This document shows, piece by piece, positions 1 to 64,000 of a DNA stretch of 64,000 nt. The stretch is from Dictyostelium discoideum (taxonomy: Eukaryota). The stretch is from NCBI GenBank assembly GCA_000004695.1, contig CM000151.3, positions 5,536,001-5,600,000 on the forward strand. The letters are read 5' to 3'. The first letter of the stretch is position 1; the number at the start of each line of letters is the position of its first letter. Both the position numbers and the translations under genes were made by a program. The notes beneath the pieces were generated by a model, which was given only the letters and a program-made list of their open reading frames with translations, was not told where the DNA came from and made no database searches.

Positions 1-188
1 GATACTTTATTAATTTTATTATTAATAAACTCCATTTTTATTTCTTTTTATTATTTTTTTTTTTATTATTTTTTTTTAATGTGAATATATTAATGTTTGA
101 TGGTGAGGTGAGATTTAATTGATTTTTTTTTTTTTTTTGGTTTTTTTTTTTTTTAATTTCATTTAATTTTATTTTATTTTTATTATTT

Positions 189-220
<32 letters not shown>

Positions 221-602
221 TTTTTTTTGTAGTTTCCTTTTTTTTTTTTTTTTTTTTTATTTATTTTCCTTTTTTTATTTCTTTATTCCTTAGTATTTTT
301 CTATTAAACTATGGTAGTGGCATAGTATATTTATATCTATAATTTCTCATAAAACAATTATTAATAAAAAAAAATAAAAAAATAAAAACTTAATTGTCAA
401 CCTATTTACTTTTCTTTATTGATTTTAAAGTGGTTACCCCCATTTTTAAAAAATTTTTTTTTTTATTTTTTTATTTATTTTTTTATTTATTTTTTTTTTA
501 ATTATCATAAAAAATGTTTAAAATAATTATTTATATTTTCATCATTGGGCGCCATCATATTATTATTTATTAAAAAAAAAAAAAAAAATAAATGCTTTGA
601 AA

Positions 603-786
603 ATGAATAATAATAATAATAATAAAAAATTAAATAAAGAAAATTTAAATGAAATTGAAAATTGGAATGAAATAGAGTTAACAGATTATAAGAAACAAGG
701 TTTAGATGAAGGTACATCAAGTAATATTTATTTATTTGAAAGTAATGGTAATGTTGTTAATGGTAGTATTGAAGATTCACCAAAGC

Positions 787-857
<71 letters not shown>

Positions 858-2492
858 AATATAATATCATCAGATGAGGAAATTGAAGATAAACCATTTC
901 AAGATAGAGATAGTAATATTGGTGATGGTAGTGATATCGATAGTAGTGGTGATTCAATCGATATAGAGAATACTGATTATTCAATATTGGTACCATTCGA
1001 AGATGAAGAAAACAACAATGGAAGTAAAAGTAAATTTTCAATTAAAAAATTAAAATCATTTTTAGGACCTGCATTATTTATATCGGTGGGATATATGGAT
1101 CCAGGTAATTGGGCAACAGATTTAGAAGGTGGGTCAAGATTTGGGTATCAATTAATGTGGGTATTATTATTTTCAAATATTATGGCACTATTTTTACAAA
1201 CTTTGGTGATAAAATTAGCATTGGTGACAAAGAATGATTTAGCTCAACAATGTAGAAAAGAGTATAGTAAAACCGTGAATATATTCCTATGGTTAATATT
1301 AGAGTTGGCAATAATTTCAACAGATTTAGCAGAGGTTATTGGTACAGCAATTGGTTTGAATATTCTATTTGGCTTACCGTTGATTGCAGGCGTTGCTATC
1401 ACTTCATTGGATACTCTACTGTTTTTAGCCATTCAAAGATGGGGTATTAGGAAATTGGAATTGTTAATTCTATTACTTTTATCAATGATAACAATGTGTT
1501 TTGTGATAGAACTTTTCCTTAGCAAACCAATTGCGTCCGAGGTTTTCTCTGGTTTCGTGCCAAGGTTAAATAGTGATAGTGTTATGGTTGCAACTGGCAT
1601 CGTTGGTGCTACCACTATGCCCCATAATTTGTTTTTACATGGTAGTGTGGTGAAATCAAGAAAGATTCCAAACGATCGTAGAAAATCAGTGATCAAACAA
1701 GCTTACCGTTATAACGTTATCGATACGGTTTTGGCTTTGAATTGTGCATTCTTTGTTAATATCGCAATATTAATGTTGGCTGCCTCTGTCTTTTGGAAAT
1801 CAAATATCCAAGTAACCGAATTGTCAGAGGCCTATAGATTATTAACTAAATTAATGGATGGGAAATTAGCCGCAGTTTTATTTGGGTTGGGTTTGTTCTT
1901 GGCTGGTCAATCCTCAACTATCACCGGTACAATGGCGGGCCAAATAGTTATGGAAGGTTTCATAAAATTAAGAATTAAACCTTGGTTAAGAAGATTCATA
2001 ACTCGACTTTTGGCTATAATCCCCGCCGCTATTGTTATCATTGTTTTAGGTGACAAAGGTACCTATACCCTATTAATTATCTCACAAGTGCTTTTATCAA
2101 TTGGTTTACCTTTTGCTGTGGTCCCCTTAATCATTTTCACAAGTTCTTACGAAATAATGGGTGAATTTAAAAATAGGTTGTCAATTATTATTATCAATTC
2201 AATAATTGCTCTATTCATTATTGGTTTAAATTTAGCAACTATTTTTCAATTAATTAATGATTTCCTTCATAATGATTCAATAATTTCAAAATGTTTAACA
2301 ATTATCTTTTTAATCCCTTTATCAATTGCTTTATGTTGTTTATTATTATGGTTAATAATTTCTAAAATTAATTTCTTTACAAATTTATTATCAAAAATTT
2401 TTAATAATAATAATAATAATAATAATAAAAATATTATAAATAATAATAATAATTATTCTGGTAATACAATTAATAATCAAACTATACAATAA
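603..2492 (+). CDS. NRAMP-family divalent metal (Fe/Mn) transporter; single exon with an N-terminal poly-Q/acidic extension
   Basis: The translation contains the NRAMP consensus GPALFISVGYMDPGNWATDLEGGSRFGYQLMWVLL and the MPHNLFLHGS motif, with ~11-12 predicted TM helices. The real ATG is at 603; the track start at 597 is TTG. A (CAA)n array at 781-846 encodes the poly-Q. This may be the bacterial-MntH-like Dictyostelium paralogue (nramp2/nrampB) but I cannot confirm that. Confidence 0.85.
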
Positions 2493-2591
2493 ATTAAAAA
2501 AATAAAAAATAAAAAATTTAATATGTGTGAAATAATAATTTATTATTTAATTTAACAAAGATGTAATGTTGTCTTTTTTTGAATTTTACAT

Positions 2592-2990
2592 TTAATTACA
2601 ACCACATGAGCCACCACTTGGTAACATTGAGGATGGATTCATAGCAACTGATGCATCAACCATAACAGTAACTGGAATATGAGAGACCTTACCTGCTCCA
2701 GTGTTTGCAACATTTCCAATTAAGGATCCCATTGGGTTTGAACTACCACCACATTCACCACATGCAATTTTATTGCTACCAAATGAAATTGCTGAATTTC
2801 TGCCTGATCCAATTGATGATGATGAGGATGATTTAATGTTACCAATTTTAGAGATTGAAGCTTTAATATTATTTTTTAAAATTTGGAAAATAATAAAAAA
2901 AAAAAAAAAAAAAAAAAAAATTAGGAATTTATTGATTAATCTTTTTTTAATAAATAAGGTATTTTAAAATACTTTACCAATTATTGTCAT
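2592..2990 (-). CDS. hssA/2C/7E-family small Gly/Ser-rich protein; complement(join(2592..2860,2978..2990)), 89 aa
   Basis: The 13-nt first exon ATGACAATAATTG is followed by a GTAAAGT donor and an AT-rich intron ending ...aaag. Exon 2 reads ASISKIGNIKSSSSSSIGSG...ACGECGG...GGSCGCN*. Phase and length are consistent (13+269 nt). The protein is near-identical in architecture to the + strand copy at 8915. Confidence 0.75.
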
Positions 2991-3447
2991 TTTTTAAAGT
3001 TTTAAAGATTATTTTTTAATTTTTGATTTGAAATATAAATAAAAACAAAAAAAAAAAATATTTATACCTTTAAAAAAAAAAAAATAAAAATAAAAAAAAA
3101 AATAAAAAAAAAAAAAAAAATAAAAAAAAAAAAAAAAATAAAGTAAAAATAAATTTGTAATCAGATTTAAAAAAAAATAGTAAATAAATCTAAAAGTGGT
3201 AAAAATTAATTACCCCATTAATTAATTTAATTTTATTTTTAAAATAAAATTAAAATAATCTAAAATAAAATAATAACAAATAATGATAAAGGAGAATTGG
3301 AAAAGATTATTGATTTTTTTTTTTTTAAATTAAAAAAATAAAATTTATATTTCAAATTTTTAAACTCATGGTTATATTTAAAATAATACATGATTATAAT
3401 ATTTTTAAAAATATAATTTTATTAATTTTATTTTAATTTTATTATGT

Positions 3448-3792
3448 TTATTCGCAACCACATACACTATGTATATAAATTGTTTCACCTGTTGCAGAAA
3501 CAGCTGGGTGATAAACAACCTGTTTATTATTATTTCCACCCAAACTTCCCAATAAACCGCCCAATAAATTATTAGCACCAAATAAACCAGATCCAGAGTT
3601 TGATTCACATTTTTTTTTTTTTGATGAATATAAAGATATAAAATTATTATTTGATATTGACCCACCACCAATTGAAAATTTCTTTGGGTTACTAATTTTA
3701 ATTATTGATCCTAATTATTTTAAAATAATTAAATTAGTATTATTTTTTTATTTAATTTTTTAGATTTATAAATAATTACCTATTATTGTCAT
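3448..3792 (-). CDS. hssA/2C/7E-family small protein; complement(join(3448..3710,3780..3792)), ~91 aa, divergent copy ending ...VCGCE
   Basis: Exon 1 is ATGACAATAATAG with a GTAATT donor. Exon 2 after a ...taattag acceptor reads GSIIKISNPKKFSIGGGSISNNNF...SGSGLFGANNLLGGLLGSLGGNNNKQVVYHPAVSATGETIYIHSVCGCE*. Confidence 0.6.
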
Positions 3793-3854
3793 TTTTAATT
3801 ATGGGTTTTATTTTTATTTTTTTTTTCTATTTTAAAAACAATTAATAATAATTA

Positions 3855-3901
<47 letters not shown>

Positions 3902-4594
3902 AATAAATAAATAAACTCTTCTAGTAATGGTTAATTTAAATTTTTAATAGTAAAATTAACCATTTTAAAATATTCTTTTATTTTTATGAAAAGATTTTCA
4001 AAAAAAAAAAAAAATTTTATTTTTTAAACATTGAAATAAAAACAGGTTAACAAATTTTACATATTTCAATTATTTAATTAATTATTTTTACAATTCCACA
4101 TTAGGAAATAAAATTTTACTCTAATTTTTTATTTTAAAAGTTAAGTTCTTTTTTTAAACACTCTACAATTTTGTAAAAAATAAAATTTTTTTATTTTAAC
4201 ACTATTCCCCCAATATCGTGGTTTAAATTAAATATTAATAAAATCTAAATTAATTGAGCAATAATTATCATTTTTAAAAAAATAAAAAAAAAATAATTTT
4301 AATAATATTAAAAAATTCTTTTCATATTACTATAATTAAATAAAAAAAATAAAAAGTCCACAATCAAAATTTGAAAACATCAATTAAACAATATTTTTTT
4401 TAAGTTTTTTTAAATAAGATTTAATAGATGTGGGTTCAAAATGGAAATTCATAATTTTACTAAACAAAATGTCAAAAAACAGTTTTAAATAATAGATATT
4501 TTTAAAAAATTAATGTTTATGAAATAGTAATGTTATAATTTTATCTAGTGTTAATGTTTTTTTTTTTTTTTTTTGAATAAAAAAAATAAAAATC

Positions 4595-4733
4595 TAATTG
4601 CAACCACATGCACATGGTCCCATCATTGAACCTGTTTGTGGTCCCATTCCACCACCAACATTGACACCACCATTTGGAGAACCACCCAAGCCACCTAATA
4701 AACTTCCAAGTAAACCTTTATTTCCTCCTAACA
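4595..4733 (-). pseudogene. truncated hssA-family gene fragment (C-terminal ~46 codons only)
   Basis: It reads LGGNKGLLGSLLGGLGGSPNGGVNVGGGMGPQTGSMMGPCACGCN*, almost identical to the C-terminal half of the intact copy at 5223-5500. No MTII first exon and no N-terminal Ser-rich part lie within 300 bp upstream. Confidence 0.45.
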
Positions 4734-5184
4734 CACAAATTTGGAAATAATAAATTATAATTTAAAATGTTGATGAAAAATTTAATATTGTTTTGATTTT
4801 GCTGAATCAAATGAATTATTTTTCATTCTCAACATAATTATTTTGATAGGTTGGAATAATATGTGTCCATTTTAAATAAATCTCAATATTTTTCTATTAG
4901 ATATTGTTCTTTTTTCATTCAATAGTAAATATCAAACCTTTAAATTAATTACATTTAAGTAAACTTAAATTTTTATAAACCACTTTAATATGATTGAATT
5001 ATACAACTTAATAGAAATTTGAAAATAAAATTTAGATGTATTATAAGTTTGTATTTATTGAAAATGAAAATTCATTTTTTAATCATTTTAAATTTTTTAT
5101 TTAAGATTTAAACATATGATTTCTTTTTTAAAATAATGTTAATGGAAAAGTAATTTTATAATTTTATTTTAATATTAATGTTAA

Positions 5185-5217
<33 letters not shown>

Positions 5218-5222
5218 AAAAT

Positions 5223-5593
5223 TTAATTACAACCACAATAATTTGGTTGACCTCCTCCCATCATTGAACCTGTTTGTGGTCCCATTCCACCGCCAATATT
5301 GACACCAACTTTTGAATTTGGAGAACCACCTAAACCGCCTAGTAAACCAAGTAAACCTTTATTTCCTCCTAATAAACCAGAACCAGAGCCTGAACTACCT
5401 CCGCATGAAACACTATTTGAACCAAATTTAAATGCAGCACTAACAGTTGAAACAGAGCCAGTAGTTGATTGTTTTGGATTTGATAAAGTAATGATTGATG
5501 CTATTTAAAAAAATTAATTAGAAGTTGAAATTAAAAAAAAAAACCAAAACAAAAAAAGATTAAAAAAAAAAAAAATTTACCAATGATTGTCAT
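5223..5593 (-). CDS. hssA/2C/7E-family small Gly/Ser-rich protein; complement(join(5223..5500,5581..5593)), 96 aa
   Basis: Exon 1 is ATGACAATCATTG with a GTAAAT donor. Exon 2 after ...ttaaatag reads ASIITLSNPKQSTTGSVSTVSAAFKFGSNSVSCGGSSGSGSGLLGGNKGLLGLLGGLGGSPNSKVGVNIGGGMGPQTGSMMGGGQPNYCGCN*. Phase and length check out (13+278 nt). Confidence 0.75.
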
Positions 5594-5686
5594 TTTAAAT
5601 TGGTATTTTTAATATATTTTTTGAAGTATTAAATTAAGTTTTTGATTTATAAAATAAAATTTTTTTTTTGTTCTTTTATACCTTTA

Positions 5687-5725
<39 letters not shown>

Positions 5726-5987
5726 ATAATAAGGATTTGGATTTGGTGGAATAAATAAAAAAATAAAATAATAAGGCCACCTTTGGTAAGTAAACACTAG
5801 CAATTTTAAAATTATTTTATAAACCATGAAATTTTTGTATTTTTAACTTTAAAAAACATTATTTCTTACCCCCTTTATTAATAATTGTTACTTTTTTTTA
5901 AAAAGATACACAAACACACAAACTTGTAAAAATTAATTTTACTATTTTTTTTTTCTTTAAAAATATAGGTGATAAATTAAAATATTA

Positions 5988-8369
5988 TTATTTTATTAAT
6001 TGTTTTAATAATTTGAATTCAGTTGGTGATGGTTTAATATTATAATTATTTTTTAATAAAAGTAATCTTGAGAAAATGAAATCGATGGAATCTTTATCTA
6101 ACTTTGTAATTAAACTTTCATTTTTTAAATAATTTAAAACCTGAAGTAAATTATCTAACATATTTGTATAATTAATTTTAATATTATTATTATTATTATC
6201 ATTATTTTGTTGTTGTTGTTGTTGTTGTTGTTGTTGAATAAATTTCATATGTTGATCTTGTTTGAATTTATTATCTAATAAATAACCATATAATATTAAA
6301 TCTAAAGTTACTTTATCAAATAAATCATCACCTGAACCTGAACCAATTATATTATTATTATCTTTAATAAAAGATATTAAAGCACTTGAAGGATAATTAA
6401 AATAAGCCATTGTATAAAGTAATACTGATTGATTCATAATTTTACTTTGAATACCATTTGTGGAAGTTGGAATCATTTTATAATATTTAATTGCTTTATC
6501 AATTTCATTTAATCTTGAAAGACCAAATATTAATTGATTTAATATAAAAGTATTTAATTTAAATGACCATTGATTTTTCAAACGATTTAATACTGAAAAT
6601 GAATAATCAATATCTTTTTTAACTATTAATTGGTGATAATTAATTGCTAAAAATGTTTGACTATTACCCATAAATTCAGTTTTTAATTTCTTTTGATTCT
6701 TTTTTGTTTTTCCTGTTGTCGTCTTTGTTGAATCTAATGTTGGTGGAATTATGAAATCACCAGAATTTAAAAATATTTCATCAACCATTCTACCTTGATA
6801 AGCTTGTAATTTTAATTTTGAATTAAACATTTCTAAATCTAATAAAACACCTTCTTCCTCCATAAATGCTTCTAAATTTTCAGCAAATTCAACATAACCA
6901 TTCTTATAGCAATGAATTAAAATCGATTTAAACATTTCAATATTTCTAACTGGTGTATCTTTTAATTGATCATCTTTTGCTAATTTACCATATAATTGTT
7001 TTTCATTTTTTTCTTCATCATCATCTTTTTGATTATTTGTTTCTTTTTCATTATCTTTTTCATTTTCTTTGTAAAATAATTCTCTTTTCTTTTTAATTTT
7101 ATCAAATTCATATGATTTTACTTCTTTTTCATCAAATGAATTAGATTTAAAGGTTGTAAGGAATTCTGAAGTGACAGAAGATACGGTTGCACCTGGTTGA
7201 CGATTATAATATTCGAAAAAGTGAATGAAAACATCTGGATGAAAATTTTGAAAGAATGATTGCATATTTGAAGAGATCATTTCAGCTGAATTAATTTGAT
7301 CCAATTCTAAGAAAACTTTAATCATTTCGCTAAAATCCAAAGGATCAAGTTTTCTATTAAATGCCTTATTCTCTAGTTGTTGAAAGAATTTCCAAAGTTT
7401 TGATTTCCTTTTCATATATTGAAAAGTATATTTATAAACTAAATTCCCTTCTTTAAAATGATGATTTTGGTAAAGCGGTCTTGCCATCTCAATGATTTTA
7501 TAATAGTCTTCTCCCTCAACTGATTTTTCAATTAATTCCATATTCGACTCACTTAAAACTAATCCATTTAAATTATTATAAATCATTGGATAATTTGATT
7601 TAAATAAATTATTTTTTAAGTGAATTTGGAATGAATGTAAATGTAAATCAATTCTATCTTGGAATGATAATGGATCTTTTTGATCTCTAAATTTTTTAAT
7701 CACTAATTCTTCACTATTTTCAAGTGATCTTTCAAATGGTTCAGATTTATTTCTACCAACCATTGATAAAGTCTCTGACTTTTGTTTATTTAATAATCTA
7801 TTTTTAGTTATATTTTCTTGATGTGATTTTAAACGATTATAAAGATTCAAACGTTTTCGTTTCTCCATATCAGTTTTTATCTTTTCCAAGTATTCACTTT
7901 TCATTAATTTAATATTTTCTTTTCTTTTTTCTAATTTCTCTTTTTCTTTTTGTTTATCTGAAATCTCTTTTTGTTTATTTGAAATTTCTTTTTCTTTTTC
8001 TAAAAATGAATCTCCTCTTAAATTATTTTTACCAAATCCAATTAAAATATTATTATAACTATTATTATTATTTATATTATTATTATTATTTTCATTTTCT
8101 TGTTGTTGTTGTTTTTTTAATAATAAATTATCTTTTTTTTCTTGTTTTTTTATTTCAATTTCTTCTTCTTTAATTAATAAATTTTCAATCTTTTTTTCAA
8201 TTTCTTCTTCTTTTTGTTTTAAATCTAAAGATATTTTTTTTTTTAATTTCAACATTGTAGTTGGAAATTTTCTTTGTGCATTATTTTTTTTTGTAAATGA
8301 CCTTATTAATAAAGGATTTATATTATTTGGATAATTTAAAATAAAAGATCTTTTAATTAAATTATTCAT
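5988..8369 (-). CDS. hypothetical 793-aa protein with a basic N-terminus, a K/E-rich coiled region and C-terminal helical repeats (possibly PPR-like, mitochondrial)
   Basis: Uninterrupted ORF from a genuine ATG (cat at 8367-8369). C-terminal segments such as TFILNQLIFGLSRLNEIDKAIKYYKMIP have a PPR/TPR-like periodicity. There is an internal poly-Q/poly-N. No specific family was recognised. Confidence 0.55.
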   Translation of the reverse strand: MNNLIKRSFILNYPNNINPLLIRSFTKKNNAQRKFPTTMLKLKKKISLDLKQKEEEIEKKIENLLIKEEEIEIKKQEKKDNLLLKKQQQQENENNNNNINNNNSYNNILIGFGKNNLRGDSFLEKEKEISNKQKEISDKQKEKEKLEKRKENIKLMKSEYLEKIKTDMEKRKRLNLYNRLKSHQENITKNRLLNKQKSETLSMVGRNKSEPFERSLENSEELVIKKFRDQKDPLSFQDRIDLHLHSFQIHLKNNLFKSNYPMIYNNLNGLVLSESNMELIEKSVEGEDYYKIIEMARPLYQNHHFKEGNLVYKYTFQYMKRKSKLWKFFQQLENKAFNRKLDPLDFSEMIKVFLELDQINSAEMISSNMQSFFQNFHPDVFIHFFEYYNRQPGATVSSVTSEFLTTFKSNSFDEKEVKSYEFDKIKKKRELFYKENEKDNEKETNNQKDDDEEKNEKQLYGKLAKDDQLKDTPVRNIEMFKSILIHCYKNGYVEFAENLEAFMEEEGVLLDLEMFNSKLKLQAYQGRMVDEIFLNSGDFIIPPTLDSTKTTTGKTKKNQKKLKTEFMGNSQTFLAINYHQLIVKKDIDYSFSVLNRLKNQWSFKLNTFILNQLIFGLSRLNEIDKAIKYYKMIPTSTNGIQSKIMNQSVLLYTMAYFNYPSSALISFIKDNNNIIGSGSGDDLFDKVTLDLILYGYLLDNKFKQDQHMKFIQQQQQQQQQQNNDNNNNNIKINYTNMLDNLLQVLNYLKNESLITKLDKDSIDFIFSRLLLLKNNYNIKPSPTEFKLLKQLIK

Positions 8370-8914
8370 TTATTTTTTTTTTTTTATTTTTTTTTCGTAA
8401 AATGAAATCATAAATTAAAAAAAAAAAAAAAAAAAAAAACCATTTTTTTTAAATTTTTTTTTTTTAACCATTGATTATGGGATCTAGTGCTAAAATTAAA
8501 AATATTGGGGTCCTTTTGCGATTTATTATAAAAAAATTAAAATTATTATAATTATTATAGATTTTAAGTTTTGGGGAGGAATTATATTTTTTTAAAATCT
8601 AAAATAAAATCTATTATATCATTGTTTATTTATATTAATTAAAAAATAAAAAAAAAATTAATAAAAAAAAAAATAAAAAAAATGGGTGTGGTAAATACCA
8701 ATTTAATTATTAATCAAATTAAAAAACTTTAATTAAATGAAAAATATTCAAAACTTTAATAACTATTTACTATTTGACTTATTGTCATAATAATTAAATA
8801 AACAATTTAATTTTAATTAATAAATTTTAGTATAAATTTAAAAAATAAAAAATTTTAAAAGTATCAATTAATTAAAAAAGTAAAATTAAAAGTATAACAT
8901 TCATCAATTAAAAA

Positions 8915-9293
8915 ATGACAATCATTGGTATTGTATCTAAAAAGTTTATTTAAAAAAAAAAAACAAAAAAATAGTTTTAAAGATATTAATTTTTTAATTT
9001 TTAATTTTTTGAAAAAAAAAAAAGCTTCAATCTCTAAAATCGGTAACATTAAATCATCATCATCTTCATCAATTGGATCAGGTAAAAGTTCAGCAGTTTC
9101 CTTTGGTAATAGTAGAATTGCCTGTGGAGAATGTGGTGGTAGTGCAACTGGATTATTAGGAAATATTGCAAATTCTGGAACAGGGATGGTTTCTCAAATT
9201 CCAGTAACTGTTATGTTAGATGTAAATGCAAATGCTAATCTTAATCCATCAATGTCTGCTGTACCAGCAGGAAACTCATGTGGTTGTAATTAA
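8915..9293 (+). CDS. hssA/2C/7E-family small Gly/Ser-rich protein; join(8915..8927,9025..9293), 93 aa
   Basis: Exon 1 is ATGACAATCATTG|gtattg. An intron of 97 nt ends at aaaaag. Exon 2 reads ASISKIGNIKSSSSSSIGSGKSSAVSFGNSRIACGECGGSATGLLGNIANSGTGMVSQIPVTVMLDVNANANLNPSMSAVPAGNSCGCN*. Confidence 0.8.
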
Positions 9294-9386
9294 AATTGTT
9301 AACTATCATTACAACTTAATATTATTACTACCATTTATTATTAAAATTAGTAATAAATCAAATTTTCCTTTATTTTTTATTTTTTT

Positions 9387-9447
9387 TATTTATTTATTTC
9401 CATATCTATTGTTTTTTTATTTATTCCCATATCTATTGTTTTTTTTT
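9387..9447. repeat. two-copy ~30-bp tandem repeat (tttatttatt[t/c]ccatatctattgttttttt) immediately 3' of the hssA-family gene
   Basis: The direct repeat is visible in the sequence. Confidence 0.6.
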
Positions 9448-9998
9448 CCAATTGTTATTTTTAATTATTTTCCATTTTTATATAAATTCTAAGAATCTTG
9501 AAAAAATTATTAAATTTACTTTAGAATATCCAAATAAAAAATTAAAAATTGTAATTTTTTTAAAAATATTTGCCCAACACACCACGATATTACTATCACT
9601 AGAAAATGAAAAAAAATAAAACAAAACTATTTACCCCCATTTCCCTAATTTAATCTATTTTTTTTATTTTTTTTATTTTTCCAAATTTTATTTCCGACCC
9701 CACTTTTTATTTTTAATTTCATTTTACCACCACCAAATACTATTTACCTTTTTTATAAAAGGTGATGAAAAGTATTAGAATTTTAGAAATTACACAAAAA
9801 CTTTGAAAAACATTATAATATAACATTTTATAAATTTTAATATGAATCAAAATTTTTATTTGTTTTTTTTTTTTTTTTTTTTTTAATATAAAAGAAAATA
9901 ATTTTTCATTTTTAATTTCATCCAATCAACAATAAATTAAGTACTACTATAAAATTTTATAAAATTATCTTTGTAACTCAATAAAAAAAATAAAAAAA

Positions 9999-10068
9999 AT
10001 GACAATCCTTGGTAAATATTTTTTAAAAAAAAAAAATTTATATATACTAGTTTGTTTGGTTTATTAAT

Positions 10069-10105
<37 letters not shown>

Positions 10106-10387
10106 GCATCAATTTGTAAATTAGGTAACACCAAATCAACTTCATCCTCAATTGGATCAAGTTATAGTAGTGCTGTTTCATTTGGTTCTAACTCAGTATC
10201 ATGTGGAGAATGTGGTGGTGATGGACCATCATTTCCAAATGCATCACCAAGAACTGGTGTAAAAGCTGGTGTTAATGTTGATGGATTATTAGGTGCAATT
10301 GGAAAAACAGTTAATGGTATGTTAATTTCCCCAAATGGTGGTGGTGGTGGTATGGGTATGGGTGGTGGTAGTTGTGGTTGTAATTAA
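9999..10387 (+). CDS. hssA/2C/7E-family small Gly/Ser-rich protein; join(9999..10011,10107..10387), 97 aa
   Basis: Exon 1 is ATGACAATCCTTG|gtaaat. The intron ends aaaaag. Exon 2 reads ASICKLGNTKSTSSSIGSSYSSAVSFGSNSVSCGECGGDGPSF...GGGGGMGMGGGSCGCN*. Confidence 0.8.
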
Positions 10388-10513
10388 AAAAAAAAAAAAA
10401 ATTATAAAAATAAACTAAATTTCAATTTTTTATTTTTAATTTTAATTTTTAAAAATAAAACACTAATATTTTATTATTGGTATACCAATTTTATAATTTA
10501 ATTTATTTTATTT

Positions 10514-13657
<3,144 letters not shown>

Positions 13658-13908
13658 TAATCGAAACCTTTTTTTAAAAAAAAAATAAAAAATATTAATA
13701 TTAATTAAAACACCAAAAAAAAAAAAAAAAAAAAAAAAGAAAATTAATAAATTTGGCAATTTCTTATTTTTTTTAATAGTTTTTGCAATATTTTAAGAAA
13801 AATTGATTAATTCACACAAAAAAAAAGAATAAGAAAATTGCCTAATTTTATTAATTTCTAATAAAACAAATCAATTTATTAAATATTAAATATTAAATAT
13901 ATATATAT

Positions 13909-14298
13909 TTACTCTGTAATATTAATTCCATAAAATTCATCTTTTAATTTTTTATTACAAATTTGATAAACTTCATTTTGTGATATATTATTTTTTGATT
14001 TTAAAAATTTATAACTTTTAATTGAATCAGAATTTAGAGTATCTTGAGTTCTTTTTTCAGAAATTGCAGAATTTCTAATAATAATTTTTTGTGAAGCTTC
14101 TTTATTATTATTATTTGAACTATTATTTTGTAAATTTGGTAATGATTTTGAAAAAGAATAATTAGATTGTTGTTCTATTGAAGATAAAAATCTTTTTATA
14201 ATTGTTCTTTCATATTCTGTTACTTTGAATTTAGTTGAATTGAATGTATTATTATATGAAACTAAACCCTTTGGCCAAGCCCTAATTATACTATTCAT
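13909..14298 (-). CDS. small hypothetical protein (129 aa)
   Basis: ORF from a genuine ATG (cat 14296-14298), mostly not low-complexity, sitting between two same-strand genes. Confidence 0.35.
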   Translation of the reverse strand: MNSIIRAWPKGLVSYNNTFNSTKFKVTEYERTIIKRFLSSIEQQSNYSFSKSLPNLQNNSSNNNNKEASQKIIIRNSAISEKRTQDTLNSDSIKSYKFLKSKNNISQNEVYQICNKKLKDEFYGINITE

Positions 14299-14572
14299 TG
14301 CTTATTTTTGTTGTTTTTAATTTACATTAAAAAAAAAAATTAAAAAAATTAAAAAAATAAATTGAAAAAAAAAAAAAAAAAAAAAAAAAAAACCGAAAAA
14401 TAAAAAAATAACCTGAAAAAAATGAAAAAAAGAAAATATCATATTTGATCACAAAATTACTTATTTTTTAAAAATAAAATTTTAAATTAAAAAAATAATA
14501 CCAAAAAAAAACTTTAATTAAATTCTATTTTTATTATTTTTTATTTTTATTTTTATTTTTAGAATAATTTAT

Positions 14573-15621
14573 TTAACCAAATCTAAGTAAAACTTGTTTT
14601 TGTTTACCACCTTTTTTAATGTATTGATCATCTTGAGTTTCTTTTGGTGGTGGGGTAGTCTTCTTTTTTGGAATAAAATTCTCTTGTCCTGGAAGTGAAG
14701 GGAAATCTTCAGTATCATTTGTTGGAGCTTTATTAACTCTTAATGATGGTGGTACTGTTGAAGATGGAGAAGAGGAGGAGGAAGAAGAAGAAATATTAAC
14801 TTTTGATAAAGTTGAAGCTAAACTTTGTTTATTTGAATTACTTTCAACTTGGACCTTTGAAAAGTTATTTGAACTTGTATAACTATCACCACTAAATCTT
14901 GAGGATAATGATGGGTATGAATCAACATCATCATCATCATCATCATCAGAATCACCAGTTCTTGGTACATATCTTGTTGATGTTAATCTATAAGCCATTG
15001 ATGTTGCAGAGTTATCATTATGATGTTTAATTTTTGATGCTGCATTATTATTTTTATTACTGCTACTGCCATTACTGCTGCTACTACTACTACTACTGCT
15101 ATTACTAAAATTATTTAAATAACCTGGATAACTAATAATACCATCAGATGGTCTATTCTTTACTAAAGTTAAATTTGCAGATGAACCAGTTGACCAAATA
15201 TTTGAAGGATTTGCATTACTTTTAGTTTTTTTATTTGAACCAATTGCACCATTAAGTGATGGATATTGTTCTTCTACTACTTTCATATATGAATGAATTT
15301 GTGATAAAGCTTCTCTCTTTGCTTGATTTGGTAATAAGGCAATTAATTCATCGAAAATATCATTTGCTTTAGTACCAAATAAACCTAAAAACTTTGTATA
15401 ATAAGCATTTGGTTCCAATTTACCATTTTTAAAATCTACAGATAATGATTTAAAAGTTTGATATTTCTTGTCATTATTTAAAATCTCTTGAATCTTTGAA
15501 ACTAATTTTTTATTTCTTTCATCAACTTCAGCTTGTGTAATCTCTTTTTCTTTTTCTTTATGAAAATCTGGATTAAATGTTGATGGTGCTGGTGCATTTA
15601 ATAAATTTCTTGTATTTAATC

Positions 15622-15658
<37 letters not shown>

Positions 15659-16806
15659 GTTATTATTATTATTATTATAATTGTTATTATTTGATGAAGT
15701 TGTAGTTGTAGTAGTTGTAGTTCTTGTGGTTGTTGTTGTTGTTGTGGTTCTTGGTAAATTAATTTGTTGACCATTTAAATTCGTATTAAAAGCATCAGCT
15801 GAAGGAATTATTGGATTATTATTTGAAGTTGAATGAGAAGGTCTATCAAAAGTAATGTTAACTTGAGTAGCACTACGTTTTTGATTTTTTGACATTTTAC
15901 TTGTATCTAAATGAGTTGAGATTTCATGAGATTTCAAAGAGTATTCATCAGGGAAAACTATGAATTTCTTTTCTAAACATTCTGGATGCATACATGGAAA
16001 ATGTTCATCATTGAAATGATGACGAATCTTTGGATAATCACTGAAATATTGATAGAGTAAACCTTTACTTTCACAAACAAAACAAGAGAAATGCATCTTG
16101 TTCAAATGATCATAGAGTTGATCATTGCCATAATAGTATTTGTTACAGAATTTACAAGCTGGATGACCCTTTTTCTTACCAACGATTGTAATACCCGCAC
16201 CACCATCCCATTCAGACATATGAATGGGTAATTTCTTTGGATCGTATACATTTTGTTCCGCTAGGAATACTTTTCTATCGGCTAAACAAATTTGACAAAA
16301 CATTAAAGCGTGCTCAGTGGTTAGATGGAGTTCTAACTTTTTGATCGATGGTAAATGTGCATTACAAACTTGACAAATCGGTTCCCAAAGTCTTGCTAAT
16401 GATTTCTCAAATTCTGCATCGGTGCAATAGGCATTCAATCTACCATTGAATGCTAATTTAGATTTATCATATTCTTCAAATTTCTTCTCCTTGTCTTTGG
16501 TGATAATGATAGTCTTTGATTCGGTTTTACAAATACAACATTTCATCTCCTTATAGAGTTCTCTTTGTCTAAGTAAACAAAATGAACAAACTTCAACATG
16601 TTCACAAATACCCTTACCATAGAATACTATTGGATCACAACATACTATACAATTATCTGTTATTGGTGGTTCTGATTCAAATCTTTTCATATCTAATAAT
16701 GTTGAGAAACTTTTATCACTAAAATATTCTAAAATCTTAGTTGGTACAACTGATTGATTATTATTCGTTGATGTTGTTGTTGTTGTTGTAGTTGTGGTTT
16801 GTTTTC

Positions 16807-16839
<33 letters not shown>

Positions 16840-17308
16840 TGTTATTATTGTGACTATGTCCATGACCATGTGCATGACCATGACCATGACCATGGGCATG
16901 ATTATGTCCATGACCTTGTCGGTGTCCATGACTATGATTATGATTATGACTATGACCATGTCCACCTCTATGTTGTTTTTTTTCATTTGATTCATTTGAT
17001 TCATTTGATACTGATTCATTGTTATTATTATTATTATTATTATTATTAGCATCAGGATTTGATGCTTTTGGTTTTGAATTTCTATGATTTTGTGGTTTTG
17101 GTGGTGGTTTCACACTTTCAGCATTTTCAAGTTGAGATGGTTTTGGTTGCTTTGGTTTATCTGTCTTTGGTTTATCTGTTTTTGGTTTATCTGTTCTTGG
17201 TTTATCTGTTCTTGGTTTTTGTTGTTTCTGTTGTTGTGGTTGTTGTTGTGGTGGTGGTTTATTATCACCAGTTGATGTGGTTGTAGTAGTAGTGGTTGTT
17301 GACTCCAT
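14573..17308 (-). CDS. ZNF598/Hel2-like RING-type E3 ubiquitin ligase (ribosome quality control) with an N-terminal His-rich tract and KP(K/R)TD repeats
   Basis: The RING segment CIVCCDPIVFYGKGICEHVEVCSFCLLRQRELYKEMKCCICK is followed by C2H2-like fingers (LELHLTTEHALMFCQICL..., HPACKFCNKYYYGNDQLYDHLNKMHFSCFVC). This matches ZNF598 architecture. There is a (HGHxH)n tract at ~16860-16970 and a 15-nt-period repeat at ~17150-17230 encoding KPKTDKPRTD. The ATG is genuine (cat 17306-17308). Confidence 0.65.
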
Positions 17309-17325
17309 GTTAAAGCTTGATGTTA

Positions 17326-17366
<41 letters not shown>

Positions 17367-17757
17367 TTTAACTTTTATAAAATTTAATATATTGATACTA
17401 ATTAGTATAGTACTATTTTTTTTTTTTTTGAAGATGGGGATAAAAAAAAAATGAAAAAAAAAAAATCTTTTTTTTTTAATTTTTTTTTTTTTTATAAAAA
17501 ATTTGATTTTATTTTTATTTTCTTTTTTTTTTTTTATTTATTTCTCAAAAAAAAAATAATAAAAAATAATAAAAAATAAATAAAAAATAAATAAAAAATA
17601 AAAAATAAATAAAATAAAAAACTAAAACAAAAAAATATATATATATATAAAAATAAATAATAAATTATTGAAAAATATAAAAAAAAAAGGATGCCCAAAA
17701 AAAAAAATAAAAAAATAAAAAAATAAAAAAAAATAAAAATTATATGAAAAATAAATT

Positions 17758-17771
17758 TGTGTGGGCTAAAA
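17758..17771 (+). promoter_or_regulatory. GC-containing 14-mer TGTGTGGGCTAAAA (copy 1) in an otherwise >90% AT context
   Basis: Exact repeat of the motif at 18884-18897. This copy lies ~25 nt past the PEBP stop codon. Confidence 0.25.
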
Positions 17772-17794
17772 AAAAATAAAATAAAATAAAAAGT

Positions 17795-18007
17795 TTATTT
17801 ATTTATTTGATTTGTTTTTTCTTTAGAATCTATTAATTCGGTCAATAATTTTTCAACAGAATCATCATATTCACATTCAAAGTAATTTATTCCTTCAACA
17901 GTTAAATTCCATTTTTTAATAAATTGTTCTGAATTCCAATCTTTTCTTTTTTCCATACTTTTTTTATATGAAAAATATTTGTTAGTTAATTCTTCTATTA
18001 GCAATCT

Positions 18008-18062
<55 letters not shown>

Positions 18063-18523
18063 AACAACACTTACTTAAATGGTATTTTAAATTCACCAAT
18101 AAAATCTAATTTTGAAGGTTGTTTACATAAAATGAATATATAACGATGTAAACCAGTACCTATTAATGGTAGTGGTTGTATATATTTTACAAGTTCATCA
18201 GATTTTGAAATATTATTACCCTTTATATTAACTAATATCCATTGTTTAAATTCACCTTCCAATCTATTGATTTTGGATGGTTCATCAACTGATACTAAAA
18301 TTAAAGTAAAATATTGATTTTCTTCACTTCCATCTTGATTTAATAAATATTCAATTGTTGGTTTATCTTTTACTGCTATTGGTGTTAATTTATCTGACAT
18401 ATCTATATAACGAATTCCATATTTAACTTTTAAAGATCTATTTGGTAATGAATTAATAATATTTGGTATTATTTGATTTGTTTTTAATTTTTCTATCTCT
18501 TCAATAAATGATAAATCACCCAT
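17795..18523 (-). CDS. phosphatidylethanolamine-binding protein (PEBP); complement(join(17795..18005,18075..18523))
   Basis: Exon 1 carries the PEBP core GTGLHRYIFILCKQ and ends ...IPF + AA with donor GTAAGT (18074-18069). The intron is a 69-nt poly-A run. Exon 2 carries the C-terminal PEBP motif RKDWNSEQFIKKWNLTVEGINYFECEYDD. An alternative acceptor at 17958 (aaaaag|TATGG) is also phase-compatible and would shorten the linker. Confidence 0.7.
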
Positions 18524-18584
18524 TATTATTATTATTATTATTTTTTAAATATTTATTGTGTTATTTTTATTTTTTTAAATTAAA

Positions 18585-18617
<33 letters not shown>

Positions 18618-18883
18618 ATTAAATTTATAATAATTAAATTTTTTATTTTTTTATTTTTTTTTTTTTATTTTATAATAATTTTTTAATTTTGGTGTTCAAA
18701 ATTCTGTTAACATTATTTTTTTTTTTTATTTCTCTTTGCAAATAAACCACTAATAACTAATAAAAAATTTTATTTTTTTATTTATTTTTATTTTTTTTAT
18801 TTACTAGTAAAAAAATAAAATAAAAATAAATAAAAAAATAAATAAAAAATAAAAAAAAAAAACAACAAAATTTTAAAATAAAA

Positions 18884-18897
18884 TGTGTGGGCTAAAA
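18884..18897 (+). promoter_or_regulatory. GC-containing 14-mer TGTGTGGGCTAAAA (copy 2), ~65 bp upstream of the FAD-oxidase ATG in the divergent PEBP/FAD-oxidase intergenic region
   Basis: Exact 14/14 match to the copy at 17758-17771. Its position is consistent with a promoter element. Confidence 0.3.
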
Positions 18898-18963
18898 TAA
18901 TTTTTTTTTTTTTTTTTTTTATTATTAATCTTCTCCTCTTCCCCTATTTATATAACAAATAAT

Positions 18964-19329
18964 ATGGAAATAGAAATTTTTAGAAAAAAAATTAAAGGAG
19001 AAGTCTATGAAAGAAATAGCAAAGAATATGAAAGTTCTCTTTTGGACAGATGGAATCTTGACGCTCTCACAATAAATAAACCAAAATTAATAGTGATAGT
19101 AAAAAATGAAAATGATATTATTAATTCAATTAAATTTTGTAAAGAAAATAATATTGAAATTGCTATAAAAAGTGGTGGACATGGATTTCATAGTGTAACT
19201 ATTTTTTTTTTTACAATAAAAAATTTATCTCGTCCTTTTCATAATTTATTTTTTATTATTTCTGACTTAAAATTAATTAATTTTTTATAAAAATAATAAA
19301 AAATTATCTCCTCCTCCCCACCCCATATC

Positions 19330-19367
<38 letters not shown>

Positions 19368-20557
19368 GAATTGTAAAGGATTACTTTTAGATTTAAATTT
19401 ATTAAAAGGTTTAAAGTATAATGATTATGAAAAAACAGTTACGATTGAATCAGGATGCAGATTAGGAGAAATGGATAAAGAGAATCAAAAACATGGTTAT
19501 ATTATACCATCGGGTATTGTTTCAGATACTGGTGTATTTGGATTAACATTAGGTGGTGGTATTGGTCATTTATCAAGAAGTTATGGTTTAACATGCGATA
19601 ATTTATTAGAAGCAAAACTAATAACATGTGATGGTGAAATTAAAATTATAAATAAAGAAACTGATTCACAATTATTATGGGCATTAAAAGGTGCAGGATC
19701 AAATTTTGGTGTTGTCACAGAGTTGAAATTTCAATTACACAAATTAAATAAAATATTCGTTTTAAAAAGTTTAATTGGAATTAATGAAAATCAATCATCT
19801 TCATCATCATCATCACCACCACCACCACCACCATCACCAATATTTGAAAAATTGAAGAAATTATGTGAATTTATAAAAGAAAATCAAAAAATTAATCAGT
19901 TTTCAGTTACAATAATAATTAATTCAAAAGAGTTAATAGTATACTCAATTTATAATGGAGATTATGGTAATGAATATTTAAATAATATGAATTGTTTAGT
20001 TTTTAATGAACCAAGAAAAGAAATTCAACCAGAGGATTATACAATTTTACAACAATTTTGTGACAAGGAATTACCACGTTCTAAAAGATATTATAAAAGA
20101 GGTATTTTTATTAAAGGTGAATTAGAATTTGAATTACTTAATAAAATGATCCAATCATTTAATAATCATCCAATTAAAGATGGTTTATCTTATACGATAT
20201 CACAATTGGGTGGAGTTTTTAATAATCAAATTTATAATAATAATTCATCATTTTCATTTAGAAAATCGTTATATCATATATCATTTTTAACTACACTACC
20301 TATTGATAATGAATATCAACAAAATCTATTTAATAATAATAATTGTATTATTGAAGATAAACTTAAAATCAAAGTTTATGATTGGACAAACAAAACATTG
20401 GATTTATTTTCAAATTTAAAAATTGGTGATTATTCAAATATTAATGATACGTTTTTATCAACAGATAATTATTATGGTGAAAATAGTAAAAAATTAAAAG
20501 AATTAAAATTAAAATATGATCCAAATAATTTTTTTAATAATAATCCAAATATTAATT

Positions 20558-20559
<2 letters not shown>
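18964..20559 (+). CDS. FAD-linked oxidoreductase, berberine-bridge-enzyme (BBE)-like; join(18964..19194,19369..20559)
   Basis: Exon 1 ends ...IAIKSGGHGFHS (FAD-binding PCMH motif) with donor GTAACT. A 174-nt intron ends tttttaag. Exon 2 is in phase 0 (NCKGLLLDLNLLKG...GYIIPSGIVSDTGVFGLTLGGGIGHLSRSYGLTCDNLL). The C-terminal KLKELKLKYDPNNFFNNNPNI is a BBE-domain signature. Confidence 0.8.
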
Positions 20560-20597
<38 letters not shown>

Positions 20598-21967
20598 ATA
20601 AAGAAATAAAAAATTTGTTTTAAATAATAAATAATTTTTTTTTCTAAAGGATTTATTTTATATTACAATTTTATATACATGTTTTTTTATATTAAATTAA
20701 ACACTTCAATTTAATATATATTATATATTATATTAATTATTTTTTTAGCAATTCCATAATGGACGACTATAACTAAAGACTGAATATGGATTAATTGTAG
20801 TTTTATTTGATGAAAATTCTAAATTATTATTTTCATTATCATTATTAATTTTATTATTTAATGATTTTGATGAATTTGATAAAGAAATGATTGATTCTAA
20901 AAATAAAAAAAAAAAATAAATAAAAAAATGTTAATATAAATTTTTATTTTTATTTTTTGTTAATTAATTAAAAAAAATGTGTACATACTGAATAACATTT
21001 TAAAATTAAGTGTGTTAAAGTGTGGGATTTGGGGATATTAAAATTAAAGTAAAAACTTTTTTTTTTTTTTAATGAAACTATAGTAAACTAATATTAGTTT
21101 TAATAATATTTGTTTGTTATGATATTTTTAATATATTTTGAAATGATGATTAATAATTTTTTTTCATTTCTCTATTTATAGTTCCCCATTTATTACACAC
21201 CTAAATTTAGTTAAAAAATGATGTTTATTTGCCATGCTCAATGTATTCTTTGAATAAATTGTATGGTTTAAATTATTATATGGTATTTTGTAAGTAAAAG
21301 TTGATGCAAACAAATTTAATTCAAAATTAAATAAATTTTAAATGACTTTATAAATTTAATAAGATATTTTTTTAAATTTTATTTATAATTTTTTAATGAT
21401 TTCCGAGGTGACAGTTTGGTGATCATTTTATTTTTTTATTTTTTTTTATAAATTAAATATATGTACAACAAGTATAAATTTAATTATTTCATTAATTTTT
21501 TTATATATTATTATATAATTATTTTGTTTATATGATTTACTTGTTAAATTGATTAAAAAATAAAATAAAATAAAATTTTTTTTTTTTTTTTTTTTTTTTT
21601 GGAAAAAACACACTCACACAAGTAAAGATTTTATTTTATTTAATTTTATATTTTTAAAATTAATTTATTTAAATAAATAAAATTAAAAAAAATGTAAAAA
21701 AAAAGGGTGATAATTAATATAGTGTCATTGAATATTTACAAATTTTGAATTGAATGTTGACGAAATAATACTTGTTTCCAAAAGGACCAAAGAAATTATT
21801 TGAATTTATTGTTGGCATCATATCTAAAATATCAAATTGTTTAAAAAACATTGTTGTCGATATTATAAATTTAAATTTAAATTGTCAATTAATAAGAGTG
21901 TGGTGAAAAAGTTTTTATAATTTTTTAATTAAATTGATGTTTTCAATTTGGTTGACCCCATTTGTAT

Positions 21968-22048
21968 ATTGTATGGCACCATTTAATTGGATTTTAAAAA
22001 TCAATATTAGATTGTGTTGAGTTTAACTGTCCGATGGTGCCATACAAT
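21968..22048. repeat. 15-bp perfect inverted repeat ATTGTATGGCACCAT ... ATGGTGCCATACAAT with a 51-bp spacer (potential hairpin/cruciform)
   Basis: The arms at 21968-21982 and 22034-22048 are exact reverse complements. Confidence 0.7.
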
Positions 22049-23214
22049 GATTTTAACAAATTTAAATAAATTTAATTTAGAAAAGATGTTTTTTCAATCA
22101 CTAGATTAATCAATGATATGATGATATCAACAATAATATATAATTCAATTATTCAATTATTAAATTTTTTAATGATGTTATCATTATTTTAATTTAAACT
22201 AATTGCATCATTTATTATAATGATTTCATTTTTTCAAACAAATCAAGAAAGGAAGGTAAATAATGTTGCTAGATATTTTTTATTTGTAAATTATCCCCAT
22301 TTATTAAACAATCATTAAATGATATCATATTTTTATTATTTTTATTATTTTTAAATAAATGACACCATTTTAAAGAGGATTGGATTATTATTATTTGTAA
22401 ATTGTTTTTAAAATCTATTATAAACCAATCCAATGATTAATTGATTATCAATGATAATAAAAAATTAAATAATAGATTATAATCTTTTAGAATTTATTTT
22501 TTATATTTTTATTTTTAATTTTATTATATTCTTTAATATTAATACTATTATTTTTTTTTTTTTTTTTTTTTTGTTAATTTCTTTTTTTTTTTTTTTTTTC
22601 ATTTTCATTTTTCATTTTCATTTTCATTTATCATATTTTCAAAAAATTTATTTAACTAGGTAACATCAATAGTCCATAATATTATTATTTTATATCAATT
22701 AAAAAAATAAAATAGGGAACTATAAAAAACATAAAATTCAATATGTTATAAAATTAAATTAATTTTCATTTCAACCTTCAGTTAATTAAAAATTAATGAT
22801 CACGAATAGTTTGTTTTTTAAAAGATGATAATTATTGGTATAAAAAAAAAAAAATAGGGTGATAAAAAAAAAGAATAAATTAAAAATATGAAAATAGAAA
22901 TTTTTAAAACACAAGATATGTTTTATAAAAATAAAAAAGGAAATATTTCAAAAACTATAACAAAAATGGAATATAAACAATTTCAATAACACATGTGGTA
23001 AAACTATATTTTAAAAAAAATTGGAATATTTTAATTTGTTCAACCACATTGAATTTTCCAGTCATATTAAAAAATAAAAATTATTTTATATGGTTGATTA
23101 TCATTTTAATATTATCTATTTTTAATCAATTTTCAATATCACCCACAAATCAATAAAAAATAAATAAATCAAGTTATAACATAAAATTTTAAAAAAAAAC
23201 AAATAAAATTATAC

Positions 23215-23995
23215 CCTTGATAACATAATAAAACCGAATACTTTCCTTGTTGTTAAATGTGTGTGTGTGTGGGGTATATGTGTGAGTGTGTTAAAGAAAG
23301 TGTGGGAAGGAAAGTGTGGTTATTTACTTTTATTTTATATGATTATTTTATAAAAATCAAATTTAATTCAAAATTAAATAAATTTAAATTGTATTAGATA
23401 TGTTGTCAACACCCATTTTACAAATTATCAAATGAAATTAAAGAGGTATTAAAGCGTCATTTCGAAAATCCAATAAACAACAATATAAATAGAGAATTTA
23501 ATATTTTTTTTAATCATTCAATTCAAAAACAATTAAATAAAAACATTAAAAAAAAACTATAGTTTTTTAAAAAATTATTTATTACATTATTTATTTAAAT
23601 AAAAACTTTCATTGTCAAATTTTTAAAATATTAAAATAAAATGTTATTCAGTATGTGTTCTTTTTATTTGAAAATAAAATAAATTAAAATAAAATTAAAT
23701 AAAATATTAACATCTTTTTTTTTTTTCTAAAGAATCATTAAATCAATTATTCAACTCTTCATTATCATCAATGAATTCATCATCAGTTGTAAATTCATCA
23801 TCAACATTAAATGTTTCATTTGATTTAAATTCCATTCAAGGTACAAATAAATATTATAACAGTATTTTTACTCGTCCACAAATGTATCAATGTTTAAAAC
23901 ATATATATATTAATATATAATTAAAAAAAAAAAAAAAAAAAATTAAAAAATTAACACTTGGTCGACTTAAACAAAACTGTATAACTTTATAAATA
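23215..23995 (+). repeat. copy 1 of a ~0.78-kb dispersed repeat (GT-rich head gtgtgagtgtgttaaagaaagtgtgggaaggaaagtgtgg, an internal exon-like ORF, tail aacacttggtcgac)
   Basis: About 90% identical over its length to 24465-25265 in the same orientation. Degenerate pieces of it also occur at ~21000-21050 and 21295-21360. Confidence 0.7.
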
Positions 23996-24464
23996 AAAAA
24001 AATTAATTTATTAAAAAAAAAAAAAAAAAAAAAAAACTATATTTATTTATTCTTTTAATTATTTTTCTTTTTTAAAAATTAAAAAAAAAAAAAGAAATTA
24101 TTATTTGAAATTATATTGTGTCTTTGTTAATCAATGAAAATAAATCATAACTTAATTTGGAGCTAATTAATGCTTTCTTATATTAAAATTCATTTCTTAT
24201 TTTTTATATTCATAACGTTTCTCAAAATCATTAGCATTATTTGAAATAAAATTTTAAATAAAAAATATGGCACATTATAAAAAAAAAAAAAAGTTAAATT
24301 GTTTTATTATAATTATTATTAGTTCATTCCAAATTCTAAAATGATAATTATAAAAAAAAATATATATATATGTTTATAAAATAAAAACCAGGAATAAAAA
24401 AAAATGATGAATTTCAGAGTAAAACCTATTTTTAACTGACTACACCATAAATAATAATATATAA

Positions 24465-25265
24465 AACTTGTGATATTTTGAATAAAACCGAAAACATTCC
24501 TTGTGATGTCTTTATTTTTTGTGTGAGTGTGTTAAAGAAAGTGTGGGAAGGAAAGTGTGGTTATTTACTTTTATTTTATATGATTATTTTATAAAAATCA
24601 AATTTAATTCAAAATTAAATAAATTTAAATTGTTTTAGATATGTTGTCAACACCCATTTTACAAATTAATAATTATAATCAAAGAGGTTTAATAAGTGTC
24701 ATTTCAAAAATCAATAAACAATAATATAAATAGAGAAATTAATTTTTTATTTTAATCATTCAATTCAAAAACAATTAAATATTAAACAACTAAAAACAAA
24801 AAAAACTATATTTATTTATTTATTTATTTATCTTTTTTAATAAAAAAAAAAAATTTCATTGACAAATTAATTAATTAATTTTAAAAACAAAAAAATAAAA
24901 AATTATAAAATGTTATTCAGTATGTATTAATATATTTTTTAAAAATAATTAAAAAAATAAAAAAATAAAATATTAACATTTTTTTTTTTTTTTTCTTTTT
25001 TATAGAATCATTAAATCAATTATTCAACTCTTCATCATCATCATCAATGAATTCATCATCAGTTGTAAATTCATCATCATCATCAACATTAAATGTTTCA
25101 TTTGATTTAAATACCATTCAAGGTACAAATAAATATTATAACAGTATTTTTACTCGTCCACAAATGTATCAATGTTAAAAACATATATATAAATATATAA
25201 CTATAAAAAAAAAAAAAAAAAAAAGAAAAAATAACACTTGGTCGACTAAAACTGTACATATATTA
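24465..25265 (+). repeat. copy 2 of the ~0.78-kb dispersed repeat
   Basis: Aligns with 23215-23995, with only small indels in multiples of 3 inside the TCA-rich exon-like segment. Confidence 0.7.
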
Positions 25266-25390
25266 AATTAATAAAATTATTTAAAAACTATACTTTAAAT
25301 TCTTTTCTTCTTCTTTTTGATATTTTTTAATTTTAATTTTTTCATTTTTTTTTATTATTACTTTTTTTTTTTTTATTTTATATAAATTAT

Positions 25391-25996
25391 TTAAAAACCT
25401 AAACCTCTTAACCAAGTTAAAACTGTTTTACCATGATTACCTTGGATACGAATACAAGAATCACGTTTGCTAACATTTGATCTTCCAAAAATACATCCAA
25501 GCTCTTTTACTATAACCTATAGGTTGTTGTTGTTGTTGTTGTTATTGTTGGTTTGGGTGTGTTAATTAACATATATATATATATATAGATATATATATGA
25601 TTTAAAAAAAAAGAATCAAAACAAACTTACATCTGAATCACCTTGATAACCTTTTAAAATTGTATAGACAACACTATGGCCTCTTAAAATATCTGTATAA
25701 ATTGGTAATTTATCATTTTTAGTTCTATTTACAATGAATGGAATATCTGGATGTGTAAGTTCAGATGATTTTGGTCCATATAATACATCTGATGTAATTG
25801 GTTGAATTGGATATTGTAATGGATTGGTTAACTTGATTTCAAATAATTTATTTTCTCTTGGTGGGATCACTTGTTTTTCATTGTCTGGATTTCGAATGAG
25901 TCTATGTTTTGATACATGACTTGTATATGATCTAAACATCATTTGTGTTGTTTTTGAAACATTGTTAATATTTAATGAAATTAAATTTCTTAACAT
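25391..25996 (-). CDS. mitochondrial ribosomal protein L49 (Img2 family); complement(join(25391..25516,25631..25996)), 163 aa
   Basis: Exon 1 ends ...KLPIYTDILRGHSVVYTILKGYQGDSD (Img2 core) with donor GTAAGT. A 114-nt intron ends cctatag. Exon 2 reads VIVKELGCIFGRSNVSKRDSCIRIQGNHGKTVLTWLRGLGF*, matching the Img2 C-terminus. The N-terminus looks like a mitochondrial presequence. Confidence 0.7.
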
Positions 25997-26179
25997 TTCT
26001 TCCTTTTTTTATTATATCCTCAAAATAATAATATTATAAAATATGATAAAAAATAAAAAATAAAAAATGAAACGAAAAAAAAAAAATAAAAATAAAAAAA
26101 AAAAATAAAAAAAAAAAAAGTAAAAAAAATGAAAATGAAAAAAATTTTTTTTTTTTTTGATCATTTTTTGTCGAGCCAC

Positions 26180-26226
<47 letters not shown>

Positions 26227-26776
26227 TAAAAATAAAAACAATAATGGATTAGTAATAAAATCAAAAATGGCAAATAATAATAAAAAACAATAATGAATTA
26301 AAATAATTTTGATACTTACACAATAATAATCATGATTTTAAAAGAAGTTCAATATTTTCTAAATTTAGACTAAAAATCATTTTACAAAAAAAAAAAATAA
26401 AAAAAAAAAATAAAAAAAAAAAAGAAAATAATAGAGATCTCAATTTAGTAATCTCAGCCCATTTTTTTTTTTTTTTTTTAAATCCCAAAAAAAAAAAAAA
26501 AAAAAAAAAAAAATTTAATAAAAAAAAAATAAAATAAAAATAAAAATAAAATAAAAAAAAAAATTATTTTTTAATATTAAAAAATTTTAATTTTAATTTA
26601 ATTTAATTTTTATATTTTTTTTTTTTTTTTTAATTATTATTTTTTTTTTTTTTTATTATTATTTTTTTTTAAATTTTATATTTAAATAAACACACATACC
26701 TATGTTAGTAATCACCATAAATAATAATAATAAAACAATAAATAATTAAAAAAAATAAAAAAATAAAAAAAAATTT

Positions 26777-26975
26777 ATGGACGAACATAATAATAGTAGT
26801 ACCATTATTATCAGCAATAATGTTTCACAAGATAGAATTGAAACATCACAAGAAAGAAGAAGTAGTAGAAGAAGAGTAATTTTAAATAGTAACAACAATG
26901 AAATTTTCAGTCACCAAGAGGATTTGAGTACTCAACAAGGAGAATATATATTGGATTCATCTTTTAGAAACAGGG

Positions 26976-27057
<82 letters not shown>

Positions 27058-28858
27058 AACAACTCTATCACTATTAATTCAACGTAGTAGTGGTGTCAAT
27101 GGGATATATGTTGATGCAACAATGGATGAAAATAGTGATGAAGAAAAAGAAGAGTTAAGTGAAGGAGACCAATTAATAAACTTTGAAGATGTATCATATA
27201 ATGAAGAAGTATTAGAGGATGATCATCAAATTCAACTCCAACTACAACTACATGATGGTGGTGAAGAACCTGAATATGAGGAATTCTTCATGGAATACGA
27301 TGAAGAACAAGAAGAACAACAAGAAGAAGAAGAAGAAGAAGAAGAAGAACAACAACAACAAGAAGAAGGGGGTGATGATAATCAATATGATGCTGAATTT
27401 AGTATTGAAGTTGATGTAGAATTAAATAATTTTAATGATCAATATGATGAAGGTGCAATGGAAAATGGTGAACGTAGAAATAGATTAATAATAATTCATA
27501 ACCATATACATGAAGTTAGTGATGATGATGATGACGACGATGATGATAATAATAATAATGAAGGTGACCAAGTTATAGAATATTATCAAGGTGGTGGTGG
27601 TGAAGAAGAGGAAGAGGAAGGAGATAGCAATGGTGAAGGTGAAGGTGAGGGTGAAGAATATCAACCTCAAGAGGGTGAGAGTGAAGAAGATTATGAAGAA
27701 GATTTTTATATTGAACATGATGATTATGATCATGACATTGAAATACATGAAGAGGAGCAAGAGGAAGTTGATGAGGAGTTACAAGAAGAGGGAGAGGAAG
27801 AAGAAGAAGAAGAAGAGGTAGAAGAGGAAGACGCTCAAGAGGAACAAGAAGATAATGCAAATGAAGGAGAAGAAGAGGAAGAAGAATTTGAAGATATAGA
27901 TGAATCAAACCAACATGTAGATTCAAATATTGAAGTTGATGATGAAGATGCTCATGTCAATATTGATGGTGATGATGATGATGATGACGAAGATGATATT
28001 CCCACTGTCAATAATAGCAGAAACGAAGATAGTTATTGGACATACGGAGATTTAACATCTGAAGATAATGGTGTGTCAACATCAAGAAGACGACTCTTTA
28101 GACGCGGTGTAAGTTTACATCCATCTATTGGTTATGATGTGGAACTTTCTGAAATTTTAAGATATAGAGATCAACAAGAACTTTATGAAAATAGCAATAA
28201 TAATGGTGGTAGTAGTAGTAGAAGAAGTAGAGGAAGTAGTAGCAATAGCAGTAGTAGTAGTAGTAGATATGCAAGAGATCCTGAACTTCAATATGTTTAT
28301 GAACATCCAGTTTCAGAACAATTTGGATATATAGGATGGTTTTTATATAATAATTTTCAAAAGAGTGGATTACTTAGAGTTGATTCAGGTCCAAAGTTTT
28401 TATCACAGGTTTTAAATTTCTACCTAACACTATTGGAACAACAAAAAACATATACCTTTGAAAATCAAAAGAAATTGGAAGCATTTATAAGTTGTTTTTT
28501 AAATATAGCCGAAACAAATAAATTACTTGGTATAAGGTTATCAACAAAAGAACTCATTCCCATTAAATTCACATTGGATATCATTGAACATCATTTCAAA
28601 TCAAATGATTCCCCTTTGTTTAAACATTACATTGAACATGTATTACCAGTGTCCGAATTATTTTATAGTAAAATCACAAATGATAAATTGGCAATCATCA
28701 ATAAACGATTGGTATCCGCTTTATCCTCTGCTGAAAACTATTCATCCGTAATTAACATTCACGATAAGCGATCACAATATTTTGAATATTTCAGAAAACA
28801 ATTATGGTCAATTCGAAATCAAAATGACTTAAATACATTATCATCATATTATAAATAA
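26777..28858 (+). CDS. hypothetical highly acidic (E/D-rich) protein with a poly-N tract and a conserved-looking ~230-aa C-terminal domain
   Basis: Continuous ORF from a genuine ATG (26777). The C-terminal 230 aa (YVYEHPVSEQFGYIGWFLYNNFQKSGLLRV...) are non-repetitive. No family was recognised. Confidence 0.6.
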
Positions 28859-28884
28859 AATTAAATAAAATTAATAAAATTAAA

Positions 28885-28981
<97 letters not shown>

Positions 28982-29233
28982 TAATAATAATAAAAATATT
29001 TAACTAATATTAATAAAAAATATTAAGATTAAAATTACTTGTAAATAAAATTGAAACTAATTATTTTTTAATTATTTATTTATTTTTTTTTATTTTATTT
29101 TTTTTTTATTTTTTTATTTTATTTTATTTCTTATACAAGAATCACTTTCAATTTCCGAGCATTTTTTGAATTTTTGGGTGTGTCATCACACTTTTTTTTT
29201 TTGATAGAAATTTTAAAAACGAAAATTCTAATT

Positions 29234-29266
<33 letters not shown>

Positions 29267-29700
29267 TTTTTTATTTTTTTTTATTATTTTTTATTTTTTT
29301 ATTTTTTTTTTTTTTTTTTGATGTCATTATCAAAAATTATTTAAATATCATCATTACTCTTTTCAGGGTTATAGTTGTGTTTTTATTTCATTTTTTTTAT
29401 TTTTTTATTTTTTTATTTTTTTTTTTATTTTTAAATATTTTTTATTTTTTTTTTTATTTTTTTATTTTTTTCATTTTTTTTTTATTTTATTTTTCATATT
29501 TTTTTTCTTCTGTTGTAAATAAAATAATATCTTAATAAAACTGCAATAATATCTTTTTTTTTTTTTTTTTTTTTTGTACAAGTATTGTTTTTTGTTTTAA
29601 AAAAAAAAAAAAAAAAAAAAATTTAGTTTCGAAAACAAAATAAAACAGAAAAAAAAAAAAAAAAAAAAAAGTTATTGTCCATCTATAGTTTTATTATAGA

Positions 29701-31059
29701 ATGACGTTAAAAATAAACAAAGCAGATGAAAGAACTCATTTGTTAGGGTAAGTTATAAATAAATAATAAATCTTTAATTATACATAATCACGATTTATTT
29801 ACTTATATATTTTTTTTTTTAAAAATTATATACTTATAAAAAAAAAGTAATAATCCATCACAATCAACAGTTAATATAATCCAAGATATAAAAAATGAAG
29901 TTGATGAAGTAGATGATAATGGATCATCATCAATATCAATGGTCAATCCATTAAGAGAATCAATGGAAACAATTGAAAGAGCAACAGAATTAGAATTGTA
30001 TGTACACACATTTTATTTTATAAAAATTAAATATACATGTATAATATATATATATATATTAATAGTTTTTATTTTTTATATATAGTACATATTGGATTAT
30101 GAAAAAAAGACAATGGTCAAGAATTCAAAGAGGTACATTTACGAACGAAAAGAGAGGATTTTCAATATTATGGTTTTTATTTTTTATGATTGTTTATGGT
30201 GTTTATTTATTCTTACAAATTTATCATTTTGAAAGAATTGATGGATATATATTAGAGTTTATATTGATGGGATTCATATCATTTTCATTGGGATTATTAG
30301 TACCACGTTTTGCGATAATAGTACGTATTGTGTTTTTAGAGGTATATTCAACATTGTACCTATTCTTCATATTCAATCTATACTATGAAAAACAGTATTA
30401 TATACCATTGATATCATTGGGAAGTGGGGTGTTGGTATTCTCGATTATATGTTTCTTTGTCTATCCATATATTATGCGTTGTATATTCTCGATTACAGGT
30501 GCAATCACATTAAATGTCGATAAAGATCAATGGGTACGTGGTGAATCAAATAGATTTACAATTAAACAAAAGAATCTATTCCAAAAACCTTCAACTTGTA
30601 TTTACGAAGGACCCCTATTGGATGGTCGTCCACATGGTATTGGAACTTGGATGGATACTTCATATCAAGGTGAATTGTTAACTGGTTTCTGGGAAGATGG
30701 TATACCATTGGGTCCTTTTGAATCAATGGAAAATGATACTCGTTCACTTTTAGTCAATCTTCGTATTATCTATGGTACAAATGGTGGTGGTAAAAGTTGG
30801 CTAGATAGAATTCCCCTAAACATTGGTGTTGCCTCAATTGAATGTTGTGTATCTGGTAACTTTTTCAAAGGATATCCAAAAGTTTCAATGATTAAAGGTC
30901 CTGATCTTTGTAAATGTCAAAATCGTTGTACTTGTATTCAATCACTTTTAGATAAGAAATATTATAGACATATTGATGATGATAAAACAATTGTAATTAT
31001 TTATTTATTTATTATTTATATAAATAGACATATATATATATATATTAATTTACTAATAT

Positions 31060-31110
<51 letters not shown>

Positions 31111-32269
31111 TTATAAATAGACATCAATTGTAGTTTCATTAGATAAGAAAATGGATGCATTAGCAATTTCAGGTTTTAAACCATTACATCCAAAAAATAA
31201 AACAGTTTCAATTGAAATTGGTAGACAAGAAAATGTTCAAAAATTAATTGTTGATAATAATTGGATTTCAAGTCAATCTAATGAAGGTATTTTATTCATT
31301 CATGGTTATGATCACGATTTAAAAGATGCTTTAAAAAGATTTGCTCAATTTTTAGCATTAGGTCATTTCCCAAATTATATTAAACCATTGTGAGTATTTT
31401 TTTTTTTTTTTTTTTCAAAAAAAATATAATAGTAATAATAATTTTAAATATTAATTATTTTATTATTTTTATTTTTTATTTTTTTCAGTGTATTTAATTG
31501 GCCATCATCAACAAGTCCATTATTATATTGGTGTGCACATTCAGTTGCATCAGATAATGATAATCATAGAGATCTTCAAAAGTTTATTGAAAGTTTAGGA
31601 CAAAGTGGTATTAGAAATTTACATATAATGTGTCATTCTATGGGAACACGTTTCTTTTTAAGATCATTTAGTAAAATTAAAAAAGCCTTTGCAAAAAGAA
31701 AACCAATTGTATATAGTAGTAGTAATAATAATAATAGTAATAATAATGAAAATTTTAATAATAATAATAATAATAATGATATAAGTAGTAGTAGTAATAG
31801 TGGATTTGTTCAACAACCTGAACAAGATAAATCACTTAAATATATAAATAAAATCAATTTAACCAATTTAATATTTTTAAATCCAGATTACGAAATCAAT
31901 ACATTTAAAAATGATTATGGTGAATTAAGAAATTATTGTCCAAGAATTACAGTTTATGCAGATCACAGAGATGAAGCAATTAAAATGGCATTTAGAATCA
32001 CACAAAAGAGAAATCTTGGTAATAATATCTTTGGTATCGTTGATGATGATGGTGGTATGTTGGATGTTGATATCATCGATACTGGTGATTTGGATAGTAA
32101 TATGTCTGAACGTCATCATTCTTTCTTTAACATCAACCGTCTCATGGTTGATGATCTACATGATTTAATTGTCACTGGTAAAAGAGCTATGGATAGAACT
32201 TCAAGATTAAAATCTGTTGGTGATGTCTTTAGATTCTCGATTTTACCTTCAACTGTTGTTGTAGTTTAG
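29701..32269 (+). CDS. multi-TM protein with a C-terminal DUF900-type alpha/beta hydrolase domain; join(29701..29747,29848..29997,30086..30992,31121..31389,31489..32269), ~717 aa
   Basis: Five exons have mutually consistent phases: GTAAGT at 29748, GTATGT at 29998, GTAATT at 30993 and GTGAGT at 31390, with acceptors aaaaag/tatatag/aaatag/tttttcag. Exon 3 encodes ~7 hydrophobic helices. Exons 4-5 encode the hydrolase: LFIHGYDHDLKDALKRFAQFLALG (oxyanion HG) and NLHIMCHSMGTRFFL (GxSxG nucleophile elbow). Confidence 0.6.
31057..31110. repeat. (TTTA)n tetranucleotide microsatellite inside intron 3 of the DUF900-hydrolase gene
   Basis: tatttatttatttatttatttatttatttatttatttatttattta. Confidence 0.85.
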
Positions 32270-32360
32270 TAGTAAAAAAAAAACTAAAACTAAACAAAAA
32301 AAAACAAATAATAAATAACAAATAATAAATAACAAAATAAAAATAAATATATTAAATAAT

Positions 32361-33581
<1,221 letters not shown>

Positions 33582-34370
33582 TTCTATTTAATGGTTTTTA
33601 TTTTTTTTATTATTTTTTTTTTATTATTTTTTTTTTTTTTTGGTAATAAAATTTAAAAAAATAAAAAAATAAAAAAAAAATAAATATATTGATAAAAACA
33701 TTAAAATTTGACAAAAAAAAAAAAAAAAAAATAAAAAAAAATAAAAAAAAAAAAACATCACCTAATTAAATTCCCAAAATAATCAATATCTAAAAAATCT
33801 TGATTATTTTATTTGTTTGTTTTTTTTTTTTTAACCTTCAAATTTGACATTAAAAAAAAAAATATTATATTCCAATTCAGCCAAATCAATTTTTTTTTTT
33901 TTGTAATCTTTTTTTTCTTTAAGGTTCCCTATTGTCGTTCCTCACAAATAAAAAAACAATAACAAAAATAAATAGAATTTTTATTTAAAAAAAAAAATTC
34001 TGAAAAAATGAATTCTTTTTTTTATATTTTATATGGTTTTGTGTATTTCTGGGTGCTCTATTTCATATACCAAATTCATATCAAATAAATAAAAAAAAAA
34101 AAAAAATTAAAAATGAAATTAAAATTAAAATGAAATTAAAAATATAATTTTCTCAACCCAAAAAATATGTTGTAGGGAATTTTCCATAAAATTTCACTAC
34201 AGTAGCGTAGTGAATTTTATTATTTAATTTCACTACAGTAGCGTAGTGAAAAAAAAAAATCACTGACCTTAAATTTTTTTTTTTTTCAAAAAACAAATAA
34301 AGTTTATTAAATTGAAATTTTATTTTTTGTTTTAATTATTATTTTATTTATTTTTATTATAATTATTGTT

Positions 34371-34403
<33 letters not shown>

Positions 34404-34610
34404 CAATTTTTTTTTTTTAAATTTTTTTCAATTTTTATTTGTTTATTAAATTGTAATTTTATTTTTTGTTTTAATTATTATTTTATTTATTATTATTGTT
34501 AATTTTTTTTTTTTTTCAATTTTTTTTTTTTTAATTTATTTTTATTAATTTATTTTTAAGTATAAATTTAAAAGTTATTTAAATAAAATAGTTTTTTCTT
34601 CTTTAGATGA

Positions 34611-35840
34611 AATACCTTTTCATCATTATCATCAACAACGACATTTTCAAATGAAAGTTTAGAATATTTTTATAATTCAAATTCAAATTTAATTTTATTT
34701 AATTCAAATTCAAATTTAATACCAAAATCAATAACAAAATTAAAATTTGATAAAAGATTTAATCAAATAATAAAATTAAATCAAATATCAAATAATGTTA
34801 AATCAATTATATTTGGTAAATATTTTAATAGTTTAATTCAAGTGAATTCAACATTATCATTAAATTTATCATCAATTGAATTTGGTAAAAATTTTAATTG
34901 TCCTTTTAATTTTGAAACATTGGAAAATGTTAAAACCATTAAATTTGGTAACCTTTTTATGCAATCACTTGAAAATTGTCATTTTCCACCAAATTTAACA
35001 TCGTTAACATTTGGTAATTCATTTAATAGTGAAATTCCAAGTGGTTACTTTTTAGATATACCATTGACGGTATTGGTATTTGGAAAGTTTTTCAATAGAC
35101 CAATAGATGATAAAAGTTTACCATCAACTTTAACATCATTAGATTTAGGTTCATCTAAATTTTTAAATTTTGAATTTTCAAATAAATTACCACAATTACA
35201 ATCACTAATAATGGGTAAAGGATATAATGGAACTTTAAAAATAGGTGACTTACCAACAACTTTAAAACAACTTTCATTATGGGATAATAATTCTAATCGT
35301 GATTCATTAAGTGATTTTGGAATTATTCCAAATGGTATTACATCTTTATCATTTGGTGATTCATTTAATCAATTAATTGAGAATAACATTTTACCAGAAA
35401 CAATTACAAATTTATCATTTGGTTTAAAGTTTAATAAACCAATTAAAATCAATGTTTTACCTAGTAATTTAACAAGTTTATCATTTAATTACCATTTTAA
35501 TCAACCCCTTGAAAAAGGAGTTTTACCAAATTCATTAACTAGTTTATCTTTTGAAGGTGTATTTAATCAAAATATTCAAGTTGGTACACTTCCAAATAGT
35601 ATAACTTATTTATCACTTTGTTATTTTTATGATAAACCTTTTCCAATTGGTTCATTACCATTATCATTAAAACAATTAAAAATTCATTCCTCCAAATTTA
35701 ATCAAGATCTCTCTTCCTCTTTTGATGATTATTTCACTTGTTCTTTAGAAACAATTTACATTAGTAAAAATTCAAATCTTATTAATATTTTAAATTCAAA
35801 CTTTTTTAGTAAATTTATTAAATTTTATAATATTAATTAA
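34611..35840 (+). CDS. FNIP-repeat protein (Dictyostelium-type FNIP repeats), 5' end unresolved
   Basis: Repeated ~22-aa units of the form LPxxLTSLSFGxxFNQPI are characteristic FNIP repeats. The track start at 34842 is a GTG. The same frame stays open and repeat-like back to a TGA at 34608-34610, with no in-frame ATG. An upstream ATG exon is probably missing from my model. Confidence 0.6.
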   Translation, partial: NTFSSLSSTTTFSNESLEYFYNSNSNLILFNSNSNLIPKSITKLKFDKRFNQIIKLNQISNNVKSIIFGKYFNSLIQVNSTLSLNLSSIEFGKNFNCPFNFETLENVKTIKFGNLFMQSLENCHFPPNLTSLTFGNSFNSEIPSGYFLDIPLTVLVFGKFFNRPIDDKSLPSTLTSLDLGSSKFLNFEFSNKLPQLQSLIMGKGYNGTLKIGDLPTTLKQLSLWDNNSNRDSLSDFGIIPNGITSLSFGDSFNQLIENNILPETITNLSFGLKFNKPIKINVLPSNLTSLSFNYHFNQPLEKGVLPNSLTSLSFEGVFNQNIQVGTLPNSITYLSLCYFYDKPFPIGSLPLSLKQLKIHSSKFNQDLSSSFDDYFTCSLETIYISKNSNLINILNSNFFSKFIKFYNIN

Positions 35841-35931
35841 ACTTTAAAACAATTAATAATAAAAATAAAAATAAAAATATAAATATAAATAAAAATTATA
35901 CCTTTATTTTTTAAAAAAAAAAAAAAAAAAG

Positions 35932-37983
<2,052 letters not shown>

Positions 37984-38626
37984 TAGACTGAAAAAAAAAA
38001 AAAAAAAAAAATTAAAAAAAAAAAAAAAAAAAAAGTTTTAATTTCAAAAAAAATTTATGTGGAAACTAAAAAAAAAAAAGTTACAAAGAGAGAAAATAAA
38101 TAAAAATAAAAAATAAAAAGGCAAAAATATTTTTCATAAATTATTTTAGAATTAAAAAAAAAAATTGATGATGGGATAGGTGAAAGAAAAAAAATCCAAA
38201 AAAAAATGACAGATAAAACAATTGATAAATCTGTTATTATGCCAAGAATATACCAATATACCCTATAGGGTTTAGTTTGACTTTGGGTGGCCAATGTAAT
38301 ATGAATCTTCTCTGATAGAATCAATAAATACTGAGAATGAAGAATTAGATGGTGATATAGATTATGGCTTTATTGGTGAACAATGAACGTTTTTAATTAT
38401 TAAAAAATAATTATTATAAATATCTTCAAAAATTAAAAACAAATAAAAATAAAAATACAATTTCAAAAATAAATTATTAAAAATCCCACCATTAACACAA
38501 GTAAACAGGTGGTATTTTTATTTTTTCTTGATTATTTTTTTTAATTTTTTTTTTTTTTTTTAATTCCATAAAATATTTTCAGTGAATAATATGGCATTTG
38601 AATTTGATAATATTGAAAAAATAAAA

Positions 38627-38665
<39 letters not shown>

Positions 38666-38826
38666 ATAATTTAACCAATTTATTTTTTTTCAATATTATC
38701 AAATTTGAATATTTTTGCAATTTCTAAAAAAAAAAAATCAATTTTTTCTTTAAAATTTCTTTATTTCATTTAAAAAAAAAAAAATTTCACTCACAACATT
38801 TTATAAGCTTATTCAAATATTATAAA

Positions 38827-39151
38827 ATGTCATATATGATCAATTCAGCTAAACAAAAAAGGAATGAAGATGAAATTATTAATTTCATCAGTAATAGTTC
38901 ATTAAAGGATAGATCTTTATTGTTATTATATATTTCAAAATTATCATCAAATGGTTTATATATTCCAAGTATTAGTTCATTAATTAATTTTTGTGAAGAA
39001 ATAATAATTTTAAAGTATTTATTAATAATAAAATAAAAAAAAATTAAAAAATAAAAAAAAAAATTAAAAAATAAAAAAAAATTAAAAACAAAAAAATAAA
39101 AAATAAATATTAATTTTTTTTTTTTTTATTTTTTTTTTTTTTATTTCAAAA

Positions 39152-39183
<32 letters not shown>

Positions 39184-40149
39184 AGAGATACAATTGAAAC
39201 TCAAAATGAAGATTTAGTTGCAAAATGGTATTGGGCAGATGATGATATGAATGGACATCAAACAGATTATAAACCATATAGTTTTGAAACTTGTAAAAGA
39301 TTAGAAAAAGCAAGAAAGAATAAAATTGAATATTGTAGAATTAGTGATGTCCATTTCGTTGATACAGTTTCACTCGCACAAATTAGATATGATGATAAAG
39401 GTAGAGTTAGACTTGTTAGAAGAGATCCACCAAAATATAAAGAAAATGAAATTTTACCACAACAACAACAACAACCAATCACAACTGAAAATAATAATAA
39501 TAATGATAATGACAATAATAAAGATGATGAATTTGTTCAATGGTATTGGGCAGATGATGGACCAAGAGGACATCAAGATGTTTGGGTTAAATATAGTGAA
39601 GATTTATCAAAACTAATGGAAGCAAGTTATCAAAATAACAATAGAATCAATAGTGAATTAATTCCAATTAAAGTTGATGAAGAACGTTTCGTCGATACAA
39701 AGAGAATGCTACAAGTTAGATTTGACTCTAGATTTAGAGTAAGATTAGTTAAAAGGGATACAAAAACATTGGCACCACCAAAAGGATCTAGTGGTAGTAG
39801 TGCTCCATCTACTCCATCAAAATCAACAATGGAAAAACTTTTTGGACTCATGACACTTCAATCACCAAAGAAATCAACACCAAAAAAACCAAATCAAAAA
39901 ATACCATTTGTTGATACTTCAATAAATTTAAAAACATTGCCAAATGATGCTTTATTAGATATTTTAACAATTGATGAAATTAAATACCTAATGAAAAAAT
40001 TAGTAATTGCCATACCAGATTCATCCAAATCAAATGCAGATCAAACACCAACAAATTCATCTTTAAAAAAATTTACAATCTCAACTTTTAAATCAACTTT
40101 TATTCTTAATAATAATCAAATATTATCAAAAATTGTATTAAAAAAATAA
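38827..40149 (+). CDS. protein with two tandem WWE domains; join(38827..39014,39186..40149)
   Basis: WWE domain 1 starts upstream of the track ATG (VAKWYWADDDMNGHQTDYKPYSFETCKRLEKA...RVRLVRRD). WWE domain 2 reads FVQWYWADDGPRGHQDVWVKYSEDLSKLMEAS...RVRLVKRD. The frame is open back to an aaaag acceptor at 39185. Exon 1 (MSYMINSAKQ...EEIIILK) ends in phase 2 with a GTATTT donor at 39015. Phases match, but exon 1 is less certain than the WWE exon. Confidence 0.55.
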
Positions 40150-40193
40150 AATAAAAAAATAAAGAAATCATGATTTAATAATAATAGTTTTAT

Positions 40194-40772
40194 TTATTGA
40201 TTACAAATATAATTATAAGCATCTTTTGTGATTTCAGTATCACATTCTGGTAATGTTAGAGTAAAGTTTGAAGGTGTGCCATTACAATTAGTTGCTGATG
40301 GATAAGTTGAAGTAGTTATTGAATCACTGGTACAAGTAAAGATAGTTGCATTTTCAGATGGATTAATAATACATTTATTTAATGGATTTGATAAAATTGA
40401 ATTTGGAGTATTCTTCCAATCATTACAACTCTCTGAAATTATAGTAATGAATGAGTTATCAACAAATTGATAATTATCAACACAGTTAAATGTTAGGGCA
40501 CCTTGACATACACCATTTTCTTGAGTCAATTGTTGGAATATTCCTTTAGTACAATTTGCATCTTTGTAATAATTAATTTGAATTTCATTACCAACACAAA
40601 CATATTCAGTTCCATCTAAACATGTACTTTCACGATTAAATGTTGTTGAAATAATTTCACCATTACATGATTGATCATTTTGATAATTATAATAATTTAA
40701 TTGAACAAATTGACCATTTACTAATGTTGTAAAAATAATTGCTAAAATTAAAAGTTGTAATAATAATTTCAT
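40194..40772 (-). CDS. secreted cysteine-rich protein (192 aa) with an N-terminal signal peptide
   Basis: MKLLLQLLILAIIFTTLVNG is a signal peptide, followed by ~18 Cys and several N-glycosylation sequons. There is no C-terminal hydrophobic (GPI) tail. The ATG is genuine. Confidence 0.6.
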   Translation of the reverse strand: MKLLLQLLILAIIFTTLVNGQFVQLNYYNYQNDQSCNGEIISTTFNRESTCLDGTEYVCVGNEIQINYYKDANCTKGIFQQLTQENGVCQGALTFNCVDNYQFVDNSFITIISESCNDWKNTPNSILSNPLNKCIINPSENATIFTCTSDSITTSTYPSATNCNGTPSNFTLTLPECDTEITKDAYNYICNQ

Positions 40773-41262
40773 TTTATTTATTTTATTTATTTTGTTTTTT
40801 TTTTTTTTTTAAATATAAGCAATTATACCATTTATTTTTTTTATTTTTTTTCTTTAATTTTTCTTACTTTGATGCTGGGAAAATATTTTCCCAAATTATG
40901 ACGTTTTTTTTTTTTTTTTTTTTTATTGAAAAAAAAATATCTTTTTGTTGGGAAATTAAAAATCCACCTCCATTTACCCTTAAGACGTTAGTTATTGGGG
41001 ATTTATTAAATTGGAAATTTTGTAAAAGTATTATTTTTTTAATTGATTATATTTTTATCAACTGTTTTTAAAGTTCTCAATTAAGTTATTACTAAAAGAT
41101 TACTTTTGGAAAGAATGTAACAATGAAAAAAAAAAAAAAAAAAAAAAAAGCTAACCACTTTTCTTTATTTTTTTATTTTTTTTTTTTTTCTTTTTCTTTT
41201 TTTTTTTTTCAAATCAAATTTTTCAAATATATTAATAAAAATTTAAATTAAATAGAAATAAA

Positions 41263-41530
41263 ATGGAAAGAATACAAATAATTTCAAATCATATACTTCC
41301 AATTGTGCAACATAATAATAATAATAAACAGTACTATGAACAACAATATCTACTATTAGCTAATAACACAACAGATGCAATCATGGAATTAAGTGAAGAA
41401 CATGAAAAAGAGGAATCTTTAAGAAAAATTCAATGTGAAAATAATGGTATTGAATATGTCTATAAACCTTTATTTATTGATTTTGGTGTTCATATGAATA
41501 ATAATAATAATAATAAAACTATTACTGTTG

Positions 41531-41578
<48 letters not shown>

Positions 41579-41580
41579 AA
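41263..41580 (+). CDS. small hypothetical protein (105 aa) with poly-N tail
   Basis: ORF from a genuine ATG. The first ~80 aa are not low-complexity. Confidence 0.3.
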
Positions 41581-41764
41581 GAATAAAAAGTAAAATAAAT
41601 TATTTAAAAAGTTTTTTTTTAATCACCAAAAGTTTATAAAAATAATTTAAATGAAATATTTAATATACACTTTAATTGCACAATAAATAATTAAATAAAA
41701 ATTTTAAAAGGGTAATTGTAAAAAATAACTAGTAAATGTTTTATTTTATTGTTTTTATATTTTG

Positions 41765-41804
<40 letters not shown>

Positions 41805-42080
41805 AAAACTCTGGTGTTTTTTGAACATGAAACGATCACAAAAAAACCGTAATTCGTTTATGGTACTTTTTTTTTATTTTTTTAATTTTTTAAAAAATGT
41901 AAAATCAAAAAAAAAAAAAAAAATCAAAAAAAAAAAAAAAAAAAGTGTCATTTTGATTTGAAAACAAATTACCAAAAAGTAAGATATACAAATTTTTTAA
42001 AATCAAATATAGAAAATTAAGATTATAATGATTATTAACTAAATATATTTAATTTCTAAAATCAGGTTTTACTTAAAAAA

Positions 42081-42296
42081 ATGATTGTCAATGCCGATAA
42101 TACTGCTTTAAATTATGGATCCAGAACTCCAACTTTTGCTGAAGTACTCCAAAATTGGGGTTTAGATATTAAATGTAGCAACTGGCAATTACACGATACT
42201 AGAGGAAACTCTGTTAACGTTAACGCTCCAGTTGAAAAAAAGCAATACAGATTCGATTCATGTGGTCAAGTTTCTTATTACTTTACAATGAATTAA
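42081..42296 (+). CDS. small hypothetical protein (71 aa), compositionally complex
   Basis: Genuine ATG with no low-complexity sequence (MIVNADNTALNYGSRTPTFAEVLQNWGLDIKCSNWQLHDTRGNSVNVNAPVEKKQYRFDSCGQVSYYFTMN). Codon usage is typical for the genome. Confidence 0.35.
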   Translation: MIVNADNTALNYGSRTPTFAEVLQNWGLDIKCSNWQLHDTRGNSVNVNAPVEKKQYRFDSCGQVSYYFTMN

Positions 42297-42556
42297 ATTA
42301 ATTCATCCTATTATAATTTTTTTAATAAATTTTAAAAACTACTTTTTTTTTTTTAAAAATTAATTAATTTCCTACCCCTTGTTTATTTATTAATTTTTTA
42401 TTAAAATTTTTACTGTGGTATATGTCCAATATTTTTTAAAATTTTTAAAAAAAAAAAAAAAATAAAAAAATTTATTTTAAAATAAATAAAATTAAACACA
42501 CTACACAAAATAATATTTAATTAAATAATAAATATTTTTTTTTAAAAATTATTTAT

Positions 42557-43324
42557 TTATTTTTTTACTTTTTCTAATTCTATTGGTGATAATTCACCAA
42601 TTCTACTTTCTTCATCAAATGAATTACTATTTGAATTTGAATTTTTAGATTTACTTTTCTTTACTTTTTCTTTTGAAGGGATTATATAATGACTAATATC
42701 ACCAATATATAACCAATAAACTATTATTAAAGTACCCAATAATAAAAACAATGGATCAAAAAACCAAAGTATAATAGTCATTGAGAAATAAAATGATCTT
42801 ACACCTACTGTATAATGATTTGAACCATTTAGTAAAGTTTTATAACAATATTCTTTTGTACAATCTTTATAGGTTGGTGCCACATTTAAAAGGAATGCCA
42901 AATGAGTGACATATCGAATTGATGAAGCGAAATTTAAAAATGAAAATAAGAAAACCACTATTAAAATGAATGCTTTGTAAATTAGGATATCATTATTGTG
43001 GGCTCCAATGATCCTAATCTTGTCCAATACAGAAGTTAATGTTTGTGATACCAATATATTAATAATTAATACAACCAATGTTATCGAAGTCGATGCTAAC
43101 AATGTTGATGACATTACCATATTACGTAATGTTTGAACTGCCAAAATATCCTTTTTACCATCTATCATTATATCAACCCATGTCCTTCTAAAATGATGAT
43201 TTCTACCAATAACCGTATTCAATGGATTCCTTTTAACTGTTATCATTAAAAATATATGATAAATAAAATAAACTCCAAATGAAATTGATAAAAATATAAT
43301 ATCAAATATTAATCCTTCTAACAT
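42557..43324 (-). CDS. multi-pass membrane protein (255 aa), possibly DUF599 family
   Basis: Four to five hydrophobic helices, with an N-terminal region containing RNHHFRRTWVD. From memory this resembles the plant/amoeba DUF599 proteins. The ATG is genuine (43322-43324). Confidence 0.55.
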   Translation of the reverse strand: MLEGLIFDIIFLSISFGVYFIYHIFLMITVKRNPLNTVIGRNHHFRRTWVDIMIDGKKDILAVQTLRNMVMSSTLLASTSITLVVLIINILVSQTLTSVLDKIRIIGAHNNDILIYKAFILIVVFLFSFLNFASSIRYVTHLAFLLNVAPTYKDCTKEYCYKTLLNGSNHYTVGVRSFYFSMTIILWFFDPLFLLLGTLIIVYWLYIGDISHYIIPSKEKVKKSKSKNSNSNSNSFDEESRIGELSPIELEKVKK

Positions 43325-44041
43325 TTTATTATTAATATTAATGTATTTTTTTTTTTTTTTTATAATTTACAAATAATTAAATAAATAATTAAATAAATAA
43401 ATAAATAATAATAATTTTAGAAAAAAAAAAAAAAAAAAAATAGTTTTATAAAAAAAAAAAAAAAAATTATTTAAATTGTAATAATTAAAATAAATATTGT
43501 ATAAAAAATAAAAAAAAAAATAAAAATCGATTTTTTATTTTTAAAATGTTTAATAATTGTTTAAAAAAAAAAAAAAAAAAAAAAAATTTTAATTTGTTAA
43601 AATAAAATGAATTATTTATATGTGTGTGGTTTAAGTGTGTTGTATGTTTATTTTTTTATTTTTTTAGGGGAATATCTTGAGTGTGTAGTGGATAAGAATG
43701 AATTGTTGATTTTTTTTTTTTTTTTTGTTTTGTTTTTTTGTTTTTTTTTTTAATTTTCATAGTGTTTCTCCTTTTTATTCAAAGAGATCTGGAATTTTAT
43801 TTTTTATTTTTTTTTTTTTATTTTTTTTTATATTTTTTTTTTTATATTTTTTTTTTTATTTATTTTTTTTTTTATTTTTACAATCAATTTTGTTTTTTTA
43901 ATACAAAAATTTCGTAAAAATTCCCCACACAAGTCCTTTCTTCGTTTTTTTTTTTTAAAAAATTTTTTTTTTTTTTTTATTTTTATTTTTTTTTGGGAAT
44001 TACCGAATAATAAGAATTAATAATCAAAATTAAATTAAAGA

Positions 44042-44165
44042 ATGCCAAAACCATTTATACAAAATAAGAATAAACAAGTTTTAGCAACATTCACTGCTAG
44101 TTATAGAGATAGACATGGTCGTGAAACTGGTGTAAGAGATAAAGTTGTATGTAATCATTACAGTA

Positions 44166-44198
<33 letters not shown>

Positions 44199-45874
44199 AC
44201 AATAATGATAATGATAATAATAATAATATTCAATTACCCCACTCGTTTTTTTTTTTTTTATAATTTCATTGTAAAAATAAATAATTACTAATAATTATCT
44301 ATTTTTTTTTTTTTTTTTTTCTCTCTCCTATTTCCTATTTCTTTAAATATTATTATTAATAATAAATAATAATAATTTAATAAATAGATAAGTGAAGGTG
44401 AAGAAGATTATTCAGGAGAAGATAATTTTTCAGGAGAAGAAGAGTATGAAGAATATGATTCAGATGATTCAGAACATGACGAATATATTCAACAAGAATC
44501 AGCTAAAAAAGAAGTAGATGATTTATCAACAATTGGATTTAAAAAAGATGGTTTCGATTATTCAAAATATATGAGACCAATTGGTGGTGGTGTTTTCATT
44601 CCAGCAATTTGGGATGTAAATGAATTAAAAAATAAAAAGAATGGTATTGTTGAATTAGTTAAAAATAGTGAACCTGCACCATTTATGTTTGGTTTAGAAG
44701 AAATTAGTAAAGATTATAAAAAAGATGGTTAGTATTATTTATTATTATTATTATTGAAAAATAAAAAAATAAAAAAAAAAAAAATAAAAAAAATATTAAT
44801 TCTTAAATAATAATAATAAAAATTATAGTTAAAGATTTAGAAGTTGATGAAGATATTAAAGAAGCATTAGTAGTTGATGATGAAGAAGATGATTTCGAAG
44901 AGTTAGATGATGATTTTATTTTACAAGCAAATGGTGGTACATTAGATGGTTTACAAGATGAAGTTGATGAAACTATTAATAAATTTAATAATTTTAGAAT
45001 AAAGAATAAAGCATATGATTTCATTGATGATGAAGAGGATTATAATGGTGATGGTGAATATTATGAAGGTGAAGATGATGATGATGATTATTATGAAGAT
45101 GATGAAGAATATTATAAAAATTTAAAAAATAAAAGTGGTAATAATAATAATAATAAAGATGATGGTAGAAAAGTTCAAGATGAAGTTTTAGAAGCACAAT
45201 TTGAAATTGCATTAGAACAATATGAGGATGAAGATATTGGTGAATTGGAACCAGAGGAAACATTAGGTACATGTAATGTTAACAATTTTGAAGATGTTTT
45301 CGATGAATTCATAGATGACTATAATAAGAATCATGAACCATTGATGGTACAAATTCAAACATTGAAAAAGAATAATAACTTTATCGCATTAACTGAAAAG
45401 GAGAAAGAAATCATCTTAAAGAGGGATTGGAATAAGGAAGTATTAGTGGAAGTTAGTGACCATGAAAATGAAGAGAACGAAGATGACAAATGGGATTGTG
45501 AAACCATTTTAACAACTTATACCAATTTAGAAAATCATCCAAAATTATTAAGAGAAGAAAAGAAAATTAAATTATCTCGTAAAACTGGTATGCCAATTGG
45601 TGTAATTCCAACCAAACAAAAAGGTGATGATGGCAATAGTGATAACGAGGAAGAGGATGAAGAGGAAGATGAAAAATCAGTTAATCTTGGTGTTTCAAGA
45701 AAGAACGAAACTAAAGAATCTAAAAAATTACGTAAACAACAATTAAAAGATGATCGTAAAAATAAAAGAGAATTAAAGAAAGATTTGAAAGTTGCCTTTA
45801 AAAAAGAAGAAATTAAACAAACTTCAATTATTAAAGATCAAAAAACAAATTCTTCTGTTGCTGTTAGATATTAA
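44042..45874 (+). CDS. LTV1-like ribosome biogenesis factor (pre-40S export/maturation); join(44042..44131,44388..44727,44829..45874)
   Basis: Exon 1 MPKPFIQNKNKQVLATFTASYRDRHGRETG|GTAAGA resembles the LTV1 N-terminus MPKKKFI...F.LVHRSQ. Exon 2 (acceptor aaatag at 44387, donor GTTAGT at 44728) and exon 3 (acceptor tatag at 44828) are phase-consistent (0 and 1). The acidic middle and the basic C-terminus (RKNETKESKKLRKQQLKDDRKNKRELKK) match the LTV1 layout. Confidence 0.55.
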
Positions 45875-45944
45875 AATAAATAAAATAAAATAAAATAAAT
45901 AATAAGATATTAAATCATTTTTAACTATATATTAATATATATTT

Positions 45945-45973
<29 letters not shown>

Positions 45974-45978
<5 letters not shown>

Positions 45979-46872
45979 CTAATTTTGATTGAATTTTAAT
46001 TTTATCTAAAATTTTTTCAAAATCTTTAAAATTTGATAAGATTTCATCTGGTTTTGTTTTACAAGTTTCAGGGAATTCACTCATTTCAGAGAGAATTGGT
46101 CTAAGGTCAGGTAATTTAGTGGAGTATTGAGCACCAAATTCTTGAAGGATTTCCAAGAGAAAGGTTTTAACTTGATCTTCTTTATCTGCATGTTCATAAA
46201 ATACACTAACGGTAACTTTGGTTTTATCATCCTTTTCACAACTTAATCTGATTGGTGGTGCTGTTGCAGTTGGTTTTATTCTTTTCGCTGTACTTGATGA
46301 ACCTGTTGTCGATGGTGTTCTACTATGAAATGAATGTCTAATATTACTTGTAACAGTTGTTGGTGTACCTACTATACTACCACCTGATGTACTTAATGGT
46401 GATACTGATGATTGATTGTTATTATTGTTATTATTATTATTCGATGATGTTGGTGATGTTGTTGTTGATGATGAATTTGATGATCCATTATCTTTCGTTA
46501 TATTATTATTTCCAATACTTCCGCTCATATTATCTTTATCCTTATCTTTATTATTATTATTATTTACATTGTTTAAAGTATTATTATAGAAATTATTTGA
46601 TTGGGTGGTTGGTGCTTCAAATAATACACCTTTAACTTCACCAGTGTCACCAACTTCATTTGATAATTTATGAAATGTAAGTACTAATTTACAAATACCT
46701 TCTGCAATTGATGTACCACTCCATTTCCATATCTTTTCATAAAAACAAATACCAGTTACACTATCGCACACATTTAATCTAAGTAGTGACTATATATTTT
46801 TTTTTTTTATTTATTTTATTAATATTAAATAAATTCTTTTTTTTTTTTTTTAAAAAATATTATTATAATCAA
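45974..46872 (-). CDS. hypothetical protein; complement(join(45974..46789,46870..46872)), first exon is the bare ATG
   Basis: The track ORF starts on GTG. The frame is open to a tatatag acceptor at 46790. 77 nt upstream lies ATG|GTATGT (46872-46864), a typical Dictyostelium ATG-only mini exon. The spliced N-terminus is MSLLRLNVCDSVTGICFYEKIWKW.... Two compact domains are separated by an N/S/T-rich linker. No family was recognised. Confidence 0.5.
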
Positions 46873-46932
46873 TACATACCATATCGTCTTTTTTTTTTTT
46901 TTTTTTTTTTTTACATATAATACAAAACTAAT

Positions 46933-46971
<39 letters not shown>

Positions 46972-47020
46972 AAAATTTCAAAAAAAAAAAAATTGTTTTG
47001 GGTTCGCACAATTTATATTA

Positions 47021-47079
<59 letters not shown>

Positions 47080-47525
47080 AAACAAAGAAAAATTAAAAAA
47101 ATATTAAAAACAAAAAAAAATAAATATCGTTATGAAAGAAAAAAGTTAAAAAAAAAAAATAAATAAATAAATAAAAAAAATAAAAAAAAAAATTAAGTTC
47201 TTTATGTCGGGTGGCCATAACCAACATTTGTTGAATTTTTTATTTTTTTATTTTTTTTTTTTTTTTTTTTATTTTTTTTTTTTTTTTTTTTTTTTTAAAA
47301 TTAAGCTTTTTAATTTTTTTTTTTTTTTTGTTTTATTTTTTTAATTTTAAAATTCTATATTATTATTTTTTTTTTTTTTTTTATCATAGTGTCTGTTTTT
47401 ATTTTTCATTTTTTATTTATTTTTATTATATAATTTAATTTTTGTTTTATTATAAAGTATTATTACAATTTTTTCTTTTTCCACATTTTCAATAATAAAA
47501 AAAAAAGTGCAAAAATAAACAAATA

Positions 47526-48443
47526 ATGAGCAAAGAAGATAAAATAACTCAACAATGTATTCAAAGATTGGAAGAATTATTAAAATTGGAAGAAAATAGA
47601 TATTGTGCTGATTGCAGTTCAAAGAGTAAGTTTTTTTTTTTTTTTTTTTTTTAATTAAATTTAAATTAAAATAAAATTTAAATCATATCATTTTTTTTTT
47701 TTTTTTTTTTTAAATTTATATAAATCATATTAAAATACACACCCATTTATTTATTATTATTGTTATTATTATTGTTTTTTAATTTTATTATTATTTACTA
47801 ACAAATGAAATTTAATTGGAAATAATAAATTTAAAAAAAAGATCCAAGATGGTGTTCAACCAATTTAGGTATTTTTGTTTGTATAAAATGTTCAGGTATT
47901 CATAGATCATTAGGTGTCCATATCTCAAAGGTTAGAAGTGTTACACTTGATAAATGGAATTTTGAATTATTACAACAAATGGTTGATGGAGGTAACAAAA
48001 AAGTGAATCAAATCTATGAAGAGTTCATGCCAGCTCACTATAGAAAACCAGATCCAAACACTGATACACAGTAAGTATAGAATAGGATTTTATTCATCAA
48101 AAAAAAATTGAATAAACTTTATTAATAATATTGTTATTATTATTGTCTCTTTTTTATTCTAGCACTTTAGAACAATTCATTAGAAGTAAATATGAAAGAA
48201 AAGAATTTATGAGAAGAGATATTAGTTCTCGTACTGGAAATAATAATAATAATAATAATAATAATCATCACCAACAACACCAACAACAACAACCAAGACG
48301 TGAAAACTATGGTGGTAATAGTGGAGGTGGTTTCTCTTCAACAAATAATGTAGAATTACGTTCATACTCACAAAATAATAATAATAGCAATGGCTATAAC
48401 AATAACAATAATAACAATAACTACAACAACAACAATAACAACA

Positions 48444-48476
<33 letters not shown>

Positions 48477-49615
48477 GAGGATATTCAACTACTAACCCAA
48501 GTAATCAATCACATGGATTTGTTAGACCATCAATAGCAAATGGTTTTGCAACAACTGAATTTAATAATCATAACAATAACAATAACAATAGTAATAATAA
48601 TAATAATAATAATAATTTCAATAATAACATAAAACCACCAACACCAGTTCAAACAAAGAGTAATGTATCATTAATTGATGACCAATGGAATAGCGCACCA
48701 CAAGGTAAGAAATCATTAATCGATGATGATTTCAATGGTCCATCTGTTGCACCACAACAACAACCACATAGTACCTTTGATCCATTTGTTGGTTCAAAAG
48801 TAAGCAGCAATGGTGCTAACAATAACAATATCAATATGAACAACAATATGAACAACAATATGAACAACAATATGAATAATAATATGAACAACAATAATAT
48901 GAATAAACAACCATTTAATAATAATGGATTCCCTACACCACCAACTGGTATGAATAGTATGATGGGAGGTAACAATAATAACAATTTCAATATGATGAAT
49001 AATGGTGGTGGTATGATGCCAATGAATAATGGTATGATGAACAATGGTGGCATGATGAATAATGGTGGTGGTGGTATGATGCCAATGAATAATGGCGGTA
49101 TGATGCCAATGAATAATGGTGGTATGATGAACAATGGTGGTATGTTGAATAATGGTGTTATGATGAACAATGGTGGTATGATGCCAATGAATAATGGAGG
49201 TATGATGGGAGGATTTGGTGGTATGATGCCAATGAATAATGGTGGTATGATGGGTGGTGCTAACAATATGGGTGGCATGAATTTAGGAATGAATGCTATG
49301 TCTCCAATGGGTGGTGCTCCAATGAATAACAATATGGGCGCTATGAATTTAGGAATGAATGCTATGTCTCCAATGGGTGGTGCTCCAATGAGGTCACCAG
49401 CAGCTGCTGGAAATAACTCTTTCAATATTACTCCAACTTCTGCTACTCCAACTCCACCACAACCATCTCAATTCTCTTCTTTGGATTCTTTAATGTTTAC
49501 TTCATCCCCATCTCAACCAAAACAATCACAACCATCTCAATCATTTGGTAACAATTTCCCAATCACTGCAAATAATTCAAATAACAACAATAATGTTAAT
49601 AGCTTATTCTTTTAA
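47526..49615 (+). CDS. ArfGAP-domain protein with a long N/G/M-rich low-complexity C-terminus; join(47526..47625,47842..48070,48163..49615)
   Basis: The spliced product reads ...RYCADCSSK|NPRWCSTNLGIFVCIKCSGIHRSLGVHISKVRSVTLDKWNFELLQQMVDGGNKKVNQIYEEF..., the canonical ArfGAP C4 zinc finger. Donors are GTAAGT (47626) and GTAAGT (48071). Acceptors are aaaaag (47841) and ttctag (48162). Phases are 1 and 2. The (GGMMPMNN)n-like repeats are in the tail. Confidence 0.8.
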
Positions 49616-49796
49616 TAAAATATTACAATAATAATAATAAAAATACAAAAAAAAGAAAAAAATGAAAAAAAAGAAAAAAAAAAAAAGAAATGAAATAAAA
49701 AAAAAATATTTATAAAATGAAAATTAAAAAAAATAAATAAAAATATATAGTATTTTCAATTTGTTGTTTTATTTCTTTTATTTAATATTTAAAATT

Positions 49797-51674
49797 TTAA
49801 AATATTTTCAAACGATCAGGGGAACATTGGTCTTCAAAATATTTGGAAATAAAAGTGTAACTATGTCTTGATATTTGATAACAACAATAATGTGGAGGAC
49901 AATCAATATTTTCATAACAAACTGCCATTGGTCTTGGTGGTAAAGTTGAGCCAGTTGTTGTGGTACTTGATGTTGCTCCAATTGTAGATGAATAGATAGT
50001 TGATAATTCAGTGGTATGGCTTACGGTTGTTAGGTCAGTTGTGGTTGTTGGAATAAATGTTGTTGAAGTAGTAGATGGTGATGTTGTTGGCATTGTTGTG
50101 GTTGTTGACATTGTTGAAATTGTTGTTGGTGAAAATGTTGAAATTGTTGTTGGATTGAGTGTTGTTGATGTAGTTGCAGAAGTTGTAGTTGTTGGTAATG
50201 AAGTTATTGTTGAAGTTGTTGGAATTGATGTAGTTGTGGCCTCACTTGTTATAATAGAGGTGGTTGTAGTTGTAGTTATTTCTACACATAGACATCCACC
50301 ACCTTCACAATATGGATATAGACAGTCATCAGTTACTGGACACTCTACAAAATTCGTTGTAGAGTGTTCAGAATTTTCATCACATTGTTTTGGGAAACAT
50401 AAATCAGTAGTGTTACAATTACTTTCATCACATCTACAACCGGCAATATAAGCGTGTTCACAACAAGTTCCTTCTGTACAATAATCAAGTGTACATGCAT
50501 CACCATCACCACAATCTCTATCTGCTACTACACAGGTACCACATAAAGTTCTCTTTTGAGAACAACTTGTTAGATCATCAAAACATTGATTTCTACAAAT
50601 ACCATCACTAAATTAAATAAAAAATAAAAATTAATATTTTTTTATAACAATAATTAAAAAAAAAAAAAAAAAAAAAAAATAATACACACTTCACAAAATC
50701 CACATTCATCAACATAACTACAAAATATTCCCATATTATTAGTTATATTGCAAGAAAGAATTCTCTATGGTCAACATTATCCATATGTTGATAACCGAAA
50801 ATATTAGCAGTATGAGTATGATTAAGATAATCATTTCAAAAAATAAGGTGTTCACCATATGGATTTTCGCTGAAACCAATACCTCCTTTGTCAATCACTA
50901 ATTGATTATCAATGAATGCCCAAATCTCACCAGGTGAATCAATTGTTAAAAAAGCGAATATAGGTAATCTACTAATTGGAATTGGTCCATTAAATCTAAA
51001 TGAAAAATGGGGTTCAAAACAAAATAAACCTTGATCAATATCGTTATCATAATTAAATAATGTTTGGTTATTAAAACCAATATCAGAGTATGAAAATGGA
51101 TATGAACTAATTTCTCCAAAATTACAATCTGGACATTCTATAAAATATTCAAATGGAAAATCAACTCTATAGGATGGACATTGAGAGTCATCAACAACGC
51201 CATATGGAGCATCGGCAAACCATTGACTAACTGAATTTTCTCCATGCACAACAATTACATTTGGATCATTAGTTGATTCAACTTCACTATCACCCTAAAA
51301 TTTAGATAAATAAATAAAAAATTAGTATTTTCTTTCAATTCATTTAAAAAATAGATACATACACAACAAAAACCTGGATTTGAAATTGTATCTGAATAAT
51401 TTTTAAAAATTTCTGGTAATATCTTCGTCTAAACTGGAAAGATCCAATCCAAAATCTAAATTTCTATCTGGTTTAAATTGCCATGTCTTAAATATCATCT
51501 GAGGTATTTCTAATGATAATGATGATAATGATGATAATGAGAAAATCATATTTAATATTTTAAAAGATATTAAATTTAAAAAAAAAAAAAAATAAAAAAA
51601 AAAAAAAACATACCTTGCCCATTGACAAAATATACAAAATTAAGTATTGATAATAATAGTATTATCGTTTTCAT
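49797..51674 (-). CDS. secreted PA14-domain / Cys-rich / Thr-rich mucin-like protein, multi-exon, structure only partly resolved
   Basis: Exon 1 is at 51614..51674: MKTIILLLSILNFVYFVNGQ (signal peptide) + GTATGT. The PA14-like exon lies within 50839..51294 (DSQCPSYRVDFPFEYF...GEIWAFIDNQLVIDKGGIGFSENPYGEH). The last exon 49797..50607 starts at a tttag acceptor at 50608. It encodes a Cys-rich module (DGICRNQCFDDLTSCSQKRTLCGTCVVADRDCGDGDACTLDYCTEGTCCEH...), then a ~120-aa Thr/Ser-rich mucin stretch and a C-terminal Cys knot. A candidate 30-nt mini exon at 50688..50717 (YVDECGFCEV) may link the two. The phase between exon 1 and the PA14 exon is unresolved. An in-frame TGA lies at 50836-50838. Confidence 0.5.
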
Positions 51675-52036
51675 TTTTGAAATCCTTAATTCTCAATGAG
51701 TATTAAATTTTTTGATTCTTTTTTAATTTATTAATTTATTAATTTATTTTTTTATTTTTTTATTTTTTTATTTTTTTATTTTAATTTTTTTATTATTTTT
51801 TATTATTTTTTATTATTTTTTTGTGTGTATAAATAAAAAGTGGGTCATTTTACAATTTTGTTTTTATAAACTTTTAATAGTGTGTTATTATTTAAACTCA
51901 CACCCACTTATTAGTATTTTTTGATTTTTTTTATTTATTTGGACAAAAACTAAATCTATTATTAGAAAAAAAAAAAAGAATGATATATTTATTTTAAATT
52001 AATTAAAAAAACAAATATATATATTTTATTAATTTT

Positions 52037-52891
52037 TTATTGAGTTAAATTTTCACGACATGGGCAACAACCAAAGGGTTTTTCACCTGGTTTACAATAT
52101 TTAATATCCATTGTGCACATAGCTTTAGAACAATCTGGAACTTTGGTTTCTTGAGGTGTGCAAGGACAACAACCAGTTGGAAGTTCACCATTTTTACAAT
52201 ATCTAATGTCCATTGTACACATTACATCAGAACAATCTGGTTTTTTAGTTGGTTGAGGTGTACATGGACAACAACCAGTTGGAAGTTCACCTTCTTTACA
52301 GTATTTCAAAATCTTTGGACATGGAACTCTTGAACAATCTGGTTTTTTAGTTGGTTGAGGTGTACATGGACAACAACCAGTTGGAAGTTCACCTTCTTGG
52401 CAATATTTTAAAATCTTTGGACATGGAACTTTTGAACAATCTGGTTTTTTAGTTGGTTGAGGTGTACATGGACAACAACCAGTTGGAACTTCACCATCTT
52501 TACAATATTTGATTTGAAGAGTACATGCGACACCTGTACATGGTTCACAACGACCACAACAAGAATCGGTCATGTTTAATCTATAATATGGTTTACATAC
52601 TGGTCTAGCACATTTAACAAGGGAGCAATCTGGTTTGGTTGGTGGGAGAGTACATGGACAACAACCGGTTGGAACTTCACCATCTTGACAATATTTGACT
52701 TGAAGAGTACATGCAACATCGGTACAAGGTTCACAACGACCACAACAAGAATCGGTCATGTTTAATCTATAATGAGGTTTACATATTGGTTGGGCACATC
52801 TAACGAGGGAGCAATCAACATTAACTTCACTTTTAACTGATAGTACCAAACAACTTGATAGAATTAATAATAGTATTAGTTTATTTAACAT
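52037..52891 (-). CDS. secreted cysteine-rich tandem-repeat protein (284 aa) with a signal peptide and ~7 copies of a ~33-aa PDCSxVxC...YCxxGE(L/V)PTGCCPCTPQPTKK module
   Basis: The signal peptide is MLNKLILLLILSSCLVLSVKS. The repeats are nearly identical at the DNA level (~99-bp unit, 52130-52560). The ATG is genuine (52889-52891). Confidence 0.7.
   Translation of the reverse strand: MLNKLILLLILSSCLVLSVKSEVNVDCSLVRCAQPICKPHYRLNMTDSCCGRCEPCTDVACTLQVKYCQDGEVPTGCCPCTLPPTKPDCSLVKCARPVCKPYYRLNMTDSCCGRCEPCTGVACTLQIKYCKDGEVPTGCCPCTPQPTKKPDCSKVPCPKILKYCQEGELPTGCCPCTPQPTKKPDCSRVPCPKILKYCKEGELPTGCCPCTPQPTKKPDCSDVMCTMDIRYCKNGELPTGCCPCTPQETKVPDCSKAMCTMDIKYCKPGEKPFGCCPCRENLTQ
52130..52560. repeat. ~99-bp coding tandem repeat array (4-5 near-identical units) inside the Cys-rich secreted protein gene
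   Basis: The block ggacaacaaccagttggaagttcacc...ggttgaggtgtacatggacaacaacc recurs with >90% identity. Confidence 0.7.
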
Positions 52892-54466
52892 TTTTGTGCT
52901 TTTCTAAAATTTTAATAATGAAAAAAAAATAACAAAAAAAATATGTCCTATTTATATTAGTATTTTTTTTTAATAATGAAAAAAAAAAAAAAAAAAATTT
53001 AATTGAAAATAATTCAATTAAATAAAAAAAACCAAATTTCCTTTTTTATAATTAAATAACAATAATAACAATTTAATTTATCCAAATCATTATAAAAATA
53101 AAAAAAATAATAATATAAAAAAATAAAATCTTCCAACACTCCCCCATTATAATAAAAATGATTTTTTTTGTTTTTTTTTTATTTATTTTTTTTTTGTAAA
53201 TTTTTTTAATTAGATCTAGTGAATCGGAATTAATAAAAACCAACGTTCTATTTGTTGAAATTAAAAAAAAATAATATTTTCATATACATACAAAATATTC
53301 TAATTTAAAAAATAAATAATAAAAAGATAGTGAAAAAAAAAAAAAAAAAAAAATTTAATTTAAATAAAAAAAAAAAAAAAAAAAAAGTTGCACTGGTGTT
53401 AATTTGAATAAAAAAAAAAAAAAACACAAAATAAAACAATTACACAAGTATTATTCAAATAAAATCTCAAAAAATAAATGGTTAACAGAATTATAGATTA
53501 TTTAATGGAAAAAAAAAAAAATCTCAAATGAAATAACATTTTTATTTTTTAATTTTGGTTACACACAAGAAGAAAACATAATTTAAGGAGAGGTATTTGA
53601 AATTTATTTCTGTATTTTATCCACCCTTATATAAAAAAACTCGGTTACTAACAAAAATAAGTCTGTTACCATTAGAGTTAACAACTAATGAAAATTTTTA
53701 AAATAAATAATTCATTTAGTTATATTTTTTTTTTTTTGAAATATCATCGAGTTTCTGTTCAAATATATGATGGTTTTTGGTAATGAAATAACACAATCGA
53801 AATAAAAAAAAAATAAAAAAAAAAATAATTTAAATAATACCCATTATTTCAGTATTTATTGGTAAATATTTAATATCAAATTTTAAATTAACATATTTAG
53901 ATCCAATATTTACAGTTATTCCAACTATCCAAAATAATTAAGATGGAATTTAAATAGTAATTGGTGGGATTAGTTTATCAGATATTGTAAATGCAACTTT
54001 AACACTATCTTCAAATAATAAAAAAAATAATAATACTATAATACCTCTAAAATGTAATTTTCAATGTAGTCTATCACCAAATCAAACATTAGTTTATTAT
54101 AATAATCCGAAATTAAGTTCAAATGAAAGTGAAATTACAAATGATACCGATCGTTTATCATGTCATTCAAATTCAAACATCAAGAATATTATACCTTCAA
54201 TTTGACCCAACATTATATCATTATGGTGTTAAATTGGATATTGGTCACCATCATCATCATATAGTGTGGTAAGTAAATCATCTAAATTATTAAGTAATAC
54301 AATTGCAGGTATTACAATTAGTTGTATAATTGATGTTGGTTCTCTTGTTGCTTTATTTTAAATTAATAAAAATAATAATAATAATAATAATAATATTCTT
54401 AGAATTCTTTTTGTTTTTTATTTAATGTTTCTAATAAAAAAAAAATAAAAAAAATATATTTTATAT

Positions 54467-57400
54467 TTATTGAAGTAAATTTAATTTTAATTTTTTACTA
54501 TCAAATGATTTTTCTAAATTAAAAACTTGATCAAATTCACTTTGGACACTAATATCATGATCGATTACAACTACAGAATCTTTTTCTTGTAAATTTCTAA
54601 GAAGATCACAAATGATTGGTTTAACGGAAGAATCTAAATGGTTTGTGAGTTCATCGATGATAATTGTTGTTATTCTTGAACCTGAATGGTTGAAAACCAC
54701 TTCACTTAGAGCAAAAGGGCTATAAGATAATTCTACACAACGTCTTTGACCACCACTTAATTGATAAAATGATCTTGGTACTAATGTACCATCCTTTGAA
54801 GATAATTCAAATACTTCTAAAGATAACTCCTCTTGATTATCGATTGAGAGTTTTGTAAATAATTTACCCTTTGATAATATTGAAAGGAATTGATTTGCAT
54901 AGGTTTCAACTTGTTCAATTACATTTAACAATACCATCAATGGTAAACCACTAGCACTGAAACCTGTCTCCCAGAATTGGTAATTCAATAATTGAGATTG
55001 AACATCTTTAAATAAAGATTCATTCAATTCAATTGAATTCATTAGTTTTTCAATATTTTGTTGTTTCTCTTTAATCTTTTCATTAAATGGATTTAAAGAT
55101 TGTTCCAATTGTAAAATTTGATTTTTTCTATTACCAATTGAGTCTTTTAAATAACCTAAATTAATTTCAATCTTTGAATAATCTTGAATTTGTTTATTTA
55201 AAAATTGTAATTCAATTTGTTTATCTTTTAACTCTAATTGAATCTTTAATTTCCTTTCATCAATTAATTTCTTTTCATTTTCAAATTCAATTTTCAATTG
55301 ATTTTCTTTATTTTCAAATTCTTTAATTTCATTTTGAAATTTTTCAGATTTAATTTTTAAATTTTCAATTTTATCTTTAATATTATTAGTTTCATTTTCA
55401 TCATTATTATTAATTAAAGTTTGACCACATTGACTACATTTATTCTCAATTAAATGCTTATTTAAATGGTTAATTGTATCTGTTAAATTTTTAAATTCAA
55501 ATTGATTTTGTTTAATTCCATATTTTAAATTTGTTAAATTTTCATTAAATTTAATTGATAATCTAGTTGAATCACGTTGAATTATTTCCTTTTCATTTTC
55601 TAATGATCTAATTAATTTTTGAATTTCATTAATTTTATCTTTTGTAATATTTAAATTATTATTTTCTTTATTATCTTCATGATTATAGATAATTAAAGTA
55701 TTATTTAAATTTTGAAAATTAATTAAATCTTTTTCTAATTGTTGATTTAAAATTGATAAATTTGTTGATTTTTCATTTAACCAATCTAAAGATTGTTTTT
55801 GAAAATCAATTGACGACCAAGTTGATAATGAAGATTTTTCATTTGAAATTAATTTTTCAAGATTATCTAATTCTGATTTTTTCTTTTTTCTCAATTCTTT
55901 TGATAATTTTGCAGCAGGTATACAAGTACCTAATGAAAATATACGTGATAATAATTCTTTTCTACGTTTATCAGTATCAGTTACAAAATTTGAAATTGAA
56001 CCTTGACCTAAATAAATACTCATTCTAAAGCAATCATAATCTAAACCGATTATATTGTTAATCAATGACTGTTGATCTAAAACACCCTGTTTAAAATTAT
56101 CATTATCCTCATCTAAACCATTGATAACAATTTTTGAACCGGATTTCCTAGTTTTGGATCTCACGATTTCAATAGATTTACAATCATCAATTAATAATTC
56201 AACTTTAACAGATGCCTGTTTAGATTGATCATTTATAACCTCATCACCTTTAATACTTGAACTTGAAGTTGACTGTTTCTTTGGAGAAGTATTACCATAT
56301 AAACACCACACCAATGCTTCGAATATTGTTGATTTACCAGACCCCATTTCACCTCTAATCATAATCATTCTATTTATCATCTCTTGTTGATCAACATCCA
56401 TTGATAAATTTAATTCTAATTCACCACCTAATCCACAAAAATCTTTAATTGTAATCTTTTGAATTTTAACTTTTCTACCCATAGGTACAATGGTTGGCTC
56501 ATTCACCATTGATAATATCTCTTTACCTAAATATAATAATTTCTTTTTCGATTCATTTTCTTCAACTAAAAAATTTCTTTCAATTTGTTGATCAATATAA
56601 TTTTCTAAAAAATCTTCCAATTTAAATTTAATTGGTGTTATTGTCGTTGTTGTTGTTATTTTATTATCATTTAAATTTTCATTTGTTTTAAAAAGTTGTT
56701 TTTTTATTGAATTTTCATTGATCATAACTCTTCTTAAATCAATGAATGGTGGTAAAGAATTAATTGAATCAATATAATCTTTTGATTTCATATTATCTAA
56801 AGTTGATTGAACTTCAACAATATCTTTTGATTTAACTAATGAAGTTTTACTTGACTCAAATGGAAAATATAATTTATGATGACGTGGTAAATCATTGAAA
56901 TCAATAAATCTTGGTTTAATTTCATTTGAATCAACAAATGCAACGCCATGTGGATCATTCATCTCTCCAAAATTTTGTTCATATGGACTGCCAATATACC
57001 AAAAATTATTTGAAATTTGTTGACGTTTATGATAATGTCCTAAATAACATGATCTAATATTATTACTACTACTACTATTATTATTATTTTCATTATTATT
57101 TTCAATTATTAAATCTTCAATTTGAAATTTACCATGTGATTTATAACCACCATTTGAAATCGCACCTTTAATTTCGGCATGTGCAAAAACAGTCCATTTA
57201 TTATGAATTGATGAATCAATATTTGGTTTAATAGTTGATAAATTTGTAAATAATTGTTTTTGTTCTTCTTTTTGTTCTCTCCATGGTAAATATGCAAAAC
57301 CATTATCATAATCAATGATTGGATCAGTTGCAACTTTAAAATTTGGAAATAGGGAAAACATTTGAATAGCATGTACACTACCATCAATAGAAACTTGATC

Positions 57401-57683
57401 ATGATTACCTGGTATGAATATGGTTTCAATATTACATCTCTTCCATTGTTCAAATTCTTTTAATAATTGATCAATATGTCTAACATGAAGTATATTACGT
57501 TGATGCCAAAAATCACCTAAAAATATAACTGGTGTTGGTCCAATATTACTATCAATATTACCATTATTATTATTATTAATTGATTCTAAACAACTTAATT
57601 CTCTAACTTTTTTTAAAACGTCAATAGTTCTATCTAATGATTTTGATGATACATGTAAATCTGTAAATAATAATCTTTTCCAA

Positions 57684-57726
<43 letters not shown>

Positions 57727-57823
57727 CTCTACTATTAGTATTACTAAAACCCCTTTTTATTTCATTTTCTATTCTTCTTAGATTAATTTTATTATTTTTT
57801 ATTAATAAATTATTAATCATCAT
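54467..57823 (-). CDS. single-polypeptide fusion of an Mre11/SbcD-type metallophosphoesterase (N-terminal ~330 aa) and a Rad50/SbcC-type ABC ATPase with a long coiled coil (C-terminal ~750 aa), 1118 aa
   Basis: Phosphoesterase motifs occur in order: LLFTDLHVS (D-x-H), IFLGDFWHQRN (GD-x-x-H), IFIPGNHDQ (GNHD), FAHAEIKG (H), CYLGHYHKRQ (GH-x-H). The ATPase head has a Walker A IRGEMGSGKSTIFEALVWCLYG. A ~450-aa heptad-rich coiled coil follows. The tail has the ABC signature QLSGGQRR, Walker B TIIIDELTNHLD and H-loop VVIDHD. Uninterrupted ORF. The ATG is genuine (57821-57823, MM...). Confidence 0.7.
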
Positions 57824-58067
57824 TAATTAAATTAAATAAAAAAATAAAAAAATAGAATAGTTAAAATTAATGAAAAAAAAAAAAAAAAAAAAATTAAAAA
57901 ACGAATTTAAAATTAAAAAAAAAAAAAAAAAAAAAATATTAAAAAAATATTTAATTAAATTTAAAAATATCGTAACCTTTTGGTTATTTAAATAATATAC
58001 AAGTTTTTATTTTAAATGGTTTTTTTTTTTTTTTTTCACCTTTTTAAAATTATTATAGTTTTACACA

Positions 58068-58129
<62 letters not shown>

Positions 58130-58154
58130 ATAATTTATATATGTAATAATAAAT

Positions 58155-58499
58155 TTATAAATCGTCAATTGTGAATATTAAAAATAATTCTTCACTATTT
58201 TTTTTTTCTAAAAATTTCTTTTGTTTTTGTTGAACTATATTTTTTGAAGATGATCTTTTAAGTGGTGAATTCATTTGTTTGGAATTTGATAATTCATTTG
58301 TTACATATCTCTTTTCGTTACCAATTATATTATTATTGCTATTAATATTTTCATTTTTAATTGTATTATAAATATTTATATGGGTTGGGTATTGTTGTTG
58401 TTGTTGTTGTTGTTGCTGTTGTTGTTGATTTTTATTACATTGAATTTTTTCATTTATTTTGTCATGGCTTTTAATTTTAAAATTTAATAGGAATGTCAT
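58155..58499 (-). CDS. small hypothetical protein (114 aa) with a short poly-Q
   Basis: ORF from a genuine ATG (58497-58499), basic and Ser-rich. Confidence 0.3.
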   Translation of the reverse strand: MTFLLNFKIKSHDKINEKIQCNKNQQQQQQQQQQQQYPTHINIYNTIKNENINSNNNIIGNEKRYVTNELSNSKQMNSPLKRSSSKNIVQQKQKKFLEKKNSEELFLIFTIDDL

Positions 58500-59194
58500 T
58501 TTATATTTTCATAAACAAAACATAAAAATTGATTTTTTTTTTATATTATTTATTTATTAATTTATTTTTTTATATTTATTATTAAATTCGATTTTTAAAT
58601 ATATGTGCCTAATTTTCTTTTTTTTTATTAAATTTAAAAATTAATTAATATGAATTTTCTTTTTAATTTTTTAATTTAATTTTAATTTAATTTTTATTAA
58701 AAAAAAAAAAAAAAAAATGGTTTTGATCATTTGGATTTTTTTATGAAAAAAAAAATACTTTCAAAACTATTTCAGAATTCTTGGTATGGTGGGACTAAAA
58801 AATATTGTGTATAAAAAAAAAAAAAAGTTTTTAAAAAAAAAAAAATTTAAAAATTAAAAAAACCACGGAGGGGGTGGTAGTTTAAGCAATAATGTGAATG
58901 TTGGTGTTGGTTGTTTAAAATTAAATTATCTAAAAAACAATTAAACCGAACAAATACAATTATGCTCAATTTTTACACTTTTATATATTGTACGTTTATG
59001 AGTGCTTTTTTTTTTTACTTATATATATTGTACGTTTATGAGTGCTTTTTTTTTTTTTTTTTTTTTTTTGATAATTTTTTATTTTTTATTTTTTATTTTT
59101 TTTTGTTGGTATTATTATTATTATTTAATTTTTTTTTTTTTTAAATACTTGTTTTATTTAATTTTTTTTTTTTTTTTTTCTTTGTCTCGTTTGC

Positions 59195-59237
<43 letters not shown>

Positions 59238-59267
59238 TACTAATTTTATTTTTTTAACCCTTTTTTC

Positions 59268-60116
<849 letters not shown>

Positions 60117-60131
60117 AATAAAAAAATTAAA

Positions 60132-60167
<36 letters not shown>

Positions 60168-60190
60168 ATATATATATATACGCTTTAGGT

Positions 60191-60243
60191 ATTTTATTTT
60201 ATTTTATTTTATTTTATTTTATTTTATTTTATTTTATTTTATT
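60191..60243. repeat. (ATTTT)n pentanucleotide microsatellite (~10 units) in the intergenic region
   Basis: attttattttattttattttattttattttattttattttattttatt. Confidence 0.85.
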
Positions 60244-60337
60244 ACTTTATTTTATTTTTTATTTTTATTTTATATTTTATTACTTTTTTTATTACTATTA
60301 TTATTATTTTTATTATTATTTTTTTTTTTTTTTTTTT

Positions 60338-62536
<2,199 letters not shown>

Positions 62537-62756
62537 AACACGTTGTGTCTCTTCTGTTAATCTAGATTTAATCTCTTTCAATATCTCTAAATTCTCTGGT
62601 CTTTTACTTTCTTCATTTCCACTTAAATCTTTATAAACTGGTAATAATGATTTTACTTATTTTAAAAAATATTGAAAAAAGAGAAATATATTAAAAAAAA
62701 ATTAATAAATAATTATATAAAAGTTTTGTTTTTTTTTTTTTTTTTTTTTTACTTAC

Positions 62757-62865
62757 AAATTGTTGCAGCTTTATTTAAATCGGATGGAGTGTTACTGTCA
62801 ACTAAACTGTGAACTTGATTTAATTGTTCTTGTACCTCTGCAAATTGGGCTCTTACAGACGACAT
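62757..62865 (-). CDS. candidate 5' coding exon (MSSVRAQFAEVQEQLNQVHSLVDSNTPSDLNKAATI + GTAAGT donor), possibly exon 1 of the PH-domain gene
   Basis: It starts with a clean ATG (62865-62863), has non-repetitive coding-like composition, and ends with a canonical GTAAGT at 62756-62751. The downstream acceptor (ccag at 62639) gives ...FYKDLSGNEESKRPENLEIFERD*, which is +1 out of frame relative to the PH ORF at a TTT run (62581-62583). Confidence 0.35.
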
Positions 62866-63457
62866 TTGTTTTTTGGGGTAAACTAAAGACTTTGTTTAGT
62901 TTTTTTTTTTTTTTTTTTTTTAAATGAAAGTATGTGGATATTTTTAAAAAAAAAAAAAAAACTTTTTTTAAAAAAATAATTCAATTTTTTAGGTTTTTTT
63001 GGTTTTTTTAAAAAAATAATTTAAAAAATAAAAAAAAAAAAAAAAAAAAAAACTAAATATCTGGATAAGAGATAATGACATCACCCAATTTGACCAGGGG
63101 GTGGGAACAATCAAAAATAATAATAATAATAATAAACAAAAAAAAAATAAATAAATAAAAATAATAATAATAATAATAATAAAATAATAACAGTAATAAA
63201 ACAATATAATAAATAAATAAGTAATTGCTTATTTAAAACCTTTTTTTTAGAAAAAAAAAATATAAAAAAAATAAAATAAAAAAAATAAAGTAACGCAATT
63301 ATTTATTTATTTTCGAAACTATTTTATTTTTATTTTTATTTTTATTTTTTTTTTTAGTTTTTATCTTGATTATTTATTTATTTTCTTATTAATTATTTTA
63401 TTTTATTTTTAATCATATATTTATTTATTTTATTATTTTTTAATTTATTTTTTTCGT

Positions 63458-63508
<51 letters not shown>

Positions 63509-64000
63509 GGATGTTGATTTTTATGATTTAATTTTAAAAATAGTTTAAAGATAAATCACAACACTAAAAGTGATCATAATCTTTTTTTTTTTTTTTCTTT
63601 TGTTCACCTAAATTTTTTTTTTCCAACACTTTTTTTTTTTTTTTTTTTATTTATTTTTTATTTATTTTTAAATTAATTTTGGCATAGTCCCCATTTCCTT
63701 TTTTAAAAAAAAATAAAAAAAATAAAAAATTGATAAATTTTTTTTTTTTTTTTTTGTAAAAAATTATTTTAATTCACAAAGTTTTTAAATGAAGAGTTCT
63801 GTTGGGATGGGACAGTGTCATTTTATTGAAAAATATCAAAAAAAAAAAAAATAAAATAAAATAAAAAAAAAAAACAATAAACAATTTAAAAATTTTTATT
63901 TGAATTCTAAAAAACGTTTTTAAGCCATTGATTTTATTTGAAAATTTGATTTATTTTTTTTAATTTTTTTTTTCAAATTTTTTTTTTTCTTTTTTTTTTT

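Follow-up and report, generated by a model that had tools for sequence, protein, structure and literature searches.

The hssl23-hssl27 cluster of Dictyostelium discoideum chromosome 2: five conserved small-peptide genes with a 13-nt first exon and one headless remnant

Within the 64,000-nt stretch of D. discoideum DNA analysed here (the window), the interval 2592-10387 corresponds to the annotated hssl23-hssl27 cluster on chromosome 2 (8.48 Mb) of D. discoideum AX4, with a probability of about 0.9 for our explanation as a whole. The cluster is already catalogued. It consists of five small Gly/Ser-rich HssA/B-like peptide genes (91-97 aa) and one headless remnant, and is flanked by an Nramp transporter gene and by a large ORF without a family above the Pfam threshold. 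Our gene models agree with the earlier note on this DNA, which had described five intact copies, one truncated copy and an unrelated 793-aa gene in their midst. The features are as follows.

2592-2990, minus strand: copy A, hssl23 (HSL23_DICDI, Q86H94, XP_643410.1; sigN111), 93 aa, ending SCGCN; exon 1 2978-2990, intron 2861-2977 (117 nt), exon 2 2592-2860.
3448-3792, minus strand: copy B, sigN168, 91 aa, ending VCGCE; exon 1 3780-3792, intron 3711-3779 (69 nt), exon 2 3448-3710.
4440-4593, minus strand: duplicated 3' flank that moved along with fragment C, homologous to the D 3' flank 5066-5222.
4594-4731, minus strand: fragment C, whose 45 codons are homologous to the D C-terminal half and are followed by a TAG stop.
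5223-5593, minus strand: copy D, hssl25 (DDB_G0275819, Q553K1; sigN142), 96 aa, ending YCGCN; exon 1 5581-5593, intron 5501-5580 (80 nt), exon 2 5223-5500.
5988-8369, minus strand: central gene DDB_G0275821, 793-aa hypothetical protein, not a family member, separating the two arms.
8915-9293, plus strand: copy E, 93 aa, ending SCGCN, inverted paralogue of A; exon 1 8915-8927, intron 8928-9024 (97 nt), exon 2 9025-9293.
9999-10387, plus strand: copy F, hssl27 (DDB_G0275437, P15649; sigN108), 97 aa, ending SCGCN; exon 1 9999-10011, intron 10012-10106 (95 nt), exon 2 10107-10387.

The translations of A, D and F matched HSL23, HSL25 and HSL27 letter for letter, the central ORF was an exact match to XP_643413.1, and two of the 15 orthologue models reproduced the annotated proteins P0007 and P0008 exactly. 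By chromosome, exon and intron sizes and protein length, A, B, D and F correspond to sigN111, sigN168, sigN142 and sigN108, all present in the family table of Vicente 2008 (PMC2257962), where sigN168 is listed with chr 2, 13//262, intron 68 and 91 aa, and sigN142 with an older 49-nt exon model. The exact B and E models had no match in the protein collection searched. Exon 2 of E is covered by an old 120-aa model (P0006), and the D. firmibasis orthologue of E is annotated at 91 aa, which is the length of the 13-nt-exon model built here. The splicing of B and E is predicted from sequence logic and orthologue conservation, for B also from the 2008 table, and the names hssl24 (B) and hssl26 (E) would follow from the numbering only. 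The central gene gave only a PPR hint below the Pfam threshold (E=0.31), and its synteny extends to D. dimigraforme and D. firmibasis, the two sister species.

Membership in the hssA/2C/7E family, as first proposed from the sequence, was upheld for all five intact copies. Their translations scored above the PF05710 gathering cut-off of 21.4 bits (A 79.8, B 32.9, D 67.5, E 60.8 and F 75.6 bits) and spanned the profile in full length (positions 1-90 of 90); the E-values ranged from 1e-7 to 3e-22 (A 2.7e-22, B 1.2e-7), and three of them are catalogued HssA/B-like proteins. All five are small products (<120 aa) rich in Ser, Gly and Cys, as is characteristic of the family, with 13-25 Gly, 14-21 Ser and 3-5 Cys per peptide, and G/S/N/T/A account for 48-59% of their residues. 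A search of 1.84 billion sequences at E<=1e-3 returned five representatives only; the four with a named source all came from Dictyostelium, and the fifth was a MetaClust record matching copy E. PF05710 is itself reported to be Dictyostelium-specific. The peptides have masses of 9-10 kDa, are Gly/Ser/Asn-rich and slightly basic, end in CGC(N/E) and are apparently disordered (AF2 mean pLDDT 41.8).

The exon-1 motif, ATGACAATNNTNG followed directly by GTA, occurred five times in the 64 kb compared to 0.01 expected from shuffles, and the C-terminal motif TGYGGNTGYRANTAR six times compared to 0.02; all matches to both fell within 2592-10387. The exon-1 ORF comprises 13 nt, encoding M-T-(I/L)-(I/L/V/F) and the first base of codon 5. 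This exon, a GT..AG intron of 69-117 nt and an open frame are predicted, from sequence only, in 15 of 15 orthologues from the three species, consistent with the conserved first exon that had been claimed. A 13-nt exon-1 ORF with a single intron is found in 89 of 96 family members (Vicente 2008, PMC2257962), and the 13-bp first exon was likewise described by Kin 2018. Since the 13-nt exon is thus a published hallmark of a family of ~100 members, the earlier note was right but the finding is ordinary. The Ile and Thr codons are synonymously variable, indicating constraint on the amino acids and not on the nucleotides. The exon-1/intron structure probably stems from the family ancestor and would have been kept by selection on the peptide N-terminus, with a short, AT-rich phase-1 intron and an exon 2 coding for the remainder of the peptide. 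The introns had been described as ~100 nt long and A-rich; their actual range is 69-117 nt, and they are AT-rich (A 21-55% and T 38-68% on the coding strand). The SCGCN ending proposed for the copies applies to A, E and F, but not to D (YCGCN) or fragment C (ACGCN). The single VCGCE ending was correctly noticed and belongs to copy B, whose orthologues in two species end in CGCE too.

Gene order and orientation are kept in D. dimigraforme and D. firmibasis, where A, B, D, E and F have 1:1 orthologues. Pooled orthologues gave dN/dS of 0.30-0.34 at dS of 0.36-0.48, indicating that the peptides are under selection, and the constraint points at the N-terminal ~40 residues and the terminal CGC(N/E). 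The cluster as a whole is stable, with turnover confined to the D-B slot. The earlier suggestion of birth-and-death evolution therefore fits that slot, but not A, B, D, E and F with their stable 1:1 orthologues in three species. Copies A (outermost left) and E (innermost right) are the only inverted paralogue pair, with 72% nt identity over 555 nt including flanks. They share 73% aa identity, compared to 81-90% between each of them and its own orthologues. The supposed mirror-image arrangement holds insofar as the arms diverge around DDB_G0275821; however, there is no palindrome, and with A/E as the sole inverted paralogues the cluster is not a true mirror image. It most probably arose from old local duplications, one of them inverted and leading to A and E, and was already complete before the three species split. 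Moderate purifying selection has since acted on the five genes as 1:1 orthologues, each presumably transcribed independently with two exons, divergently around DDB_G0275821.

Conserved non-coding elements lie upstream of A, B and E.

3209-3229, minus strand: G-rich element TAAATTAATTAATGGGGTAA, 239 nt upstream of A, conserved in three species.
4210-4280, minus strand: conserved non-coding block with a GGGGG island, ~420 nt upstream of B, candidate regulatory element; aligns to L001:11336-11410 of D. dimigraforme.
8681-8706, plus strand: G-box-like element AATGGGTGTGGTAAATACCAATTTAA, 234 nt upstream of E, conserved in three species.

The element upstream of A is a paralogue of that upstream of E. 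The conserved G-rich promoter blocks may correspond to the G-box consensus. Transcription may be post-aggregative, with G-box/GBF-type elements as drivers. The title of Shimada 2008 speaks of 'GBF-dependent family genes', and according to Wu 2021 the six genes of their study, D and F among them, show developmental regulation in dictyExpress.

The family literature is split with regard to function: sigN group 2 has been linked to secretion or adhesion, hssA to an effect at the RNA level and SRCP1 to chaperone activity. As a best guess, the peptides are SRCP1-like low-complexity proteins that stay in the cytosol and are not classically secreted. The earlier note had supposed secreted or structural peptides. 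A role as secreted or as extracellular-matrix/adhesion components was proposed for sigN group 2 from immunochemistry, by which the proteins could be secreted, and from the disruption of mounds by antibodies to group-2 SigN proteins (Vicente 2008, PMC2257962), and the conserved Cys residues would allow disulfides. However, the authors themselves stated that they had demonstrated neither the specificity of the antibodies nor external binding (Vicente 2008, PMC2257962), and SRCP1, the sole biochemically characterised relative, acts on cytosolic aggregates. The N-terminus MTIIASISK offers a hydrophobic stretch of only 3-5 residues and no n-region, and a heuristic scan of the five peptides found no signal-peptide-like or TM-grade hydrophobic segment (19-residue hydropathy maximum <=1.11). 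We consider secretion rather unlikely for these peptides, and the earlier supposition is not established.

Fragment C is a derivative of a family member. It is without exon 1, intron and N-terminal half, its breakpoint is sharp at the D codons LLGGNKG, and its identity is 89.6-90.9% with the D tail compared to 70-73% with the D orthologues. The flank that accompanies it is 79% identical to the D 3' flank (71.5% over 123 aligned nt in a second alignment). The 45-aa tail alone had no Pfam hit, no exon-1 motif with <=2 mismatches was present near the fragment, and the spacer around it held no ATG...GT exon able to rescue it, in line with the headless copy first described. Lacking a profile match, exon 1 and the N-terminal half, it was rejected as an intact family member. 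The truncated copy had been given as 4595-4733 with 46 codons; it is indeed tail-only, with limits refined to those listed above. In D. dimigraforme and D. firmibasis the D-B slot contains head-only copies (X copies), whereas that of D. discoideum contains only a tail, so that the decay of this slot is complementary. Most probably the slot once held a sixth, ancestral gene that has decayed, and fragment C was copied or converted from the 3' half and 3' flank of D after speciation. Fragment C is most likely a pseudogene. One published screening primer for DDB_G0275819 matches it too.

Fragment C nevertheless retains an open frame and a stop codon (TAA to TAG), its three indels against D are all multiples of 3, its coding part is 90-91% identical compared to 72-79% for the co-duplicated flank, and the C/D dN/dS is low (0.24, from a tiny count of about 15 substitutions). 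Such features would suit a live fragment serving as an alternative terminal exon of hssl25 (D), which we judge improbable. In one route, D exon 1 would be spliced to a TTAG acceptor at 4727/4728, and the product would be a 48-aa MTII-GGNKG...CACGCN peptide; in the other, a donor GTAATTAA overlapping the D Cys-Asn-stop would give a 134-aa D-C fusion. Both D-to-C junctions are in frame, and the GenBank annotation of another D. discoideum assembly is exactly the 134-aa fusion. However, automated annotation of the same kind in D. firmibasis fuses the clearly intact B and A orthologues, suggesting that fusion calls are a pipeline habit, and the AX4 RefSeq/UniProt model of D is a 96-aa two-exon gene. 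D terminates at a stop of its own, its 3' flank is conserved between species, and the required introns would be 515-850 nt long, compared to 69-117 nt in the 15 modelled genes. Polarised by outgroups, the C lineage had ~4 non-synonymous and 2-3 synonymous changes, with no departure from neutrality, and the same pattern is explicable by gene conversion or by faster decay of the AT-homopolymer flank. There is accordingly only a slim chance that fragment C is still translated as the hssl25 terminal exon, in a predicted 48-aa head-plus-tail or 134-aa double-tail peptide. If it were, exon shuffling between tandem paralogues via the shared phase-1 intron would produce new C-terminal variants, and the head-only copies of the two sister species would then represent the complementary side of this modularity. 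The fusion of neighbouring members in automated annotations of new Dictyostelium assemblies will distort family counts.

The sgRNA and primers of the CRISPR study of Wu 2021 map to copies D and F, and frameshift single knockouts of these two genes had no developmental phenotype (Wu 2021). The peptides may be redundant with ~100 paralogues. The same knockouts, and the hssA precedent in which a frame-shifted construct still suppressed the phenotype of partially active STATa, would also agree with genes that matter as RNAs and not as peptides. We consider this very unlikely here, because the orthologous dN/dS of ~0.3 over five genes and three species, the freedom of synonymous sites in exon 1 and the CGCN codons to vary, the preservation of the reading frame by every coding indel between orthologues and the 15 of 15 intact ORFs indicate selection on the translated product. 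An array that is old, stable and selected argues that the five genes act as peptides, not merely as RNAs. Finally, a permissive self-alignment of the region gave many spurious long AT-rich matches, but the possibility that the repeated motifs, too, arise by chance or from low complexity in AT-rich DNA and are not genes was refuted by the motif counts, the Pfam scores, the three exact protein matches and the conserved orthologues.

Compared with the hssA/2C/7E family (PF05710, 'Coiled'/HssA/B-related), the five intact genes differ in nothing, sharing the MTI(I/L) start, the 13-nt exon-1 ORF, the single intron and the CGC(N/E) end, while fragment C is headless and has no Pfam score alone. Family, size, 13-nt exon and clustering have been in the literature since 2008, and the orthologue comparison is the modest new element of this study.

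The cluster resembles the sigN Groups 1 and 2 in family, chromosome 2 location, 13-nt exon and clustering in opposite-orientation pairs, which for sigN were read as duplicates of one original divergent pair (Vicente 2008, PMC2257962). The sigN groups consist of 6-7 near-identical genes, with Group 1 members 94-99% identical to sigN1 and Group 2 ~95% identical internally with palindromic intergenic promoters. In contrast, the hssl23-27 paralogues are old (28-73% aa identity), each has a 1:1 orthologue in the sister species, and their arms are kept apart by an unrelated 2.4-kb gene. Group 2 proteins share 60-70% and Group 1 proteins at least 94% identity with SigN1, and the groups map to two chromosome-2 regions (Vicente 2008, PMC2257962). 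With only 26-38% identity to SigN1 in the table of that paper, sigN111, sigN168, sigN142 and sigN108 were ruled out as Group 1/2 genes, and copies A, B, D and F are outlying family members.

SRCP1 (DDB_G0293362, serine-rich chaperone protein 1), compared by description only, is likewise a serine-rich protein of ~9 kDa restricted to Dictyostelium; lists of hssA-related genes include it, and it is described as sharing their Panther class of small, developmentally regulated proteins. Chaperone activity is a feature of SRCP1; for hssl23-27 it would be conjectural. As decayed members of a tandem array, fragment C and the head-only X copies resemble the partial-duplicate pseudogenes of tandem families under the birth-and-death model. 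Unlike processed pseudogenes, fragment C was not retro-processed, as it still has 3' flank DNA attached and occupies the syntenic position of an ancestral gene; and unlike generic birth-and-death arrays, the remainder of the hssl23-27 array is stable.

The cluster region had an A+T content of about 80%. Within it, ATGACAATNNTNG followed by GTA occurred five times (0.01 expected from shuffles) and the Cys-Gly-Cys-(Asn/Glu)-stop motif occurred six times (0.02 expected), and both were absent from the rest of the 64-kb window. Gene models were built by joining the 13-nt exon 1 to the first AG acceptor that kept the homologous frame open to a stop, which resulted in five clean two-exon genes (A, B, D, E, and F). 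Judged by sequence logic and conservation, all five are spliced two-exon genes.

Features of the cluster (window coordinates, strand, description)
2592–2990, minus: gene A, intron 117 nt, 93 aa, ends SCGCN
3448–3792, minus: gene B, intron 69 nt, 91 aa, ends VCGCE
4594–4731, minus: copy C, limited to the C-terminal 45 codons and their TAG stop
5223–5593, minus: gene D, intron 80 nt, 96 aa, ends YCGCN
5988–8369, minus: central ORF, 793 aa, between the two arms
8915–9293, plus: gene E, intron 97 nt, 93 aa, ends SCGCN
9999–10387, plus: gene F, intron 95 nt, 97 aa, ends SCGCN

The rebuilt models agreed exactly with the coordinates in the earlier note. Its description of A-rich introns of ~100 nt needed adjustment, as they are AT-rich and 69–117 nt long, and its SCGCN ending applied to A, E, and F but not to D, the VCGCE of B having already been excepted. 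For E, an upstream AG at 8982 was also frame-open (107 aa) and was set aside. A self-BLAST of the region at permissive +1/−1 scoring returned AT-rich noise only, and stricter scoring was used instead. Scanning the window for tRNAs and Rfam families gave no hits.

All five products matched PF05710, which is reported to be Dictyostelium-specific, over the full length and above the Pfam gathering score, bearing out their assignment to the hssA/2C/7E family. A, D, and F were letter-for-letter identical to HssA/B-like proteins 23, 25, and 27 of D. discoideum AX4, and from this numbering B and E would be hssl24 and hssl26. The central ORF was DDB_G0275821, a hypothetical protein, and the left neighbour of the cluster was an Nramp transporter. 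F also carries an old pre-genome accession (P15649 / CAA34832), and we suspect that it marks one of the founding 2C/7E cDNAs; literature text confirming that F is the original 2C or 7E cDNA was looked for and not found.

In D. discoideum, Vicente et al. (2008, PMC2257962) counted 96 genes for sigN-like small proteins. Matching on chromosome, exon/intron sizes, and protein length identified A, B, and F as sigN111, sigN168, and sigN108 in their supplementary table, and D as sigN142, whose entry there uses an outdated model with a 49-nt exon, which fits the 108-aa protein record P0003. Copy E was absent from this table, and its model in 2008 was apparently the 120-aa record P0006. This old record, which has a different N-terminus, was the sole database match covering E; a homologous-protein search with E gave two matches, subject to the word-index limit that applies to low-complexity peptides. 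The 13-nt-exon model of E is supported by the structure of its paralogues and orthologues and by a 91-aa D. firmibasis annotation of matching length. The sgRNAs and primers of Wu et al. (2021) for DDB_G0275819 and DDB_G0275437 mapped to D and F, respectively. Their reverse screening primer for the DDB_G0275819 knockout, CCAAGTAAACCTTTATTTCCTCC, matched exactly in both D (5347–5369) and C (4706–4728), giving two possible priming sites with the forward primer.

A conserved 13-nt first exon, the most striking feature in the earlier note, was found in all five genes and their orthologues. It is a textbook property of the hssA/2C/7E family: the exon was published by Vicente et al. (2008) and again described, as a 13-bp first exon, by Kin et al. 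(2018), who put the family at nearly 100 genes, and it is therefore ordinary for the family. The cluster was confirmed as an array already known and annotated, and the core interpretation found support once its account of symmetry and turnover was corrected; what is new here is the comparison of three species.

Only five proteins reached E ≤ 1e-3 when 1.84 billion representatives were searched exhaustively with an HMM, and among the five were two orthologues, in D. dimigraforme and D. firmibasis. Through these orthologues and the central gene we reached the corresponding loci (L001 in D. dimigraforme and L003 in D. firmibasis), where order and orientation were as in the window: Nramp, A, B, a degenerate copy, D, the central gene, E, and F. 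In the models built here, all 15 genes (five in each of three species) had a 13-nt exon 1, GT..AG introns of 69–117 nt, and intact frames, and two orthologue models were identical to annotated proteins, P0007 and P0008. Exon 1 showed synonymous changes (ATA/ATC/ATT, ACA/ACT) as well as differences in residue 4 (I/L/V/F), and the terminal codons varied synonymously among copies and orthologues (TGT/TGC, GGT/GGA), both of which indicate constraint on the peptide; a conserved cryptic splice donor in the CGCN-stop codons was rejected on the latter variation. Codon comparison of the orthologues (pooled dN/dS 0.30–0.34 at dS 0.36–0.48) showed purifying selection on the peptides of the five genes, which argues against a purely RNA-level role. 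The N-terminal ~40 residues and the terminal CGC(N/E) were best conserved, and the Gly-rich C-terminal halves were prone to indels. The second exon of F (10107–10387) contained a GGGGGMGMGGG stretch and ended CGCN, and its orthologues (L001:5181–5541, L003:10001–10350) were without the stretch and ended CGCE. The central gene (5988–8369, minus strand) encoded 822–855 aa in the sister species and 786–793 aa in other D. discoideum assemblies, with a basic, Asn-rich N-terminus, no Pfam domain, and a sub-threshold hint of a PPR repeat (E = 0.31).

A and E were inverted paralogues: with the flanks included, 72% of nucleotides were identical across 555 nt, and their products shared 73% amino-acid identity at a dN/dS of 0.42. 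Each was nearer to its own orthologues (81–90% amino-acid identity), indicating that the inverted duplication is older than the three species. The two arms diverge, but A lies farthest out in the left arm and E is the gene closest to the centre in the right arm, so the cluster is not palindromic; of the mirror image around the central gene seen earlier, the divergent arms remain. The array is old and stable, with orthologues in three species, so that the birth-and-death evolution proposed in the earlier note holds for one slot but not for the rest.

That slot is occupied by C, the decapitated copy placed by the earlier note at 4595–4733, which does retain C-terminal codons only. The alignment of C with D began abruptly at the LLGGNKG codons of D and ran through the stop and ~150 nt into the 3' flank; upstream of this breakpoint there was no alignment. 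The tail was 89.6% identical to D of D. discoideum versus 70–73% to the D orthologues, so C arose after the species had separated, from the D of the D. discoideum lineage, by partial duplication or gene conversion, and it keeps a few ancestral states since lost in D. The displaced exon 1 that the earlier note proposed searching for was not found near C with up to two mismatches, and no ATG..GT/AG combination in the D–C spacer restored an ORF. In each sister species, this slot between the orthologues of D and B held an unannotated head-only copy (X).

Head-only copies in the sister species
L001:10891–11174, plus: X of D. dimigraforme, canonical exon 1 and intron, stops at ...GLLGSNNN
L003:4524–4729, minus: X of D. 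firmibasis, exon 1 ATGACAATTATTA, even earlier stop

Both had a 13-nt exon 1, an intron, and an early stop, and were without the Gly-rich tail or CGCN, a defect opposite to that of C in the same slot. The D-to-B interval was 943 nt in D. discoideum versus 955 nt in D. dimigraforme, and C starts approximately at the position of X's ATG. A tblastn search with the D. dimigraforme copy found no head remnant near C, overlapping only the first 21 residues of C.

The most likely reading is that C is a pseudogene of recent origin, its outgroup-polarised changes being a near-neutral mix. A residual hint of constraint may lie in its three indels relative to D, all multiples of three, the kept stop, a coding part that has diverged far less than the flank duplicated with it, and a C/D dN/dS of 0.24; this hint rests on ~15 substitutions. 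That C serves as a functional alternative exon has low probability: GenBank annotates a 134-aa D+C product in another D. discoideum assembly (L002:12777–13776, equal to window 5593–4594), with a donor, GTAATTAA, overlapping the stop of D and a 515-nt intron, but a 169-aa call in D. firmibasis (L003:2740–3913) likewise joins intact B and A orthologues, so we gave such fusions little weight. Automated annotation thus fuses neighbouring family members in new Dictyostelium assemblies, which will distort family counts.

In all three species, the promoters carried conserved G-rich or C-rich blocks, near −235 for A as well as E and at −301/−255 for F. They included AATGGGTGTGGTAAA upstream of E (8681–8706, plus strand) and AATGGGGTAA upstream of A (3209–3229, minus strand), each conserved in three species and at similar distances; a further conserved island lay at 4210–4280 (minus strand). 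Around the islands, the promoters were 85–92% A+T. No k-mer common to the promoters of the five paralogues was found, the conservation being between orthologues only. The islands are possibly G-box/GBF sites, given their resemblance to the G-box consensus. This link also draws on Shimada et al. (2008), whose title describes the family as GBF-dependent. The family is enriched in the tip-to-slug and slug-to-Mexican-hat transcriptional milestones, and G-box-type elements may drive post-aggregative expression. The supplements of Kin et al. (2018) were searched for expression of D, F, and DDB_G0275821, and no values were found.

Elsewhere in the window, a near-perfect (TGT)83 array (12266–12515), a typical Dictyostelium homopolymer-coding tract, lay inside a 1065-aa minus-strand ORF (10562–13759) whose sole Pfam match, TFIIA, was below threshold. 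A 284-aa ORF (52037–52891, minus strand) consisted of 102-nt and 186-nt tandem repeats (85–91% identical), looked Cys-rich, and had no Pfam match at E ≤ 0.001. A 911-aa ORF (14573–17308, minus strand) had ZNF598-type domains, with PAH and C2H2 scoring higher than the gathering cut-off and RING just short of it, and is probably the Dictyostelium homologue of the ribosome-collision E3 ligase.

The peptides of the five genes were slightly basic, with 48–59% G/S/N/T/A. Simple hydropathy gave no transmembrane-grade segment and no signal-peptide-like N-terminus, and AlphaFold2 gave no confident fold (pLDDT 41.8, shallow alignment). When six family genes, D and F among them, were knocked out singly by CRISPR, no defect was seen in development or germination (Wu et al. 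2021), and the peptides may act redundantly with many paralogues. The relative described as best characterised biochemically is SRCP1, a ~9-kDa serine-rich suppressor of polyQ aggregation, and our guess is that the peptides are cytosolic low-complexity proteins of the SRCP1 type rather than products of classical secretion.

Follow-up and report, generated by a model that had tools for sequence, protein, structure and literature searches.

A probable unitary pseudogene of a secreted PA14-like, cysteine-rich protein in Dictyostelium discoideum AX4

Dictyostelium discoideum possesses 21 PA14 proteins and 11 CTDC proteins, three of which carry both domains (Glockner et al. 2016, PMC4931340, Table 4). 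The members of the psi family (such as PsiA, PsiF, and PsiN) are secreted or exposed proteins combining PA14 with Dicty_CTDC cysteine-rich repeats, an architecture that the gene studied here would share. The psi-type dictyostelid PA14/CTDC family is large, lineage-specific and characterized by a quick turnover. The family described here differs from the psi type in that SPGEIWAFIDN replaces the canonical (S/T)DDD.W(V/L)(F/Y)(I/V)N core, and it falls below the cut-offs of Pfam PA14 and TIGR02148. An identical full-length architecture is found in the AX4 protein DDB_G0270342 (UniRef Q55BV9, "PA14 domain-containing protein"), which shares with the studied family the ...GEIW.F.NN.L..D..G... core, the motif C..VD..G.C.G and the C-terminal C..D.CP..YYCYQL..SYTCISK.F...C.P.RL, also has a signal peptide, a PA14-like domain, a CTDC-type Cys-rich region and a Ser/Thr-rich stalk, and is 30% identical over its whole length to P0016, one of the intact orthologues of the studied gene. 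DDB_G0270342 differs in being an intact ORF of 564 aa on a different contig or chromosome, a paralogue with its own orthologues in D. purpureum (DICPUDRAFT_79572), D. firmibasis, D. citrinum, and D. dimigraforme.

Fungal PA14/GLEYA adhesins (Flo5, Epa1/Epa6, Cea1) and the PA14 lectin modules of bacterial RTX adhesins (MpIBP/MpAFP) show 5–9% sequence identity to the studied domain, and no calcium or sugar site was identified in its predicted model (pLDDT 56.6). As a further difference, the studied protein has no GPI or wall anchor, its C-terminus being a Cys-rich knob. A further point of comparison is offered by unitary pseudogenes split into "hypothetical protein" models, with which the locus shares synteny, kept introns, several independent lesions, lesion sets that differ between lineages, and gene models that vary between assemblies.

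The locus lies on the minus strand (51674-49797) of the window, the whole 64,000-nt stretch of D. discoideum AX4 DNA that was analyzed. We consider it very probable that it is a unitary (non-processed, syntenic) pseudogene of D. discoideum, i.e., the product of the ordinary decay of a PA14-like Cys-rich matrix gene: synteny is preserved together with the introns, disabling lesions are present (the indels also in independent data), and constraint appears relaxed.

Intact orthologues and domain affiliation

Undamaged syntenic orthologues with four exons and 533–555 aa occur in D. cf. discoideum (two strains), D. citrinum, and D. dimigraforme. These proteins are computational predictions (the coding sequences of P0001 and P0016 were reconstructed exactly from genomic DNA using GT-AG introns), and their identity to the AX4 proteins, which span fragments only, is 67–77%. 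L001 aligns with positions 57188-41831 of the window, covering both flanks of the gene, and L001–L006 and L011 share the same neighbouring genes. The introns are kept in AX4 at the same three positions as in the orthologues, so the AX4 copy is not processed. In D. cf. discoideum the gene was duplicated and is decaying again.

The orthologues carry a signal peptide and a PA14-like domain, then Cys-rich repeats of the Dicty_CTDC type, followed by a stalk rich in Thr and a small C-terminal knob rich in Cys. The first-pass annotation had proposed a secreted protein with a lectin-like N-terminal domain, a Cys-knot or EGF-like part and a Thr-rich stalk; the N-terminal domain, a Cys-rich region and the stalk hold in the intact orthologues, while the Cys-knot/EGF assignment found no support, as EGF and cystine-knot Pfam models gave no match at E ≤ 1 to 10 in the repaired AX4 translation or the orthologues. 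The Cys-rich part is instead of the Dicty_CTDC type (PF00526, cut-off 27 bits), with P0001 (28.0 bits), P0002 (30.3 bits), and P0016 (27.8 bits) passing, P0003 (24.2 bits) below, and no match to this model in the AX4 copy, in which this repeat has undergone the changes D>G, F>Y, and G>C. On these profile scores, the ancestral gene is a predicted borderline member of Dicty_CTDC, and the AX4 remnant is without the signature.

The Pfam PA14 model (PF07691, gathering score 24 bits), which had been suggested as a check of the domain assignment, gave no match at E ≤ 1 in the repaired AX4 translation or in the annotated protein DDB_G0275607, none even at E ≤ 10 in the intact orthologues P0001–P0003, and none in P0016 or P0025 either. 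Homology to PA14 was found at the superfamily level: among 1.8 billion proteins, the orthologue profile matches the Acytostelium proteins P0010 (E 1.6e-7) and P0012 (E 3.9e-4), both of which pass Pfam PA14 (1.1e-34 and 1.3e-09, respectively) as well as TIGR02148. The hhalign comparison of A3 with A4 (probability 98.6%, E 5.8e-16, 207 columns) spans the whole domain and the CxxxDxCGxCxG motif that follows it. With the fibro-slime model (NCBIfam TIGR02148), three orthologues match in the correct region at 15.8–17.9 bits (E 0.003–0.015), below the 45-bit cut-off; the expected core is DDD.W.(F/Y)(I/V)N..L.iD.GG.H, and that of the orthologues is SPGEIWAFIDNQLVIDKGGIG. A PDB sequence search with a four-sequence profile returned nothing relevant, and one with a 16-sequence profile gave a single weak match, the PA14 insert of KmBglI. 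The fold evidence was counted as supportive only, because the confidence of AlphaFold2 was poor with six sequences (pLDDT 45.5) and moderate with 16 (pLDDT 56.6). Next to nothing was gained from a word-index search for homologues using the domain profile. The gene defines a small and divergent subfamily of PA14-like proteins that is restricted to group-4 Dictyostelia and has DDB_G0270342 as its one intact AX4 member.

The ancestor would have been a four-exon gene encoding a secreted glycoprotein of ~550 aa, in which the signal peptide was followed by a short Ser-rich linker and by a divergent PA14/fibro-slime-like beta-sandwich closing with the motif CSYVDECGFCEG, and in which the Thr-rich stalk was presumably O-glycosylated. 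Analogy to the PA14/CTDC matrix and psi proteins of dictyostelids suggests a role as a component of the extracellular matrix, of adhesion or of signalling.

Exon structure and lesions of the AX4 copy

Exon 1 (51614..51674) is undamaged, aligns with its counterpart in every orthologue and comprises the ATG at 51674, the signal peptide MKTIILLLSILNFVYFVNGQ and one G. Its phase 1 end at 51614 before the donor GTATGT (51613-51608) is as first described. In nucleotide alignments, the ancestral acceptor of intron 1 (TTTTTAG|ATTC, ~51541) has been removed from AX4 by a small deletion, and a silent TTG->TTA change has created an in-frame acceptor TTAG (AG 51511-51510), so that the intron usable by AX4 covers 51510..51613. 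AX4 would splice at this new acceptor. The remnant of exon 2 (EIPQMIFKTWQFKPDRNLDFGLDLSSLDEDI...PEIFKNYSDTISNPGFCC, 51363..51509) is frameshifted by the deletion of AC (51416|51415), leading to a premature TAA at 51405-51403, and is followed by intron 2 (GTATGT...TTTAG, 51295..51362) in a position matching the orthologues.

Exon 3 (51294 to 50690) encodes the body of the PA14-like domain up to CSYVDECGFCE and accumulates several differences from the orthologues. The frame of ...GEIWAFIDNQLVIDKGGIGFSENPYGEHLIF meets a TGA at 50838-50836 and resumes in the same frame as NDYLNHTHTANIFGYQHMDNVDHREFFLAI, as had been noticed at first reading; the coding appearance beyond the TGA is real and not a product of chance, since it aligns residue for residue with the intact orthologues. 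The exon also carries an in-frame CATACT duplication (50820-50809), has lost an invariant Cys (C>Y, 50793) and an invariant Arg (R>H, 50787), and is frameshifted by the deletion of a T (50744|50743), which results in a premature TAA at 50745-50743. The two TAA codons come in addition to the single TGA noted before.

Selenoprotein machinery exists in Dictyostelium, and the persistence of coding-like sequence in frame past the TGA could be read as recoding, with the TGA decoded as selenocysteine or by programmed read-through and the frame changes as programmed frameshifts. We give this reading next to no chance: the codon arose by GGA->TGA, the orthologues have Gly at this site (GGA, GGT or GGG), never Cys or TGA, and other D. 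discoideum strains have GGA. Moreover, neither SECIS nor any other Rfam family was found within 49000-52000 at E ≤ 1, and where the frame changes, the comparison with the orthologues shows simple deletions.

Intron 3 (50608..50689) retains the ancestral phase-0 donor GT at 50689-50688 and the acceptor TTTAG at 50612-50608. An A->G substitution at 50687 has turned the donor GTATGT into GTGTGT, by which a second GT in phase 2 arose at 50687-50686. Exon 4 (49797..50607) has lost its first bases through the deletion of GG (50608|50607) and ends with the stop TAA at 49799-49797. It encodes the Dicty_CTDC-type Cys-rich repeats (50607-50280, with C>S at 50363 and G>C at 50465), the Thr-rich stalk (50279-49930, 47% Thr and 65% Ser+Thr), and the C-terminal Cys-rich knob (49929-49800, with C>F at 49853). 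The new GT, located 2 nt downstream in the donor of intron 3, makes up exactly for the two bases lost with GG; the gene could perhaps still have been under selection after this deletion.

In the nucleotide alignments, the lesions specific to the AX4 lineage amount to three frame-breaking indels and the nonsense codon, the remaining four coding indels being multiples of three, and the intact orthologue P0001 as a tblastn query required frames -2, -1, and -3 on the AX4 locus, three different frames being needed in exon 3. As sister species keep the gene intact, the TGA and the unsolvable phasing are attributable to ordinary gene decay, and a recently inactivated gene was the correct choice among the three options initially offered. 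The exons could not be phased at first reading because the ancestral frame lies beyond any splice pattern, and gene predictors therefore cut the locus into ad hoc fragments. Seen against the gene structures of the orthologues, a supposedly phase-perfect join of exon 1 to an acceptor ttcag, which does end at 51231, is a coincidence within exon 3 (codons E-N-S-V-S-Q) and is ruled out, exons 2 and 3 beginning at ~51509 and 51294. What had been taken for a 30-nt mini exon (YVDECGFCEV, 50716-50687) is the 3′ end of exon 3, severed by the 1-nt deletion, and the phase-2 donor reported as impossible to find is the GT at 50687-50686, employed by the annotated model DDB_G0275605. A very small or unconventional intron, also considered earlier, is unneeded, as frameshifts account for the phasing.

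Within the D. discoideum lineage, the gene would have been released from constraint, and lesions gathered at the intron 1 acceptor, in exon 2 (AC), near the end of exon 3 (T), and at the start of exon 4 (GG). Invariant cysteines were replaced as well, and the change of the Gly codon to TGA, seen in the AX4 reference only, would have come last.

Strain comparison and selection

Over 2078 nt, the independent D. discoideum assembly ACTFIT (L005) departs from AX4 in two places only, a G where AX4 has T (position 50838) and the length of a poly-T, and it likewise carries the AC deletion of exon 2 (51416|51415). Logan WGS contigs from four runs have the T deletion at 50744 in common with AX4, yet read GGA at 50838-50836, and GGA is also present at this site in ACTFIT, ACTFIR, and ACTFIW. 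Because ACTFIT and the Logan contigs carry indels but GGA, the indels are genuine and the TGA belongs to the AX4 reference alone, as the result of a recent mutation or of an erroneous base. The Logan contigs are collinear with the genome, introns included, and are therefore genomic and silent on expression; in these strains, a further deletion of 13 nt restores the frame of exon 2.

A sequence error, another of the options raised earlier, could thus apply to the single base 50838 only. The T at this position ends a T run (TTTTTTGAA vs TTTTTGGAA) and is the sole substitution in 2078 nt relative to the other D. discoideum assembly. An exact ORF look-up for independent contigs found neither the TGA allele of AX4 nor an otherwise AX4-identical GGA allele on record. 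That all the anomalies are errors of the AX4 reference and the true gene is intact is nevertheless highly implausible: the independent assembly GCA_054883475.1 shows exactly the same three frame-breaking indels, acceptor loss, and Cys replacements, the T deletion recurs in Logan contigs of four sequencing runs, and fixing 50838 alone leaves the reading frame broken.

The sister D. discoideum clade of ACTFIR and ACTFIW, in which a neighbouring gene is 3.3–3.7% divergent, has a different and worse set of lesions, including large deletions that affect the 5′ half and exon 4. On the AX4 branch, dN/dS is 0.49 (38.5 N and 20.5 S changes, plus one stop), compared with 0.14 and 0.30 for the intact branches, a moderate rise of marginal significance (Fisher p = 0.04) for which the per-region counts are too small to inform on constraint; pairwise values within the family range from 0.19 to 0.27. 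Three Cys and one Arg that are invariant among six intact family members are replaced in AX4. These substitution patterns suggest a moderately relaxed constraint on the AX4 branch, consistent with a recent inactivation.

Annotated gene models and their reading

In the AX4 annotation, the locus is represented by DDB_G0275607, whose 182 aa run up to the TGA, and by DDB_G0275605, whose 285 aa include no signal peptide, and the fragmentary models vary by assembly (182+285, 231+278, 110+175, and 115+152 aa). DDB_G0275607 retains the signal peptide together with the greater part of the PA14-like domain and avoids the exon 2 lesion via an acceptor CAG ending at 51392. Literature searches for DDB_G0275605, DDB_G0275607, and DDB_G0270342 found nothing.

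Taken at face value, these models would mean that the locus works as annotated, either as two genes or as one with unusual splicing, giving a short secreted PA14-like fragment and a Cys/Thr-rich protein by splicing that avoids the lesions. Both models have GT-AG introns, the signal peptide is retained in the first, the new intron 1 acceptor is in frame, and the donor shift to 50687-50686 compensates the GG deletion exactly. We still regard a working locus as unlikely, since DDB_G0275607 omits ~45 residues that are near-invariant in the orthologues (IPQMxFKTWQFKPDRNxDFGL...) and stops within the domain, DDB_G0275605 takes an internal Met as its start and lacks a signal peptide despite its extracellular-type Cys-rich and Thr-rich sequence, and the models of other assemblies differ and are mutually incompatible. 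The loss of the invariant Cys and Arg, the elevated dN/dS, and the deletion of half of the gene in the sister clade also speak against it.

There is likewise a slim chance that the locus is partly alive, with a truncated, signal-peptide-bearing PA14-like fragment similar to DDB_G0275607 still expressed and working as a novel, small secreted lectin or decoy. If so, the variation between isolates (the TGA/GGA difference, the 13-nt frame-restoring deletion, and the large deletions) would reflect functional polymorphism of a matrix or recognition protein instead of neutral decay, and the GG deletion offset by the 2-nt donor shift would be an instance of compensatory evolution.

Under the pseudogene interpretation, the AX4 copy would have neither function nor expression. 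DDB_G0275607 ("PA14 domain-containing protein") and DDB_G0275605 ("uncharacterized protein") would then be two pieces of one decayed gene, to be merged and flagged as a pseudogene, and the fragment models in newer D. discoideum assemblies would be the same kind of artefact. The main value of the case lies in annotation, and long-standing open questions are untouched by it; it would add to the rapid birth and death of secreted PA14/CTDC matrix and adhesion families in social amoebae, with a gene lost in D. discoideum and kept in its closest relatives. The intact AX4 paralogue DDB_G0270342 offers an alternative object of study. Compared with typical split pseudogenes, the locus has as curiosities the match between the GG deletion and the 2-nt donor offset and the restoration of the exon 2 frame by a second deletion in some strains.

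Intact syntenic orthologues and the lesions of the AX4 copy

The stitched AX4 translation of the studied gene (minus strand, 51674–49797, in a window with a G+C content of ~22%) was used as the query for homologue searches. Proteins of D. discoideum AX4 match the window with 100% identity, which makes it AX4 genomic DNA. Among AX4 proteins only two fragments were found, i.e., DDB_G0275607 (P0006, 182 aa), which splices exon 1 to the internal acceptor 51392 and stops at the TGA, and DDB_G0275605 (P0005, 285 aa), which starts at an internal Met (MGIFCSYVDECGFCEV...). Full-length relatives were recovered in recently sequenced sister taxa: P0001 (ACTFIZ_009725, D. cf. discoideum, 552 aa, 77% identity), P0002 (D. 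citrinum, 533 aa), P0003 (D. dimigraforme, 545 aa), and P0016 (ACTFIY_003498, 555 aa, of another D. cf. discoideum strain), a closer intact orthologue than the other three; P0004 comes from a second, tandem copy of the gene in D. cf. discoideum. The neighbouring genes were the same at the genomic loci and the alignment of the ACTFIZ locus (L001) with the window extended to both flanks of the gene, therefore these are true syntenic orthologues. From genomic DNA, P0001 and P0016 were each reconstructed exactly as a four-exon coding sequence with GT-AG introns.

Nucleotide alignments of AX4 with the intact genes were used to call five lesions: (a) a small deletion near 51541 (minus strand) that removed the ancestral intron-1 acceptor TTTTTAG/ATTC, for which a silent TTG to TTA change created an in-frame replacement (AG at 51511–51510); (b) the loss of one AC from the exon 2 ACAC repeat (51416/51415), yielding a TAA at 51405–51403; (c) a GGA to TGA change at 50838–50836; (d) a T deletion at 50744/50743, which turned ...GCA ATA TAT ACT... 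into ...GCA ATA TAA; and (e) the deletion of GG, the first bases of exon 4, at 50608/50607. Because of the frame-breaking lesions, tblastn with P0001 required three different frames across the AX4 locus. The remaining four coding indels were multiples of three, one of them being a CATACT duplication at 50820–50809.

All sequence features described in the first-pass annotation were confirmed, including exon 1 (ATG at 51674, signal peptide MKTIILLLSILNFVYFVNGQ plus one G, ending at 51614 and followed by GTATGT), the long frame (...GEIWAFIDNQLVIDKGGIGFSENPYGEHLIF) that reaches the TGA and continues beyond it without a change of frame, and the Cys-rich and Thr-rich last exon with its TAA at 49799–49797. 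The ttcag ending at 51231 is also present, and the join proposed from exon 1 to this site proved wrong: the AG sits within exon 3 (codons E-N-S-V-S-Q), while the real exon 2 spans 51509–51363 and exon 3 starts at 51294. Similarly, YVDECGFCEV is found at 50716–50687, and the supposed mini exon is the end of exon 3 (YVDECGFCE), separated from the rest only by the T deletion. The phase-2 donor reported as missing exists (GT at 50687–50686). An A to G change turned the ancestral GAA/GTATGT donor of intron 3 into GAAGTGTGTAT in AX4, and the DDB_G0275605 model uses this second GT, which offsets the GG deletion. The offset is exact, as the A to G change at 50687 (GTATGT to GTGTGT) (within 50682–50692) places the second GT two bases downstream and the GG deletion (within 50602–50612) removes two; it could be a coincidence, or compensation before the gene finally died.

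Independent D. discoideum sequence and decay in the sister clade

Over 2078 nt, the D. discoideum ACTFIT assembly (GCA_054883475.1, L005) differed from AX4 in two places only: base 50838, which is G rather than T, and a poly-T run in intron 3, which has another length. Four sequencing runs supplied D. discoideum WGS contigs from Logan (L007–L010), which are genomic DNA since they are collinear with the genome with introns included; these aligned with window positions 51600–50657, carried GGA at the TGA codon and likewise had the T deletion (50744). Their exon 2 had lost another 13 nt where the AC deletion lies, which restored the ancestral frame, the total loss of 15 nt removing TPEIF. Given the agreement of ACTFIT and the Logan contigs, the AX4 indels are real and shared within D. 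discoideum, and the sequence error considered in the first-pass annotation is ruled out for them; at the single base 50838 it would make no difference to the verdict on the gene. The TGA arose last and matters least; it occurs in the AX4 reference alone (no independent contig on record carries it), and reflects either a very recent mutation or one miscalled base where a T-run ends. Recoding of the TGA was rejected, the orthologous codon being Gly and neither a SECIS nor any other Rfam family being present.

In a neighbouring gene (49615–47750), divergence from AX4 was 0.0% in ACTFIT, 3.3–3.7% in ACTFIR (L004) and ACTFIW (L006), and about 6% in D. cf. discoideum. ACTFIR and ACTFIW, both labelled D. 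discoideum, are together sister to AX4 plus ACTFIT, and by these divergences 'D. discoideum' as labelled here spans deep lineages, possibly cryptic species. The ACTFIR and ACTFIW copies were far more damaged than that of AX4: exons 1 and 2 were missing in both, exon 3 had lost its start in ACTFIW and most of its length in ACTFIR, ~210 nt of exon 4 were absent, the intron-3 donor was destroyed, and further frameshifts had accumulated. At the AX4 sites of the TGA, the T deletion, and the GG deletion they retained the ancestral state. Function was thus lost either once in the D. discoideum ancestor, by a lesion no longer visible, or twice. Either way, the gene is dead in all of D. discoideum sensu lato and still alive in the next outgroups, and the annotations of the individual assemblies split the remnant into 182 + 285, 231 + 278, 110 + 175, and 115 + 152 aa.

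That the truncated, signal-peptide-bearing fragment is still functional has a low probability. The locus is an ordinary unitary pseudogene, derived from a gene of a known kind and wrongly annotated as two hypothetical proteins. A pseudogene at this locus is not surprising; it is useful for curation and illustrates, on a small scale, how matrix gene families turn over in social amoebae.

Selection and residue loss

The family is under purifying selection, with a pairwise dN/dS between intact genes of 0.19–0.27. With changes assigned to branches by parsimony, the AX4 branch had 38.5 non-synonymous changes against 20.5 synonymous ones, plus one stop (dN/dS 0.49), compared with 10.5 and 19.5 for ACTFIY (0.14) and 31 and 27 for ACTFIZ (0.30); the difference between AX4 and the pooled ACTFIY and ACTFIZ branches had a Fisher p of 0.04. 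This moderate rise is as expected for recent inactivation. Residual constraint by region was not discernible, the per-region counts being too small. Three Cys and one Arg, all invariant across six intact members of the family, were lost in AX4 (C>Y at 50793, R>H at 50787, C>S at 50363, C>F at 49853), and AX4 gained an unpaired Cys (G>C at 50465). Its copy had no Dicty_CTDC match; the orthologues just pass.

The ancestral protein and its genomic surroundings

No family member matched the Pfam PA14 HMM, and fibro-slime TIGR02148 hit the right region in three orthologues with only 16–18 bits, below its cut-off of 45. When 1.8 billion representatives were searched with a profile of the N-terminal domain, the PA14/fibro-slime proteins P0010 (E 1.6e-7) and P0012 (E 3.9e-4) of Acytostelium were retrieved; the two strongly pass Pfam PA14 and TIGR02148. 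Profile-profile comparison gave a probability of 98.6% (E 5.8e-16) across 207 columns, including the C-terminal CxYVDxCGxCxG motif common to both sides. The earlier label 'PA14-like' therefore holds as remote homology, not as a Pfam PA14 match. The group is a divergent subfamily with SPGEIW in place of the canonical DDD.W core. The suggested Cys-knot and EGF parts found no support, the Cys-rich part being of the Dicty_CTDC type. The stalk contains 47% Thr.

The subfamily is small and limited to group-4 Dictyostelia, comprising the studied gene and D. purpureum P0009 together with another orthologous group, whose members include D. purpureum P0011, two D. firmibasis genes, and AX4 DDB_G0270342. 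DDB_G0270342 is an intact 564-aa AX4 paralogue with the same architecture and 30% identity over its full length. PA14 and CTDC proteins in Dictyostelia are described as matrix or adhesion proteins that belong to large, lineage-specific families; some of these proteins (PsiA, PsiF, PsiN) turned into developmental signals (PMC4931340). From this analogy, the ancestral gene probably encoded a glycosylated extracellular protein of the matrix or adhesion type that bore a lectin-like head.

In D. cf. discoideum, the tandem second copy lies just upstream (L001:5829–7657 in ACTFIZ, L011:1219–2539 in ACTFIY). In ACTFIZ it is decaying (CAA to TAA in exon 1, 11-nt and 2-nt deletions) and is annotated as a 502-aa protein without signal peptide; in ACTFIY only fragments are left (P0007). 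The upstream neighbour in the window (52037–52891, minus strand) encodes a 284-aa secreted Cys-rich protein with tandem repeats (CS.V.CP.ILKYC.EGELPTGCCPCTPQPTKKPD), in which TRF detected periods of 102 (4.1 copies, 52091–52510) and 186 (52464–52816). Its orthologues range from 284 to 319 aa across strains and species, a spread suggestive of variable repeat copy number. The downstream convergent gene (48131–49615, plus strand) has a long low-complexity tail rich in Asn, Gly, and Met (GGMMPMNNGGMM... repeats), with TRF periods of 18, 24, 36, and 66 at 49006–49391.

Follow-up and report, generated by a model that had tools for sequence, protein, structure and literature searches.

A single-chain Mre11-Rad50 of Dictyostelium discoideum with fused relatives in uncultured tailed phages and a probable mitochondrial import signal

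A single gene on the minus strand of the window, by which we mean the whole stretch of 64,000 nucleotides of Dictyostelium discoideum DNA analysed here, carries both halves of an Mre11-Rad50 (SbcD-SbcC) enzyme. As a first, sequence-only reading of this DNA had claimed, the two halves lie in one uninterrupted open reading frame of 1118 aa, with no stop or frameshift between nuclease and ATPase. Ordinary nuclear genes stand on both flanks, and 330 nt of poly-A/poly-T intergenic sequence lie directly upstream. The features, with the evidence that places them, are:

54467..57823, minus strand: fused Mre11/SbcD-Rad50/SbcC gene, a single-exon ORF of 1118 aa with its stop codon at 54467-54469
57683..57823, minus strand: N-terminal extension, aa 1-47, absent from the conserved enzyme core (composition, motif, pLDDT)
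56834..57682, minus strand: Mre11/SbcD-type calcineurin-like phosphodiesterase domain, aa 48-330 (motifs, profiles, fold)
56474..56833, minus strand: capping-like subdomain, linker and two helices, aa 331-450 (AlphaFold2, position)
55934..56473, minus strand: Rad50/SbcC ATPase head, N-lobe, aa 451-630 (AAA_23, sbcc and PDB profiles)
54962..55933, minus strand: antiparallel coiled coil, aa 631-954 (AlphaFold2 helices)
55427..55438, minus strand: CSQC, predicted zinc hook (CxxC), aa 796-799 (alignment, profile, hook structures)
54470..54961, minus strand: Rad50/SbcC ATPase head, C-lobe, aa 955-1118 (motifs, second stretch of Rad50 3aux)

The window protein is 96% identical to the proteins of two other D. 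discoideum strains, and the differences are limited to repeats and to the coil. The D. firmibasis annotation P0003 includes an upstream exon, a gene model that we rejected here: in the window the upstream ORF runs into a stop codon, the poly-A/poly-T spacer of 330 nt follows it, and the more distant orthologues begin in the same way as the window ORF does.

The N-terminal half belongs to the Mre11/SbcD group of calcineurin-like phosphoesterases (COG0420). Phosphoesterase motifs I to V, correctly placed by the sequence-only reading on the N-terminal side of the ATPase, are FTDLH (D55, H57), GDFWH (G103, D104, H107), GNHD at 139-142 (N140, H141), H215 and GHYH at 262-265 (H263, H265), and their metal-ligand Asp, His and Asn residues are 95-100% conserved in the family. 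The PHROG SbcD-like profile (phrog_100) matches this half at 6.4e-23, the family profile matches T. maritima Mre11 among PDB profiles at 1.9e-8, and the AlphaFold2 model resembles T. maritima Mre11 4nzv_B (Foldseek, E 2.6e-11, TM 0.64). The expectation that Pfam would recover both domains from the ORF held for AAA_23 (4.8e-19) and failed for Metallophos (PF00149), which was not found at E<1 with the window protein alone. Metallophos is on record for most orthologues, and the poly-N inserts of the D. discoideum protein may have lowered its score; family profiles, PHROGs and the fold comparison settled the missing match. Beyond the catalytic domain, AlphaFold2 gives a capping-like beta/alpha subdomain (aa 331-383), a poly-T linker of low confidence (aa 384-403) and two helices (404-417 and 423-439) that end about 11 residues before the ATPase head. 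By their position, and by analogy with the fusions described in PMC3175470, the helices of 404-439 may be the helix-loop-helix with which Mre11 binds Rad50.

The C-terminal half is a complete split ABC head of the Rad50/SbcC type. Walker A (GEMGSGKST, 491-499, K497) and the Q-loop (Q607) lie in the N-lobe; the C-lobe holds the signature LSGGQ (1022-1026), Walker B (IIIDE, 1054-1058, D1057/E1058), the D-loop LTNHLD and the H-loop DHD (1088-1090, H1089). The earlier assignments of Walker A, signature, Walker B and H-loop were thus borne out, and across a family alignment of 63 sequences all nuclease and ATPase motifs are 82-100% conserved. Besides AAA_23, the window protein matches the TIGR model sbcc at 2e-20, a PHROG SbcC-like profile at 3.8e-64 and PDB profiles of SbcC (1.4e-22) and Rad50 (6e-22). 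Rad50 and SbcC structures match the ATPase half at 1e-13 to 1e-22, and the AlphaFold2 model (mean pLDDT 81) resembles Rad50/SbcC heads.

Two details of the coil needed correction. The coil had been put at about 450 aa; AlphaFold2 gives about 325 aa, with arms formed by helices 631-793 and 809-954 (about 163 and 146 residues). A zinc-hook CxxC had been thought missing, and yet C796-S-Q-C799 stands between the two long helical arms, at the apex of the coil. The CxxC is kept in 98% of relatives, and both cysteines are invariant in alignment A1. The aligned CxxC occurs in 49/49 fused phage proteins, 12/12 unfused phage proteins and 13/15 plant or algal relatives, and the hook region of the profile matches the Rad50 hook structures 1l8d (6.8e-6) and 6zff (3.8e-6). 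We therefore read the CxxC as the predicted zinc hook of the fusion protein. The coil is only 16% identical to the phage relatives, as is typical of a coil.

The fusion in D. discoideum is already known, contrary to the novelty that had been implied for it. Yoshida, Claverie and Ogata listed D. discoideum Q8T663 (Q8T663_DICDI) as an Mre11/Rad50 fusion in 2011 (PMC3175470, Virol J 8:427), and we take the window protein to be Q8T663, linked through the 96% identity to the two strain proteins. The same paper gives the canonical D. discoideum pair, Mre11 XP_629462 and Rad50 XP_628997, which agrees with the earlier view that the fusion is an extra copy on top of that pair. It also catalogues fusions in Mimivirus (R555), P. 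pallidum (D3AVR3), Physcomitrella, Micromonas and Phaeodactylum, on plasmids of C. kluyveri and Deferribacter, and in Bacillus phage 0305phi8-36. It places the fused forms outside the canonical Mre11/Rad50 clades and proposes a viral origin, in which an operon became a fusion in viruses and lateral transfer was eased. Searches of the literature for follow-up studies of the amoebozoan fusion, or for SbcCD in organelles, returned nothing. As stated, the fusion is thus a documented curiosity and adds nothing new; what is added here is its fused relatives in uncultured tailed phages and what is probably a mitochondrial import signal.

The closest relatives are fused genes on uncultured tailed-phage contigs of 100-110 kb. 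Their proteins, of 958-1137 aa, are 28-35% identical to the window protein over about 95% of its length; against the orthologue of Acanthamoeba, identity rises to 39% across more than 1030 aa. Overall, full-length identities come to 30-39%, with about 44% in the catalytic domains. By domain, identity to the fused phage proteins is 44% in the nuclease, 39.5% in the head N-lobe and 43.6% in the head C-lobe. The contigs carry overlapping genes on the same strand, with a terminase large subunit, a DnaB-like helicase and a sigma factor. The phage fusion adjoins genes for a UvsX/RecA recombinase and a RuvC resolvase, in the order PolA ... UvsX/RecA - fusion - RuvC, and lies in a recombination-dependent replication module. 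More distant phage relatives have the two halves as neighbouring ORFs, in the order of the fusion.

Only three prokaryotic loci were found in the GTDB species representatives (185,579 prokaryotic genomes), two of them on contigs of roughly 2 kb from a metagenome-assembled genome; the fusion is therefore not a bacterial chromosomal family. The cultured phages of INPHARED contain no fused close homologue; the best matches there, at 23-29% identity, are Herelleviridae nucleases encoded by two genes. No cultured phage exceeds 28% identity to the PolA of the metagenomic phages, which points to a donor lineage without cultured representative. An exhaustive HMMER scan separated the fusion family (>1000 bits) from all else (<=390 bits) and extended the set by phage-like representatives only, and a further word-indexed search, run with the family profile, brought no change to the set and no new eukaryotes. 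Six phage loci were scanned for tRNA genes, and none turned up. The idea that the neighbouring phage RecA came along with the fusion was tested and rejected, the relatives of that RecA all being metagenomic phage proteins.

Among eukaryotes, orthologues of the fusion were found as eight dictyostelid sequences, where it is conserved at full length as the sequence-only reading had thought worth asking, and in Acanthamoeba (XP_004338016, L8GTS1) and Stenamoeba. In the searches made, the amoebozoan distribution looks patchy, with Dictyostelia, Acanthamoeba and Stenamoeba only. Neighbour-joining groups Amoebozoa and fused phage proteins at 100% and recovers the Amoebozoa as monophyletic at 87% and 80%; in these purely distance-based trees the fused phage proteins alone are monophyletic at only 29% and 18%, and there is weak support for nesting the Amoebozoa within the fused phage clade as opposed to placing them next to it. 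The fusion gene is not orthologous to the canonical eukaryotic Mre11/Rad50 clades. We infer descent not from canonical MRE11/RAD50 but from a lineage of tailed phages of 100-110 kb genome size in which the two genes had already become one. The neighbour-joining trees would fit one uptake by an early amoebozoan, both the direction and the singleness of the transfer being read from them.

After transfer, the gene would have gained an N-terminal presequence. An extension of 36-65 aa is present in all nine amoebozoan species, with 2.6 D/E and 24 S/T per 100 aa; by the heuristic with which its features were scored it is acid-poor, basic and hydroxylated. An R-x-[FYL]-[SAT] cleavage motif occurs in 6/9 species, against 1.2 expected by shuffling when related species are counted as independent. 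In the D. discoideum protein, cleavage is presumed after MMINNLLIKNNKINLRRIENEIKRGF and before a serine; aa 24-27 form an R-x-F-S motif of the R-3 type, a poly-N tract comes next, and aa 1-43 are disordered in the AlphaFold2 model (pLDDT <50). This extension has three acidic residues, E19, E21 and D33, and is less typical than its counterparts in other species. In Cavenderia the extension occupies an exon of its own, whose boundary falls exactly at the junction of presequence and enzyme. The phage proteins, too, begin with short basic segments, and the extension may thus be partly ancestral. The plant and algal fusions have N-termini that resemble transit peptides. The extension is probably a mitochondrial presequence, and the fusion protein would then be imported into mitochondria. 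A check of mitochondrial proteome papers on Dictyostelium (PMC9118663, bioRxiv 2026.09.28.755154) and Acanthamoeba (PMC13632651, PMC4500093) produced no match, an outcome that carries no weight for or against import.

Our main reading, to which we give a probability of roughly 55%, is that the gene encodes a phage-derived single-chain Mre11-Rad50, predicted to be catalytically intact, that most probably acts in mitochondria on ends, breaks or hairpins of mtDNA. To judge from the family, two chains would dimerise through their nuclease domains and their ATP-bound Rad50 heads, and their short coils would be linked by the zinc hook. DNA ends or hairpins would be clamped and cut by the Mn-dependent phosphodiesterase, leaving ends that a RecA-type recombinase could use. 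More tentatively, and with odds slightly against it, a wider proposal can be made: Amoebozoa would have captured a phage single-gene Mre11-Rad50, added a presequence and obtained an end-resection or hairpin-opening enzyme for recombination or recombination-dependent replication of mtDNA, and plants and algae would have done likewise, independently, from another fused lineage.

Other accounts of the gene can be weighed against this reading. An artefact, be it contaminating DNA of a bacterium or phage, a wrongly joined gene model or a relic in decay, might be suspected from the Pfam Metallophos model that the window sequence alone fails to match, from the D. firmibasis orthologue model (1183 aa) that takes in the upstream ORF, and from one EukProt orthologue model joined to BRCA2 domains. 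It is refuted by the gene itself and its orthologues. The ORF is uninterrupted, AT-rich (about 22% GC), marked by poly-N tracts and set among nuclear genes; strains of D. discoideum agree outside repeats and coil; the Cavenderia and Heterostelium orthologues have spliceosomal introns; and the catalytic residues are all kept across the sampled Amoebozoa. Nor is this the canonical rad50 gene with a misjoined neighbour, since phage proteins are its nearest relatives and D. discoideum has canonical genes apart from it.

The same phage-derived enzyme could instead work in the nucleus as a specialised second MR complex, on hairpins, on palindromes such as those of the palindromic extrachromosomal rDNA, or on breaks in the repeat-rich genome. 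SbcCD-type enzymes cleave hairpins, the PHROG family bears the name 'palindrome specific endonuclease', and D. discoideum keeps its separate canonical pair, which makes specialisation likely. Hairpin or palindrome processing is indeed an activity plausible for any SbcCD-type enzyme. Against a nuclear site, the extensions are acid-poor and S/T-rich with an R-3 motif of the MPP type and lack a K/R cluster like a classical nuclear localisation signal; they point to mitochondria and not to the repeat-rich nuclear genome. Because the gene also occurs in Acanthamoeba and Stenamoeba, any role in the nucleus would not be tied to peculiarities of the Dictyostelium genome. On balance we regard this site of action as unlikely. 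A nuclease of genome defence against viruses or foreign DNA, akin to the SMC-based Lamassu or Wadjet systems, is far less probable still. Amoebae host giant viruses, the PADLOC LmuB model matches aa 451-1101 at 1.9e-26, and JetC and LmuB are among many SMC-type Foldseek matches. Yet the LmuB match, the only likeness in the defence library, is generic SMC/Rad50 homology, far weaker than the SbcC-like match of 3.8e-64, and leaves out the nuclease half, which is of Mre11/SbcD type. The closest relatives are phage genes in replication-recombination modules, not in defence islands, and the fusion gene has no defence-system partner genes beside it. Membership of Lamassu (LmuB) or Wadjet (JetC) was rejected on these grounds, and the defence function that had been floated at the outset is not supported.

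If the phage origin is right, a whole two-subunit DNA repair machine has passed from a phage into a eukaryote in the form of one gene, which dictyostelids and discosean amoebae have both retained. The fused and unfused phage forms give the 2011 hypothesis of fusion in viruses a concrete donor lineage. Should the presequence be real, a genetically tractable model would offer a candidate for the missing end-processing nuclease of mitochondrial recombination, and if the wider proposal is true, fused MR enzymes are a recurrent virus-derived part of organelle genome maintenance. For structural work, too, a compact MR enzyme in one chain is attractive.

Phage-derived machinery serves mitochondrial DNA elsewhere, as in the T7-like mitochondrial RNA polymerase, the Twinkle helicase and the family A organellar polymerases. 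The fusion would be another such nuclear gene if the inferred localisation holds; those genes are widespread in eukaryotes, whereas this one is confined to Amoebozoa, with a presumed organellar role read from the extension.

The window gene has the architecture of the fusions in the 2011 paper, which lists this very gene: an N-terminal nuclease and a C-terminal ATPase, with a short linker after what is here a putative helix-loop-helix. It stands alongside a canonical pair and outside the canonical clades. That paper (PMC3175470) has no close relatives of the slime-mould proteins, no discussion of localisation and no functional test. The fused-phage sister family with its unfused phage cousins, the Acanthamoeba and Stenamoeba orthologues, the conserved zinc hook and the presequence-like extension go beyond it. 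The plant and algal fusions form a separate and far more distant group.

Phage T4 gp46/gp47, the 'recombination exonuclease A/B' of Herelleviridae and PHROG 77 and 100 have the same two modules in the same order. These phage SbcCD-like nucleases share the UvsX/RecA neighbourhood with the fused phage relatives, and in T4 the UvsX recombinase supports recombination-dependent replication (summarised in PMC3175470). In cultured phages the modules are two separate proteins at the 23-29% identity given above, whereas the window gene and its uncultured relatives are fused. E. coli SbcCD and the archaeal and bacterial Mre11-Rad50 enzymes (6s6v, 7yzp, 3qg5, 3av0, 5dny) share folds, motifs and a coil with a CxxC hook, and their ATP-dependent clamp-and-cut action would be expected here too. 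In contrast to them, the fusion is one chain and not two, has shorter coils of about 150 residues per arm, shows a low identity of 11-17% when aligned by structure and comes from a eukaryotic nuclear gene. Canonical MRN/MRX has homologous catalytic domains and a zinc hook; the fusion protein differs from it in having no Nbs1-related feature, much shorter coils and its nearest relatives in phages.

Alongside ordinary eukaryotic genes (Nramp, ZNF598-like, TCP-1 chaperonin, nitronate monooxygenase and a PH-domain protein), the AT-rich window (13-29% GC in 2 kb windows) contains a gene that encodes an Mre11/SbcD nuclease and a Rad50/SbcC ATPase in one polypeptide.

Open reading frames discussed
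57823 down to 54467, minus strand: fusion ORF, 1118 codons, uninterrupted
58155-58499, minus strand: 114-aa ORF (MTFLLNFKIKSHDK...) immediately upstream of the fusion gene, predicted to be probably a separate small gene
52037-52891, minus strand: 284-aa ORF that begins like a signal peptide and contains some six cysteine-rich repeats in tandem (…CCGRCEPC… / …GELPTGCCPCTPQPTKKPDCS…), no match in a Pfam search; in appearance a repeat protein of the secreted or extracellular-matrix type
59268-60116, plus strand: 282-aa ORF with over 60 asparagines in a row, no match in a Pfam search

Two D. discoideum strain proteins are 96% identical to the window protein and differ from it in the coiled coil and in poly-N tracts. 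Domestication of the gene is complete, with about 22% GC and poly-N insertions in D. discoideum and with introns in orthologues (55 nt in Cavenderia, about 100 nt in Heterostelium). We regard the idea that the fusion gene is an artefact as excluded. Two database models of relatives have extra sequence attached. The 114-aa ORF is kept in D. firmibasis, and P0003, the publicly annotated 1183-aa model of that species, has its counterpart spliced to the fusion orthologue. The window ORF ends in a stop followed by a 330 nt poly-A/poly-T spacer before the fusion gene, and the D. firmibasis model is therefore probably a misjoin. A dictyostelid-like EukProt model (P0010, 1906 aa) in which BRCA2 domains (PF09169, PF09103) are joined to a fusion orthologue probably combines two adjacent genes by mistake, in which case a BRCA2 homologue adjoins the fusion orthologue in that species.

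Every catalytic motif that the sequence-only reading had listed for the two halves was found in the window protein.

Motif residues of the window protein
Phosphoesterase: I D55, H57; II D104, H107; III N140, H141; IV H215; V H263, H265
ATPase: Walker A 491-499; Q-loop Q607; signature 1022-1026; Walker B 1054-1058; H-loop H1089

Aligned with 62 relatives, these residues show 82-100% conservation, and most do not vary at all in the 54-sequence family alignment. Searched alone against Pfam, the window protein matched only the ATPase N-lobe (AAA_23, 4.8e-19) and Metallophos was not recovered. Stronger methods agree in supporting both halves: NCBIfam (sbcc 2e-20 and several Rad50 models), a PDB sequence search (Rad50 1e-13, SbcC 5e-9), PHROGs (SbcC-like 3.8e-64, SbcD-like 6.4e-23) and a family profile against PDB (SbcC 1.4e-22, Rad50 6e-22, T. 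maritima Mre11 1.9e-8). The top structural matches of the AlphaFold2 model (mean pLDDT 81) are Rad50/SbcC heads, and its N-terminal domain is closest to T. maritima Mre11 (4nzv_B, E 2.6e-11, TM 0.64). While the fused ORF is thus real, two details of its initial description were wrong. The zinc hook, thought missing, is present as C796-S-Q-C799 exactly between helical arms 631-793 and 809-954, and the coil totals about 325 residues instead of about 450. The CxxC is shared by 98% of relatives and never varies in the family alignment, and with the hook part of the family profile the Rad50 hook structures 1l8d and 6zff are matched.

Mre11/Rad50 fusion proteins were described by Yoshida, Claverie and Ogata in 2011 (PMC3175470), starting from Mimivirus R555. 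D. discoideum Q8T663 and P. pallidum D3AVR3 are among the thirteen fusions named there; both species also have canonical Mre11 and Rad50, the fused forms fall outside the canonical clades, and the authors proposed that fusions were created and spread by viruses. The central claim of the sequence-only reading was therefore already published, and its interpretation was right in part. Among seven works found to cite that title, whose topics are all giant viruses or viral metagenomics, none is on the amoebozoan protein. What is added here is a concrete phage donor lineage, a wider amoebozoan distribution and a testable mitochondrial hypothesis.

Full-length orthologues comprise eight dictyostelid sequences, Acanthamoeba castellanii XP_004338016 and Stenamoeba stenopodia, so that the distribution spans dictyostelids and two discosean amoebae. 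Next in similarity come about 50 metagenomic clusters of 958-1137 aa, which share 28-35% identity with the query across about 95% of its length. Against the Acanthamoeba protein their identity reaches 39%; by domain, they share 44% (nuclease), 39.5% (head N-lobe) and 43.6% (head C-lobe) with the window protein. When 1.84 billion representatives were scanned exhaustively with HMMER, the fused family scored above 1000 bits and other SbcC/Rad50-like proteins no higher than 390 bits. Hardly any of 185,579 prokaryotic species genomes contain the family; two fragments of about 2 kb were binned with a Sandaracinaceae metagenome-assembled genome.

The metagenomic and IMG/VR contigs carrying fused relatives (L001, L002, L009-L019) are complete or near-complete at 100-110 kb, with 51-69% GC (mostly 59-69%, one locus 51%) and one-strand genes whose stops and starts overlap. 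They encode a family A DNA polymerase, DnaB-like helicase, SSB, Dam methylase, thymidylate synthase, sigma factor, terminase large subunit and CobT/AAA_5 genes. These contigs are tailed phages of a lineage for which the search gave no cultured relative, the contig PolA being at most 28% identical to cultured ones. A UvsX/RecA recombinase lies immediately upstream of the fusion and a RuvC resolvase just downstream, in the conserved block PolA - x - x - UvsX/RecA - small ORF - fused SbcDC - x - x - RuvC. More distant viral contigs (L020-L032, L008; 38-66% GC, up to 150 kb, all with the CxxC hook) have one ORF for the nuclease (about 330-350 aa) next to another for the ATPase (about 650-690 aa), arranged in the fusion's order and often with an overlap, likely the pre-fusion state. 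Operon and fused states therefore both exist in phages.

In neighbour-joining trees (100 bootstraps) of 936 columns or 547 catalytic columns, Amoebozoa and fused phage genes group to the exclusion of unfused phage and plant/algal fusions (100% in both), Amoebozoa are monophyletic (87% and 80%) and the fused phage genes alone are so at 29% and 18%; the trees are distance-based only and the exact branching is therefore provisional. The simplest reading is that an already fused phage gene would have entered an early amoebozoan in one transfer. Co-transfer of the neighbouring phage RecA into amoebae was tested and not found.

In all amoebozoan proteins 36-65 residues precede the conserved motif W-[KR]-x-[LIV]-x-F-x-D-L-H. 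No sequence is conserved among these extensions, which have a common composition (D/E 2.6, R/K 12.8, S/T 23.7 per 100 residues); phage N-termini are shorter, lysine- and arginine-rich and more acidic. R-x-[FYL]-[SAT], the R-3 motif of the mitochondrial processing peptidase, occurs in six of nine amoebozoan species (RGFS in D. discoideum; RSYS, RSFS, RPYS, RNYS and RRLT in the other five) versus 1.2 expected from shuffling, the species being related so that no clean probability follows, and in 3 of 49 phage N-termini. The extension of the window protein is disordered in the AlphaFold2 model. In Cavenderia fasciculata (L033, GL883029.1) a single 55-nt intron (4139-4193, GTATGT...TTAG) falls exactly between extension and first conserved residue, as would be expected if a targeting peptide was added to the transferred gene; the single Heterostelium intron (L034) lies inside the extension, after aa 37. 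A separate group of plant/algal Mre11/Rad50 fusions (P0064-P0078: Sphagnum, Calypogeia, Diphasiastrum, Trebouxia, Symbiochloris, Chlorella, Galdieria and metagenomic relatives) mostly retains the CxxC hook. Where these proteins are full-length, an N-terminal extension of 60-170 aa looks like an organellar transit peptide, and the papers searched apparently include no study of their localisation.

Mitochondrial DNA would be the most likely site of action of the amoebal fusion, with a probability of roughly 55-60%. D. discoideum mitochondria reportedly contain a RecA homologue, which would need an end-processing activity such as that of the fusion. A specialised role in the nucleus we consider rather unlikely. 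The role in defence that had initially been suggested is not supported and far less probable still: the similarity to LmuB is of a generic kind and does not extend beyond the ATPase half, while in phages the fusion has recombination genes around it.

By homology, two chains would dimerise via their nuclease domains and, with ATP, via their Rad50 heads, and arms of about 150 residues each would be linked by the zinc hook. Two helices in the AlphaFold2 model (404-439), about 11 residues before the head, lie where Mre11 has its helix-loop-helix; their position and the published geometric argument on this element near the ATPase head in fused proteins (PMC3175470) suggest that they may be its counterpart, gripping the Rad50 coil base. 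In the phages, the order UvsX/RecA - fusion - RuvC points to end resection feeding recombination-dependent replication, as in the case of T4 gp46/47.
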